64,000 bases of DNA from Paragordius varius (lineage: Eukaryota; Animalia; Nematomorpha). The notes below the pieces were generated by a model, which had not been told where the DNA came from, did not search any database, and saw only the letters and a list, made by a program, of their open reading frames with translations. Both the position numbers and the translations under genes were made by a program. Shown here one piece after another: positions 1 through 64,000 of the stretch. Every line of letters starts with the position of its first letter. Position 1 is the stretch's first letter. Location of the stretch: assembly GCA_964247055.1 (NCBI GenBank), contig OZ176053.1:62001-126000 (forward strand). The letters run 5' to 3'.

Positions 1-268
1 GATAATTCTAAAAAGAAAGTTAACATATTTTGGTCATGTCATGCGATCGAATTCTCTGGAGAAAGATACAATGTTTGGGAAGGTAGAAGGGCAAAGGAAA
101 CGAGGCCGACCACCGATGAGGTGGTTGGATACGATAAAAGAAGAGACCAAAATGACATTGAAAGAGCTCAATATAGCGGTGAAAGATAGAAAAAAATAAA
201 AAGAAATAGTTAAAACTATGTCCAAAAAGTCGTTTACGACTTAGGAAAAAACCAACCAAACCAACAAC
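1..268 (+). mobile_element. 3' end of an RTE/BovB-type LINE (ORF2 C-terminus plus CAA-rich tail)
   Basis: A frame not in the ORF track reads IILKRKLTYFGHVMRSNSLEKDTMFGKVEGQRKRGRPPMRWLDTIKEE, matching the RTE C-terminal pattern YFGH..R...LEK..M.GK..G.R.RGR...RW.D. It is followed by ccaaccaaaccaacaac. Confidence 0.85.
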
Positions 269-832
269 ACACTCATTTTAGTCCTTCGATTCAAATTGGG
301 GTAGTTGGATACCCCAGGCCTGTTTAATATCAAATACTTTAAAAAGTATGGAAGGAATCGAAACCATGGCAAAATTTTGCACTTATATAACATTAATAAA
401 CCGGAATATATAAAAAAATTTATATAAAAACACTTGATATTACTTATTTTAAGCTAAAACCGAAAGGTAAAAATTCCCTCAACGTGACATGTGTTAAATC
501 ATAAAACTAAAAAATAATACATAATAAACCGCTTTTTCTATTTCTCTCAATGTTAGATGTAATTTATATAAAAAATTAGCTTTAGTTTTACCCTTAAAAT
601 TAAATGAAGACGATATTTTGCATAAATTTTGTAAAATAATGGCGTCGAAGTAGTTTGAGATGGAACTTTTTTTTCAAAACAAAATTTTATCAATATATTT
701 TGGCATAGTTATATAATTTTTATCAGGAGAGAAGCATAAATTTAAATTGAACCGTTTCCTTTAGTAGTTTTTTAAAAATATTAATTTAAATTTAGTCTGG
801 GTTATTTAGATACCCCAATTTGAATCGAAGTG
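263..832 (+). mobile_element. TTAA-flanked piggyBac-like MITE, copy 1 (left terminus interrupted by the LINE)
   Basis: Colinear with 55272-55835 and the reverse copy at 27310-27861. Ends ...ccaatttgaatcgaagtg|ttaa. Confidence 0.8.
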
Positions 833-1261
833 TTAAACGAAAAAAAGTAAATTGTTAATAAAATAAGGAATACATGACTGTAATTATAAAAGGTTATTGG
901 TAGTTACTAATAAATCTTAATATAGATATTCATTACCACAGGTTACTAAAAAAACCAACATTAATATGAAAAGGCCTTTTTAATTTAGAATGTAAGAATT
1001 TAATGATTTCAGTCCAATGTTTAGGCCTTGATAAGTCTGGATACAATTTAAGTATTTACCCTAAATATAAAAGAAAAAAAAAGACTTTCTGTAATATTTT
1101 CAATTATAATTCACTGTTAAAATGTTAGTAAGTATTAGATAATGCAAAAAACTCGACTGAAAAAATTTTTTTGTTTAGTATGTAAATATATTTTCTAAAT
1201 TGCCTACAATTAAAATCGTTTTTGTTTTGCCAACCTGAAATGATTTTACTTGTTCCACAAA

Positions 1262-1488
1262 AGTATGCATTTATGGCGCCCCATTCATTAATCCATAAAA
1301 ACGCCCACTCCCCCTCCATGCCACGCCTTGCATTATAAAATGATCAAATCCAAATCGTACTCATAAATGAGATTTTTCATGTAGTATATAAAATAATAAC
1401 CTATTTTTGAAATAAAATTAAAATATAAAATCCGACGCCCCTTCAACTATGGCCCCAGGCGCATTAACTCTCCCTAGCTACGCCTCTA
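1262..1488. mobile_element. Short non-autonomous element (AGGCGTAGCT-type ends), partial copy
   Basis: Shares atggcgccc..., ttgaaataaaatt..aaatccgacgccc.ttcaactatggc and agcta.gc with 22607-22838. Ends cctagctacgcctct. Confidence 0.6.
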
Positions 1489-1779
1489 CACCGGCAAAAA
1501 TAGATGCCAATGAAGAAAAATTATTAAAAACACATTTTATATAAACAAAAAATATTATTTTCCATATATAATTTTTTATATTTCCTAAGTCATGTTTCTA
1601 CCTATTTTATGCTACTTGGTAAAAATTTATTAGCCCCAAAACTACCCGCTCCCAAAGATATTACCGTTATGTTAAAAATTAAGTTACTTTTAGAGGACAA
1701 AAACGCTATATAACTGTCAAATTTGGTTAAAAACATATATTACAAAAATGTCAATTATACCCAATTTATTGATCAAGTA

Positions 1780-2570
1780 ATTATACCTAAAATAAACCAG
1801 TTTGATGGCCCTTACTCCGTTACTCGAATCGGCGGTCATAATAAAACATGATGTTGTGTTCCCATCTCTGTTTTTAAGAATTATATTACTCTTATGCAAA
1901 GCGTTTGGTCTGTAGATGATAGAATGATGGCGAATCGCACATGAATTCTTTCGATTAGCTAGCTGGCATTGTCAATATCGATTTGACCAGGGAATATAAA
2001 TCTAACGAAATACTTTCTAAAAACGAAAGACTCTGAGCTTACCACTTTCCTCAGATCCAATTCGACTCAGCGGGTGGTGATATCGATATATACTAGCCAG
2101 TAGAAACTGTCAGCTGAGTCAGCATTCTACGCAGAGCCGCTCCCATGTCAGCGTATCTAAATCTTGTTTATAGAATGGACACTCCTAGCAATTTTTCACT
2201 TATCTTATGAGATTATTTTATATGTTAAACAAAAAGGGATTGAATTAATTTTCTATCTGGTTCTTAACTTGGATAGATGTATTGCTATAATTGAGGTCTA
2301 CTTTTTGCAATATTGTATATAAATCTTCTCCATAGATTGCAATTAATTTTAACGTTTGGTTCTGCCAGGTTGCCATAATTTCTTTTGGAATATTGACCAT
2401 TCGCCTTATACTTAAGTTTTTACAACCACTTACCTTTCCAACATCAAGGATTTTTCCAATGAGTTAGATTCTAATGTGGCTAAATCAGGATAGTTTAATT
2501 CGGATTCCAAGCAATGACACTTGATGGATATTTTTGGCAAAATTATGGTAAGAAGGGACCTCTTGAATTG
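1780..2570 (-). mobile_element. Degraded RTE-type LINE fragments (two pieces)
   Basis: The minus strand gives RYADM (YADD-like, about 2150), SFVF..SI and LKNRDGNTT, and separately NSLEKSLMLE..VSGCK (about 2420-2470), which resembles the 23101-23313 LINE ORF. Many stops and frameshifts. Confidence 0.55.
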
Positions 2571-2879
2571 ATTTCCACATTCTAATTATAAACAATATGA
2601 TTTAATCCTAATTTAAAAGAAATCAAAGAAAAACGAGCGAAAATTATTAGATGAAGATCCATGCACATTTATATTTTTTTTAAATTTTTAAAGCTAATAA
2701 ATCCTTTATTATTATTAAAAAGTACAGTTAAAAGTTATTTCTTCATTATTTATTGACTTTATATAATATTTTTGTGTGAACATAATCTGCATGATATCTA
2801 ATAAAATAAATAAAACGAGTATTTAATGGATACGTTACTAACATACTACAAAAATATAAAAAATATTTTTTAAGGTTAA

Positions 2880-3790
2880 TAAATTTTTTAGGTCATTACT
2901 GAGCCTAATCTCATAGGTTTTAAAAAATTTGGCTCCAAAGGCCTGCTGTATTGATATGTCGATGAGTTCTACGCGGGTAGCCCCCTATCGAAAGAAAAAA
3001 ATTTTTATAAGGGGAATATACCTAGAATCATCCTTCCCATATATTTTTTATAGGTTTTGAAGAATGGCTTCAAAACTTATTAATAGTTCAATGATAGCGC
3101 ATTTTTTAGGGAGTATAGGGCTTAATTAATGTGTATTTCAAAAAACCGCTCGACTTAATTTCTTCATTTTTGCGGGTTATATTTCAGACCATTATTAAAC
3201 TTATATACCCGGATAAGTGTTCTGAAAATTAACTCTTAAACAACACATTTCGATATGGTGGCGCAGTTTAAGGCGGCTGATACAAAAAAAGTAATTTATA
3301 TTTTTGCTTTTTTATCGAGAATACCTAATATCACGATTGATTCCATATGCTCTTAGTTTTTAGAAAAATTTCCACAAACTAAAAAATCAGTTAATAATGG
3401 CGCGTTTTTATGGGCGTGTCGAGCTTAACGATTAATTTTAACCACGCGACCTAAATTTGCCTTTTTAGGGGTAATATTTTAACCAGCTATTAAACTCATA
3501 TGACCTAGGTTTTCTAAAATTTAGCCCCAAAGCCACTCTATTTTGATATGATGGGACAGTTTTTAGTGGGTATCTCCTTACCCAGCAGTCAAAAGAAAAA
3601 ACATACGACTAACTTTTGCCCTTTAACTGGCTGGAATCCACTTTAAATTACGGTCTCATAACTTGGGCAAAAAATAGTCAAAAAATTATTATTTTTTAAC
3701 TTGGTGTTTTTAAAATAATGACATTTTACGGAGGGGAGCGGGTAAAAAGAGGGCCTGAGCTAATATGGTTTTAAAAACTCACCCAATACA
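2880..3790. repeat. Dispersed repeat family with internal tandem subrepeats (about 280-290 bp period), copy 1
   Basis: The block ggta/ttatattt..cattattaaactcatat...ttttctgaaaattagccccaaa...gatatg..cagttttta(g)cgggta recurs near 2905, 3175 and 3465. The terminal part ttttacgg.gg.agcgggtaaaaagagggcct is shared with 19210 and 41970. Confidence 0.65.
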
Positions 3791-4377
3791 TTTTATATCT
3801 CAAAACAAAGTAATTTGATGTCTTATATTTTAGATTTCTAGCATATTTGGACTGCAATATAGAGATTTACAAATTAGTAAGAAACAAAAAAATGTAAAAC
3901 ACACAAGGGAACAATATATATGATATGAAACAAAATCTACGATTAAATAATCAAACTTTATGACAAAATACTCTATCCCTGATTTCGATGAAAGAAGAGA
4001 AGAAGCCCTGAGTCCGCAACAAAATTAAAAAATTTTAAGATTTTTCGCAGATCCTGGGCATCAAACTATTGGGCTGTTTTGGGGGTGCATTTTTAACAAA
4101 TCCGATCTTTTATGGTATGCTAGCCACAAAAATTTAAAGTCAATTAATATCTAATGTGATTGTTTTCAGATTTAAATTCATATAATTAACTATTATTTTA
4201 TCATCAGACTAACTGATAATTCATATAAGCTATTTATTATTTTAAAATGTGGTTTGGATTGACTTTATAATTTAGAAATATATCGTCCGATTCTGGGCGA
4301 TCTTTTATGATAAAGTTTCCAGTAGTACTTTGATTATATTTTTTCTTTGCGGTTTTCATTTTAACAATGTCCTTTCT

Positions 4378-4800
4378 AAACCGCAATTTTTACCTGTATT
4401 TTTTAAAATGACCAAATAAATTAATTACAAATAACAATGCAAATCCTAAAAAACAAAAACTCAATTTTTATTAAATTTATTAAAAACTGCAATTTTTACC
4501 TGTAGTTATTAAAATGTCCACAATATGTAATTAATTACAATTACCAATGAAAAATAAATAAATTTGAAATTAACCGCCATTTTTACCTGTATTTTAAAAT
4601 TTCCAATATGTAGTAATTAAATACAATTTGCAATGCAAATTCTAAAAAATAAAAAAAATTAAATGTGACTAAATTTAAAAACCGCAATTTTTACCTGATT
4701 AAAATGTAAACACATAAAAATTAACCATGAAAAACATAAAAACAAAACCAATCTATAATCTAATTAAATTTTCACAAATATATAACCTGTATTTTAATTA
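4378..4800. repeat. Degenerate minisatellite of about 100 bp, 4-5 units
   Basis: The core aaccgcaatttttacctgta recurs at about 4378, 4483, 4572, 4678 and (partially) 4783. Confidence 0.8.
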
Positions 4801-5659
4801 CTAATAACAACTATTTAAAATAATAATACCAATTTTGATTAATACAGGTATTTATCATGTTGAAAATAGTAATTGTTAAATTTAATTATGAATCATAAAT
4901 AATATTAAAATACCCATTTTACTATTTATTAAATTATTAGAATAAAAACCCACAGAATTCCGCATCTAAATACGTAACAACAATATTTTAATGTTAACAT
5001 AAATTGCTGTAATATTCTCAAAATTTAACATACAAAATATTCATCAAATTAATTAGTTAATTCTCACGTCAATCCTCTTTCATATGTGTACTGCGAAATA
5101 AATTTTTAAAAAAAATCAACATATAAATTTTGCTAAAAGATTAACAAAAATATTACCATTCCCCTATAACAATATTTTAAGATTTTCATTTTTTACTAAA
5201 GATTTCCGACGCCCTTCCCCCACACTTCTTTTACTTTTTTAAAGAATATGATATGGTAATACCATATAGCTCTTGTTTTTATTTCTTTACCAAATATTAA
5301 TACCCAATTAACGAAAAAAAGTAAATCTTTAACAATATAAAGTCTACATGACTGTAAAGTATTTCCTTTTTTTATTCATCGTTCCACCCATTGATTTAAT
5401 AATGTTTAGAACAACAAATTGCAATTAATAAATGAGAAAACAGAGTTGGAGTTTTCTAATATGGAGCAGGTTACCAAGGACCGTGTAAATTTTGTTGATT
5501 ACATTTTTAACAGTAAAATATATGGTAAATTGGGGTATATCTTTGTTGCACTCTATCATACATATAAAAATGAAAATGTGTCTCTTCAGTTGAAACTTTT
5601 CACGATTTGTTTTTTGAAGTTTAGAGCAAAATTTTAATGAAAAACTGGCTAAAAAAATC

Positions 5660-7052
5660 TTTTTTTAAGTGACTATAATATTCTTGGTTATTTTTACAAT
5701 CTACGGCACATTAAAAGCCACGAAAACATGCAGATATATTGGCCCGCATGCTGACAGAATCACAACAACAGACACAGAAAGCCTTCAAACAGCAGAACAT
5801 TTAAGATTTGTCAATAGTAATCTATTTAGCATAAATAGTGACCATATTAGAAGCCAGACAGAAATCGTCCCTGTATTAAAACAGGTAATAAGGGCACTAA
5901 GAACAAACAACTGGTCCAAAAAAATAGTAAATCCATTCCACAGTTTTAGAGATGAAATTGAAAATACATACGGGTTATTATATTGGCATGGTAGATTAAT
6001 AATTCCCGAATCTCAAAAAATAAATATCTTACAATTATTACACGTCGGACACCCCGGGACCAAAGCAATGTACGAACAAGCAAAACAAATAGTCTTTTGG
6101 CACAACATGGAAAGCGACATAAAAAATGGGTAGATACGTGTAAAAAATGTCAAGAAATCGTCCGATGCGAAAACTGAATCCCACATACAATTATAACACT
6201 AATACAGCAATATGAGAGATATTACATCTAGATATAGCAGGCCCGATAGAAAATTTTTATTGGATAGTTCCTATTGACAGTTATTCTCGATGGGTAGAAA
6301 TTAAACTATCGAAAAAGATATCGACTTCCTAGACGAAAGTTTTAGTGGATATAGATCACCAAGAATGATAGTAACCGACAACGCGTCTTACTTTACATCT
6401 GAGTTAAAAAAATCATAGAAACGGGAAACATTAAAAATGTAACATCAGTTCCCTACCATCCAAAAACGAACGGAATGGTGGAACGAGTGATATATACCCT
6501 AAAAACACTTATTAGTCATCAGAAGACGATGACCCATAATCAAAAATAAATAACACGCTTTGGGGATACCGCACTAACATACACAGTGCTACAAATACAT
6601 GTCCAGCAAAACTTTTCCTAAAACGTACCCCATCCAATCCAATCACATGGCTACAATATAAACAAACAGACTTCTTAGGCGATGTACATCCGAATCACGA
6701 ACACCATGTATCAACTAGCGAATGGTTGGCGAGAAGGAATTGAAAATAAACGACTCGGATTACTCTCATATGTAATACGGGCTGATAACAAAATCATCCA
6801 AAAACACGCCGATCAACTGAAACCAAGGGAAGGAAGTGAAAGACAACTTCATCCGAAGAAACTCAACCATCGTATGACCTATATGTTAGGTACCCTACTG
6901 CCACGACTGAAGCCCCAACCCTCGGAACCCATCATTAAGTCGCCATCCCAAAAAACACCCACTATAGCACCTACCACTGAAACTCATACAGAACGGCGAT
7001 ACCCTACACGAATCCGACACCCACCACATAGATATCAAGGAGAGGGAAAGAG
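5660..7052 (+). mobile_element. 5'-truncated Ty3/Gypsy LTR retrotransposon (end of RNase H, integrase)
   Basis: LLYWHGRLIIP..LLHVGHPG...AKQIVFWHNMESDI followed by CKKC (integrase zinc finger), IHLDIAGP (rve core), DNASYFTS, PYHPKTNGMVER, HADQLK and C-terminal RRYPTRIRHPPHRY. Frameshifted. Homologous to the pol at 16-17.6 kb. Confidence 0.9.
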
Positions 7053-7190
7053 TGATGTTAAGTTAGACCCTACTTTCGTGGACACATAAACACTTATAAC
7101 TCTTTGTGATACACCGAGTTAATGTTAATTGTAGCTTCAACCAAAATAGTTAGTATATAATTCTTGTATTATAATATAAACACATGTTTG
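7038..7190 (+). repeat. Polypurine tract and start of the 3' LTR of the truncated Gypsy element
   Basis: aggagagggaaagag is immediately followed by TG (tgatgtta, 7053). The LTR right end is not determined. Confidence 0.55.
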
Positions 7191-7639
7191 ATTTTGATAT
7201 TTGAATTATGTTTTCTTTGTAATATAACTCTACTTCTATTAAGATTGTAATTTAATTTTAGCGTAGAATTATGATTTTTATTGTTTTATCATCAATATTT
7301 AATTGTATAAAACATTTTAATTTTGACGATTACATTATTTATTTATATTATGTTTTACTTATAAAACAGTTTCACCTAATCAATATAGACAATTTGCCCT
7401 TCAAGATTGTCCTAGAAAATTTAAAGTTGGTACTTCAATATTTTAATTTTGATTCCAACAACTATTATTAATGGAGCAATAAAATGTTTATCTATTCTAT
7501 CATAAAACTTTTCTCTTTATTAAACCTAAGTGAATACCATATCCATAAGAATCCTTATTATTTTCTATAATAAATTTAACTAGGGTTATTGATCGTAATT
7601 AGTTTAAAACATTTATAAGGTTATAACATTGATAAATTA

Positions 7640-8070
7640 AATAAAATAGTTCGAAACTAAAGTTGTAGATTCAAAAAATACTAATAATAAAGATATAATT
7701 TTAAATTTAATAGATAATTAAATACAAAAAAACGGTTGTATACAAACTGCAAAAAATGTAAGGAATTTTAATTGAGTGACAAATAACTTTCAAAGACAAT
7801 CTTGAAGCGCAAATTTATAAATAATCAATGCAACTTATTGGAAAAATTAAAATGTTTGAAAATTAATCCATTTACCATCAAATATTGATGATAAAACAAT
7901 AAAAATCATATATCAACGCTAAAACTTTATTATATAAAATTAAAATTATATAAATACTTAATAATTATATTGTCATATCATAAAATAAATCCTTTATATA
8001 TAATTTTAAAAATTATTGTTTTTGCTGTTTACTTGGAAAATGTTGCGTTTGCTTGAAAAAAATGGTATAA
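7640..8070 (+). mobile_element. Remnant 3' end of the IS630/Tc1 family seen at 42.5-45.2 kb
   Basis: tttaccatc.aatatt...aacgctaaaa...aaaatgttgcgtttgcttgaaaaaa..tggtata matches 44980-45160. Confidence 0.55.
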
Positions 8071-8110
8071 CAATAGTTTGCTAACTAATGGTTATATATA
8101 TATATATATA

Positions 8111-8346
8111 CAATAAAAATTGAAATTATACGAACAAGTAAAAATATAAATACAAATTTTTTTTTCAAAAGACAACCATGCTTTTTAAACCTTAATTTAT
8201 CATATAAAAAACATTTAATTCCAATGATAAAATATATTATTAATAAATAACCTCTATTTCACACTTTAAAAATCAAGATTTAAAAAGTATGGTTGTATTT
8301 GTCTTTAAATTTTCTCATTTTGTCCGTATAATTTCAATTTTTACTG
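8111..8346. mobile_element. Tc1/mariner-type MITE (TA|CAGTAAAAATTGAAATTATACGGACAAAA inverted ends)
   Basis: Inverted ends flanked by TA. Further copies at about 10250-10479, 39662-39947, 48560-48720, 49452-49703, 57740-58015 and 61228-61420. Confidence 0.75.
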
Positions 8347-8479
8347 TATATCTAATAAAAGTATTTACTTTATTTATTTTTTCACAAATATATGGTTCTG
8401 TTTATTCATTTTCGATGAGCTTTGTTAATTTTGATTCGGTTTATGAATCTCAAGAAACCCTTTCCAAATACTAAAATGT

Positions 8480-9130
8480 ATAATTGATTGGTGCGTTTAT
8501 CGTATTGATGACTACCCTTTGAATATGATATATTTTTTAATAAAATGAAATCAGGTTTATGATAAATAATCAAAAAGACGAAGTTGTTTTTGATCCCTCT
8601 ATTATAATGTTTATTTCCTTGAATATCAAATGTAAGTTTTAGTTGGGTTTAAATTTTATGATGTAAAAATCTTGGTGTGGGTTGCATTTACTCCTAGATC
8701 TATATCAAAACATTTCAAAAATCTGAAAGTTTGGTCATTTTGAATGTCCAAATTTAACGACAGAAATGATAATAGGCCAATTCCTTAAAATTCTTTCCCT
8801 AATGTATTGTTTGTGCCTATCCGACCGCTTTTCTAATTTCTTTAATAATTTTTTATTTTAATGCTGACCTTTTTAAATTTTGTAGTATATCGAAAAAAAC
8901 AACTAAATGCGTTTTGAAAGTCTAATTTGGATTAATTTTTATTCATTCCTGAGTCTCGTGTTCAAAACCTTATTAGCTCTGACTACCTTGTTTGTATCCT
9001 CAACTATCGATCGCATTATAATTTTTAAATATTTTAAGGATTTAGCATCTTAAACTAAATGTAGGGTCCCTTTATGTTAATTTTTTTATTCACTTGAAAA
9101 AAGCTTTTCCTGAATAAAATAATGTTAATG
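8480..9130 (-). mobile_element. Possible highly degraded Penelope-like RT fragment
   Basis: The minus strand gives LDIQNDQTFRFL..DIDLGV...TKIF and an SL-D-AKSL-like stretch reminiscent of Penelope RT motifs. Many stops. Confidence 0.3.
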
Positions 9131-9849
9131 TTTCAAGCGTTTCCTTAGTTTTTATTCACTCCAAATTAAGTAATCTTTTGAAAAAGATAAGGAAACAGTG
9201 ATTTAGGAAAATTATTAATTAAAATATAAAAAAGATAATTACATGTAAAAATTTTCAAAGGTGCAACTGATATATATAATATATCTTATTAATTCGATTT
9301 CAAAGCTGGAAATCAATTATCTTATCAATTTAACTTACTTAATGAATGATTAAATGACGTAAATAAGTCTTTAAATTGAAAAAGGTGTTGTTTTTGACTG
9401 ATAAATGGTTGATAAAAAGAATTGTTTTTTATTCTGAGAAATTTCGCATATATAATTTCAATATACGTACATATAATGCGCAGTTTAGTATACAACATTT
9501 AAAGCAAATGATATATTTTTTAAGGCAAACTTCTGTAAATTTTTATCAATTATCGTCACTAAGTAAATAAATAATATGTTTTGTTGTTCATTCTACCTTA
9601 TAAGGATGATATTTTGCAATAATTTCAATGTACGTAAATCTCCTATTTTTCAGAACTCTAAATATTTTCTACTAAATATTGTGATGAATCAGCCAAAATT
9701 GATTGTTTTTTCTCCCATGATTATAATAACAAAAATTTCATCAGTTTAGCAAAGTATATATATATACATATATTTATAGGGTCGTATACTAAATATTTTT
9801 TACTTGACGAAATTTTATAATTCTCTTATCCAAGGTATATTATATTAAT

Positions 9850-10052
9850 TCTATATTTTTATGAGTTATTTATATTGCTAGAAAGTTATCAATTATTGCC
9901 AAATAGCATATGGTACTAAGAGATTTTTATTATTGGCTAATAATAGCAAAAAGTTTAAAAGATAAATAAAAGCCAATAATACTGCCTTTTGTTGTATATG
10001 ATATTTGGCAATAATTAATAGTTTCTTAGCCATGTATACTTACTCATACTGT
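9850..10052. mobile_element. MITE of about 190 bp (TA|CAGTATGAGTAAGTATACATTGCTAGAAAG ends)
   Basis: Internally palindromic (ttgccaaatagcata / tatgctatttggcaa; tattggct / agccaata). Copies at about 20195-20404 and 63277-63455. Confidence 0.75.
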
Positions 10053-11589
10053 ATATGTATAAAAATTCTAATTGATTCAAAGTTTATTATTTTTCCACAA
10101 TCAGGATCCAAATAAATTTGCTTATAATTTTAAATTTTTGCCTTTACCCAAAAGTAATTATTTATATTAGTGAAAATTGATTAGATTTTTATTATATACC
10201 ACCAAACTTTAATCTAAATATGATTATTTAAATATATATATTCAGAAATCAAAATTATGCTATATGGAAAAAACGCAAAAATATAAAAACAACCATATTT
10301 TTTCTAAAAGACAACCAACTTTTTTTTTATATTTATTTATTTTTATAAAAATTAAGAAATTATTATTGAATTATATGATTGATTGTGTGTGTTACTAAAC
10401 ATCTCTATTTCCAAATTTTAAAAATGAGTTTTATTTAAATAAATCAAAAAAAATATTAATTTGTGATTTACGGTTCACGTATAATTTCATTTTTTACTGT
10501 ATATAATTTTTAGCCAAATCAATATTACCTAACAATGAAGTTGTATATTGCGCTTTCAATGATTTTCTTCTATCTTTTGGGTACTTTTTCAACAGGTTTT
10601 TTTATAATTTTATCCAATCATTTTCATAAATAATTTCAATAGTTTTTTACAACCTTTCTACAATTAATAAAAATCAAATTTTTTAAATCTTGTTTGCATT
10701 AATCGAGAAATACTGTATAGAATTACGCAAATTTTTAATACATTAATTATTTATTTTTTGGATATCGAATTATATACGTGTGCTTTCGCCATCTATATTA
10801 AACTAACTAACTAACCTAAATCTTATCATATTAATTTTATTTTAATGTTGAGCAAAAAAGCTGTATGTAAAAAAATTCTGAAGGCTGACTATTGAATTCT
10901 ATCCCAATTTAATTCAGGCTGTTCGTTAAGTAATAAAACAACTAAAATAACAATAATAATGAATTTTCAAAAGACAAAACCACAATCAGTAATGAAAGAT
11001 AAAACGTAAAAACTGATAATTATTTTTTTTATTTTCAAAAGACATTTTAACTCTTTAAGACTTTAATTTAAAAATATGCTATAATTGTATTAATCCAACC
11101 TATATGGAATATGGAGACAAACATTATTTTCCATAAGAAAACAATACTTTTTGTTTCATCATCTATAGTTTCGGGTAGTAAAACAGGGAATAGAAATGCA
11201 AATATTCAATACACTCACACATGTATATATCTGAAAATTCAATAGTTGATGTGGAAAATTAATATTTTTTTATTTCTTCATTTTGACAGTAAAATTTCAA
11301 TTATACATTTAAAAATATATATCTATGATTGTGTAAATATCTGTTTCATACTGAGTTTATATTGCATAATTTTATTCAATGGAAATAAATTTAAATCTCC
11401 ATTCCTTGATTCGCAAACCAACACAATAAATTCAAAATCGGGTTTCACCAATAACCTCTCTATTAAAATTTAACACTGCAACGTTACAACTTAATTTTTG
11501 TGCAAAGATTCAATTCAATATTTTATTTTGCTTTTTGTTTAAAGTTTAGTTATTATTACAATTCTAATTTTTCCTCTGTTCATAAAAAG

Positions 11590-11720
11590 GTTCTGCAAAT
11601 AGTGTTAGAGGACCCAGTATAGTCATTTCGCCAGTTACCCAGAGACCCAGCTATCTTCGTACAAACCCAGAATATCCAAGACCTACCACTTTGAATCCCG
11701 ATACAACAAATCATGAATAA
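11590..11720 (+). CDS. Putative last exon of a small Pro/Thr/Ser-rich peptide gene
   Basis: aag| acceptor, then GC-richer open frame (G)SANSVRGPSIVISPVTQRPSYLRTNPEYPRPTTLNPDTTNHE*, followed by aataaa. The upstream exon is not resolved; a hydrophobic stretch ICFILSLYCIILFNG lies at 11338-11381. Confidence 0.45.
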
Positions 11721-13574
11721 ATTTGTTTATTATAATAAATTAATAATTTCTTATTCTTAATATATATACTGTGTGCAAAAAATTTAACAAAATAATTTTT
11801 TTATAAGATGACTTATGACCAGTGCATTCATTTGCCGCAAAAATTTTTATTTGTTGACGACCTAGTTATTGAAATATTGAGAGAATATCGAAATCGGGCA
11901 AAAAGTGAAAATTAAGGATAATTCAAAAAATTATGATAAAATTAGAAATATTATGGTTAATTATCCTTTTAAGAGATATTTTCAATATATAAATAGCTTA
12001 AAATCATATAGTTAGGGTTTTATAAATTATCAGCTCAAAAGATGGCGTTTTTCTTTTACACTTAAAAGACAGAAAATTTTTTAAAACTATATTAAAAAAT
12101 ATTTTTTAATTTTACTAGATTTTATTCAGTAAAAAAACTATATCATAAAACTAATATTTAAAATTATTTACCTAATGATAATATAATGCATAAATACATC
12201 TGGAAATTTGTTCTATGATCAAAGATTAAACCTTAACCTATATTTTTAGTCATAAATTATTATTTATAAGATTAATTTTTGAAAAACAAAAAATTTAAAA
12301 TGGCTCTAATGACATAAAAGAAATAAATATGTTCAACCAAAAAAACTTCTTTTGTCATCTTTTTTGGTCATTCATTGCCATCTACACAAAGTTTGAGCTA
12401 TTTTCAACCATTAGTTTTAAAAAAATATTAAAACGCTCTCGCTTTGCGCGTTTGTCGCTTTCAATGTCCAGTATTAATTATCGATGTAAAACAATTAGTA
12501 TATAGTTTTCATTGCTCTTTCAAATGATATATTACAAATGGGCATTTGCTCTTTGTTTAAAAAAATAATAAAATTTGTATAAAGAGCAGCCATAATCATA
12601 AAAAATATTATAATGAGTTCTTGGTTTCAGATAAACTATTAAAACGATAGTAAATATCAGAAATTGTAACAAAATCTAATGGCAGAAAAAATTGTTTATT
12701 AAAATTATACAATATTATGCTGTTAAATATAAAGATGGCACTTTCACAAGGTGTAAGATAATAAATTTACCATTAAATATTATGTTATGCAGTGTATTAA
12801 CTGATATAATTTTCTTTTATTAGTTTATTATTAGAAAATTGCCAGTCCTTTTACTGATTCCATATTACATACGATACCATATATAATTTTTCTTGATGGT
12901 CCATGCATGGTATTTAGCTGCAAATCGATTTATATTGTTAATTTTTTAAGATTCATTAAACAAAGAAAAATTATATAAAATCGTTTTTTATTCCACCGGT
13001 TTCGAATAATACCATCCACAAACGACAACCCTTACCGTTTTAGAATTTTATTCTCAGATTTTTTGGTGTGAAAAACACATTACCCGTCGGACATCCTAAA
13101 ATTATAAATAAAAAATTACTTTGTTAGATTTATATTTTTTAGGGCAGAGAATTTAGTATTGTTAAACACATATATGGTAAAGATTCAAAAATATTAGATA
13201 AATAAAGAGTCTATTATATACAGCTGAGTAAGCGTGAACATGAAATTTATTTTTAAAAAATAAAAGTCAACAAAGCTATTACACAATGATCTTTATATTT
13301 GAAGAAACATAATTAACATAACATAAAATAAAGTTTGTTTGTAATTAATATAATAATAAAAAATATTTGTGTCAAAAAATGTTATCTTTCCAATTTTTTA
13401 GGGTTTTTGCCCGCTGAAACAAAATGTATTGCATAGTTTAAGTTAATTTTTTCATTTTGATGATAAATTGTTGGGCTTTTATAAATTTATCATTATAAGC
13501 CACATATTGAATGTTTAAGAAAAATATTTACAAACGAGAAAATTTTAAAAATGTTCAAATTTGGATAAAGTCTC

Positions 13575-13827
13575 TGATAGATTTGAATGCATCAAGTTAG
13601 CTAACCTTAGAACAAATTTAAATATTAGATTTGAATACCTTTTTGGTAACCTTTTATATTTGTAAACTATTGTATCAATTTTGTATTTAACCTGCACACG
13701 TTATTTTACCTTGGTCTAACATGTAAATATTATATTCACAAAAAGTAAACATCGCAAACTTTATATAGTTTAGTTTTTTGTATTTCTCAATAAATATTAT
13801 TGTTTTACGGTTTCTCGATATACTACA
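13575..13827 (+). repeat. 5' LTR
   Basis: tgatagatt...gatatactaCA, a direct repeat of 17593-17845 with several substitutions and indels. Confidence 0.9.
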
Positions 13828-13829
13828 TT

Positions 13830-13841
13830 TGGCGCGGTCGA
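13830..13841 (+). promoter_or_regulatory. Primer-binding site
   Basis: TGGCGCGGTCGA lies 2 nt after the 5' LTR. It resembles the TGGCGCAGTCGG tRNA-Ser PBS of some gypsy elements; the tRNA identity is inferred. Confidence 0.75.
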
Positions 13842-16800
13842 TTTTTTTACCTCATCACATTCGCGCATGGAGAAATTAAGTCTGGAAGCATATGATCCCG
13901 CAACTAGCTTTAATGATTATATCGATTATATAAATAGAATGTTAAAAGGTAAATTTATTCAAGAAGATGATGAAACAAAAAAAATTATTGGCCTACATCC
14001 GTCTATCCCATATTCCAAAGTTAAAAAAATTTTTTTGTCCCGTACTGTTAGAGGAAGTGGGGTGGGATGCTTTGGTAGCAGCTGGAAAAAAAATATTTGC
14101 TCCGACATACAATGTGTTTGCAGCCAGGTTCCAGTTTACGCAACTCCGGAGGGAAGCCACGGGTGATGAGTTTTTTGATTCGAGTAAAGGAATGTGCCGC
14201 CCGGTGCAACTTTGGGCAAGATGCAATGCTAAGAATCAGAGATGGGTTTGTGGGTTGTTTACAACTCAAAAGATTGGAAATAGATCTGTTCACAAAATTT
14301 CTGATGCAATGTTTGATGGGAAATCGGTTACGTTGGAGATGGTGGTAGAAATGGCAATGGCGTAAGAAAAGGCGGACAGTTGTTTGATTTATCAGGGTCC
14401 CGACAATAGGCAGGTTATGATGATAAGAAAAAAGTGTGGAAAATGTGGATACGTGCATGCGATCAACTGGTGTCCCGCTTCAAACAAGGAGTGTTATCGA
14501 TGCAAAGGACGTGGTCATTTTGGCAGGTGTTGCCGGCGCGTTAATAGACTTCATGGTAACAATAATAATAATGAAGCCCGAACGCAAGCAAGTCTGAATG
14601 GCCATTGGGTGAGGATGTTGTACGATACCGGAGCTCAAATATCATTGATTGGAAAGAGCACGTGGATGGAGATTGGGAGGCCGACCCTAGCTCCCGCGGG
14701 TCCAATAGTTGGGTTCAACCATCAAGGTGTAGAGGTGATGGAACAATGCGTGGTAGATGGGAAATGGAATGGTATGGTCAAACAGTTGGAATGTATGGTT
14801 ATTAGGGGGGATTGGGGTAACACTTTTGGTTTACCGTGAATGAAAAGCTTTCAATGTAGATTTCCAGAGGCTGTATGTGTAAAAAATGTTAGATATGTTG
14901 ATTTAAATAAATTTAAGGATTTGTTTTGTGAGGGTATTGGGTGTTACACGGGACCACCCATCAAGTTGTTTCTCAAAAAAGTGAGCCCCAAAAGATTTGC
15001 AGCCAGGAGGGTACATATCCCGCTGCAGTCTAAGCTGGAGAGTGAATTAAAGAGGCTTGAAAATCTGGGTTTCATAGAATCCATTAACCCCTCTCAAACA
15101 CGAATTGACTGGGTACTCCGTTGGTGATATTTAAAAAGAATGATAATGATATTCGCATATGTGGTGATTTTAGAGTTACTGTTAACCCAAGTCTGGTTCC
15201 TGTCGATCATTTGATTCCTACGTTTGATCAGTTAGTGTTCAAAATCGGGCAGGGAAAAGTTTTTACGACCCTAGATCTTAATGAAGCTTACTGGCAAATG
15301 CCGATACACCAAGATTATTAACATTTACTCACGTTTAGTTCACATATAGGTGTTTTTCGATTTAAGACACTGCCATTTGGAATATCTAGTGCACCCACGA
15401 TATTTCAACAAATTATGGATGAGTTATTAAAATATTGTCCAGGTACGGCGGTTTACTTAGATAATGTAATTGTTAGTGGCGAATGGAGCATAAGGATAAC
15501 TTAGAAAAAGTGTTGAACAAAATAGCTGCTGTGGATTTGAAATTAAAAAAGGATATCCAATTAGCTCGTTCCTCAGTGTCATACTTGAGATATATAATTT
15601 CAGACAAAGGAATTAAACCTGGTAACGAAAAGGTAAAAGCAATTTTTAATTGTCCTACCCCTACCAATAAAACATCACTCCGGTCTTTTTTGGGAATGTT
15701 AAATTTTCACGCTCGTTTTATTCCATCTTTGCATGTTACGATCGCGGATTTACTTGCGCTTACATGTTCTAAGAAATGGTGTTGGTCGACAAAATAAGAT
15801 ATGGTTTTTGATAAAGCTAAACTGTTGGTGAGTAATGCATTATGTCTAATACCGTTTAACCCGAACCTTCCGTTAGTGTTGGAAACAGATGCGAATGACG
15901 GATTCGGAGCAGTCTTATCACACATGACAAGTGAGGGAAAACGGCCGATAGCTTTTGCGTCTCGAAAATGTGCGAAGGCAGAACAACATTTCTCGGTAAT
16001 CGAAAAAGAAGCAAGGGCAATTATATATATACTAGAAATTTAAAATGTTTGTGTATGGCAGAAAGTTCGTATTATTTACCGATCATAAACCCCCTGATCA
16101 AGTTGTTTGGCTTTAGGAGAGACCTGAGTAATATTAACAATAGTAGATTAGTAAGATGGATACTCAGAACAGCCGATTATTTTACTATACAATATATTAA
16201 TGGTTCGGAAAATTTAGCGGATTGGTTATTTCGTCTACCGTATGAAGAACCGACTGAGGAAGTTGAGGAGCAACCCAGGCAAATCAACTTTATAACAACT
16301 GACAACTTAAGCGTACAGCGAATGAAAGAAAATACTTTACGGGATGAGTTTTTGATCACATTAAAAGCGGCTCTACATAATAATGATTGGTCAGCTCCAA
16401 TTTTAAATTCTATATTGAGTATAAGAAACGAAATACAAGAATCATATGGGTTGTTGTATTGGGGCGATCGTCTGTTTATTCCCAGGGCGTTGCGAAATGA
16501 AACGTTCAAATTTTTGCGTGTTGGACATTCGGGGGCTAATGTAATGAAAGAGTCTGCCAAGGCTAGGGTTTATTGGCCAGGTCTAAACCAAGATATTGAA
16601 AGTTATGTGAGATCTTGTATGGGGTGTCAGTTAAACAGGAGTAACATAAAAAGTAATCCAACGTACAAATGGAATTTTAATACGGGTATCTGGGAAAGGA
16701 TACATCTTGATATTGCCGGTCCTATAGATGGGTTGTATTGGTTAGTAGCTATCGATAGTAGCTCCAGATGGGTTGAAGTCGAATTGCTAAGAACTGTTAA

Positions 16801-17592
16801 TTCTGCAAACATATTACATTAGTTAGAAATTTGGTGTGTAAGGTACGGGTTTCCCCGAATGATAGATACCGATAATGCATCATATTTTGCATCGAAGGAT
16901 TTTAAAGATACCTTGCAACGAGCAAACATCAAACATGTCACTAGTGCCCCCTATCATCCACGAACAAATGGGCTGGTGAAACGGGTCATTTACACCTTAA
17001 AAGCACACTATAAATCGCTAACGGATTCTAAGCTGACTCCTGACAAAAAAAATAAATCAAGTGTTATGGGGTAATCGCTCCGCCGTACATAGCGCCACAA
17101 AAGAGTGCCTGTATAACTTATTTCTGAAAAGACATATTAATACCCCCTTTTCTTGGGTTAGGGAAACACCCGCACAACATTTAGAGAACGACATAATACC
17201 CAATCAAGTTTTTAGACCGGAAGTAAAAGTATACATAAAGAATGAAATCAATTCAGGGTGGAGAAAAGGTTCAATTTTGAAGAGAACAGGGGTACTCTCG
17301 TACACGGTTAAAGATGGAAATCGAATCCTTCGCAAGCATGCGGATCAATTACGGCCGACCGGAGTCGAGAACGGCGGAGAGGAGGTTGATAATTTAACGA
17401 TAAACTAAACAGATGAAGGGATTACAACCAATAATCAGGAGGTGGGGAAGGAACCAAGCAAAGAAAAAGAAAACGAGAAAGACACCCAGGTCGAAATAAG
17501 AACGGAAAAGACAACTGAGAAAGAACCTGAAAGGAGATATCCTCTTAGGGAAAGAAAAGCACCAGATCGGCTCGGATTTGGATAAGGAGATA

Positions 17593-17845
17593 TGATAGAT
17601 TAGAATACATCAAGTTAGCTAACCTTAGACGAGACCAATTTATATATTAGATTTGAATACATTTTGATGACCTTTAAACTTTTGTATCAATTTTGTATTT
17701 AACCTGCACACGTTATGCTACCTTGGTTTAACATGTAAATATTATATTCACAAAAAGTATATAAACATTGCAAACTGTATATAGTTTAGATTTTGCATTT
17801 TATCTCAATAAATCTTATTGTGTTACGGTTTCTCGATATACTATA
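17593..17845 (+). repeat. 3' LTR
   Basis: Preceded by the polypurine tract ggataaggaga. The terminal CA is mutated to TA. Confidence 0.9.
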
Positions 17846-18239
17846 CCGGCAAAATCTGTTTCAAATTGTTCAAAGCCAAAACAACCAACATTCCTAACTC
17901 CATCTATCCAAATACTGAAAAGCGGTGGTTTCGGTGACATATGGATATAAATCACAAAAATAGGATAATCTATTAAGACAGTTGCATCAAAATATCTAAT
18001 AATAAAACACATTTTTTGCTTTCCATACAATTCAAATACACCTCTCTCACTCAAAATACTTATTTACAAAAAACTTTTATCATAGACAATATATCTAATT
18101 AATGTTTTATTATCCATCATTAACCCCCAAAAAATGGGGTCACTATATCATACAAAAAAATAAATAATTTAATCATATATAATATATTGAGATATGGTAT
18201 GGTTATTTTTTACAATCTATTTTACGCCATTTTTGTATG

Positions 18240-19400
18240 GCGCATCAGTTTTTAACCGGTAGACCCCTACTTATAAACCTATATAGAAAAAGCGCTAAGT
18301 TAAATTTTTTGCCTTTATAGGTAAAATATTTGGGATCATTTTTGTCGTCTCATGGGTTATTCGAAAAAAATACCTCAACATTAAATAATCGTTATATGAT
18401 GGCGTAAGCATAATGGCCCCAAATTAACAGCTAATGAAAAAAGGCCCGACCTTAATTTTTACCTAGTTACGGGTAATATTTGAACTTTAAATGAGCTCAT
18501 ATGGCATAAGATTTCTTTATATTAGTTCAAAACAACGCAATTTCTATATAGTGACACAGTTTTAGGCGGGTACTTACCAAAAGGCAGATATAAAAAAGCG
18601 TCGGACAAAATTTTTGTCTTAATATGGGGAATATCTGAAATTATAATGTCCATATGTTCGCATACTTAAAAATATTGCTTCAAAACCAAAAAATTGTTCT
18701 ATGGCAGCGAATTTTTCAGGGCCTAAAACTTTTCCATTGAAATAACTCCCTATACTAAAATATTTGTTTTTTTAAGGGGTAATAAATATTTTAGGCCCTT
18801 ATTTAACTCACATAATCTCCTAAGTGTTCTGATTTAACTCCAAAGGCATGCTGTATCGATAAAGTGACGGATTTTTACGCGGGTAGCCCCTTACCCAGAG
18901 CCTATTTAACCGCTAATTTAAAAAATCCGTCGACTTAAAATTTTACCTACGGGTAATATTTCAGGCCCTAATAAAACTTATATGGCCTATTTTCTGAAAA
19001 TTAATCCTAAACAACGCAATTTCGATATTGAACTCATATGGCCTGATAGGTTTTCTGAATTTTAGCCCCAAAAATACGCTATTTCAATATGACGGGTCAG
19101 TTTTTAGCGGGTATCTCCTTACTCAGCAGCTATCATCAAAGAAACGCTTGACTAAAATTTTTGACTTTTAACAGGTAATACGTGGACTAATTTTTTTGAA
19201 AAAAATGGAATTTTACGGGGGGATCGGATAAAAAGAGGGCTAAATTTAAAAAGCGAGCCGACTATGTTTGGCGCAATCAAAAATAAGCTAAAAAATCATA
19301 TTTGAAATCGAATGGTCCAAGACGTTTTAGGTAAAAATTGTCTCAAAATCACGATTTCTCTATGAAAGAGAAAATTAAATTAAAAGGTGATATATATTAA
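18240..19400. repeat. Dispersed repeat family with internal tandem subrepeats, copy 2
   Basis: Same subrepeat as 2880-3790 at about 18465, 18775, 18950 and 19035. 19185-19360 aligns closely with 41940-42120. Confidence 0.7.
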
Positions 19401-20150
19401 GGTTTTCATAGGTTTTCCAAAATGTTGTTTCGAGGCCAAGTTAGGATGAGAGTGTGTTTAACATAGGAAAAGGCTCTAACCAGATGTTAATTTTATCTTT
19501 ATGGGAAAAACTTAAAATTATTATTGAATTCATCCATACAATCTCATAAGTTTTCTAAGCTTCCTCTGTTGACGTATTTTACAGGGCCTAAATTAACATA
19601 GCTACTAAATATAAAAAATCACTGGATTAATTTTTTTCTTTTAACAAAAAATACCTAAAATATTAATATTTGATATGAGCAGAGTCATTTATATATGATA
19701 GACGTATTTAAGATAGAGTGAGGCCCTCCTAATAGGTTTCCTTAGGAAAACCTTAAGTGTGTTTGTCTATTAATTCGGGGGCAATATAAATATAAGAATA
19801 TTTCTAACTTAATACTGGTATATCTAATACCACTAATGATTTTATATAGTCAAATTTGCTCGAAGGATCGCTGTATGCCTATTATTTCCAATTAAATGGG
19901 AGAAAGGGCTAAATATAGGTACTAATTAAAAAATAGAGCCGACTATCGGCACAAAACATGTTTTTTAATATTGATTGTGAATGGGAGGGTACATTCTCCC
20001 TAAAATTTTATCAACACAATTTTTGTGAAGTTTTTTTTCTTTTTAAAAGGGGTGAGGCGAATAAATTTCACCACTATTAGGTTCGAATGGGCCTATATTT
20101 TCTTATATTTATTCAATTAAAGCTTAGATTAGGGAATTTTGTTTTTTTAT

Positions 20151-20193
<43 letters not shown>

Positions 20194-21795
20194 TGTATAA
20201 TTAAGTCATTGCTAGAGTTATTTATTGATGCCAAATAGCATATGCAGAAAAGAGAATTATTATTGGCTAATTATAGTAAAAAGCGAAAAGAATAACTATA
20301 AGCCAATAATAGTGCCCTTTGTTGTTTATGCTATTTGGCAATAACCAATAACTTTCTAGCAATGTATACTTACTCACACTATAATATATATTAATGCATA
20401 AAATGACTGATTATGCACGCGTAATTCCGTATATTAGTGGTCAGTAAAAAACTTCACTTTAGATCAATGGTGACCCACTTGCGGCTAACAACAAATTATT
20501 TGAAAAATAACCTAATATAACGTAGATATCAAAATATTTAAAAATATTACCAAAATCCTAATTTAATTGATATTTCAAAAAACTTCATCAAAGAAAATAT
20601 TTACATGTGCCCATATATTTTTCGAATACCTGCCAGGTTTTTTGTGGTAAAAAGGCGGGTCGCGAAGTCATTTGTATTAGACAACTGTGTTCTTGATAAT
20701 ATTCCAACGTGCCATTCGTTAAACACACCCTTTAGCAAAAGTGAATAAAAATATATATTAAAGCGATTTTGTCAAGCGATCTCATTACATATTTATTTTT
20801 TACGATTGGAGTTGAAAAAATAATAAAATGATGTTTAATATGACCCACAGTTCTATTTGTGTTGGACAGACTAGGCTGGTTTGTAGAATCGTTAAATTTA
20901 GTTAATATTCAAAAGATTGAAGTAGTTTCTAATTTCTCTTTGGGCTAAATTCCGATGATATTATATTAACTCAAATCTTCTAATAACCTAAAGTAAATAC
21001 TAGGTTTTATTATCAATACTGTTATGGAGTTTGTGTATGCATATAATAACTTTCAACCACACACCCATTACCTAAGATAAATGGATAATGTATAATTTAA
21101 AAATTCTATAACCCTTTTGATTTTATTTCTTATTATTTTCCCCTGATACAATGCTATAAAAACAGGAATAAATATTTTGCCAAAGGGTTCGTCATTAGTA
21201 ATCTACATTATACATTTGACTTGGAGTATTATCTCCAAATCGTTATATGTATACCATTTACAGTTCAATTTCACCCTCGAACAATTCAAATTTACCCTTG
21301 AACAATTCAAATCCAAAATAAAATAATTTATGTGTTTTTGGGCTAACATAACCCATCATTTATATGAAATATATTATTAAAACATAGTTAAGTATATTAA
21401 TTTTAAGCAGAATTTCGTATTTTAAAAAGATTTATTGTGGAATTTATCACAACAAAAAAAATACAATAGAAGGCTACTAGTTATAAGAAAAAATGTTTAA
21501 ACATGAACATTCACCAAAAAAGTTTGTTTTAGAGAGGTAAATTAGCTAGAAATACACTCACAAGATTCATAAATTACTGTATATTCTTGAACTAATCCTA
21601 ACATTTCCTTATACGAGTGGACAACAAACTCTATAATAATAAAAAAAGCAAAATAAATTTAAGTGTAATTGATTGTGTGTGGATTAATGTTTTTATGTTA
21701 GAGAAACTATGTAATCCAATTACATAATCAGTATCAATTTTACCAATTTTTTATTACATAAGAGGGTTTTTGCGATTGATTGAGGTATTAAAAGG

Positions 21796-21801
21796 TATAA
21801 A
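21796..21801 (+). promoter_or_regulatory. TATA box of peptide gene 1
   Basis: ggTATAAAtggcc, 117 nt upstream of the ATG. The same context (ggTATAAAtagcc, 26793) lies 106 nt upstream of the paralog's ATG. Confidence 0.6.
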
Positions 21802-21912
21802 TGGCCGATATTTTTCAACATATTTATTCATAATTTTTTTACATCAATTATTCCAATAATTTCTTCTATTCACTCCCAAACTCTCTCTCTCTCTCTTAGT
21901 TCAAATCATACC

Positions 21913-22418
21913 ATGGCATCATCTCAAATCTTCAATATTCTTGCCCTTTTGGTAAAATTATATTATTTCTTTATTTATATAAAAATTAAAATACAGACCA
22001 ATTATAAATTAAAAGTCAATTCTTTAATTTTTATATTTAGAGAGTGTATCACTATTTTTCACCTAAACCAATAATGGTTTATATTTAAAAATTTACTGTA
22101 TTTTTAAGGATATTTGCCTTACGGTTTTGACGTTACATCCTTGTTTCAATATTTAATGCAAAGTGTCTCATATATATATATATATATATATATATTTTAC
22201 TCTTAAATTAATTCATATAGGTTATAGCAACGATATGCTTGGTTTCTCAAGGTGAAGCTCGATTTTTACCAGGACGGTTTCCATTTAGACCCGGTTTCCC
22301 CGGATTTGGTTTCAGACCCGGTTTCCCAGGCTTTGGCTTTCCCGGTTTCGGGGGTCCTGGCTTCGGTTTTCCCGGAATTGGCGGATTTCCATTCTTTAAA
22401 CCACCGTTTTTTGGATAA
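21913..22418 (+). CDS. Secreted Phe/Pro/Gly-rich cationic peptide 1 (exons 21913-21951, 22221-22418; 78 aa)
   Basis: MASSQIFNILALL|VIATICLVSQGEA-RFLPGRFPFRPGFPGFGFRPGFPGFGFPGFGGPGFGFPGIGGFPFFKPPFFG*. GT-AG phase-0 intron inside the signal peptide, intact frame, and a paralog with the same structure. Confidence 0.85.
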
Positions 22419-22606
22419 ACCATTTTTACTCATACAATAATATGTATACTCACACAGCAAAATTTATTCTTATCTTTATTTTCAAATATGTGTGTATTTT
22501 ACATCAATAAATTAATTGATTTTTTATATCGTATGTAGTTTAAGAGAGTCTTTGCTAAATAAAAGTGAAAAATATTTTAGGATTAGCATATAAGTGTCAA
22601 GGAATC

Positions 22607-22838
22607 AGAGGCGTATCTTGCAGCATGGCGCCCCCCCCCCTCCATCCAATCCCTTGCATTTTAAAAAATTATCGAATTCAAACCGTATTCATAAATGGGT
22701 GATTTTGTAATGTATTATTTAAAATAACGTTCAAATACCTATTCATTTGAAATAAAATTTAAAATTTTTAAATCCGACGCCCATTCAACTATGGCGCTTG
22801 GTGCATTAGACCTCCTCACCCCCCAGCTATGCAACTGC
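22607..22838. mobile_element. Short non-autonomous element (AGGCGTAGCT-type ends)
   Basis: Begins cagaggcgtatct and ends agctatgcaactg. Homologous to 1262-1488. Confidence 0.6.
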
Positions 22839-22955
22839 AAGAAATTCCCCTTTATCTGGATAAAAAATTATCCCTTGATTTTGACATTACGAAAGGCGGT
22901 AATTTTTTAATAATGTTAATTATCAATTACAAATTATATATTGTTTCTAAATTAT

Positions 22956-23012
<57 letters not shown>
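22956..23012. repeat. Compound (CA)n(TA)n microsatellite
   Basis: Read directly from the sequence; it lies about 30 bp from the LINE 3' tail. Confidence 0.95.
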
Positions 23013-23016
<4 letters not shown>

Positions 23017-23043
23017 TTAAATGAATAAAATTTAAACATTGGC

Positions 23044-26020
23044 TTGTTGTTGTTGCTAAGGTCAATTCCGACTAACTGCAACATTGAAGATTTAGCTTCT
23101 CTATTCACTGCGATTACCAGATCTGGTGTTTAGTTCGGATAATGATTGGTTGGTTTCTTTGAGGATGTTAGCTATCCTACGAGTTCGTCTTCTCCCTCTT
23201 TTACACGCACCACTCACTTTTCCCAGCATCAGTGGTTTTTCAAGTGAGTTGGCTCTCATAATGTGCCCCAAAAAGAAGAGTTTTTGCCGTATTAATCTGC
23301 CTAGAAGTGGCATTTCTGGGTTAATTATATTTAGAATAGTGATGTTTGAAACTTTGTCTGTCCATTTTATTTGGAGAAGTTTTCTCCAAACCCATAATTC
23401 GAAAGGATTTATTTGACGTTCGTCATATTTTTTCAGTTTCCAGCTTTCCCCCCATACATGAATGTGGGAAAAACTGTAGCCTTGATTAATCTGATTTTAT
23501 TTTTAGTTTAATGTCATGCGACATACAAATCTTGTTATATTTGAATGGGACTGCTTTAGCGATAGCAATTCTTCGCTTTATTTCTGGCGTAGAGTTGTTT
23601 TTTGTTAATAATGCTACCCAAGTACGTGTAACTGCTTACTGTTTCGATCAGGTTGCCGTTGAGGATTATTGGATTAGTTTAAGCCGGGTTTATTTGCATG
23701 ACTTTTGTTTTTTAAAATTGATATTTAATCCAAATTTATTGCATTCATTAAAAAAATTAAGCTGAAATGCGTACAAATATAAAAAATATATATTTTAATT
23801 TTCAACTTTTATAGTAAAGTCTTTATCGAAAATATATTTTTTATATTTGTAGGCATTTCAGCTTATAAATTTCATAAATACAATGCGTAATTCTCTCAAC
23901 TTTATTGCATTCAGTTGTAAACACTTGCCAGGCTTGCGATAATGTGTCTACACTGTCTGCGAATAAGACTGTATCATCCACGTAGTGAACGGATGTAAGT
24001 AGGCTTCCACCGACATTAATGCCATAAGTTTCTGAGATGTTTCTTATTATGCATTCGTATGCGTTAAAAAGAATTGGGGATAGAACACATCTTTGGCGTA
24101 GGCCGACTTGTACCTTACATGAATCAGACATACCGTAAGGTGTAGATATTACAGTGGAATTTAAGTAAATTGAGAATATGACGTTGATTTGATGTGTTGA
24201 TACTCCAAGTTGTTTTAGAGCTTTCCGTAGTTTATTGTGCTGGATGGAATCAAATGCTTTGGAAAAATCGACAAAGCACATATGTAATTCTTTGTTAAAT
24301 TCGATGTGTTTCTCGATTATCCACCTCATATTACATATCATATCTCGGCATCCTCTACCTTTTCGAAAACCAGCCTGAATCGTGGATATCTCGGGGTCAA
24401 GAATGGTATTTAGTCGAAACTGTATTATTTTTAGGAAAACTTTGGACACCTGGTTTATGAGCGCTATGGTGCGATAGTTGTCGCACAGTTCTGGGTTACC
24501 CTTTTTTAAAATAGGAATCTTAATGGATGTGCACCAATCCTCAGGAATTTTTTCCATCTCAAATATGGTTTGAAATAATTTGGTAAGTATATCGATTGGA
24601 ATATATTTTAATATTTCAGTAGGGATATCTCTGTGCCCCTCTGATTTGCCGGTACTAGAGTGTTTTATCGCGAGTTCCACTACTTCTTTCATAATAGGTG
24701 TTTGTTGAGTAAGTTCGTTAATAGTCTGAGGGTTATTTACGTTGTATAGTTTACTTATGTGTTTGCGCCATAGTTTTAGAATTTCGTCTTTTTCAGTGAC
24801 GATTGAGTTGTTGTCGTTTCTCATAGGTCCCTTGTAAAATTTTTTTGTGTGGAATAATATTATTTGCATGGGCAAAAAGGTTTCGGTTATTTTTGACGTC
24901 TGTTTCTAATTTTTCACACAGTTGGTCATAATACTTATTTTTGTCCTCTCTTGCACTCTTCTGAAATTCACTGTTTAGTTGTTTGTATTCATCCCATTTG
25001 CATATGATTTTGGATACTTTACGTTTTTCTGCGATCTCGAGACTTTTGGTTGACAATTTTATTCTTTGTTTAGTACGTTTGAGAGGCTGTGTAAATTCGT
25101 CGGCTGTGTGTCTGCAGATTGTATATATATAGCTTTCCAAAAGTAGTTTATATCCTGATAGTTTTCGGAATTATGATCAAGACAATCGAAACGATTTGAT
25201 AAAGCGGTGCTAAACATGTCGTCGATTGTATCATAATCTAATCTTGTTCTTGTGGGTTTGGATGTTTTAGGCAGTTGTAATTTAATGCGGAGTTTGGCGA
25301 TCAATAGGTTGTGGTCGCTGTAGCAATCCGATCCTGGTAGGCATTTGACATTATGAAATAAACTTTTGTATTTTACCATACCTAATATGAAGTCAATTTG
25401 GTTACGGTATCTTTGACACGGGGAACGCCATGTGTATAGACGTCGTTTGGGCTGTTTAAAAAAGGTGTTTGCGACGAAGAAACGATGTTTAGCACAAAAT
25501 TCAATTAATCTGTCTCCTCTCTCGTTTTTTATGCCCAAGCCGCCCGTCATAGGAGGTGTTTTGTGTGTTCCGGTGATTGAATTGAAGTCGCCTAAGATAA
25601 ATATAATATCCTTTTTTGAGGTTTGAGAAATCGCCAAGTCGAGATCGCTGTAAAATTTTTCACAGTCGTCATCGCTGTAAGAGGAGATAGGGGCGTAAAT
25701 TTGAAAGATAGTAATGGGTTGAGGGGTTGCTTGTATGCGGATTGCAATTATATGTTCATTGATTGGATTAAAAATGTCCGATAAGTTAGCTAGCTTTTTG
25801 TTCATTATTATACCGACACCGTTGTATTTTAACGAGTCGTGGCCGGAATAATACAGAATATGATTGTCAACTTCTAAAGTTCCAGTAGAGGGAATGTGTG
25901 AGTATGTCAATTTTATACATAGTCATTTCGTTAACGACTATATCTAGTTTGTGATTGTTGTAGGCTCCACGTAAAGTTCCACGTGGCGATGCGGATACTG
26001 AGATTACGTGATTTCAACAT
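23044..26020 (-). mobile_element. Near full-length RTE/BovB-type LINE (APE endonuclease plus RT), decayed
   Basis: Starts MLKSRNLSIRIATWN (ATG 26020). Endonuclease motifs GVG, IFQIYAP, ILGDFN, NQIDFIL, SDHNLL; RT motifs QAGFRKGRG, FVDFSKAFDSI, LSPILFN, YVDD; C-terminus FLGHIMRANSLEKPLMLGKV; (CAA)n tail at 23044-23056. Frameshifts between the ORF-track pieces. Confidence 0.93.
23736..23887. mobile_element. Palindromic MITE of about 150 bp nested in the LINE
   Basis: aagctgaaatgc.tacaaatataaaaaatatat / atatattttttatatttgtaggcatttcagctt interrupts the RT frame between ERIT and GLNINFKKTKVM. Confidence 0.7.
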
Positions 26021-26898
26021 TAGCAGAATGTGCTTAGAATGGAAGAATATGATGAGAAATATGTTATGGATTTGTATGGAATATAATCTAACTATTTCTA
26101 ATATTCAGAGAAGGTATAAAATTAATGTTTTTGGTAAAAAAGATCGATAAGAGATGGGTAGGTATACCGTACTTTTCCCTTCGATGCCAGATAATTATTA
26201 ACGTATACCCACCCATGTCAAATACTTTTTTTCTTTTCAGTGCAACTGTCGTAAAATATATAGAGCGGACATATTGAATATTTTTAACATATAATGCCCA
26301 CTGACCTGACATTAAGAGGGTAGTTACGAGTTCATATCACAGTAAATACTATAAGTCCAAGAATTTCTTTTAAATCCAAATGGTATTTTATATTTTTCGA
26401 AAATAAAACCTTGGTGATATCATTTTTCATATATTAAGACGATATTGAGGTATCTGCAGATCATCGACATATTCACATGCAATCAATTATTGATACTACA
26501 AATTCAATTTTTTTAATCATACCAATCGGATTGAAAAATAAATAAAATTTAGAAGTATTTAATAAAATAAAATACGTGTGTATGTTGTAAATTGAAAAAA
26601 ATCTTAATACATAGCAGGTTTATTATTAATTCAATCTTAGTATCGCAGTTGGTACTGCCGTGTTTTGTATATTTAATGCCATAAAAATAAAATATTTATA
26701 AAAATGTTATTTTTATTAGGATTACGAATGTAAAAAAATATTATTATATTAGACAATTAGGGTTAATGAATGATGTGTCTTTAAATAAATGGTATAAATA
26801 GCCAAATAAATCTTCAAAATTAATTTTAATATTTTTTCTCATTCGCTTCTTTTGGAATTATCTACGTTACCTTTCAAACCTTTTGCAAAAATTATATC

Positions 26899-27170
26899 AT
26901 GACATCCTCGCAAAACTTCAATATATATCTACTGGTAAATTTTATTAAAAATTACCTTTGTTTGTTTTATTTTTATATTTCAATTTTTATCACCGATAAT
27001 AGGTATTAATTGCTACGTCTCTATTGATTTCACAAGTTGAAACTCGATTTTTACCCGGATTTCCAGTAAAACCCGATTTTGGAGCATTAGTCAAATTTTT
27101 CAAACCCCGTTTTAGCTTTTCTGGTATAAGCGGTTTCCCTTTGTTTGGAACACCCTTTTTTATTGGATAA
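26899..27170 (+). CDS. Secreted Phe/Pro/Gly-rich cationic peptide 2 (exons 26899-26934, 27003-27170; 67 aa)
   Basis: MTSSQNFNIYLL|VLIATSLLISQVET-RFLPGFPVKPDFGALVKFFKPRFSFSGISGFPLFGTPFFIG*. 68-nt GT-AG phase-0 intron; paralog of 21913-22418. Confidence 0.85.
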
Positions 27171-27309
27171 TTTTTTTATGATTACATGATTATTTATAAT
27201 TATTAATAAATTTTAGTATATTCCTCTTTTTATATAAAATATGTAATTGAATTATCAATAAATATCAATTTAATTGCATGATTAATTAATATTTTTAGGA
27301 TATTTTTAA

Positions 27310-27861
27310 CACTTGGATTCAAATTGGGGTATCTAAATACCCCAGACTATGTTTAAGTTAAATTTTTTAAAAAACTACTGTAAGAAACTGTCCTAATTTA
27401 AATTTATGCATCTATTTTAATCAAAATTTTATAAATAAGCTGAAATATCTAAATTAATCTTAATTTTGAAAAAAAGTTCCATATCAAACTATTTGGCCAT
27501 TTTTATTTCACAAGATTTTTGCAAAACATCGTGTTTATTTGATTTTAAAGCTAAAATAAAAACTATTCAATTAAATCACATCTAACATTGATATAAACAC
27601 AAAAAGTCGTTTGTTTTATAATATTTTTTAACTAATGCACATATGTCATCCTGACTAAATTTTTAGCTTGCGGTTTTACCTAAAACTAAGTAACAAGTAT
27701 TTTTGAATGAAGTTTTTTATATATTTCGGTTCATTGATGTTATGAATGGGGAAATTTTTGCTATGGTGATTCCATATTTCTGAATTATAATTTTAATTGG
27801 CCTGGACTATCCAATCCCAATTTGAATCCAAGGACTGAAATGAATGTGTTGTATCCAAGTG
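27310..27861 (-). mobile_element. TTAA-flanked piggyBac-like MITE, copy 2 (complete)
   Basis: ttaa|cacttggattcaaattgggg ... gtatccaagtg|ttaa, with asymmetric subterminal inverted repeats. Confidence 0.85.
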
Positions 27862-30800
27862 TTAAGATTGATTCGACTAGCTTTCGAAATTTTCACACTT
27901 GTTTTATGTTATATGCTACCTTAAGGAAACTGACATTTATGCTTAATATAGTAAAAATTAATGTCATAAAGCGTAAACACTCTTTAAGTTTGTATGCTAT
28001 TTATTAGGGAAAAAATAACGTTTTTTTTGTTTAAGTACGTGATTCCTGTCATTCAAAATTTATATTGTACTCTATCCAAATCTATTTTTGAAGTAGGTTA
28101 TTTTTGTTTTGTTAAATTTTTTGTTTCTGAGGATCGTCTGTCATGTTGTAAACAATAAGTTCAGATGGTTCACTCACGTATACTATGTTATCCAAAAAAT
28201 AATTCCATTTTATAATTTATCAAAATATTTTTTAATGCGAATTTTTTTAATTTTTTCCAAAAAATAAAACAAAATATTTTATGACAGCGAAGATAAGTAC
28301 AGTCAGTGAATACACTAAAAATTTTATTTTAACAATAACTCAAACGCTTTGAAAGTATAATTTCATATATAAGGGATATTTCTTATTCCATAAATGCGCC
28401 ATAGTCAAGGAGATCCAAACATCGTTCCCTTAAAGTATTTTCAAGGAAAGGCTTTTATTATCATATGTTTGATTTTGTGTCAAGAATTTTTAGCGCCAAC
28501 CGTGTAAAACTAGCCCTAAAGCACCCATAATATATTTTTTAAAAGCAGATTTTAGAAAGCGTATATAAAAAATATTAGGACTTGGGGGGAATCTTACCAT
28601 ATATATTTGCTTTTGCGCAAATCATGGTAAAATAACTTTTTGAATTATTCTATCAATGCAATAATACATCCAAAAATTTGGCCTTTGATTTAGTGGAAAC
28701 ATACGCTATTGAATCAAAGAAACTTTTAAAAACAGATTTAACACGAGAAATTTGTGGAATGGCTCCAAAATAAATTGAAAGAATAAAAAGTTTTGGTAAA
28801 ATAGCGACATCTGAATAGTGAAATATGTTAGCTATTGCATTTTTACAGATTATTTCAGATTATCAATCCAGTTATCTTTCGAACTAGCTGAACACAAACT
28901 GCGGTCTTCGAAGTATTTTATACGGCTGAGTAATTGATTTTTATGGGCCAAAATCTTAATGAATTGGCGTGTCAAAAAAATATAATATATTAATACATAT
29001 TTTAGTAGCTTACTCCCCGTAGCTTGCAAAAAATTTATAAAGCGCTTAAAAATATCGATCGGCTTTTAGTTTTCAAAACATATCTATCTATATCGATTAC
29101 GTCTTTTTTCGGTTCCAAATAAGAGATCCAAATCAGGTAATTAACTCAAAACTTTTTCAAATTAGGGCATCACTGGGGCAATAATGGAATTTATATGCAT
29201 AATACAAAGGGTAATAAATATATTATTTGTTTGATATGGAATCTAAGAAGTCTTATTAATATATGTATTTGCTACACTGCATCAATCGAGGATTATAAAA
29301 TAATAATTTTATAATATATATATTTTCTGATAGAAAAAAGTATCAATCATTATCATAATGCTTTTGGTTTAGGCCTTTACGAGTAATTTAAGAAAGTCAT
29401 TTACATTTTTATGGTAAGTACTCGATAACGAAAATTGGCAAAACGTGTGCATATTGTTTTAAATTTTTGGGTGAAAGATAAAGGCTTCATTCCAAAAATG
29501 TCATTAAAATATATCATAAACTACATATAATAAGCAAAGTAATATTTTTTAAATGTTTAATTTTTAAATGTGGCCTCCAAAAGTCCCAAAAATTTTAACT
29601 CCACTATTATGAATTAGTTCCTTGAAAATGAAGGCATGCTGAGATTACGCTATAAAAAATTTAAATGCATTTTTTTACTTTTTTCAATATTTAATTTTGG
29701 AAAAATAAGCGTACTTCATAAGGCATGATTGAAACAGTATGGAAACGCGTTTAGTAATCATAAATCTCCCTATATAAATCGATGATGAACATCTCTAACA
29801 TCTCAAAGTTATATTTTAAAGTTAATTTGCTTTCTAATTTCGGTAAATGTTTTTAACCCAATTTTTATTTTACATAAATTTGAAGATGAAAGAATATTCA
29901 ATCCAAATTGTAAGGTAATAGACAGCATCATGAATTAGATAGCAAAAGTGTTTTTAAAATATCCTAAAGCGTTTTTTTTACCGTTTCCATTGTCCCTCGA
30001 ACTAGTATAAGGTACACTTCAACAAAAATTTGCTAAGATTAAATTTCTAAAAAGCATGCATTTTTAAGAAATATTTTTATTTAACATAATTTTTATATCA
30101 CAATGTCGGCAATTTTGCCTTTTATTTAAGAGAAATGCCCATTTGAAAAATTTTGGATTTTCGAAGCCCACCAAAAATTAAATATTTTAAATCTTTGTTT
30201 TTCTTTTATAAGTAGCTAATAATATTTAAGAATAATTTTTAAAATTCAGCCTCTAGCTTTCATGAAAAAAAAATAATTTAAAATATGCGCAAATTTTGAT
30301 ATTATCTGACATTACTTACCACACAAGTGTGAATAACATTCTTATATCACTTGTACGGACATAATTCAAAGCACCATAATAATCCTAATACTTCCTTCAT
30401 CAGATTATATCTTTTTCGAAAAACCATCATTAAATTTTAATTTTAGATATGGGTTCTGGAGGTTAAGCGCAATCAAAAAATCGCTATTTCTTAATAAACG
30501 TCAAAATGCCGAGCTTTCGTGCAAACAATTTCCGACATACGCTAGTTATTATATTAGAAAGGCATTTATATAAATGCTTTGCTTAATTTAATTTTGGCAA
30601 TTAGCGTATTTCATAATTTTGAGGCATGGAAGTTATGAAAACACCATAATAATTATGAAAAGATTTTTTCATATAATTTGATCCTGATAGGTTTTTTTAC
30701 TAAAATTTACAAAATGAGACGCAAGGCCCAAATTTAAGCAGATTCTTGGTATTATCTCTCATTTTTATTCCATTTTATGGACTGTTTGTGTACGCTAATA

Positions 30801-30982
30801 TTACGATTTTATCGATAGCAATTAATATTAAAATGGATAAATTTATTTACTGCATAAGTTGCAAACCAAAATTTATAAAAATCTGTTAGCCCGAATTTCT
30901 AATATAATTTTTATATTTATGAGAGTATAACCATAATTGCAACCCCTGGATAATATCATATGATCTAGCCTCAAAAATTCAA

Positions 30983-33434
30983 ATGACTCAAAGAGCAGTA
31001 AAGCAAAGGCATGCTTATGATTTTGACGAAGATATGGCAATTTTAAATTACATTATAAGAAACAATAAGTTTCTTTTTGTTAATGGGATCGATTTGTGGC
31101 AAAAAATGTATTATAAAAAGGTTTCCTTATTTTTTTTTATTTACAATTGAGGTTACAACACATTCGGCACAATCTATGCGAACTCATTTTCTTAAAGTCA
31201 TAATGAAAAACATAGAGAGTTTTCCGATTTCAGATGCTCAGAAAAAGTTGTTTTTAAGTTCTGCTGGTACAAATGTTGGCCACAATACGGTATCAAGCAT
31301 AAAAAGCGAATCTGACGACACGGGTATAAGATAGTTTTTTTTATATAATCTCCCTAAAAATTGATATCATACGTTTAAACTGGACTTTTTTAAAAAGGTA
31401 GCATACCTTTTATCCTTTTTTTAAAAAAATAATCTATCGTTTTTTGGTTGCGAAATATGGAATAAAGGGATTTGTTAATAGCGTTCAATCAGTTGGTAAA
31501 GAAAATTATGCCTATAGGATAAAAAAATTTTACACTTTTGTCTTTATATTTTACGTTATTTATTAGTATCCTTAAACCAAACCAAGATTCAAAAACGTCA
31601 ACACATATATGGTAATAATCGGGAATCTAAAACAAATGGAAACAAAAAAAATCACAATTTGGATGATTCCATCGAGGAATTCGTCGAATCCTATAGAAAT
31701 GGTTAAAATTTATTTTATTTTATGAAACATTTTTTAGTATCATTAACATTTTAATTAGAGGTAATCGAATTTTGAAATTATATTTTCATATTATTATTTG
31801 GCCATATTATAAGTTTTTTTATATTAAAACACACTAAAAACGAAATTTATTTTGCGTTTTCCTTTTTTCAACTCATAAACTTCAACAAATATAACTATAT
31901 ATAAAATTGGATTTTATTTATATTTTAAATTATATTTATATAAATTTCGTTAGATGTAAAAAAGAATGTAAAAAATAAAGACCCCTTTGAATATGATAGT
32001 TTTGATAATCCACACAATCTCAATCCAGAAAATTCTGAAACACATAAAGTTATAAAAAAATCACCTGAGGAAAGATCTATTAGCCCATTAGAAACGCCTT
32101 ACATAAATGTTGACAATACTATGTTTGATAAAACCTTTAATCATCAACAAAAACGTGAGAATGTAGCGAAAAAATCTAAATATTTTGATGATCCTAAAAC
32201 ACCTGCTAATTTACTTAGGGTTCATGAAAATAATAGTCCTTCTTCTATTAATACGACAAATTCATCGGCAAACTCATCAAAGTATGCAACACCCCCGAAT
32301 GAGGAATCAATACTTTTGAATGGTAATTAATATTTTTTTGTAAAAGTTTTAAAAAAATTATCATATGTATGTTATCTTCTGGCTGCCTTAATTTAAACTT
32401 TTCAACCATAATTTATACACCTTATATAAATTAACGATCAAAAAGTATAGTGGCTTCACTCCCTTATTTAAATTTTTTTGTTTCTTGTATATTAATTTAT
32501 AGAATTTTTGGAAAGTTCTATAAAACCTAACTATAAGCCCTCCTCAAAAAATAATAATTTACCACCTCAATTAGAAGATAACACTCGCGAAGGGAATAAA
32601 AATCGTGTTGTTCGTATTTTTCGAAATCGAAATGCTTTAACTAAATCAGATTTGTGGAATGGTGAATCTTATTTAACCGGTTCCAGCACCAACACAACTG
32701 AATGGATATCTAAAAAAAGTATTTATAATCCTTAAATTTGAATGATTTTTTTACTTTACATATAGAGATTTTTTGGTCAAACTTTTTTTTTAAAAAAAGG
32801 CATTAATAGATATCTTAATTGTACGAAATAAACTTGTTTAATTTCGAAAACTATATTTAATATAACATCAAATAATAATTCTTTAAAAAAAATTTAGCCA
32901 AGAAAATTGAAATTCATACAAAAGAAAAATCTTTGGAGCCCTTATCACCGAAAAAAATTATTCAAAATGGTTTACCAGAAGCTGAAAATATCATCAATAA
33001 TATGGAGACTCTAAACAACCTTGACCACACAAATATGTATATTTTTTTATCAAGCTTATTTTCTTTGTGATAAATTAAACAAAATTTTTTATCCAAATGA
33101 TTCAAATATTGCCAAATTTAAATAATTCCAAGGCTTAAAAAGTAAAAAATTATTTAATTTCTAAATAATATTTTTTTTTCCACGCAGAACAAAAAATTGT
33201 GTAGACGAAAATAGGGTTGTAGATTACCCTTCTGATGTAAGTTCTAATTTTGTCCTCTCACCCAACATGCAGGAAACTGTCAATGAACTAATGCAAAATA
33301 CGGTGATAACGGTTAAAAAACGGTTAAAGACAAAGCAAAAATCAAAGGATAGAACGAGTAAACGAGGTATTTATTGTATTTAACTTTAATTCAAAATTTA
33401 TTTGGTTATCACAGTATAAGCACTTTGAATAGGC

Positions 33435-33466
<32 letters not shown>

Positions 33467-33812
33467 CCATTTATAATTCAATTTCATCCTTAAATTCAAA
33501 TTCACCCTTGAACAATTCAAATTCACCCTCGAACAATTCAAATTCAACCTCAAATAAAATATACGTTTTTTAAGATTAAAAATTAACTTTATTTTTTTAA
33601 TATTTTTAAAATATGAAACTCTGTTTAAAATTAATATAATGCTGAAAAAATAATTAACTCTGTAGTAAAAATTTATTTCATATCAATGTTAAGTTATATT
33701 AACCCGAAAACACTTAATTTATTTTTAGGGTGAATTTGAATTGTTCAAAGGTGAATTTAAATTGTTCAAGGGTGAATTTGAATTGTTTAAGGGTGAATTT
33801 GAATTGTAAATG

Positions 33813-33844
<32 letters not shown>

Positions 33845-36800
33845 TTGAGAACTGAATAGTGAAAGATTGTCATTTTTATAAATCAGTTTTATCAATTTTA
33901 TTACCCTATATTTATTACATAGCTTTTAGGGCTATAAAATGGGGGTAAAATGTGAACTAGATCTATAACCATTATTTCCTGATCCAATAACCTTTTGAAA
34001 AAACTTTAAAGGATAAAATAATCTGGTTGCTTTACAAAATAATTGACAGTTTTACCTTTTTACTTGCTTCTTTTCATTCATCATAAAGAAAACTCGGACA
34101 TTTTAATTTACATAAATAAATAAAGGGCTTATATCTTTTTTCTTACATTTTTGAATTAACAGCTAATGGTGACATTAACACGGTAAAAACCCTATTACCA
34201 AAAATTTCAGAGGAAAGCATTAATAAAAGTAACAATAATACGAATGCAGAAAAAAGCAATGTTTTAATAGAACCCGATTATACAAATATGCGACAAACAT
34301 TTTTTTCATCAAGTTCTGAAGATGTCTCTTCGCGCTCCTCAGAATTATCCACAGATAATGAATTAATCTTTAAAAACGCTAAAAATTCTGAGGGTGCAAA
34401 CATAAAGCCAACTCAAAAACATAAAATAAAATTGACAGAAAATTGTATTGATACTACCTTGTCTGAATCAAATATATCATCTACTAAAGACAATTTAAAC
34501 GATAAAATTCATGGTAATAATAAAAATAAAAAAAGACAACATCGACGCACAAAATCAATGGCGAAACGTAGGAAAAGGGCGCAAAATAACTTTGTTGTGG
34601 ATTCGAATGAAATACCTACCACCATATCGAATAAAACTGTTAGGTAATTATTTTATATATTTAATTTGGTTGTTATATTTAAGATCTTTTAGTGATATTT
34701 TTAATGAACGGCTTTAGAGATAAAGAACTTTATTTTTAAATACGGTTTAAATTAAAAAAACATACCAAAGATATTTTTTTTATATAATGAAAACTATAAT
34801 TTTTTTAAAATATATTCTATCGTTTTTGATTGCGAATTAAGGATATTTAAGTTGTAAACACTCAACTTTATATTCGATTTGTCCCTCTTTAGAAATAAGA
34901 TTCAAAAAATAATTTTCATCATGAAAAATATTTATCTTTATATATACCATTTACAGTTCAAATTCACTCTTAAACAATTCAAATTCACCCTCGAACAATT
35001 ATTCACCCTCGAACAATTTAAATTCACCCTAAAATTGATTATGTGTTTTTTTAATATTAATATTATTTTATAATATTTTTAAAATATGAAATTCTGTTAA
35101 AATTAATATAATGCTGAAAAAATAATAAACTATGTCGTAAGAATATATTTCATATTAATGATGAGTTATATTATCCCGAAAACACATAATTTATGTTTAG
35201 GGTGAATTTGAATTGCTCTAGGGTGAATTTGAATTGTTTAAGGGTGAATTTGAATTGCTCTAGAGTGAATTTGAATTGTTAAGGGTGAATTTGAATTGCT
35301 CTAGAGTGTGTTTAAGGGTAAATTTGAATTGTAAATGGTATATACTTCTTTGCGTATTTTTCAGTTTAACTGTATTTTGTTTTGGTTAAATATTTTTTTA
35401 GCTTTTTCCGGCTTTTATCTACCACACCCCTGACTGACTTGGAAACGCTCTTGCTAAAAAAATCAAAAAACTCTTCAGATAATTCAGAATTAAATGAAAA
35501 TCGTAATGATGAAAATAAACGGAAAAAAATTCTAGAAGCTTTTGAAAATTTAAGTTCTTTGCCTACATCATCAACCATATCATCTGCTGATAAAACGAGC
35601 CATATTAATAATGATGACGTTAAATATAGTTATAAAAATACTTCCTCTTGCCCTTTAACCAATATTACGCCTCTTAAAGAAAAGGAATTGATTAATAATG
35701 CGCAAAATATCAGCGACGAAAAAAATTTAATCAATCTTAACATTAAACTTTCGTCGCCCGATGCTTTGCTGGTATCAGAGACGACTAACAATAATTTGGT
35801 ATCTCCTTGCTTTCGGTTAACCCGTAGTCAAACTCATGATGGGACTAAAAATTTAACGTAAAACATTTTCATACTTTTTTTTATTTTTGAATGTTAAAGC
35901 AAAAAAAAATATTGATGGATTTTTGGTTACTTTTTTATCCAAAATATTATTATTAATTACTATTAGAAAATACATATAAGCGCCTTTTTTTAATGAGTAT
36001 ATTGCTTGAATTCAAGAACTTAAAATAATGAAAGATGCATTATAATTATTTAAAAAAACTATAATAACCTATACATTATACCAGGGGTGTTAGTAACGCG
36101 GCCCTTCAATAATTTATATGCGGCTCGCAATTTGTAGTTTGCAAAAATAGGCTCAAAAAATTTTATTAAAATTGATATTTTTAATAAAATAATATTTTTC
36201 ACAAAATCATTCAATTTGCAACGAACTAAAAAAAATTGTTATACTGTGTTTGCATTATGTCAGTCCCTTTTGTTGAAAATCTATGAAGGCCCATATATAT
36301 TTATATATATGGATGGATAATATTAGGACTCCAGATTCGGAGTTTTTTGTCCACGAAGTAATTCCCGCCATAAATTACGATCTTTAAATTGTTCTGTGGA
36401 AAGGCTACGTTGATTTGTGTCCATTCTCTTTTTCCATCAACCTTAAAATTTTCAACAATTTTTAAAGGCTGGGTGGCGTCTCTTTTTTGATTATGACCGT
36501 AAAAACGCAATCTATTAGTTTGCATGATATAATCGATTTTATCGGTTTTTTTTAATGAAAGTTGTTGGTATTTCTGGTGTACGAAAACAGCTTTTGAGTA
36601 TTCGGCTCTCACCAAGTTTCAGAACCATATAGGTAAGAGCTGGTCTTATTCCTGCTTTGTAAAGATACCATTTATTATTATTGTTTACATTTCTGTTTTG
36701 TAGAACATATTTTAACTGATTAAATTTTATTCAACCTTGTTGTATTTTTCTTTTAATAGCCTTTTGTAGGCTGCCCTGAGATGATATTATATTGACTAGG

Positions 36801-39800
36801 TAAACAACGAAGTCTAATTCGATATTAGTTAAGTATCTTTAGTGGACTAAAATTATTATTACTTGGGTCTAAACAATTTAAACATTTAAGATCAACTGGT
36901 AAAAAACTATGAAAATGCCTAGAACAATATTGAATGATTATAAACCCGACAAAAACAAAAATAATGCGAACGGGTGAAAGTGAAACATTCAGATACCCCT
37001 GCTCTATTTGCAGGAAGGAAGTACGTTCGAATTTCATTAAATGCATATCGTGTCAAATGTGGGTACACAAAAAGTGCTCTAACCAAAAGGCAAGTTAACA
37101 AATGCCAATAAATTTTAAATGTTTAAATTGTTTAGATCCCAGTAATAATATTTTTAGTCCACTAAAGTTACTTAACATTGATAGTCATAATATTTATATT
37201 TATATATGTATATTTCAAATGCGGCCTGCCAGGTTTTTTTGACAAAAAAATGCTGCCCGCGATCCCTGTATTATACTATTATAGCATATAGGAAATTCCC
37301 TATTTTGTCATTTAATATATTTTCTTTTAGCCGATGTCTATTTTTTTTACTTACGCTTTGTTTCTTAAGGGTTAACTTTGTTTGGGAATTTAAATTGAAA
37401 TAATTTTATAATTTTTTATGCTTAATATATCATATTAGAGCTATTCCAAACCTTAACCATATGATTGATAGCCATTATAATTTACGAGACCGAAAACAGC
37501 GTAAATTTTTCATTATTTTTTTGCTTGAATTTTAAGTTTTTTTTAGTTTTTACCTTAACGATTAATTATATATATTATTAATTTTATAAGAGTAAATTTT
37601 AATATGATTTGTATATAAAAAGGGGAGAAATTAATTGAAATATATGAATATTTTAGGTTACGTTTATAAAACGCCAGAAAAGACTATGTCGCCGTGTCAT
37701 GTTGGACAAACCATATACAATCATTTTGTTAAAAGTAATATTTATAAAAAAAAATTATAAATTTTATTGAAACAATACAATTAAAATTAAAACTTTCTTT
37801 TGAAATAATGCAGGATTTCTGAAACGAATTCGCTAAAAATTAAATTAAAATAGAAATAATATACAGTAAAAATGCAAAAAAACCTGTTAAAAATATCTTA
37901 TTTTTATTTAAACATGTTTAATTTTGGACAGAAAATAATAAATTAGTATTATGCCCTCATTTAAATACCCAAAATATTATACAAACATATTAAATTAATT
38001 CTCCAATAAAGTATATCCACACAAATAACCCCCCCCCCCCTGCTCAAAAAATAATTGTGAATTATAATTTTTTTCCATAGATGAATACATGACCATATCC
38101 AATATCATTGAGGTGCACAATGGAGAAATTCCAAATAAAACAACTCAATCGCTTCAAGTTTCACCTTGTAAAACCTCTGTTAGAAACAAAGATTATGTTT
38201 TACATATGAATATTGATAATGTAAATAGATTAGATCATATCGCTACCCCGATGTAATATATTTTTATTTTATATTTATTTAAATTAAGGCTTTTTAAACT
38301 ACTTTCGTGTTTTTTTTCTTATCCATAAACTATAATTTATAATTTTATTGCTACATTAAACCTAAAATTTTTGAAAAAATTACGATTGATTTATCTAATA
38401 TTGTTATATAACAGGATATCAAAATGTCTGATAATTAAAAATATTATACATAATATATTTCTGGATCACTTAAGGAGTTAGAGGATAATAAAGGCCCGTA
38501 AAAATCAAAATATTTATTTATTTTTTTCAAATTTTTGAATTATTTTACAATATATTCAAAATTAGCCGCATAATATGTGAAATCAGTATCTTGCATTTTT
38601 TTTCGCTTTTTTAACTTTTTTTCATTTTTTTAACTTTACTGGGAAACTTTTTTTAAGCTAACCAAGTTTTATAATATATATTTTAAACTTTTTTTTTCCA
38701 TATTTTTATTCGATCAAAATTGCATATTAAATTTCCCAGAAAAAATGGTGATAGTTTACGTCGAAGTACAAGATTACAGCAGGACAACACAACTCAAAAT
38801 CGATATATAAAAGTGTTGTCACCATATCAGCTTAGATCAAAAACTATTTGTTCCAATAATGAAAAATATCATCAAACCATACGCGTTGGAGATAATAAAA
38901 CGATAGAAAATTTAAATCACGTTGTTAACAAATTGGAAAAACATATTATTGGCAATTCGCCTCATAGCTTAAATAATTTTGAAAACAACTGTTTAACAAA
39001 TACTGGCAAAAACAGTAAAGTCCAGCAAAGTTTAGATAAGCAACTTCGAAATATTTACCCCAATTTATTTATTGGTATATGCAAACTTTTAATGTATTGC
39101 ATGTTTTTATGATTAATTTATTTTTAAGTATAAAAGTAAAAATAAAATTAATACATGTTTTTGTATAAAATTTGTTTAAAACTAAAATTTTTGAATAATA
39201 AAAATTCAAATAATTGGAAATTTTTTTCCAGTTTACGTAATATTTTTTGTTTAGATGAATCGGAAAAACAATCGGGACCTACTCAACAAGCTCAAAAAGC
39301 AGCCCCTAAATTGATTCAAACAATTAAAAAATTAAGCAGCACCGAAAAAACGGAAATTTTATTGGTAATTTTTATGATTCAATTATTGAAATAATATTTT
39401 TTAAAATTATTGAGTTAAAACCCCCCAAAAATACAATTTTTTGAACAGCGATGCTTTTTTAAACCTTGATTTTTTATGCTATAAACTATGATAAAAAATG
39501 TGAAATATATTAGTTGAAAATGTGTGTTAACAATTTATATCTCTATACATTATTTTGCAACCCAAAGAGGTAACATTAAAAGAATAATGATTTTAAAAAG
39601 TATGGTTGTCAGAGTTTTTTCAAAAAAATGATTGTCTTTTTTAATTTATATATATATTTTACAGTAAAAATCGAAATTATACGGACAAAACGTAAAAAGA
39701 CATTTATTCTTTTCTAAAAGACAACCAGTTTTAAATCTTGATAATTTTGAATATGACTCATTGTTTAAATTTGCAAAGTAAGAAATAGAGTTGTTTATTG

Positions 39801-40059
39801 GCAACACAATCAATTTTATTATGATTGTAATTAAATACGCTATGTAGAAAAAATTAAGGTTTAAAAAAGTATGGATGCCATTAAAATTTATATTTTTTCG
39901 TTTTGTCCGTATAATCACATTTTGTCTTCATAATTCAATTTTTACTTTAAGTTTAATGTAATTTATGCTATAATTTTGTTTCAATTATAGGCTTTTGCAA
40001 ACATGATTGAAATGGAACCAGATGAAGCCTTAAACATCTTATCAAAAAAGAAAATCTGA
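30983..40059 (+). CDS. RAP1/TERF2IP-type Myb-domain protein with a very long low-complexity region (about 14 exons, about 1000 aa)
   Basis: MTQRAVKQRHAYDFDEDMAILNYIIRNNKFLFVNGIDLWQKMYYKK|VTTHSAQSMRTHFLKVI matches the Rap1 Myb pattern (F/Y..eeD.AIL.Yv...v.G..LW..M......HSwQSmr.rflK). Approximate exons: 30983-31120, 31152-31323, 31567-31701, 31954-32322, 32504-32720, 32900-33036, 33189-33366, 34163-34645, 35403-35830, 37659-37736, 38081-38252, 38740-39073, 39255-39364, 39991-40059. Phases chain consistently except the donor near 35.83 kb. Confidence 0.8.
33467..33813. mobile_element. Foldback MITE with 21-bp subterminal tandem repeats, inserted in (TA)n
   Basis: Ends TA|CCATTTA..TTCAA.TTCA / TGAATTTGAATTGTAAATG.|TA. 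The unit aattcaaattcaccctcgaac is repeated in both arms in opposite orientation. Copies at 34947-35338, 50627-50861, 60429-60680 and (partial) 21254-21345. Confidence 0.85.
34947..35338. mobile_element. Foldback MITE with 21-bp repeats, second intronic copy
   Basis: tata|ccatttacagttcaaattcac ... gtaaatttgaattgtaaatgg|tata. Confidence 0.85.
36082..37268. mobile_element. hAT-type MITE carrying a nested LINE
   Basis: CAGGGG...CCCTG ends with an 8-bp near-identical flank (cattatac / tattatac) and internal gcggcc motifs. Confidence 0.7.
36380..37190. mobile_element. RTE-type LINE fragment with PHD finger and inverted 5' segment
   Basis: Minus strand 36890-36380: KCLNCLDP.., AIKRKIQQG, YKAGIRPALT, GSETW, RLRFYGH. 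Plus strand 36896-37190: INPTKTKIM..YPCSICRKEVRSNFIKCISCQMWVHKKCS..FKCLNC (C4HC3). Confidence 0.8.
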
Positions 40060-41357
40060 AAATTAGAAATTTGATATTAAAATTGTGGAAACAAATAGTA
40101 GAATATATAATTAATATAACTAATGTAAATTATATGATTTCAAATCACTTGCAAAATAAATAAATATATAAGAATATGGTGAGAAGCCTTTGATAATTTT
40201 TTTGCAGCAAGGATTAAAACTCGAATTGGTTGACCCGTGGTTTTAATGTATATTCTTTTGTTAGTTTGCAAAATTTCTTTTAAAGAAAAAAGGAGAATAT
40301 AGAAACTTTTATAGTTTATAACCTATTATTTCACTTATTAAAACATAAGCTATATCCCTCCCTACATTTAGAAACATAAATAGCAACCACATTTTACTTA
40401 AAATCCGGCACCACAATTATTTCGGTAAAAAAAATCTTTGGAACCGCGAAATCATTTGAACAAAACCGCTTTTTTTGGAAAAGGTTGTTTTAAATGATAT
40501 TAATAAATTGATAAAATTGCGTTTTATGAATATTATGCACAACAATTTTCTGTTTACATTTTTCCAATTCTAGCGAGTATTTAATTAAGATAAATTCCGT
40601 AAATAATGGTCTTTGTTTTACACTTCGTTACATTTTCACTTTTCTTCGTATATATTTTGGGTTAGTTATATATCCATGAGCTCAATTTTCTAAATTACAG
40701 TTTTGAAAGTTATTTTAGTTAAAATTTAATAATCAAACATTTTTCTCCTGTATTAGATAAAAAAGCTTATGTTTTTTACAGTTTTGTGACTTCTACAGTC
40801 TAAAATTGGGACACCTCTAAAACATTATTGAAACGAACAGCTGATATTTAAATCGAAACATATCAAGGTTTTGCTGGTAAAATGTAGCCTGAAAGCTTAT
40901 TAAAGTCAATTATTTACGTTTTCTAAACAAAAAAACATATGTTTGCAAGTTGCATTGGCTATTTCAAAAAATCATGGAAAAATGGCGGTAAAAAAGTTTT
41001 GCATGAGGATTTTTTACAATTTTACATTTTTTTAAAAATATTTTTTGTATTATGCGCCTAAAAGGCATAGAAAGTATATTTTTAAATTCGGCTTTTTTAA
41101 GATATTATAATGTTAAATCGCTCCGGAACCTAAAAGATAATGGAATCTGAATAAATATAAATGTATAGTAGTTTTGAAAATATGCCAGAAAATACGTATG
41201 CATATAATTCATTTTTTATTATATTAAACAGTATTTATACAATTTTAGGGATATTAAATACAATTATATAGAACTGGACAGGACATTTGACTAATATATA
41301 AATAGCAGAGTATAAATTATAAAATTTCAAATAATTAATATAAACATTTTTTCACTC

Positions 41358-42507
41358 TCAATTCTTTGCAAATAAATTAAGTTCATCTCGGTTATTAGTG
41401 GTTGTGTCAGTTTCATCACCATCTTCGGTGGTTCGGCTTTGAGAAGTTTTATTGTTATGTTCGATTTCTGATGGGCTTCTTATTTCATTCAAATTATGAT
41501 TTATATTACTGCGATTTTTATCAAAGGTTGTTGTTTCCACGTTACTTTTTGCTAATTTGTTGGTTATCAGCTAAAAAAATATGAAAAAAATAAATAATTA
41601 AAATATAATGACATCTAAACGAAATGTTATTTAAATTTTTAAAGTTGCTATAGTATCAAAAAATAACAATTACTATAATAAGGTTTTAAAATTTTTAGAT
41701 AGAAATATATAATTTTACCAGCGTAAATCTCGTGCTGCTACGCAGCACGAGGAAGTCCTTCGGACTTCTGGGGGGGGGGGGGGGGGGGGGGCTATTTGAA
41801 ATAAGAAACAATAAAATGATCCACATATGTGGATCATTTCGAAACATTATCTAAATATGATTTTATAGGAATTTTAAAACGGTGCATTCATACTATTATA
41901 TAGACTTGGGGAAAAATAAATTTAAAAAATTATTTTTGTGGACTTTGTTTTTTTTGAAAAAAATGGCATTTTACGGGGGTAGCGGGTAAAAAGAGGGCCT
42001 AAATCAAAAAAGTGACTCGACTATGTTCGGCGCAATCGAAAATAAGTAAACAAAAATCATATTTGAAATTGAATGGTCCAACACGTTCTCCAGAAAATTG
42101 TCTCAAAGACACGATTTTTGTGGACTTTTGTTTTAAAAAAAACGCGTTTTTCACACGGGGTAGGCCCGAACTGGGGGCCTATTTCAAAAAAAGGGCGAAG
42201 CTATTGTCGGTGCATTCATTAATGATTATATTTTTTCGATGTTTAAATTTGAATGGGTCTACCGGATTTCCGGTACCAGATCACAAAGCCAGCATTTTCC
42301 ATTTTTATAAATATATAGATTATTCTGCGAAAAAATTAATTTACAATATATAAAAATTAATTATTTATACTTTTTGATCAATGCTATCAGATGTCCTCTT
42401 ATTAAGATCAATGTCTATGGTAGGGATATGTGTATAATTTTTAGATTTTTTATTTTCCACTGTTTGGGCTTGATGAGGCCATGAATTGGAACTTTCATCG
42501 TTTGAAC

Positions 42508-42541
<34 letters not shown>

Positions 42542-45500
42542 CATTTTTCATGCAAAAACAACATTTGTCCGAGCAAAGACAACAATTTTTTTTTATTTTA
42601 TGACAATTCTATAATTATCCATTTAATTTTAAATTAATTTGTTAAATTTTAGCGTTGAATTATGATATTTATTCTTTTATTATATTAATAAGGATGTCGC
42701 CATAATTTTTTTTGGGTAACCTTTTGGTAGTTCCATCATCACCCCAAATATTTTTGTGATTGATTTTGCCCTAAATATAATTATATTATTTTTTATATCA
42801 AATATTCTAATTTATGATCAACTTTTTCATATATTAACATATATTTTAAATGTTTGTCTTTTTTAATATTTTAAACGTATATAAACCTTTGAGTTGCAAA
42901 ATTTTTATAGACTTTAACATGCAAACTATTTGTTAGGAATATTCAAATCGATGCAAAAAATCGAAATAACTAATGCTAGAACTATATATTTATATGTATT
43001 AGGATTAAAATATTTTTGTTGATTTACAATATTATTAATTATCCAACAGCGTTCACCATGTTATTCATGATTCTATTAAAGTACTTACTAGTTTCAATCC
43101 TTTCATGTGATTGTTTTAACTCCTTCTTCCAAGCGATCACATATTTGCTGATTAATAATGGGGCAGACATTCTCTGACGCACTTATAATTTAATTTTTGA
43201 GAACGAAATTTCAATAGGGTTAAACATATGTGAGTGCGGCGACAAGAAGTGTGACTGTCATACTTATAACTAGATATTGTAACATCCTATGTTTATATAA
43301 TTATTTTCCTTTAGATATTCACTAAAAGATATAAAAAATTCATTAATGCCTCAACTTTAGAATAAACATATCCGGTACGGCTCATGGCCCCAATTAAAGT
43401 TATATTAGGGCCCCTTGACGTGGGTCTAACAATGTTTGTCCTAGATCTGCGCTTTGATCTACCTTGTGATCTGCGTAAATGATTATTCAATCCATTTTCA
43501 TCAATATATATGATGTGAGATGTGGTTGAAATGTTTTTAGTGTACCATAAACTATATTCCTTTCTCAAATCGACTCTAGTTGGAGGATCATTAACTTTAT
43601 TGATTTCTCTATGTGTTAATTTTGGCTTTATTTTTAATTGAATCAATGCTCGATGTAAACTCGCAAGCGATATATTAATTTTTTCTTGTTCGTTCATAAC
43701 TCAAATAACAAATACTAACTTAAATTGAATCTCAGACTTTAAGTTGGTTTTTATCTTGAGTAGTGTGCGGAATGTATACTTCTTTATTTCTTCATTAAAG
43801 AGGTTGTCCGAAAAGAAACGGTTCTTGTATTTGTTTTCTCCATAGTGTTTTACTATGTGCTAGGTTTATATCTAATTTGTGTTGAGTCAAATCCTCTTGA
43901 ATTGTTTGCAAATATGTTTTATAAGTTGCCCGCTTTAGGTGCGTTGTCCACTTTGTATAACATGGTTTTTAGTATATGAAATTTGTTACCACCGCTAAAA
44001 TTATCAATAAACCTCGTGGCGGTCCAAGAATATATAAAATACACCAAAACGTTACTAATTTGATAGAAAATATGATAGAGCTCAATCCTCTGGCAACCTT
44101 AAAGTAACTCCAACAATTAAGTTATGAACAAACAAGAAAAAATTTAATATATCGCTTGCGAGTATACATCGAGCATTGATTCAGTTAAAAATAACGCTAA
44201 AATTAACACACAGAGAAATCAATAAAGTTAATGATTCTCCAACTAGAGTCGATTTGAGGAAGGAATATAGTTTATGATACACAAAAAACATTTCAACCAC
44301 ATCTTATATCATATATATTGATGAAACTGGATTGAATAATCATTTACGCAGATCACAAGGTAGATCGAAGCGCGGATCTAGGACATACATTGGTATCCCC
44401 ACGTCAAGGGGGCGTAATATAACCTTAATTGGGTCCATGGGCCGTACAGGATATGTTTATTTTAAAGTTGAGGTATTGAGAAATGTTAATGCTAATGTAT
44501 TCTTTATATTATGTTTATGTGACTATCTAAAGGATAATTATGTCAACAAAATCTTTTTTATGGATAATGCTACTTTACTATCTATAAAAAAGAAGTAATA
44601 AAGGATATTGCATCTAGTTTTAATTATATTGCAGTCAATTATTGTCGCCGTACTTATATAGGCTTAACCCTGTCGAATTTTCGTTTTCAATTAAATTATA
44701 CGTGAGTCAGCGGTTGTCTGACCCAAATAATAATAATCAGCAAATATGTGAGATTTTACAATATATATATAATTTATAATCTAATTCTAGCATTAATTAT
44801 TTCGATTTTTTGCATCATTCGATTTCAATATTCCTAACAAGTAGTTTGCATGTTAAATTATATAAAAGTTTTGAAACTCAAAGGGTTTTACATACGTTTA
44901 AAATATTAAAAAAGTCAAATATTTTTTAATAAAAATAATATATTTAAATATAGGGCAAAATCATAATGTTTGGAAATCATTTTACCATCCAATATTTATA
45001 TAATAAAAAGATAATCTAACGCTAAAATTTAAGAGATCATTAATTTAAAAATAAATGGTTGATTATAGAATTGTCTTATTAGTGTAAAAAATTGTTTTCT
45101 TTGGTTGAAAAAATGTTGCGTTTGCTTGAAAAAATTTTGCTTTTGCATGAACAATGGTATATAATAAAATAAATGTATTGTATATCTGTCATTATAAAAT
45201 TTTAACGTAAAAACTAAAAACTTGTTGGCTTATATTGATTGTTTTTTCGTTTTTAAAGGGTCATCTTTTATAACACCACAAATGCGATAATCCATTTAAA
45301 AATATCTAGTTTGTAGCTATTCTAATATAATTTACTATAGAATAAAATTATTTCTCCATTTTTTCACTAAAAAAATGTTTCAAGTTGTGATGTTTTTAAA
45401 ATGTTAAAATAAAAAGAGGAGAGCTATTGTAAATAAATTTACTATAAAACCTAAATTTTAGTGTGTCAAAAATATGTTACCTCATAAAACCATGATTTAC

Positions 45501-48341
45501 CCGTTGTTGATGTGATGTGGATGATTGATTTTTAGCTATTTCTTTCATATCTTTGACACTTTTAACAATTTGCGCGGCTGACCCTGAAGAACTAATTCCT
45601 GATGTTTGATCTTCTGATGAGATTTCTTCCTTTCCTTTATTCTTCGAGTTAATATCAATCTTTTCATTGAGATCTTTGGTATTCTGTTTTGAGTTAGAAG
45701 GGGGTATGATAACTGGTTTAAGATGATTTGTATTAGGTTTAATATGGTCCATATCCCTAGGTTGTTGTTTATTTGACTGTAATACTGAATTTTCTTGTGG
45801 AGTTTCGGTAGTACCAGATTCTGATAAGTTTGATGTAGTCGAATCTGTAGAAACGCTTTCTGATAATTCATCATTCCTTGAATTGGATTGTGACAATTTT
45901 TTTGGGAGCATTTTATCATACATAGTTGTTGATAATAAGTTTTTTTGAATATCGGCGCCGGAATTTTTTGAAACGACAGTGGTGTGACTTGAATCACCGT
46001 GTTGGTTTTGTAGGGCAGTATCAACAATCGAGTTAATATTTTCTTTCATCTTAGCAAACGTGGGATATTTCTATACAATATCAATAAAAAAAATTTTGAA
46101 AATTAAAATTTTTACATTAATTTATATTTTGCACTCAGTCGATATAATACAAATAAATATTTCATAGCATAGCTGTTGACATATTTGCCTTATTTATATT
46201 CCAAAACAGAAAAAAAGTGCATTTTTACACGGGAAAATCGTATATTTTTTCTTTTAAAGCTTTATTACATATGAGTTATAATGTAGAAATTTGAGCTATT
46301 TTCTACCAATATTAATGCGTATAACCGAAATGTCAAATATATAGTTATTCCTTAAGTTATTACCTAATTTCAAAACTTCTTTTATCACACATTAAAAGCT
46401 GATTAATAACTTAGAACCGTTGCTGTAAACAAACAATATTTAGGGTGAGTTGGAGGAAAGAGGGGATTCGATTACGTAATATGTAGATAATATGGATTAT
46501 TTAAAGTGTTATCAAATAAAACCGTATCATTACAATAATATTCTACATTTAATTTTAGTAATTTTCAAGTAAAATTAAAACAAAAGGCTCATAAGCGTTG
46601 TTGCAAACAACTGGACATGAGATAGACATTGTAGATTAATAAATGACAAACTATTAATGAAATAGTCTTTATATTAAAATTTTATTTTAAAAAAAACTAT
46701 TAATTAAATGAGTGGGTAACGACGAGAGTTTGTAATGTAAATGATGTTAGAATCGTCGTAAAATAACGCAAAAATAAAAATATAATTTATTAATTCTCAA
46801 ATTTTCGCCATAGGCATCATCAGGAGATTAGTTAAGAAAAATATATAAAACATAAGAAAATTAAAATTAAATTAAAAAAATGAACAAATCGCCGTGAAGA
46901 AAGGAAAGCTATAAATTCTGAAACTAAATCATTTATCAAAAATTATCGAATTTTTAATGACAAACCATTTTATAGTGTAGATATTACTTAAATTTTAATA
47001 ATTTTACGCTTACATTGTTTCATGTTAAATTATTATTTTATTTATGGCATTTCAATTAATTTTTGTGAAAAAAATTGGTTTTTTACATCACAACGGTTTT
47101 CTTTGTGATCTTTCTTTCTTTTGTCCACTAACGGTTATTTTGTGATTTTTTTCCAATATAAGTAATATCAACCATGATTTTGTTCATTTTTTTCATTATT
47201 ATCCTATTTTATATATATTTTTCTTAACTAATCTCTGATGATGCCTACGGCGAAAATTTGAGAATTAATAAATTATATTTTTATTTTTGCGTTATTTTAC
47301 GACGATTCTAACATCATTTACTATTAATTAAATTTTTAATAAAATCAAGGTGTAGAAAGTGAGTGGCTCAGAAACCGTTGTTGCAAAACAACATCTGTGG
47401 TGTGTGTGAGAGGGAAGTGTGGTTTAATCTCATCCCTTCATACATACAAAAGTATGTAAAAGAGATAATGTACATTACAGATGTGTTACCAGCATCTGTC
47501 TTCCCATCTCGTTCTAACACTTCATCATGGCCACTTTGGTTAGCTTTAAAGCCCCACTGATGTCGTAATTTAAGTTGAATGATTTGTACCTTATAAGATT
47601 TTGATGAGATTTACAAGGGAATATGTATGGAAAAAAATGTATTAAAGCATGCCTTAGGCTATTAATATTTATTTAGTTTTTAGATTATAATCTATATATT
47701 CTATATAATAACTTTAACATATCATCATACGCCATCTTTTTATCGGTCGGTTTAAACAAATACAGTATGCATTTTAATGGTTACTTATACTATAGTTGCA
47801 ATTTGCAACACAACAGTAGTGTATGGAAAAAACAACAAAATGTTAATACAATTATCATCTTTCTTTTTTCCAAATATATAAGGCTTTTTTGCTTTACATG
47901 TAAATGCAAAATATTAATTAATAAGCTATTCTTAAAAAAAAATAGCTGAATCCTGCGCCACTCAAAAAAGAAATAATTCTATATATTTTTTTAAATTAAT
48001 TACATCAATAAATAACAGAAAACATGAATTTTATCACTCCATGTATACAAAATTATTAGTTTGATCTAGTTTCCCCCATTTTTTAATTTTATATCGGAGA
48101 GATTCCCAAATTTTTTTAGTTTTGGCCATCATTATTAAAACAAAGCATAAACCCCGTTTTCTAAGTATACAGGTTGATAATATAACAACCCTAAGATATT
48201 AGCTAATATCAAAAATATTTAATTTTCAGTATTAGTAAAGAGTTTTTGCGAAATTTCGATCCGTGATACCCATATATTAATTAAATTTTGAACGGCCAGA
48301 ATTTTAAAAATATGAGGTAATGCTAAACAAAAAAATCCTAC

Positions 48342-48376
<35 letters not shown>

Positions 48377-51300
48377 TTGAAACGCAGTGTAAAGTCAATT
48401 TACCTAAATAAGTGTAATATTCCCATGTAAAAGACTGATTGATAAGAAATTTTATTAATCCTTTATTAGGGTATATATATAAAGCTGAAAAAATTTACAC
48501 AAACGTTTTATATAGGAGATATATGGATAAATTTATAAAAAAAATTGACTATTTAATTAATATTGTAAATATATATAATTGATTGTGTATTTAAAAAAAT
48601 CAAGATTTAAAAGTGTGGTTATCTTTTTGAAAAAAATATTTGTCTTTATATTTTCACGTTTTGTCCTTAGTGAAAGCATATATCCTAAAAACTTTAATAT
48701 TTTTTCATTTTGTTCTTAATTGTATTTCTTATATATTTATATTTTTAATAAGCATCAATAACTTTTAAAAATGTGTTTACCTGTGTCATTTTCAGTTCAT
48801 GTGCCATAATTTGTTTTGTGGGCTCCAACCTTTTGGACGTAATTTCCTAAATGTTATTAAAGTTAAAAAAATATTTGGAAACAAAATATACATTTTTCAA
48901 ATTTACCTCAGTTGTATTTGTAAGATTATAGTGTCGTAAATGCTTTTGAAAAGATGCTTCAATCTTTGGTTTAAGTCCGTCCACAAATGTTTGAGATAAG
49001 GCGTGTTTTCTATCTGTGTTGTTAATGCAGAAATAAAATTTAATCTTTTATTCTAAAATTAACTTAATTTTTTATAATATTTTTTCAATATAAACTACAT
49101 ATAGGATATTAGGTTTTTAGTAGACATGGTCAAAAATATAATTAATTTTAATGATAATAAGAAGAAAGTAAAAATGTTTCACGTTTATGAAATAAACATT
49201 TGTTTTTAGCGTAATTTTTTGTTTTTTATATAATAGGGAATCCTCAATTCCCCATAAAATCATTCTATGCGTAACATTTGCAAAAAAAATTTTTTTAAAA
49301 AAATTTCATCTTTGCGCGTATTTTTGCAAAAAATTTAATATTTCTCACCCGCTAAAATGAATTAATTAATACATTCATATTGATAACGATTTATGATAGG
49401 CTATTTTTTAAATGTTTTAAACAAAAACCAATAGTATAACATTTTACAATTACAGTAAAAACCTGAGATTATACAGACAAAAGGGATCTAAACAACCATA
49501 CCATACTTTTCGAATTTAGATTAATATAAATATTAAATGGCATATATACTAACACAATCAATTCCATATTTTACAATTGTATCTAAGTAGCTTATATGGG
49601 AAACATTAAGGTTTCAAAAAGTATTATTGGTTGTCTTTTAGAAAAAAATATTTGTCTTTATATTTATAGGTTCGTTTTGTCCGTATAATTTTAACTTTTA
49701 CTGTAAAATGCTTTTTTAAATCTGTCCTAGGATAAAAAAACGTTTTATTTCTAAATTTTACCGAGTTGATGTATATTAGAGTGAGAATTCAATGATCCCA
49801 AATACTGCATTAATGATTGCATTGCCAATGGTGTTATTTCAGATGTTGTTGATCTTGAATTAAAATTCTTACGTGAAATTTGCTGAGTATCAAAATTTTT
49901 GAGAATATTTTTCTTATTATCAAGTAGTTTCTTTTGTGTCACCGATTTTGACAAATTTGCAGTACTTTTTTGCGGTTTTTTATTATTATTATTGTTTAAA
50001 ATGGTTTTTCCATTTTTAGGATTGCTTTTGCTTGACTTTTTTTGTTGCTTAAGTTTTGCAGAGGAATTCGATTGAGAAGTTGTTTGAGTTTCTGAGTTTG
50101 ATGGCGAGTTTTCTGTCAAGCTACTCGTATCAGATTCTGACATTGAATTAGAACCATACTCTGAGGCTTGTTGTTTTCTCACCTAGGTTGAATTTATTTT
50201 TTTTGAAAAAAAAATCTTACAAAAATAATTTTATAGATATAATATCAAACTTGTTATTCAATAAATTATAAATCTTAATAAAAATCTTTATGGTGCATAA
50301 TGTAAACACATATTTAAAAAAAAGTTTTTTATTTTAATCTATACTACTTATTTTCACCTTAAACCGCCCCAATATAATTTCACTAGATTTATAGATGAAT
50401 AAATAGAATAATTAAATACCCTTTCTTCCAAATTTTGTATTCTATCCTTCCATAATGCTTCCTGTTGTGCCAAATCCCTCTTGTAATTTTTTTCGATTCT
50501 TTTAATCTAACGTTAATACAATATAATATAATATAATTATAATATTTATATGAATACCGTCAGTTTTTTGTTATGTTTCAACATGAAACCGCATATAAAA
50601 AATCATTTTTTTTAATCAAAAATATACCATTATTTAAATTCACCCTCGAACAATTCAAATTCACCCTCGAATAAATTGCATATGTTTTTTAAGATTAAAA
50701 AATTACCTATGTTTTTATATATTTACAAAAGATTAAAATTTTGTTTTAAATTAAAATAATACTGAATAATAATAAACTATGACATAAAGATATATTTCAT
50801 ATTATTTATATATTAGTTCGAAAACATATAACCTTTTGGGGTGAATTTGAACTGTAAATGATATAGCATCATTAACCAATAAAAAAACCACAAAAAAGGT
50901 TTAACTTATATAAGAACAATTAAAAATAGTTTATTTAAAGTTTAACATGTTTTTGTAAAACATCAAGTTAACTGTAATATTCATTTCGCGTAAATAATAT
51001 GGCAGAAAAAAATATAAAAGTCATTTTTTACCATAGCTCAGAAAGAATTAAGATTAAAATAACTCTGATTGTATACAAATAAAAAAATAAAATAAAATCA
51101 GTATATTGAATACATGATGGCATCTAATGGAAAATTTAATCAACCCGCTAAAATCTTTTTGTATTTACCTCAGTTTGTAAGGCAGACTTGTTGTATGGAA
51201 TTGTTTTTGGTTCATTTTTTGCATTCTGGCGTGGTAAACTATATTGATAAAAATAAATTAAAATGCACTTCAATAAATTATTTTTAGTGAAAAAAAATAT

Positions 51301-54300
51301 CCGTAAATATCCAAATATTTATAAAAAGAAAATTGAATGAATTATAAAATGTTCAATTTAAATTTTATATATATATAATTCCCAGTGATATTTTTTTAAA
51401 TATATTATATAAAAAACGATGATATATTTTGATTATACCAATTTAAAAAAAATATTACTTTGCGATATTTTTGTTATCAACATTATCCGGGGGGGCCACA
51501 AATGTAGTTTCAGGCAACACATAATCTAGTTGAGTTTCGTTTTGTATGTTATTAATTTTCTCAACTAATATATAAGGGTAAAATTCATTTAGTTAACTAA
51601 ACAGTGATGGGTAAGCAATTATATTGCGGAAAACATTTTTTAGATAACTTTTAGAAATAGATTTCATAAGAGGATTTTATTTTGGTTAAAGTGCGAAATA
51701 ATATATTAGCCATTTTACAATATACTTTTTCTTTAAGTATGAAAAACAAATAATATAAACATTCACCCAAACCCTTAACCATTATTTAAAATTTAGGATT
51801 TTGAATTAAAAAAATTAAAATCAAACGTATTAAGTAATTATTTTTCATAACTCCTACCGAAAAAAATCATTATTTGGTCCCCTTAAAATGTCTAGCGGTA
51901 TTAATTATCGTTATATTTAACCGTCAAAACTACTTACATCAAATTTATAGGATCAAAATACCCCCCCCCCCCCCCCCATTTATTTAAACCTACCGTTTTT
52001 GTCCCCCGGTTGCGGCGTTTGAAAACTGCCCTCTTTATCTTTTTCTTGATGAGATGATTCTGGCTCAAGTTGTTTTGGTTTCTGTTGAGACAATAAAACT
52101 TTATCAACGATCGTATCAGCAACTTGCTTAAGATGACTGCCAAATTCGGTTCGCATACATTGTAAATCTTCCACATACCGTTTTTTATGTTCAACATTAA
52201 TTTCATTTAACATGCCTTGAATGGCGGCTTCAATCGAATATGGTGGTGATTGAGATTGTAATAAATTAGTTTTGCTCATATTTATTCCTAGATTTTGATT
52301 GCAGCTGTTGGTAAAATCTTGATTAGTATTTGTTAAAGGGAAGAATGGTTTTTGAACTAATGTTGAATGGGTTATTGGTGAGTTGAACTATGTAGAAAGA
52401 TGATAAAAATAAATATAAGTTTTCGCATTAAAACTTTTTGTTATGAGAGAAAAAAAGAAAACTTGACTTTTGAAATGTTTAAGTAAAAATTTAAGTAAAA
52501 AATTTAGTAAAATTTTAAGGGTAATAATTTGAGCAGTTAATCTTGATAATTAATATTAATGGTGCTAAAGAATAAGGATGTATATGCTTTTTCGGTATAA
52601 TTATTTAAAATAATATTTTAAAAAAACGAAAAATTACCTATCTACATACATGCATAGATATCAGTTTTTATGGATTAACCAAAAAATTTAATAAAAATTA
52701 AGATGAATATAAAGCTACAAAAATATACTTGATTATCGATTTTGGTATCAGTGATATCAATATCATTTTCGAAACTAATTGGCTTTCTTTTCAACAATGG
52801 ATATTTAGTTATTGGGACTTTTTCATTATTAGACCTTTGGTTATTTGATGATGATAATAAAGTACTATTTTTACCATTAAATTGTTTAGTTTTGTGTAAA
52901 TTTGCAAATCCATTAAAATGCGACTCATGATGTTTTCGTTCCAAATGAGATATAAGGAATTCGTCTGAAATGAATGATTTTGCACAATATGGACACTGTA
53001 TATGAAGAATTATTGTGCTTTAAAAGTTTTGTTAATATAAAAAACACTTGGGAAGGAAATAATTATTACCATTAAAATAAGATTATAATCAAAAATTAAT
53101 GAACAACTATAAAAAACACTTAGGAATAAATAAATACTTGGGCAAACATCCTTAAATTTAAATTTTAAGATAGCCCGTTTTTTATGAACTTTTTTATGGA
53201 ATTTAAACTCACAAATACCAGCAAAAACCCCGTTAATAATTACTTACTTGATGCAAAAGAGTATTGGTTACATCTTTACTATTAAGTCCGCAAAGGAGAA
53301 ATATTTCCTTGTAAGATTTTATGATTTGTTGATTCCGTACAATTTCTTTTTTGTGTTGCGCCAATTTAACATTGAGTTTATCCACCATGCCACGTAATTT
53401 AACATAACTTTCACGGAGTTTTCCATATTTTTCTTTATTTCCATCCAATCTTTTTAACAATTCATCTTGCGTAAACTATGGGATTTATTTTAAAAAAAAG
53501 ATGCAATTTAGAAAGGAGTGTTAACCTAAGTAAAAAATCTTTTTGCGGATTACTAAACGTCTATGAGCTAGATTTGGTTATTAAGGATATAAATGATTTG
53601 ATTAAGGTTAAATGTAGAATACTAATATTTAATACAAAAAAAACAAAATTTGATCCTTGTTTTAAAAGGATATAATAATGATTTCGCTAAATCAACTATA
53701 TGAAATTAGGATTCTAGAGTTTTTTCAAAACATATAAATAGGGGTAAAAAGATCGCAATTATCATTATATTTCGAATGTTTGGTTTAAATGCTTAATATA
53801 TAAAATTGTTTCTAATTAAAAAATCTTATACGAGTTCTAGTGTTTTGACAAAAAAATGTTTAATTGTATATTATAAGGGATAAAAAATGCGTATTTATCA
53901 ATATTATTTGAGGGTGTGTGCATAAAAGCTATTTATATAAAGACTTTTTAACAAATTCAATATCTTACTGAGATCGTCTGCATCTAATGTAAATTTTACA
54001 TAATATAACTGATTATTTTTTTAATTATTGGTAGAAAACTGGCTTAAAATATCAAACAGCAATAAACGGCAACAATTCTTTAAAAATTGCAATATAAAAT
54101 AAAGAGTTTATAACATAAAACGAATTCTACAACTTAAAAACGTAATATATTTATAAAAAATATACCAAAAGATATTCAATTGTATATTGCGCAATCCTAA
54201 AGAGTTTCACATAATTTTGATTGATATTATGTCCGTTTATTTCATTTTCAATATCACAATATGTTATGTTGAAGATATTTTGTTGAATTATGTCAAAATT

Positions 54301-54426
54301 TTGTTCAGGCGTATGATGATTAAAATCAATGCCAGCTAAAATAAAATTATTTATACAAATTTTTTTCCAATCAATCAAAATATTTCGCGGTTTGAATATA
54401 TCATTCGGAAGAGAAAAATCCTTCAT
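41358..54426 (-). CDS. DZIP1: DZIP1/DZIP1L (Iguana)-like zinc-finger coiled-coil protein (about 13 exons)
   Basis: N-terminal Dzip-like domain FKPRNILIDWKKISGID...IQQNIFNITYCDIENE...VKLFRIAQYTIEYLL|FTQ; coiled coil; C2H2 finger CPYCAKSFISDEFLISHLERKH (about 53000-52935); later ALWKDRIQNLEE and KYPTFAKMKE blocks. Approximate exons: 54426-54357, 54335-54166, 53477-53247, 53000-52726, 52391-51992, 51238-51169, 50487-50419, 50182-49760, 49013-48907, 48847-48782, 46070-45481, 41767-41719, 41571-41358. The start codon and the 52.0/51.2-kb junction phase are unresolved. Confidence 0.85.
41729..41839. other. Cluster of two abutting GC-rich hairpins, a G22 run and a perfect 26-bp palindrome
   Basis: CTCGTGCTGC-tac-GCAGCACGAG (41729-41751), GAAGTCC-ttc-GGACTTC (41752-41768), G x22 (41770-41791), AAATGATCCACAT|ATGTGGATCATTT (41814-41839). 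Confidence 0.95.
41900..42210. repeat. Dispersed repeat family, copy 3 (partial)
   Basis: Aligns with 19185-19360 and 3720-3760. Confidence 0.7.
42541..45157. mobile_element. Head-to-head pair of IS630/Tc1-mariner transposon 3' halves (imperfect 2.6-kb palindrome)
   Basis: Left arm (minus, about 43712-42541) and right arm (plus, about 43980-45157) both encode YIDE(N/T)G...RGRNITLIG...; MDNA in the right arm; NPIE/NPVE. Both outer ends carry TA|CCATT(T/G)TTCATGCAAAA. Confidence 0.85.
43745..43975 (-). mobile_element. Short LINE 3' fragment at the palindrome centre
   Basis: KRATYKTYLQTIQEDLTQHKLDINLAHSKTLWRKQI resembles the non-LTR C-terminal pattern ..W...I.EDL.....lA.dr..WR. Confidence 0.5.
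46690..47345. mobile_element. MITE with about 170-bp near-perfect inverted arms
   Basis: gtaaatgatgttagaatcgtcgtaaaataacgcaaaaat...ttttcgccataggcatcatcag (46735-46900) is the reverse complement of 47170-47320. Confidence 0.8.
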
Positions 54427-55271
54427 CGCTAAATAAATTTTTTGAACCGACGCATCAGATTTATAATTCAATCATTTGAACATATTTTTAATTTTATGTA
54501 TAATATTTTTGAGTTTCCAGCTACTGAATTATTAGTACATAAATTCCATATATTTAATTTTTTGATGTATGCTCCAAATAAATTTTTCTATCTTAAATGT
54601 AGTTTTTTTAACAATCCATTACCTTTTGGGGTAGTTTTGTATCCCAGGCGAATAATACAAAAATTTTTTTTTAAAATGTAAAGTTCCCAAACTTTTTGGC
54701 CGCCTTTTTCAAATTTTTAGAAATCGCCAATGTGGTAAATAAATGTATATTATGGTTTGAAAATGTAAATAATTAACTTTAAAAAGGCTTTCAGGCTACA
54801 TTTTACATGCATTAACTTATATTTTAATAATATCCGCTCTTTGTTTCAATCATGTTTTAAAACTATCTGAATAATAGGCTTAAAATTGTGAAAAATATAC
54901 ACGTTTTCAATTCATTAGAAAAATGTTTGATAGTTAAATTAATATAATTAAAACAGTAGTTGATTTACAAAATTAAGCTCTCAGACATAAAATCTACCTC
55001 AGTATGTAAAATAGGACAGAAAAGGTAAGCAAGTGTTAAAATAAACGAAAAGCTGCCGATATTGCATGATAAAAAGGTTAATAACTTAAACTTTTTAAAA
55101 AATGTATTTAAAATTATTGGCAAAATTTGGTTGAAGACTTCATAGTATTTTAAGGCATCAAGGAACCAGTTTAAAAACGCATTAAGATAATTTAAAAACA
55201 TTTTTATATAATTAGATAATGCTGAAGATTTCTATCGCTTGACAATTTTAATTTAAATATTCTTTCTTTAA

Positions 55272-55835
55272 CACTTGGATACAACACATTCATTTTAGTC
55301 CTTCGTTTCAAATTGGGGTAGTTAAATACCCCAGGCCTGTTTATAATCAAATCTTTAAAAAATATGGAATGAATCGACATCATGGCAAAATTTTGCACTT
55401 TTATAACATTAATAGACCCAAATATATAAAAAATTTTATTCAAAAATATTTGATATTATTTATTTTAAGCTAAAACCGAAAGGTAAAAATTTAGTCAACG
55501 TGACATGCGTGCAATGGTAAAATTAAAAAATAATTTAAAAAACACAGTTTTATATCTATCAATGTTAGATGTAATTTAAATAAAAAACTAGCTTTAATTT
55601 TAACGTTAGATAAACACGATATTTTGCAAAATTATTGTAAAATAAAAATGGCGGCCAAGTAGTTTGACATGGAACTTTTTTTCAATACAAAATTTTATTT
55701 AGGTATTTTGGCATATTTATTTTTTTAGGATAGAAGCATAAATTTAAATTGGGACCGTTTCCTTCAGTAGTTTTTTGAAAATCCTAACTCAAACTTAGTC
55801 TGGGGTATTTAGATACCCCAATTTTAATCGAAGTG
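55272..55835 (+). mobile_element. TTAA-flanked piggyBac-like MITE, copy 3 (complete)
   Basis: ttaa|cacttggatacaacacattc ... ccaattttaatcgaagtg|ttaa. Confidence 0.85.
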
Positions 55836-57159
55836 TTAATATTATGTCAATATTCTTAAAAAAAAATTATATTTAACATATACTTTAAGACGAACAGATG
55901 TTATAGTCAATTCTGAGAGGCTGGAAATCATCAGCATCATACAATTATGATAAGAAAATATTTATGAAATATATTATGACATTTTTTTACCGTTTCTCAT
56001 GCCTCAAAATAGTGTGAAGTACGCTTAAACAAAATTAAAAATTAAATTTTTGAAAAAGTATGCATTTTTTAAAAACAATTTAATTGATAACAAAATATCT
56101 TGGCATTATTGCCATTTATGAGAAAACTAGCCGAATATTAACGTGAAAACTTAAAACTGGAGCCTACTAAAAATTATTTTTTAAAATATTATTAGTCTTT
56201 GATATATTAGCTAAATTTTTAAAAATACATCGTTTAGCTTTAACCAATAAATCTAATTAATGTGAGCCTTTTCTCCTATTTTTGGATGTGGAGCACTTAC
56301 TACAAAAGTATAAATAACTTTGTTAAATTACTTATAGGGGCCAACACCAAATGTACCATGATATTCCTGATACATTATCCTATCAAATATATATAATCAT
56401 CCTCATAATATTTTTTGTGTACACTGTGTTATACTAAATATAAATTTTTCGGTTAAAGCTAAATGCTTGATACCGAGATCATCAAAAAAACTGCAAAAAA
56501 TAATAATACTCTTTTCATAAATAATTTTAATTATATTTTATCCAAAATACTTTTTGGGCGTTATGTTAAATAGGCTGCCAAAAACTATAAAGATAGTACA
56601 TGCATATATATTACTAAAAAATGTAACCATCTATAACACATAAAATTGATGGTTACTTTAAAGTAATATTTTGAATTATTCAAACAACAATTTCTATAAA
56701 GTGTCCTTATATCTATTGAATATAATATCTAGGATGTTTAATATGTTAGGGAGAAGAATGGTACGATTAGACTGATTTATCTATAAAACCATTTAATTTT
56801 TTTCAACTATGTGTTAATAATGTGATGCGTAATAGTATGGCATAAAGCCCTAAAATTTAAATTGTCAATTTATATTAAATTTTTTATTTGTCCATTAATA
56901 ATGTTATTAACCTCATTTATGACATTTAATTGGTTTTAGCTACAACATACATTTATGATTGTGGTAATTGACTGGTTACGACCATAAATGCCTTGCACAT
57001 CAAAATCAAGTAGACACAGAAATTATTTTTAGACAGGTTATTATACGCTAAGTTACCTACACCCTTCATAAAAATGTATATAAATTGCCCAAAATTAAAT
57101 TTTTTTCTTTATAATTTTATGTTATACTTATTTTATGAAATTAATTAAATAAAAAATAT

Positions 57160-60100
57160 TTATTTATATTTGCAATGGAAGCTAATAAGTGTAAAACTTA
57201 TATGGCAAAAATAAAGTACAAACAAAAATGTTAAATGGTGTTTGGCCGTAAATAACCAAGTTTTGAATCCGGCCTTTGCTAAGAAATCTTTTCCACTCGT
57301 GGCTAAACAATAGTGTTGATTTTTCTTCCACGATTCTTGTTCGAGCGATGGGAAACTACTTTCACCCATGGAATTGGTAAATGCCGAAAAGATTATACTA
57401 ACATTTGATGAGTTTTTAACAATAGGTGCTATTTTAGAATCAGATTTTTCATCTTTCCAAGAAGCGTTGGCAAATTTGAAATACTCTCCAGTGGGCTTTT
57501 CGGATATTTTCTTATCCAAAACTAAACTTTCATAATATGGATGGTTGTTATTGTTGGAACCGATATTTTCAAGGTTATTTTTATGGTGATAAATCATGCA
57601 GGAGGATTCACACGTTAGATTTAGCGTGGAGAATTCATTTAGTATTATGGAATGACTGGCATATCGATAAAAACTCAGATAACTCAAATAATTGACAAAC
57701 AGCGGTAGGTTATTATATAATCTAAAAATTGCAAATATACATTAAAAGTGAAATTATACGGACAAAACATAAAAATAAAAAGGCAAATATTTTTTTCTAA
57801 TATAAAACCACACTTTTTTTTATCTTGATTTATACATTGTTTTAAACGGCAAAGTATTAAATACAGATGTGTTAACACAATCAATTATGTTTACGATTAA
57901 AATTAAATGATTATAATAGTATAAATTAAGATATGAAAAAGTATGGTGGCCTTTTAGAAAAAAATATTTGCCTATATATTTACTTTTTATCCGTATAATA
58001 TCTTTTTTTACTGTAAAATATATAAATTCGAAATATATAAAATTACAATCTTAAAAAATACCTTAAGATACCGGAAGAGGAAACTAACCCAATCAGGGTT
58101 AAAATAAACGAAAACTCAAATATTTTCGTAAAATTTTTCACGTGATTCATAAGACACAAAGTTTGACATTCAACGCAACCATATAAAGCCCACATAACCA
58201 ATGAAAATGCAATGTATTTATCAATGTTTGCTTCGAAACCCGAAACCCTATTATTAATTTGAGATATTTAGCTCTACAAATATTTTTTATCAATTTTTGT
58301 AGCATAAAATGTTTATTAACTAACCAATATATCAGCGATGATCCCAAAAAACTGGATAAGAAGTTAAGGGGTACATTTTTAATAATGACCCATGTCAAAT
58401 ATAAACTTCCACCATATAGTTTTTGTTGTGCGAATTCCTCTTGAAACACGACGAAAGAGTCCATTTCTGAAAAAACACATATATGTTAAAAAAATTGGTA
58501 GAAATTGGTATGTACAATTAGAGTAAAAATTAAATTTATACAGGCAAATCGTAAAAAGTAATAGAACTTTTTTTTTAAAAAAACCACAATTCTATAAACT
58601 TTGTTTTTCCTATACATAGACTATATATTTGATACCAATTCACTACTCTTTTTCTTACTTTATAATTTTGATTTAAAAAAATCAAGTTCAAAAAAGAATG
58701 AACTGTTTTATTTATAAAAAAACGTACGTCTTTTCCTTTTTACGTTTAGATTGTATAATTATAATTTTTACTGGCTATCTTGAATGAACTTTTTTACCAA
58801 TTTTTACCAATTTTAACCCTAAAAAAATACCGACCGTAATATATAGTGTGGATGACGGATATGATTGATTGGGTTAGCATGGCATATAGGACGAGTCCTA
58901 ATCTCATCAACATACCAGTTTGATTATCTGTTCTCCAATAGTTATTATAATTTAAATTACCAGCATGGCTTTCAGAATTTATCATTAAATTATTGTGATT
59001 ATAATTATATAACATTGAACGTATCAGCATAACTGTAAACATGAGACATGGAAACAGAAATATGCGAAATGCTAACCCCATATAATTCCGCAGTAGATTC
59101 AGGTAATATCGGCTAGTTTTTTAAAGCAAAATAAATGTTATAGGAAGTTTTATTAAAAATTTTGTAAAAAATAAATGTTTACTTGATTAAGATGAGAAAG
59201 GTGGTAAAACAGCTTGGCTTATCCAGAGAATTGATTAGATACTGCATGTTATCTAAAATGATGGTTGGAATAAAAATTAGCTGAAAATAAGACTTTTAAA
59301 TAAAATTATTCTTCTAGAATTTTCAAATTTTTGACATAAAAATACAAAAATGTATCTTTAAGGTTGAATCTACAGATAATAATTTGAAATTTTATAACAA
59401 TAAAAAAATTAATTGATTTACTCGATTTACGTGATGAAATAATCGTGTTCTTATATCCATCCACTCTTTTTTCGGTCGCCAAGCTTTCGTTGACCACGTT
59501 AAAACGTTGCTGGTGATGATGCGTTTTATAGGATTCAATCAGTTTTTCCAAAAGTGCCGAAGTCTCCAAATATTTTTCGGTACTTTGATAATTAACGGTA
59601 CAAAGAGTAACTAATAAAACATAAAAGTGAAGTAATTGACGACTTGAAAAATAAAAAAAATAAAAAGGATTTACGAAAATAATTGATGGGATTTTCATAC
59701 TCCGGACAATCTATACCCAAATTTTCACTAAAGTAAGGAATGACATTGTTTATCGGACCTGTTAAGTGAGATACTTCAATTTCATTTTGTAATATAATAA
59801 TCATATTTTTTTCATAAAAATTGAGATCAAATCATAACATTTACTAATTTAACGTTAGTATATTCAAGTTTATTCAGCCTAATAATATGAAAAAATTTGT
59901 ACTTTTCCTAATTTATAGGAAATATCGCAAAAAACATTATATAATTGGGCCATCCTGCTGCTTTTCTTGCAAACAAACTTTAAAAATCACCATAATAAAC
60001 GAGTTGTCCTCGATTTATGTAGGCCACTTTATCTATGAGGATGTTGAGATCCGACCTGGTCCTCGGTAATGATACAATGGTTATCTTATTTTTTAATTTG

Positions 60101-62249
60101 GTGTAATTCGCTAAACGCTTTAACACATTATTGACGTTGAATGAGCTAAGAAGGTGCTTGAACAAGTTATCCAGCAATACAATCTCTAATTGAAACATTG
60201 AAATTAATAATAGGTATAAATGTCTTGTTGTATAAATATTTGATGGAATATTGAATAATTTTAATTTACAACTTTTGCTTTACAGTAACCATAATTTTAT
60301 TGATAAAAACGCTATTATTGCAAAATGTCATCACTTTAATTTGGGTTAAAAGGAAAATTTAAACGATAAAAAAATCTACCCAAGGTTTATAGCTATTTTT
60401 ATCAAAAAAAGTCACATAATTATATATACCATTTACAGTTCAGATTCACTCTCGAACTATTCCATTTCTCCCTAGAATAAATTAAGTGTTTTTTAAGATC
60501 AAAAATTACTTATTTTTTTATTTTTAAAATATAAAATTTTGTTTAAAATCAATATAATACTGAAAAAATAATAAACTATATCATTAAGATATATTTCATA
60601 TTAATGAAGAGTTATTTTAGCCCGAAAACTCATAATTTATTTTTAGAGTGAATTTGAATTGTTCAAGGGTAAATTCCAATTTTTCGCCGATCTGATAGCT
60701 TCTGAATGAAATGACTATCCAAATTATTAAGATATAAGCAAATATCTAAAACTATTAAAACTGAAGTTATCAAAACTACTGCTTTAAGCAGTTTAGCATA
60801 TTAACAATTAAAAAAGATTAATTTTAAAAAACTTTGTACAAATATATATTTTTTGACAAATTATTTTTGACACGTCATAAAAACATGTGTGTCCACTTTC
60901 ATTTGGCCGGTTCCTTTTTAAAGCGATCACAATCACATAAAATGAATTCTGTTGGCATATAGAGGAATTTATTAATTAAATATGTGAGATATCAAAAACC
61001 TGGATCATGGAGAAGATTGATAACGATGGTAAAAATAACGTATTCGTAAGGAGTTATGTCTGATATCGATTTTTCCACAAAAGTTGCCATATCCCACAAT
61101 TTTATTAGATCGGTCATCTAAAATAGTTGTTAGGAAAACTAAATAAATATTAAAATTTATTTTATAATTATTTATTCATATATTCTATTTAAAAGGATAT
61201 GGGATAATTATAAGGTGTGTACGATTTACAGTAAAAATTGAATACAAATTTATTAAACCTAAAAGGCAAATATTTTGATAGACAATCATTCTTTTAAAAA
61301 TTAATTTATAGAAAATAGAAAAAAATGAAAAAATGAAGGTTTAAAATTGTATGGCGTAAAAAAATTTGTCTTTACGTTTTCATATTTTGTTTGTTACTCA
61401 TTATTTTTAATCTTAGATGTAATGAAATCTCTTTTAAACCGCAACTATTGTATTTTTATCCAAAATGAAGCCATTAGACGTGAATAAAAATATTACAAGC
61501 CTTTACTTGTTCTTTAATGGTTCGATTTGTGTGATGTTTGGATAATTTAAGTTTTGCCGAAAACCAAAGTATCTCATGCAAGGAAAGATATGCGTATGGA
61601 AAAATGGTAAAGCCATTTCTGGAAATTGGGCTACTTTGAGATCGGGAATACTCAGAAGGTATATAATAATTCATTGCAGAGGCAAAAATATTGGATCCAT
61701 TGATGTATGTTCCAATGGTAGAAAATGATTTTTCCTCATACTCTATGTTGTTAAAGGTACATCGTCCCAAAATTAAGCCGCCCTCCAAACCATTAGCGTT
61801 GATTGAAGTGTGATTTGGTGTAATGGAAAGACATTTTAGCAAATAAGAATTTTCACAATCTAAGTAATATCCATATATAAGATATGAGTTATCTGAGCTC
61901 TTTAAAGTTTCGGAGAATATAAAAGCAACAAAATTTTGTTTAAATTAAAACCTGGGCCACTCAGGATGGCTGTAACGTTTCCTGGGTGAAAGTCCATATT
62001 AATGTTCCGTAGTATGTTACAGTTATTGGAACTGGTCCTATTAAACATTTATTAACAACTAATAAATGTAATTCAACAAAATATAATTAAGTTGCTTTTT
62101 AAAAGTTAAAAATAATTTTTAATAAACTAGAATGAAAAATATTATTAAATACTATTTAATATGCTAGAAAACTGTAATAATTTTCGTCTCGTTTAAAGTT
62201 AAAATAAAAAGACATTATAACTTTTAATTAACAGAAATCATAGAATATC

Positions 62250-62280
<31 letters not shown>

Positions 62281-62361
62281 TATTGGTTTAAAAAATATAG
62301 GAACTTACCTCTCAAGTGGAGATTTTTCGACAATATAACTTAAATCTTGAATTTGTAACAT
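57160..62361 (-). CDS. ABCG5-like half-transporter with a degenerate nucleotide-binding domain (about 11 exons)
   Basis: MLQIQDLSYIV (ATG 62361); ILRNINMDFHPGNVTAIL; LSLHEILWFSAKLKL; LLHDP-EIVLLD; YYGPINNVIPYFSENLGIDCPEYENPINYF; PSCFTTFLILINRYYLNLLRN; IYWVSGF..SSGILR; LSYLSFYRYASHSIILNEFSTLNLTC; CLATSGKDFL. NBD-before-TMD order is the ABCG architecture, and several blocks recall human ABCG5. All predicted introns are GT-AG with consistent phases. Confidence 0.88.
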
Positions 62362-64000
62362 ATTTTATCAAAAAATTAATAAAAACTATCTTAATTAAAT
62401 TATGCACATAATTGTTAAGGTATAAATTTTATGGTCAAAAGTTTTTATATATCCAGCAATATAAAGAAAGAGTTTATGTCATTGTTTTATATATTCATAT
62501 ATAATGTATATAAATATTACATTTTATCATGGTAAAATAGTTTGGTATAGTTATGCTATATAATATAAAATTAATTTTAACTTTAATAAATTTAATAATT
62601 AAATTATATAATTTATCACTTAAAACAAAATTTGCTTTATAAAGCGAACAAAAATATTATGGAAATATAAGAGTTCCATTAAGTGGTAAATAAGAAAATA
62701 AGGATTTTTAAACAGGTAAAAAACCATTTTGTTTATTCTTGCCTAATATAATTTAAATACTATATACATTCTCCTATGCGCATATAATCTTATCTCTATT
62801 CGCCAATTTAAATTCCAATATATCCAATAATATGTGTCTTAAATGTCAAAATAATATATATTATATTAAGTAATTGGACTTAAAAAATTATTTTTATTAA
62901 ATTACATTACAACACATAAAATATAATTATACGAATAATTAATAAATGGTTATTTTTTGTAAAATAGTGTGATTTTAGGTGTGCATAAACAGTTATTTCC
63001 AAATATTAAATGAATATATATTGGCGGATTTATGTTTAATAGATCCATGCTATAGTAACCCAACTAAGATTGTGTTTTAATAATATAGCGCTTATTAAGT
63101 AGCACATATAACTAATCCCATTGCAAATTTTTAAGGTCATGTTAAATATATGAAATCTTTCCAACTTATTTGTTTTTAGAAACTGTCAAGCATTCAAAAA
63201 ATAAATCTATAGCAAATATTAATAGTAAAACAATATTAATTTTTTAAAAAGTGTCATTATGTAACTCTTATTATACGGTATGAGTAAGTATACATTGCTA
63301 GAAAGTTATTAAATATTGACAAATAGCACATATACAACAAAGGGCTGTATTATTGGCTTATAGTTATTTTTTTCAATATTATTATATTCTTTACTGCATA
63401 TGCCATTTAGCAATAATTGATGAAAAACTAGCAATTTATAATTACTCATACTATAATTCGGAGAGAAGGTGGTTTTCATTATTTTAATAATTTTTATCCA
63501 CTACCACGATATTAAAAAATAACTTAAAAAGTGTAAACTAAATTGAGCCGTATATATAAAATATTAAATGTTTTAATTTTTTAACAATCCGAAAAGGGTA
63601 AATTCATAAACAATTAATACTGCAGTTATGACTAATTATAATCGAGTCAATTTTTTGACACATAACTTTAAATTATTTTTTTCAGATTAACCCTTCCAAT
63701 CAAAACCTATAAATATGCATCCTAAAAATACAAGGTTTATACGTTTCCAGAAAAGGTGTTTAGTTCCATTTACTATTTATGACCATTTATAATTCGATTG
63801 CTATGGCTTCATAGTCAAATCATCATTTAATTGGCTTGTGGTTCCAGTCGCTCAGTAAAAATGCCAATTTTTCAAACTCTGATAATTTCAATTAATTAAT
63901 AATGGTTACAATTTGCAAAATAGATACCAAAGCCATATTTATATAGGCTCCTATGTTTAGCTCCTTTCCCGTTAAAATCGCATCCTTGCATAATTAATTT

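What the first reader, a model, noticed from the sequence alone, without database searches (positions are those of the whole stretch)
59985..62040. ABCG5-like transporter in which every ATPase motif is degenerate (candidate pseudo-ATPase)
Seen after splicing: the Walker A position reads SGPDCENS (no GxxGxGKS/T, no Lys); the signature position reads ITPYE (canonical LSGGE/Q); Walker B reads IVLLDN (catalytic Glu replaced by Asn); the D-loop is replaced by FKHLLSS; the H-switch reads SLPRT (canonical S(I/L)HQP). Yet the reading frame, splice phases and the whole TMD are intact, arguing against a pseudogene. Established: in ABCG5/G8 each partner is degenerate at only one composite site, leaving one active site. 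Inference: losing both Walker A and the signature would cripple both composite sites in any dimer. The protein may be a non-hydrolysing scaffold, sensor, regulator or passive lipid/sterol conduit. No partner gene is visible in the window.
Basis: partly seen in the sequence, partly recalled or inferred. Interest (0 to 1): 0.75.

Follow-up and report, generated by a model that had tools for sequence, protein, structure and literature searches.

The report
ATPase-dead ABCG5 sterol-transporter orthologue
This probable horsehair-worm gene is an intact, selectively maintained copy of the sterol transporter ABCG5 that has lost every residue needed to bind and split ATP, so it is a natural case of a membrane pump kept for something other than pumping with its own ATP site.

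Summary
On the minus strand lies a complete 12-exon gene (62361-57160, 768 aa). All introns are GT-AG and the phases are consistent. It is an ABCG5 orthologue. Its only detectable relative among 1.84 billion representative proteins is a 774-aa Gordionus (horsehair worm) protein, 40% identical with at least 7 shared intron positions. That protein matches human ABCG5 far better than ABCG2 or ABCG8, by both sequence and predicted fold. In 95 ABCG5 orthologues from Capsaspora to mammals, the Walker A Gly/Lys, Q-loop Gln, SGGE, Walker B Asp-Glu, D-loop Asp and H-loop His are 93-95/95 conserved. The window protein has lost all of them. Gordionus has lost all but Walker A and the D-loop Asp, so the decay began before the two lineages split. 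The gene does not look like a pseudogene. Against a roughly 4% divergent relative or haplotype, 10 of 15 exonic substitutions are synonymous (P about 1e-4 to 2e-3), the single exonic indel is 3 nt, and indels in introns and the 3' flank are 1-3 nt. No alternative exon restores a motif and no partner gene is nearby. Expression could not be shown, and the function is inferred.

The parts
62309..62361 (-). Exon 1: start codon and first beta-strand of the NBD (MLQIQDLSYIVEKSPLE), donor GTAAGT
Evidence: Read from sequence. It aligns with the 'LKIRNLNYVLEK' start of the Gordionus orthologue.
61952..62037 (-). Exon 2: ends inside the Walker A position (…AILSGP|)
   Evidence: tblastn with P0001. The intron sits at the same place as in Gordionus (GTQ|GSGKS).
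61507..61859 (-). Exon 3: rest of the degenerate Walker A (DCENS), Q-loop position (YINGS, Gln to Gly), a 35-aa lineage-specific insertion (aa 103-137, 61588-61692) and the E-helix (LSLHEILWF, Glu kept)
   Evidence: All non-synonymous X5 differences and the 3-nt indel lie in the insertion.
61000..61117 (-). Exon 4: signature position ITPYE (61043-61057) where ABCG5s have [IV]SGGE
   Evidence: Against the X5 contig the exon carries 1 synonymous change, while the flanking intron carries 6 substitutions plus 1- and 2-nt indels.
59991..60185 (-). Exon 5: Walker B IVLLDN (catalytic Glu to Asn), D-loop FKHLLSS, H-loop SLPRT (His to Pro), end of the NBD core
   Evidence: In the PDB the best matches are ABCG8 and ABCG5, weakly (E 0.02).
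59675..59758 (-). Exon 6: conserved post-NBD block (YFSENLGIDCPEYENPINYF)
   Evidence: (weak ABC2_membrane_7)
59431..59610 (-). Exon 7: ABCG5-type 'ETS…IESYK' helix and start of the linker
   Evidence: The alternative donor 8 nt downstream breaks the frame (model C).
59183..59252 (-). Exon 8: short linker exon (70 nt) leading into the connecting helix. This is the least certain exon.
   Evidence: Needed to keep the frame between exons 7 and 9. It aligns weakly with Gordionus 'SCAF' and has no tblastn hit of its own.
58835..59112 (-). Exon 9: connecting helix, TM1, an 18-aa longer outer loop, TM2
   Evidence: The upstream donor (GTCGGT) is preferred over the one at 58808 because Gordionus has no 9-aa insertion there.
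58325..58466 (-). Exon 10: coupling-helix region and TM3 (…SSFLGSSLIYW)
   Evidence: intron position shared
58062..58247 (-). Exon 11: TM4 and TM5
57160..57721 (-). Exon 12: re-entry helices with the ABCG5-type NEFSTLNLTC block, a long outer loop (EL3, about 110 aa, conserved Cys kept), TM6 and the stop. AATAAA overlaps the stop.
   Evidence: (only ABCG5 chains hit)

Best explanation
This is the ABCG5 orthologue of a probable horsehair worm (Nematomorpha). It is a full-length NBD-TMD half-transporter that purifying selection keeps intact, but whose nucleotide-binding domain can no longer bind or hydrolyse ATP. Shown: orthology to ABCG5, loss of every catalytic motif, integrity of the gene, and selection on the coding sequence. 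Also shown: the catalytic Glu, H-loop His, Q-loop Gln and signature glycines were already lost in the common ancestor with Gordionus, and Walker A was lost later in this lineage only. Inferred: the NBD survives as a structural module. It is as conserved against Gordionus as the TMD. It also keeps the E-helix Glu and the Arg residues equivalent to human ABCG5 E146, R389 and R419, which link NBD and TMD. On this reading the protein works as the non-catalytic half of an ABCG dimer, most likely with an ABCG8-type partner encoded elsewhere. It would contribute its membrane domain and its docking surface to sterol or lipid handling. Neither composite ATP site can use its contributions, so any energy input would have to come from elsewhere or be dispensed with. 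My odds: about 0.75 that it is a functional, ATPase-dead protein; about 0.4 that it still acts in a G5/G8-type heterodimer; about 0.2 that the whole complex is ATP-independent.
For: Gene model: 12 exons, all GT-AG, 768 aa with no stop. Exon GC is 34% against 21% in introns. Every exon but the two shortest is found by tblastn with the Gordionus protein, and at least 7 intron positions are shared. Orthology: plus a 100% supported clade with Gordionus in the ABCG5 tree. Motif loss against 95 ABCG5s. Selection: 10 synonymous against 5 non-synonymous substitutions (4 codons, all in one insertion loop). Binomial P is 1.5e-4 under a uniform spectrum and 1.7e-3 with kappa 4, and pN/pS is about 0.13. 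The only exonic indel is 3 nt, and indels in introns and the 3' flank are 1-3 nt. Identity to Gordionus is 41% in the NBD and 45% in the TMD, against 27-32% in loops and linker. The Gordionus NBD is predicted as a well-folded ABC domain, with pLDDT mostly above 90. In mammals, mutating ABCG5's Walker A or B abolishes sterol secretion, while mutating its signature does not (PMC6824678).
Against: No RNA evidence: three small candidate RNA runs of the same species label laid nothing on the gene. The whole protein is very divergent. It keeps only 41% of columns that are at least 90% conserved in ABCG5s. Motif columns (24% kept) are not significantly worse than other NBD columns (46% kept; Fisher P = 0.06). 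The selection test rests on 15 listed differences from short contigs of one run, with 14 further differences not shown. Outside the insertion loop the NBD contributes only 2 of them. The window lineage's end branch is 4.6 times that of Gordionus, which could mean ongoing relaxation. Single exons give no significant Pfam hit. No partner has been identified.
Confidence: 0.75

Rival explanations
1. The whole G5/G8-type pair of this animal has given up ATP. The partner is degenerate too, and the dimer acts as an ATP-independent sterol or lipid conduit, binding platform or uptake facilitator.
For: This subunit disables its share of both composite sites. An earlier, unchecked note of this scan reports a second ABCG half-transporter with every ATPase motif degenerate on another piece of the same genome (s1-299093). 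Another note reports a pump-dead Na,K-ATPase paralogue kept in two hairworm genera (s1-305296).
Against: I could not read the second gene, and nothing shows that it is ABCG8-like or that the two proteins pair. No ATP-independent ABCG complex is known. Gordionus still has an intact Walker A, which suggests nucleotide binding mattered at least until recently.
Confidence: 0.2
2. It is a young or decaying pseudogene. The ABCG5 function was lost with the parasitic, gut-reduced life style, and the open frame has simply not been hit yet.
For: All catalytic residues are gone. The end branch is very long. No transcript was found. Only 41% of near-invariant ABCG5 columns are kept.
Against: A 2.3-kb frame across 12 exons is intact with 11 good splice pairs. 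Differences from the X5 relative are strongly biased to synonymous sites, and the exonic indel is in frame. The catalytic Glu, His and Gln were already lost before the split from Gordionus, yet both genes remain intact and 40% identical with shared introns.
Confidence: 0.07
3. The gene model is wrong at the motifs. Real transcripts would use other exons, or an unconventional site, and the protein would still be an ATPase.
For: There is no cDNA. Exon 8 and the exon 7 donor are uncertain.
Against: No Walker A, signature, Walker B or H-loop pattern occurs in any of the six frames of the whole 64-kb window. The motif-bearing exons are collinear with the annotated Gordionus gene and split by introns at the same positions, including the one inside Walker A. 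The P-loop position carries Asp and Glu where phosphates would bind.
Confidence: 0.04

Closest known systems
Human ABCG5 (sterol half-transporter; PDB 5DO7, 7JR7, 7R87-7R8B chain A)
   Same: It has the same NBD-then-TMD half-transporter layout. ABCG5-specific blocks are kept (ETS…IE.YK helix after the NBD, NEF..L..TC before the outer loop, paired outer-loop Cys). The E-helix Glu and the Arg residues equivalent to E146, R389 and R419 are retained. The signature is the weak motif in mammalian ABCG5 too (ISTGE; PMC6824678).
   Different: Human ABCG5 supplies the Walker A, Walker B and H-loop of the only active site, and mutating them abolishes transport. Here Lys is Asn, the catalytic Glu is Asn, His is Pro and Gln is Gly, and the P-loop glycines are replaced by Ser, Asp and Glu. 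The protein is also about 115 aa longer, with an insertion after the Q-loop, a longer TM1-TM2 loop and a long EL3. No ABCG8 gene lies next to it.
Gordionus sp. m RMFG-2023 'unnamed protein product' (P0001, 774 aa, GCA_954871325.2)
   Same: It is the only detectable relative of the last exon among 1.84 billion representatives. It is 40.5% identical overall, shares at least 7 intron positions, the insertion after the Q-loop and the long EL3, and has the same loss of the catalytic Glu, H-loop His, Q-loop Gln and signature glycines (LTEYE against ITPYE).
   Different: Gordionus keeps a canonical Walker A (GTQGSGKS) and the D-loop Asp, so it may still bind nucleotide. Its gene spans 12.9 kb against 5.2 kb here. 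Its end branch in the tree is 4.6 times shorter.
Degenerate (non-catalytic) nucleotide-binding sites of asymmetric ABC transporters (ABCG8 in G5/G8, Pdr5/Cdr1, TAP1, CFTR site 1)
   Same: The same kinds of substitution are seen: Walker A Lys lost, catalytic Glu replaced by Asn or a similar residue, H-loop His lost, deviant signature. Such sites are kept by selection as structural or regulatory sites (PMC6824678 and PMC8421411, found; otherwise my own knowledge).
   Different: In all those cases the deviant motifs are arranged so that one composite site is sacrificed and the other stays fully canonical. Here a single subunit is deviant both in its Walker A, Walker B and H-loop and in its signature, so it spoils its share of both sites.

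Membership tests
ABCG subfamily half-transporter (type V ABC fold, NBD N-terminal to TMD) | One ABC-type NBD followed by a six-helix ABC-2 membrane domain in one chain | tested here: met
   The window exons are collinear over the full length with P0001. P0001 carries Pfam ABC_tran, ABC2_membrane_7 and ABC2_membrane above threshold and folds like ABCG structures.
ABCG subfamily half-transporter (type V ABC fold, NBD N-terminal to TMD) | Significant Pfam ABC_tran / ABC2_membrane hit by the window's own sequence | tested here: inconclusive
Single exons (28-186 aa) give no significant hit; the best is ABC2_membrane_7 at E 0.085.
ABCG5 orthologue group | Closer to ABCG5 than to any other ABCG | tested here: met
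   The last exon hits only ABCG5 chains in the PDB. The orthologue P0001 scores 164 bits to ABCG5 against 100 (ABCG2), 89 (ABCG8) and 81 (ABCG1). Fold-search ranks 1-7 are all ABCG5 chains. No tree with ABCG8, ABCG1 or ABCG2 outgroups was built.
ABCG5 orthologue group | ABCG5-specific conserved blocks outside the ATP site | tested here: met
   LS.xE.L, CP..NP, ETS…IE.YK, QDR.G (Arg and Gly kept), YW..G, NEF..L..C and the EL3 Cys pair are all kept.
ABCG5 orthologue group | Canonical Walker A, Walker B and H-loop, the contributions that form the active site in mammalian G5/G8 | tested here: not met
   Among 95 ABCG5s: G95, G95, G95 and K95 in Walker A; D94 and E94 in Walker B; H95 and Q95 in the H-loop. 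The window has S, D, E and N in Walker A; D and N in Walker B; P and R in the H-loop.
ABCG5 orthologue group | Obligate heterodimer with ABCG8; head-to-head gene pair in vertebrates | tested here: not met
   No ABCG-like coding sequence occurs elsewhere in the 64-kb window or within 10 kb either side of the Gordionus gene. Pairing at the protein level cannot be tested here.
Catalytically competent ABC ATPase | Walker A GxxGxGK[ST], Q-loop Gln, signature LSGGQ/E, Walker B hhhhDE, D-loop, H-loop His | tested here: not met
   All six are deviant in the window protein. No canonical copy occurs in any frame of the window.
Pseudogene | Frame disruption, lost splice sites or a neutral substitution pattern | tested here: not met
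   The 768-codon frame is intact with 11 GT-AG introns. 10 of 15 substitutions are synonymous against 21-27% expected, and the exonic indel is in frame.

The most novel reading that the evidence does not exclude
Horsehair worms have converted the whole ABCG5/ABCG8 sterol exporter into an ATP-independent device. The other all-degenerate ABCG noted elsewhere in this genome would be the ABCG8 partner. The pair would then be a selectively maintained, energy-free sterol/lipid conduit or receptor in an animal that absorbs host lipids through its body wall. That would be the first natural ABC transporter dimer with no working nucleotide site.
Probability: 0.15. Interest if true: 0.85.

Novelty: new variant of a known kind. 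Interest (0 to 1): 0.62.

Why it matters
Degenerate ATP sites are well known in ABC transporters, but always with a canonical site left to drive the cycle. A full-length ABCG5 that selection has kept after losing Walker A, the Q-loop, the signature, the Walker B Glu, the D-loop and the H-loop is a natural separation-of-function allele. It asks what an ABCG nucleotide-binding domain and membrane domain do when they cannot use ATP. The two hairworm genera give a two-step series: Gordionus may still bind nucleotide but lacks the catalytic residues, and this species has no P-loop at all. That series makes the question testable by expression, ATP-binding and sterol-transfer assays. It also adds to signs, so far only in unchecked notes of this scan, that this parasite lineage keeps several 'dead' pumps.

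Tried and rejected
- **Pfam on nine single exons:** nothing significant.
- **PDB sequence search with exons 3, 7 and 9:** no relevant hit.
- **Word-index protein search with exon 3:** no candidate. With P0001 it found only itself and an unrelated bacterial ABC protein, so no further nematomorph orthologue is in that collection.
- **Big search with the last exon:** only P0001 is a true relative. P0002 is a chimeric snail ABCG5 model and P0003 is unrelated.
- **RNA evidence:** three candidate RNA runs of the same species label gave only 33-36-nt matches to AT-rich or repeat sequence, so expression is undecided.
- **Gene model B** (exon 9 donor at 58808, better consensus): rejected, because it inserts 9 aa that Gordionus lacks.
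- **Gene model C** (exon 7 donor 8 nt downstream): rejected, because it breaks the frame.
- **Selective erosion of the ATP site beyond the general divergence:** only suggestive (24% against 46% of conserved columns kept, P = 0.06), so I do not claim it.
- **Literature search for an ABC transporter described as a pseudo-ATPase or with both sites degenerate:** no such case found. This is not proof that none exists.
Full report
**What is in the sequence**

The flagged interval lies on the minus strand of a 22-41% GC window (mostly 23-31%). Three-frame reading and inspection of the junctions give a 12-exon gene. In window coordinates the exons are:

| Exon | Coordinates | Exon | Coordinates |
|---|---|---|---|
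| 1 | 62361-62309 | 7 | 59610-59431 |
| 2 | 62037-61952 | 8 | 59252-59183 |
| 3 | 61859-61507 | 9 | 59112-58835 |
| 4 | 61117-61000 | 10 | 58466-58325 |
| 5 | 60185-59991 | 11 | 58247-58062 |
| 6 | 59758-59675 | 12 | 57721-57160 (with the stop) |

All 11 introns (64-814 nt) are GT-AG. The phases fit, and the joined frame is 768 codons without a stop. Exons have 34.4% GC and introns 20.8%. Exon 1, with the start codon, lies just upstream, and the membrane domain lies downstream.

- SGPDCENS at the Walker A position
- ITPYE at the signature position
- IVLLDN at Walker B
- FKHLLSS at the D-loop
- SLPRT at the H-loop

The weakest part of the model is the 70-nt exon 8 in the linker. The frame requires it, but it has no tblastn support of its own.

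**What it is related to**

Single exons are too short and too divergent for Pfam. In the PDB, the last exon matches only ABCG5 chains, through the NEF..LN.TC block. The Walker B/H-loop exon weakly matches ABCG8 and ABCG5.

An exhaustive HMMER search with the last exon against 1.84 billion representative proteins found one real relative, P0001. It is a 774-aa 'unnamed protein product' of the horsehair worm Gordionus sp. m RMFG-2023.

- **Genome composition.** The Gordionus locus has 26% GC, and the published Gordionus genome has 26.93% (10.1101/2023.06.26.546503), like this window. Earlier notes of this scan also call the genome horsehair-worm-like. I therefore take the organism to be a nematomorph, though this is not proven.
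- **Similarity.** P0001 finds every exon but the two shortest in the window. It is 40.5% identical overall: NBD 41%, TMD 45%, linker 32%, outer loop 27%.
- **Gene structure.** At least seven intron positions are shared, including the one that splits Walker A.
- **Family assignment.** P0001 carries ABC_tran and ABC2_membrane. It scores 164 bits to human ABCG5 against 100 for ABCG2, 89 for ABCG8 and 81 for ABCG1.
- **Fold.** Its AlphaFold model (pLDDT 79, pTM 0.77, NBD mostly above 90) has ABCG5 chains as its seven best PDB matches.
- **Tree.** In a tree of ABCG5s the window protein and P0001 form a fully supported pair on a very long stem of 4.65 changes per site. The window's own branch (1.58) is 4.6 times longer than that of Gordionus (0.34).

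**The motifs against the family**

I aligned the model and P0001 with 95 ABCG5 half-transporters from molluscs, brachiopod, annelid, nemerteans, fishes, a bird, mammals and Capsaspora.

| Motif | 95 ABCG5 orthologues | Window | Gordionus |
|---|---|---|---|
| Walker A | G-x-S-G-S-G-K-T; the three Gly and the Lys 95/95 | S-G-P-D-C-E-N-S | G-T-Q-G-S-G-K-S |
| Q-loop | conserved Gln (at least 90% of the 95) | Gly | Arg |
| Signature | [IV]SGGE; S95, G93, G95, E95 | ITPYE | LTEYE |
| Walker B | LLDEP; D94, E94 | LLDNL | LLETP |
| D-loop | Asp 95/95 | Ser | Asp |
| H-loop | IHQP; H95, Q95 | LPRT | LQRA |

Both hairworm proteins share a 30-35-aa insertion right after the Q-loop. Loss of the catalytic Glu, the His switch, the Q-loop Gln and the signature glycines therefore predates their split. 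Loss of the P-loop is specific to the window's lineage.

No canonical Walker A, signature, Walker B or H-loop occurs in any frame of the 64-kb window. No hidden exon can therefore restore them.

**Gene or pseudogene**

One DNA run under another organism label (X5) holds short contigs of this locus. Some are identical to the window and some are about 4% divergent. Of the 15 listed exonic substitutions, 10 are synonymous.

- The 5 non-synonymous substitutions affect 4 codons, all inside the insertion loop (aa 113-129).
- With 21-27% synonymous expected, P is 1.5e-4 to 1.7e-3, and pN/pS is about 0.13.
- The only exonic indel is 3 nt. Indels in introns and the 3' flank are 1-3 nt.
- In one contig, exon 4 carries one synonymous change, while the adjoining 62 nt of intron carry six substitutions and two indels.

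The selection evidence has three limits. Few sites are involved, 14 further differences were not shown, and outside the loop the NBD contributes only two substitutions. The survival of both orthologues as intact, collinear genes long after the catalytic residues were lost also argues against a pseudogene.

Expression could not be tested. Three small candidate RNA runs laid nothing meaningful on the gene.

**How it most likely works**

In mammalian G5/G8, ABCG5 gives the Walker A and B of the only active site and a naturally weak signature (ISTGE) to the inactive one. Mutating ABCG5's Walker A or B abolishes sterol secretion (PMC6824678). The window protein has lost exactly those contributions, and its signature has Pro and Tyr where the glycines must approach the nucleotide. 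Its share of both composite sites is therefore dead, whatever the partner is. That step is an inference from established ABC mechanics.

What is kept points to a structural NBD that is still coupled to the membrane domain:

- NBD conservation against Gordionus equals that of the TMD.
- The E-helix Glu (human E146) is present.
- The Arg residues equivalent to R389 (polar relay) and R419 (apex of TMH2) are present. All three are sites of sitosterolaemia mutations.

I therefore read the protein as the non-catalytic half of an ABCG dimer, most likely with an ABCG8-type partner encoded elsewhere. No ABCG-like sequence lies in the window or within 10 kb of the Gordionus gene. An unchecked note of this scan reports a second all-degenerate ABCG on another piece of this genome. 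If that gene is the partner, the complex would be ATP-independent. I could not read it.

The whole protein is very divergent: 41% of near-invariant ABCG5 columns are kept. The extra erosion of the motif columns is only suggestive (P = 0.06).

**Comparison and novelty**

The protein belongs to the ABCG5 orthologue group by descent but fails the group's catalytic features. It resembles the degenerate sites of ABCG8, Pdr5/Cdr1, TAP1 and CFTR. It differs in that one subunit is deviant on both faces. I found no paper describing such a case, and the Gordionus protein is unnamed. I rate it a new variant of a known kind.

It was built and used only inside scripts, for alignment, motif counts, the substitution test and the tree. 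The searches used single exons by reference, or P0001.

Noticed in passing
window 57744-58008 (intron 11): A palindromic, MITE-like element of about 265 nt (63-nt arms, 83% complementary). It is extremely deep in run X5 and has partial copies near 8.1k, 39.7k, 48.6k and 49.6k of the window.
   Followed up: partly
window ~60420-60690 (intron 4): A second dispersed repeat, with 81-85% identical copies near 21.3k, 33.5k, 35.0k and 50.6k. A 33-nt piece of it is the only thing the candidate RNA runs X6 and X8 matched.
   Followed up: partly
window 61588-61692 (aa 103-137): The lineage-specific insertion after the Q-loop, shared with Gordionus, is the variable spot of the gene. All non-synonymous differences from X5 and the only exonic (3-nt) indel fall in it. 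It is the low-confidence part of the Gordionus NBD model.
   Followed up: partly
window gene against L001:10001-22869: The Gordionus orthologue spans 12.9 kb against 5.2 kb here, with the same intron positions. After the split the window lineage's protein changed 4.6 times faster (end branches 1.58 and 0.34).
   Followed up: partly
window 62239-62289 (intron 1): A (TA)n microsatellite. Reads and contigs appear cut there in the laid runs.
   Followed up: no
run X5 on window 57100-62400: X5, filed under another organism label, holds both contigs identical to the window and contigs about 4% divergent at the same places. It therefore contains two haplotypes or two closely related species.
   Followed up: no
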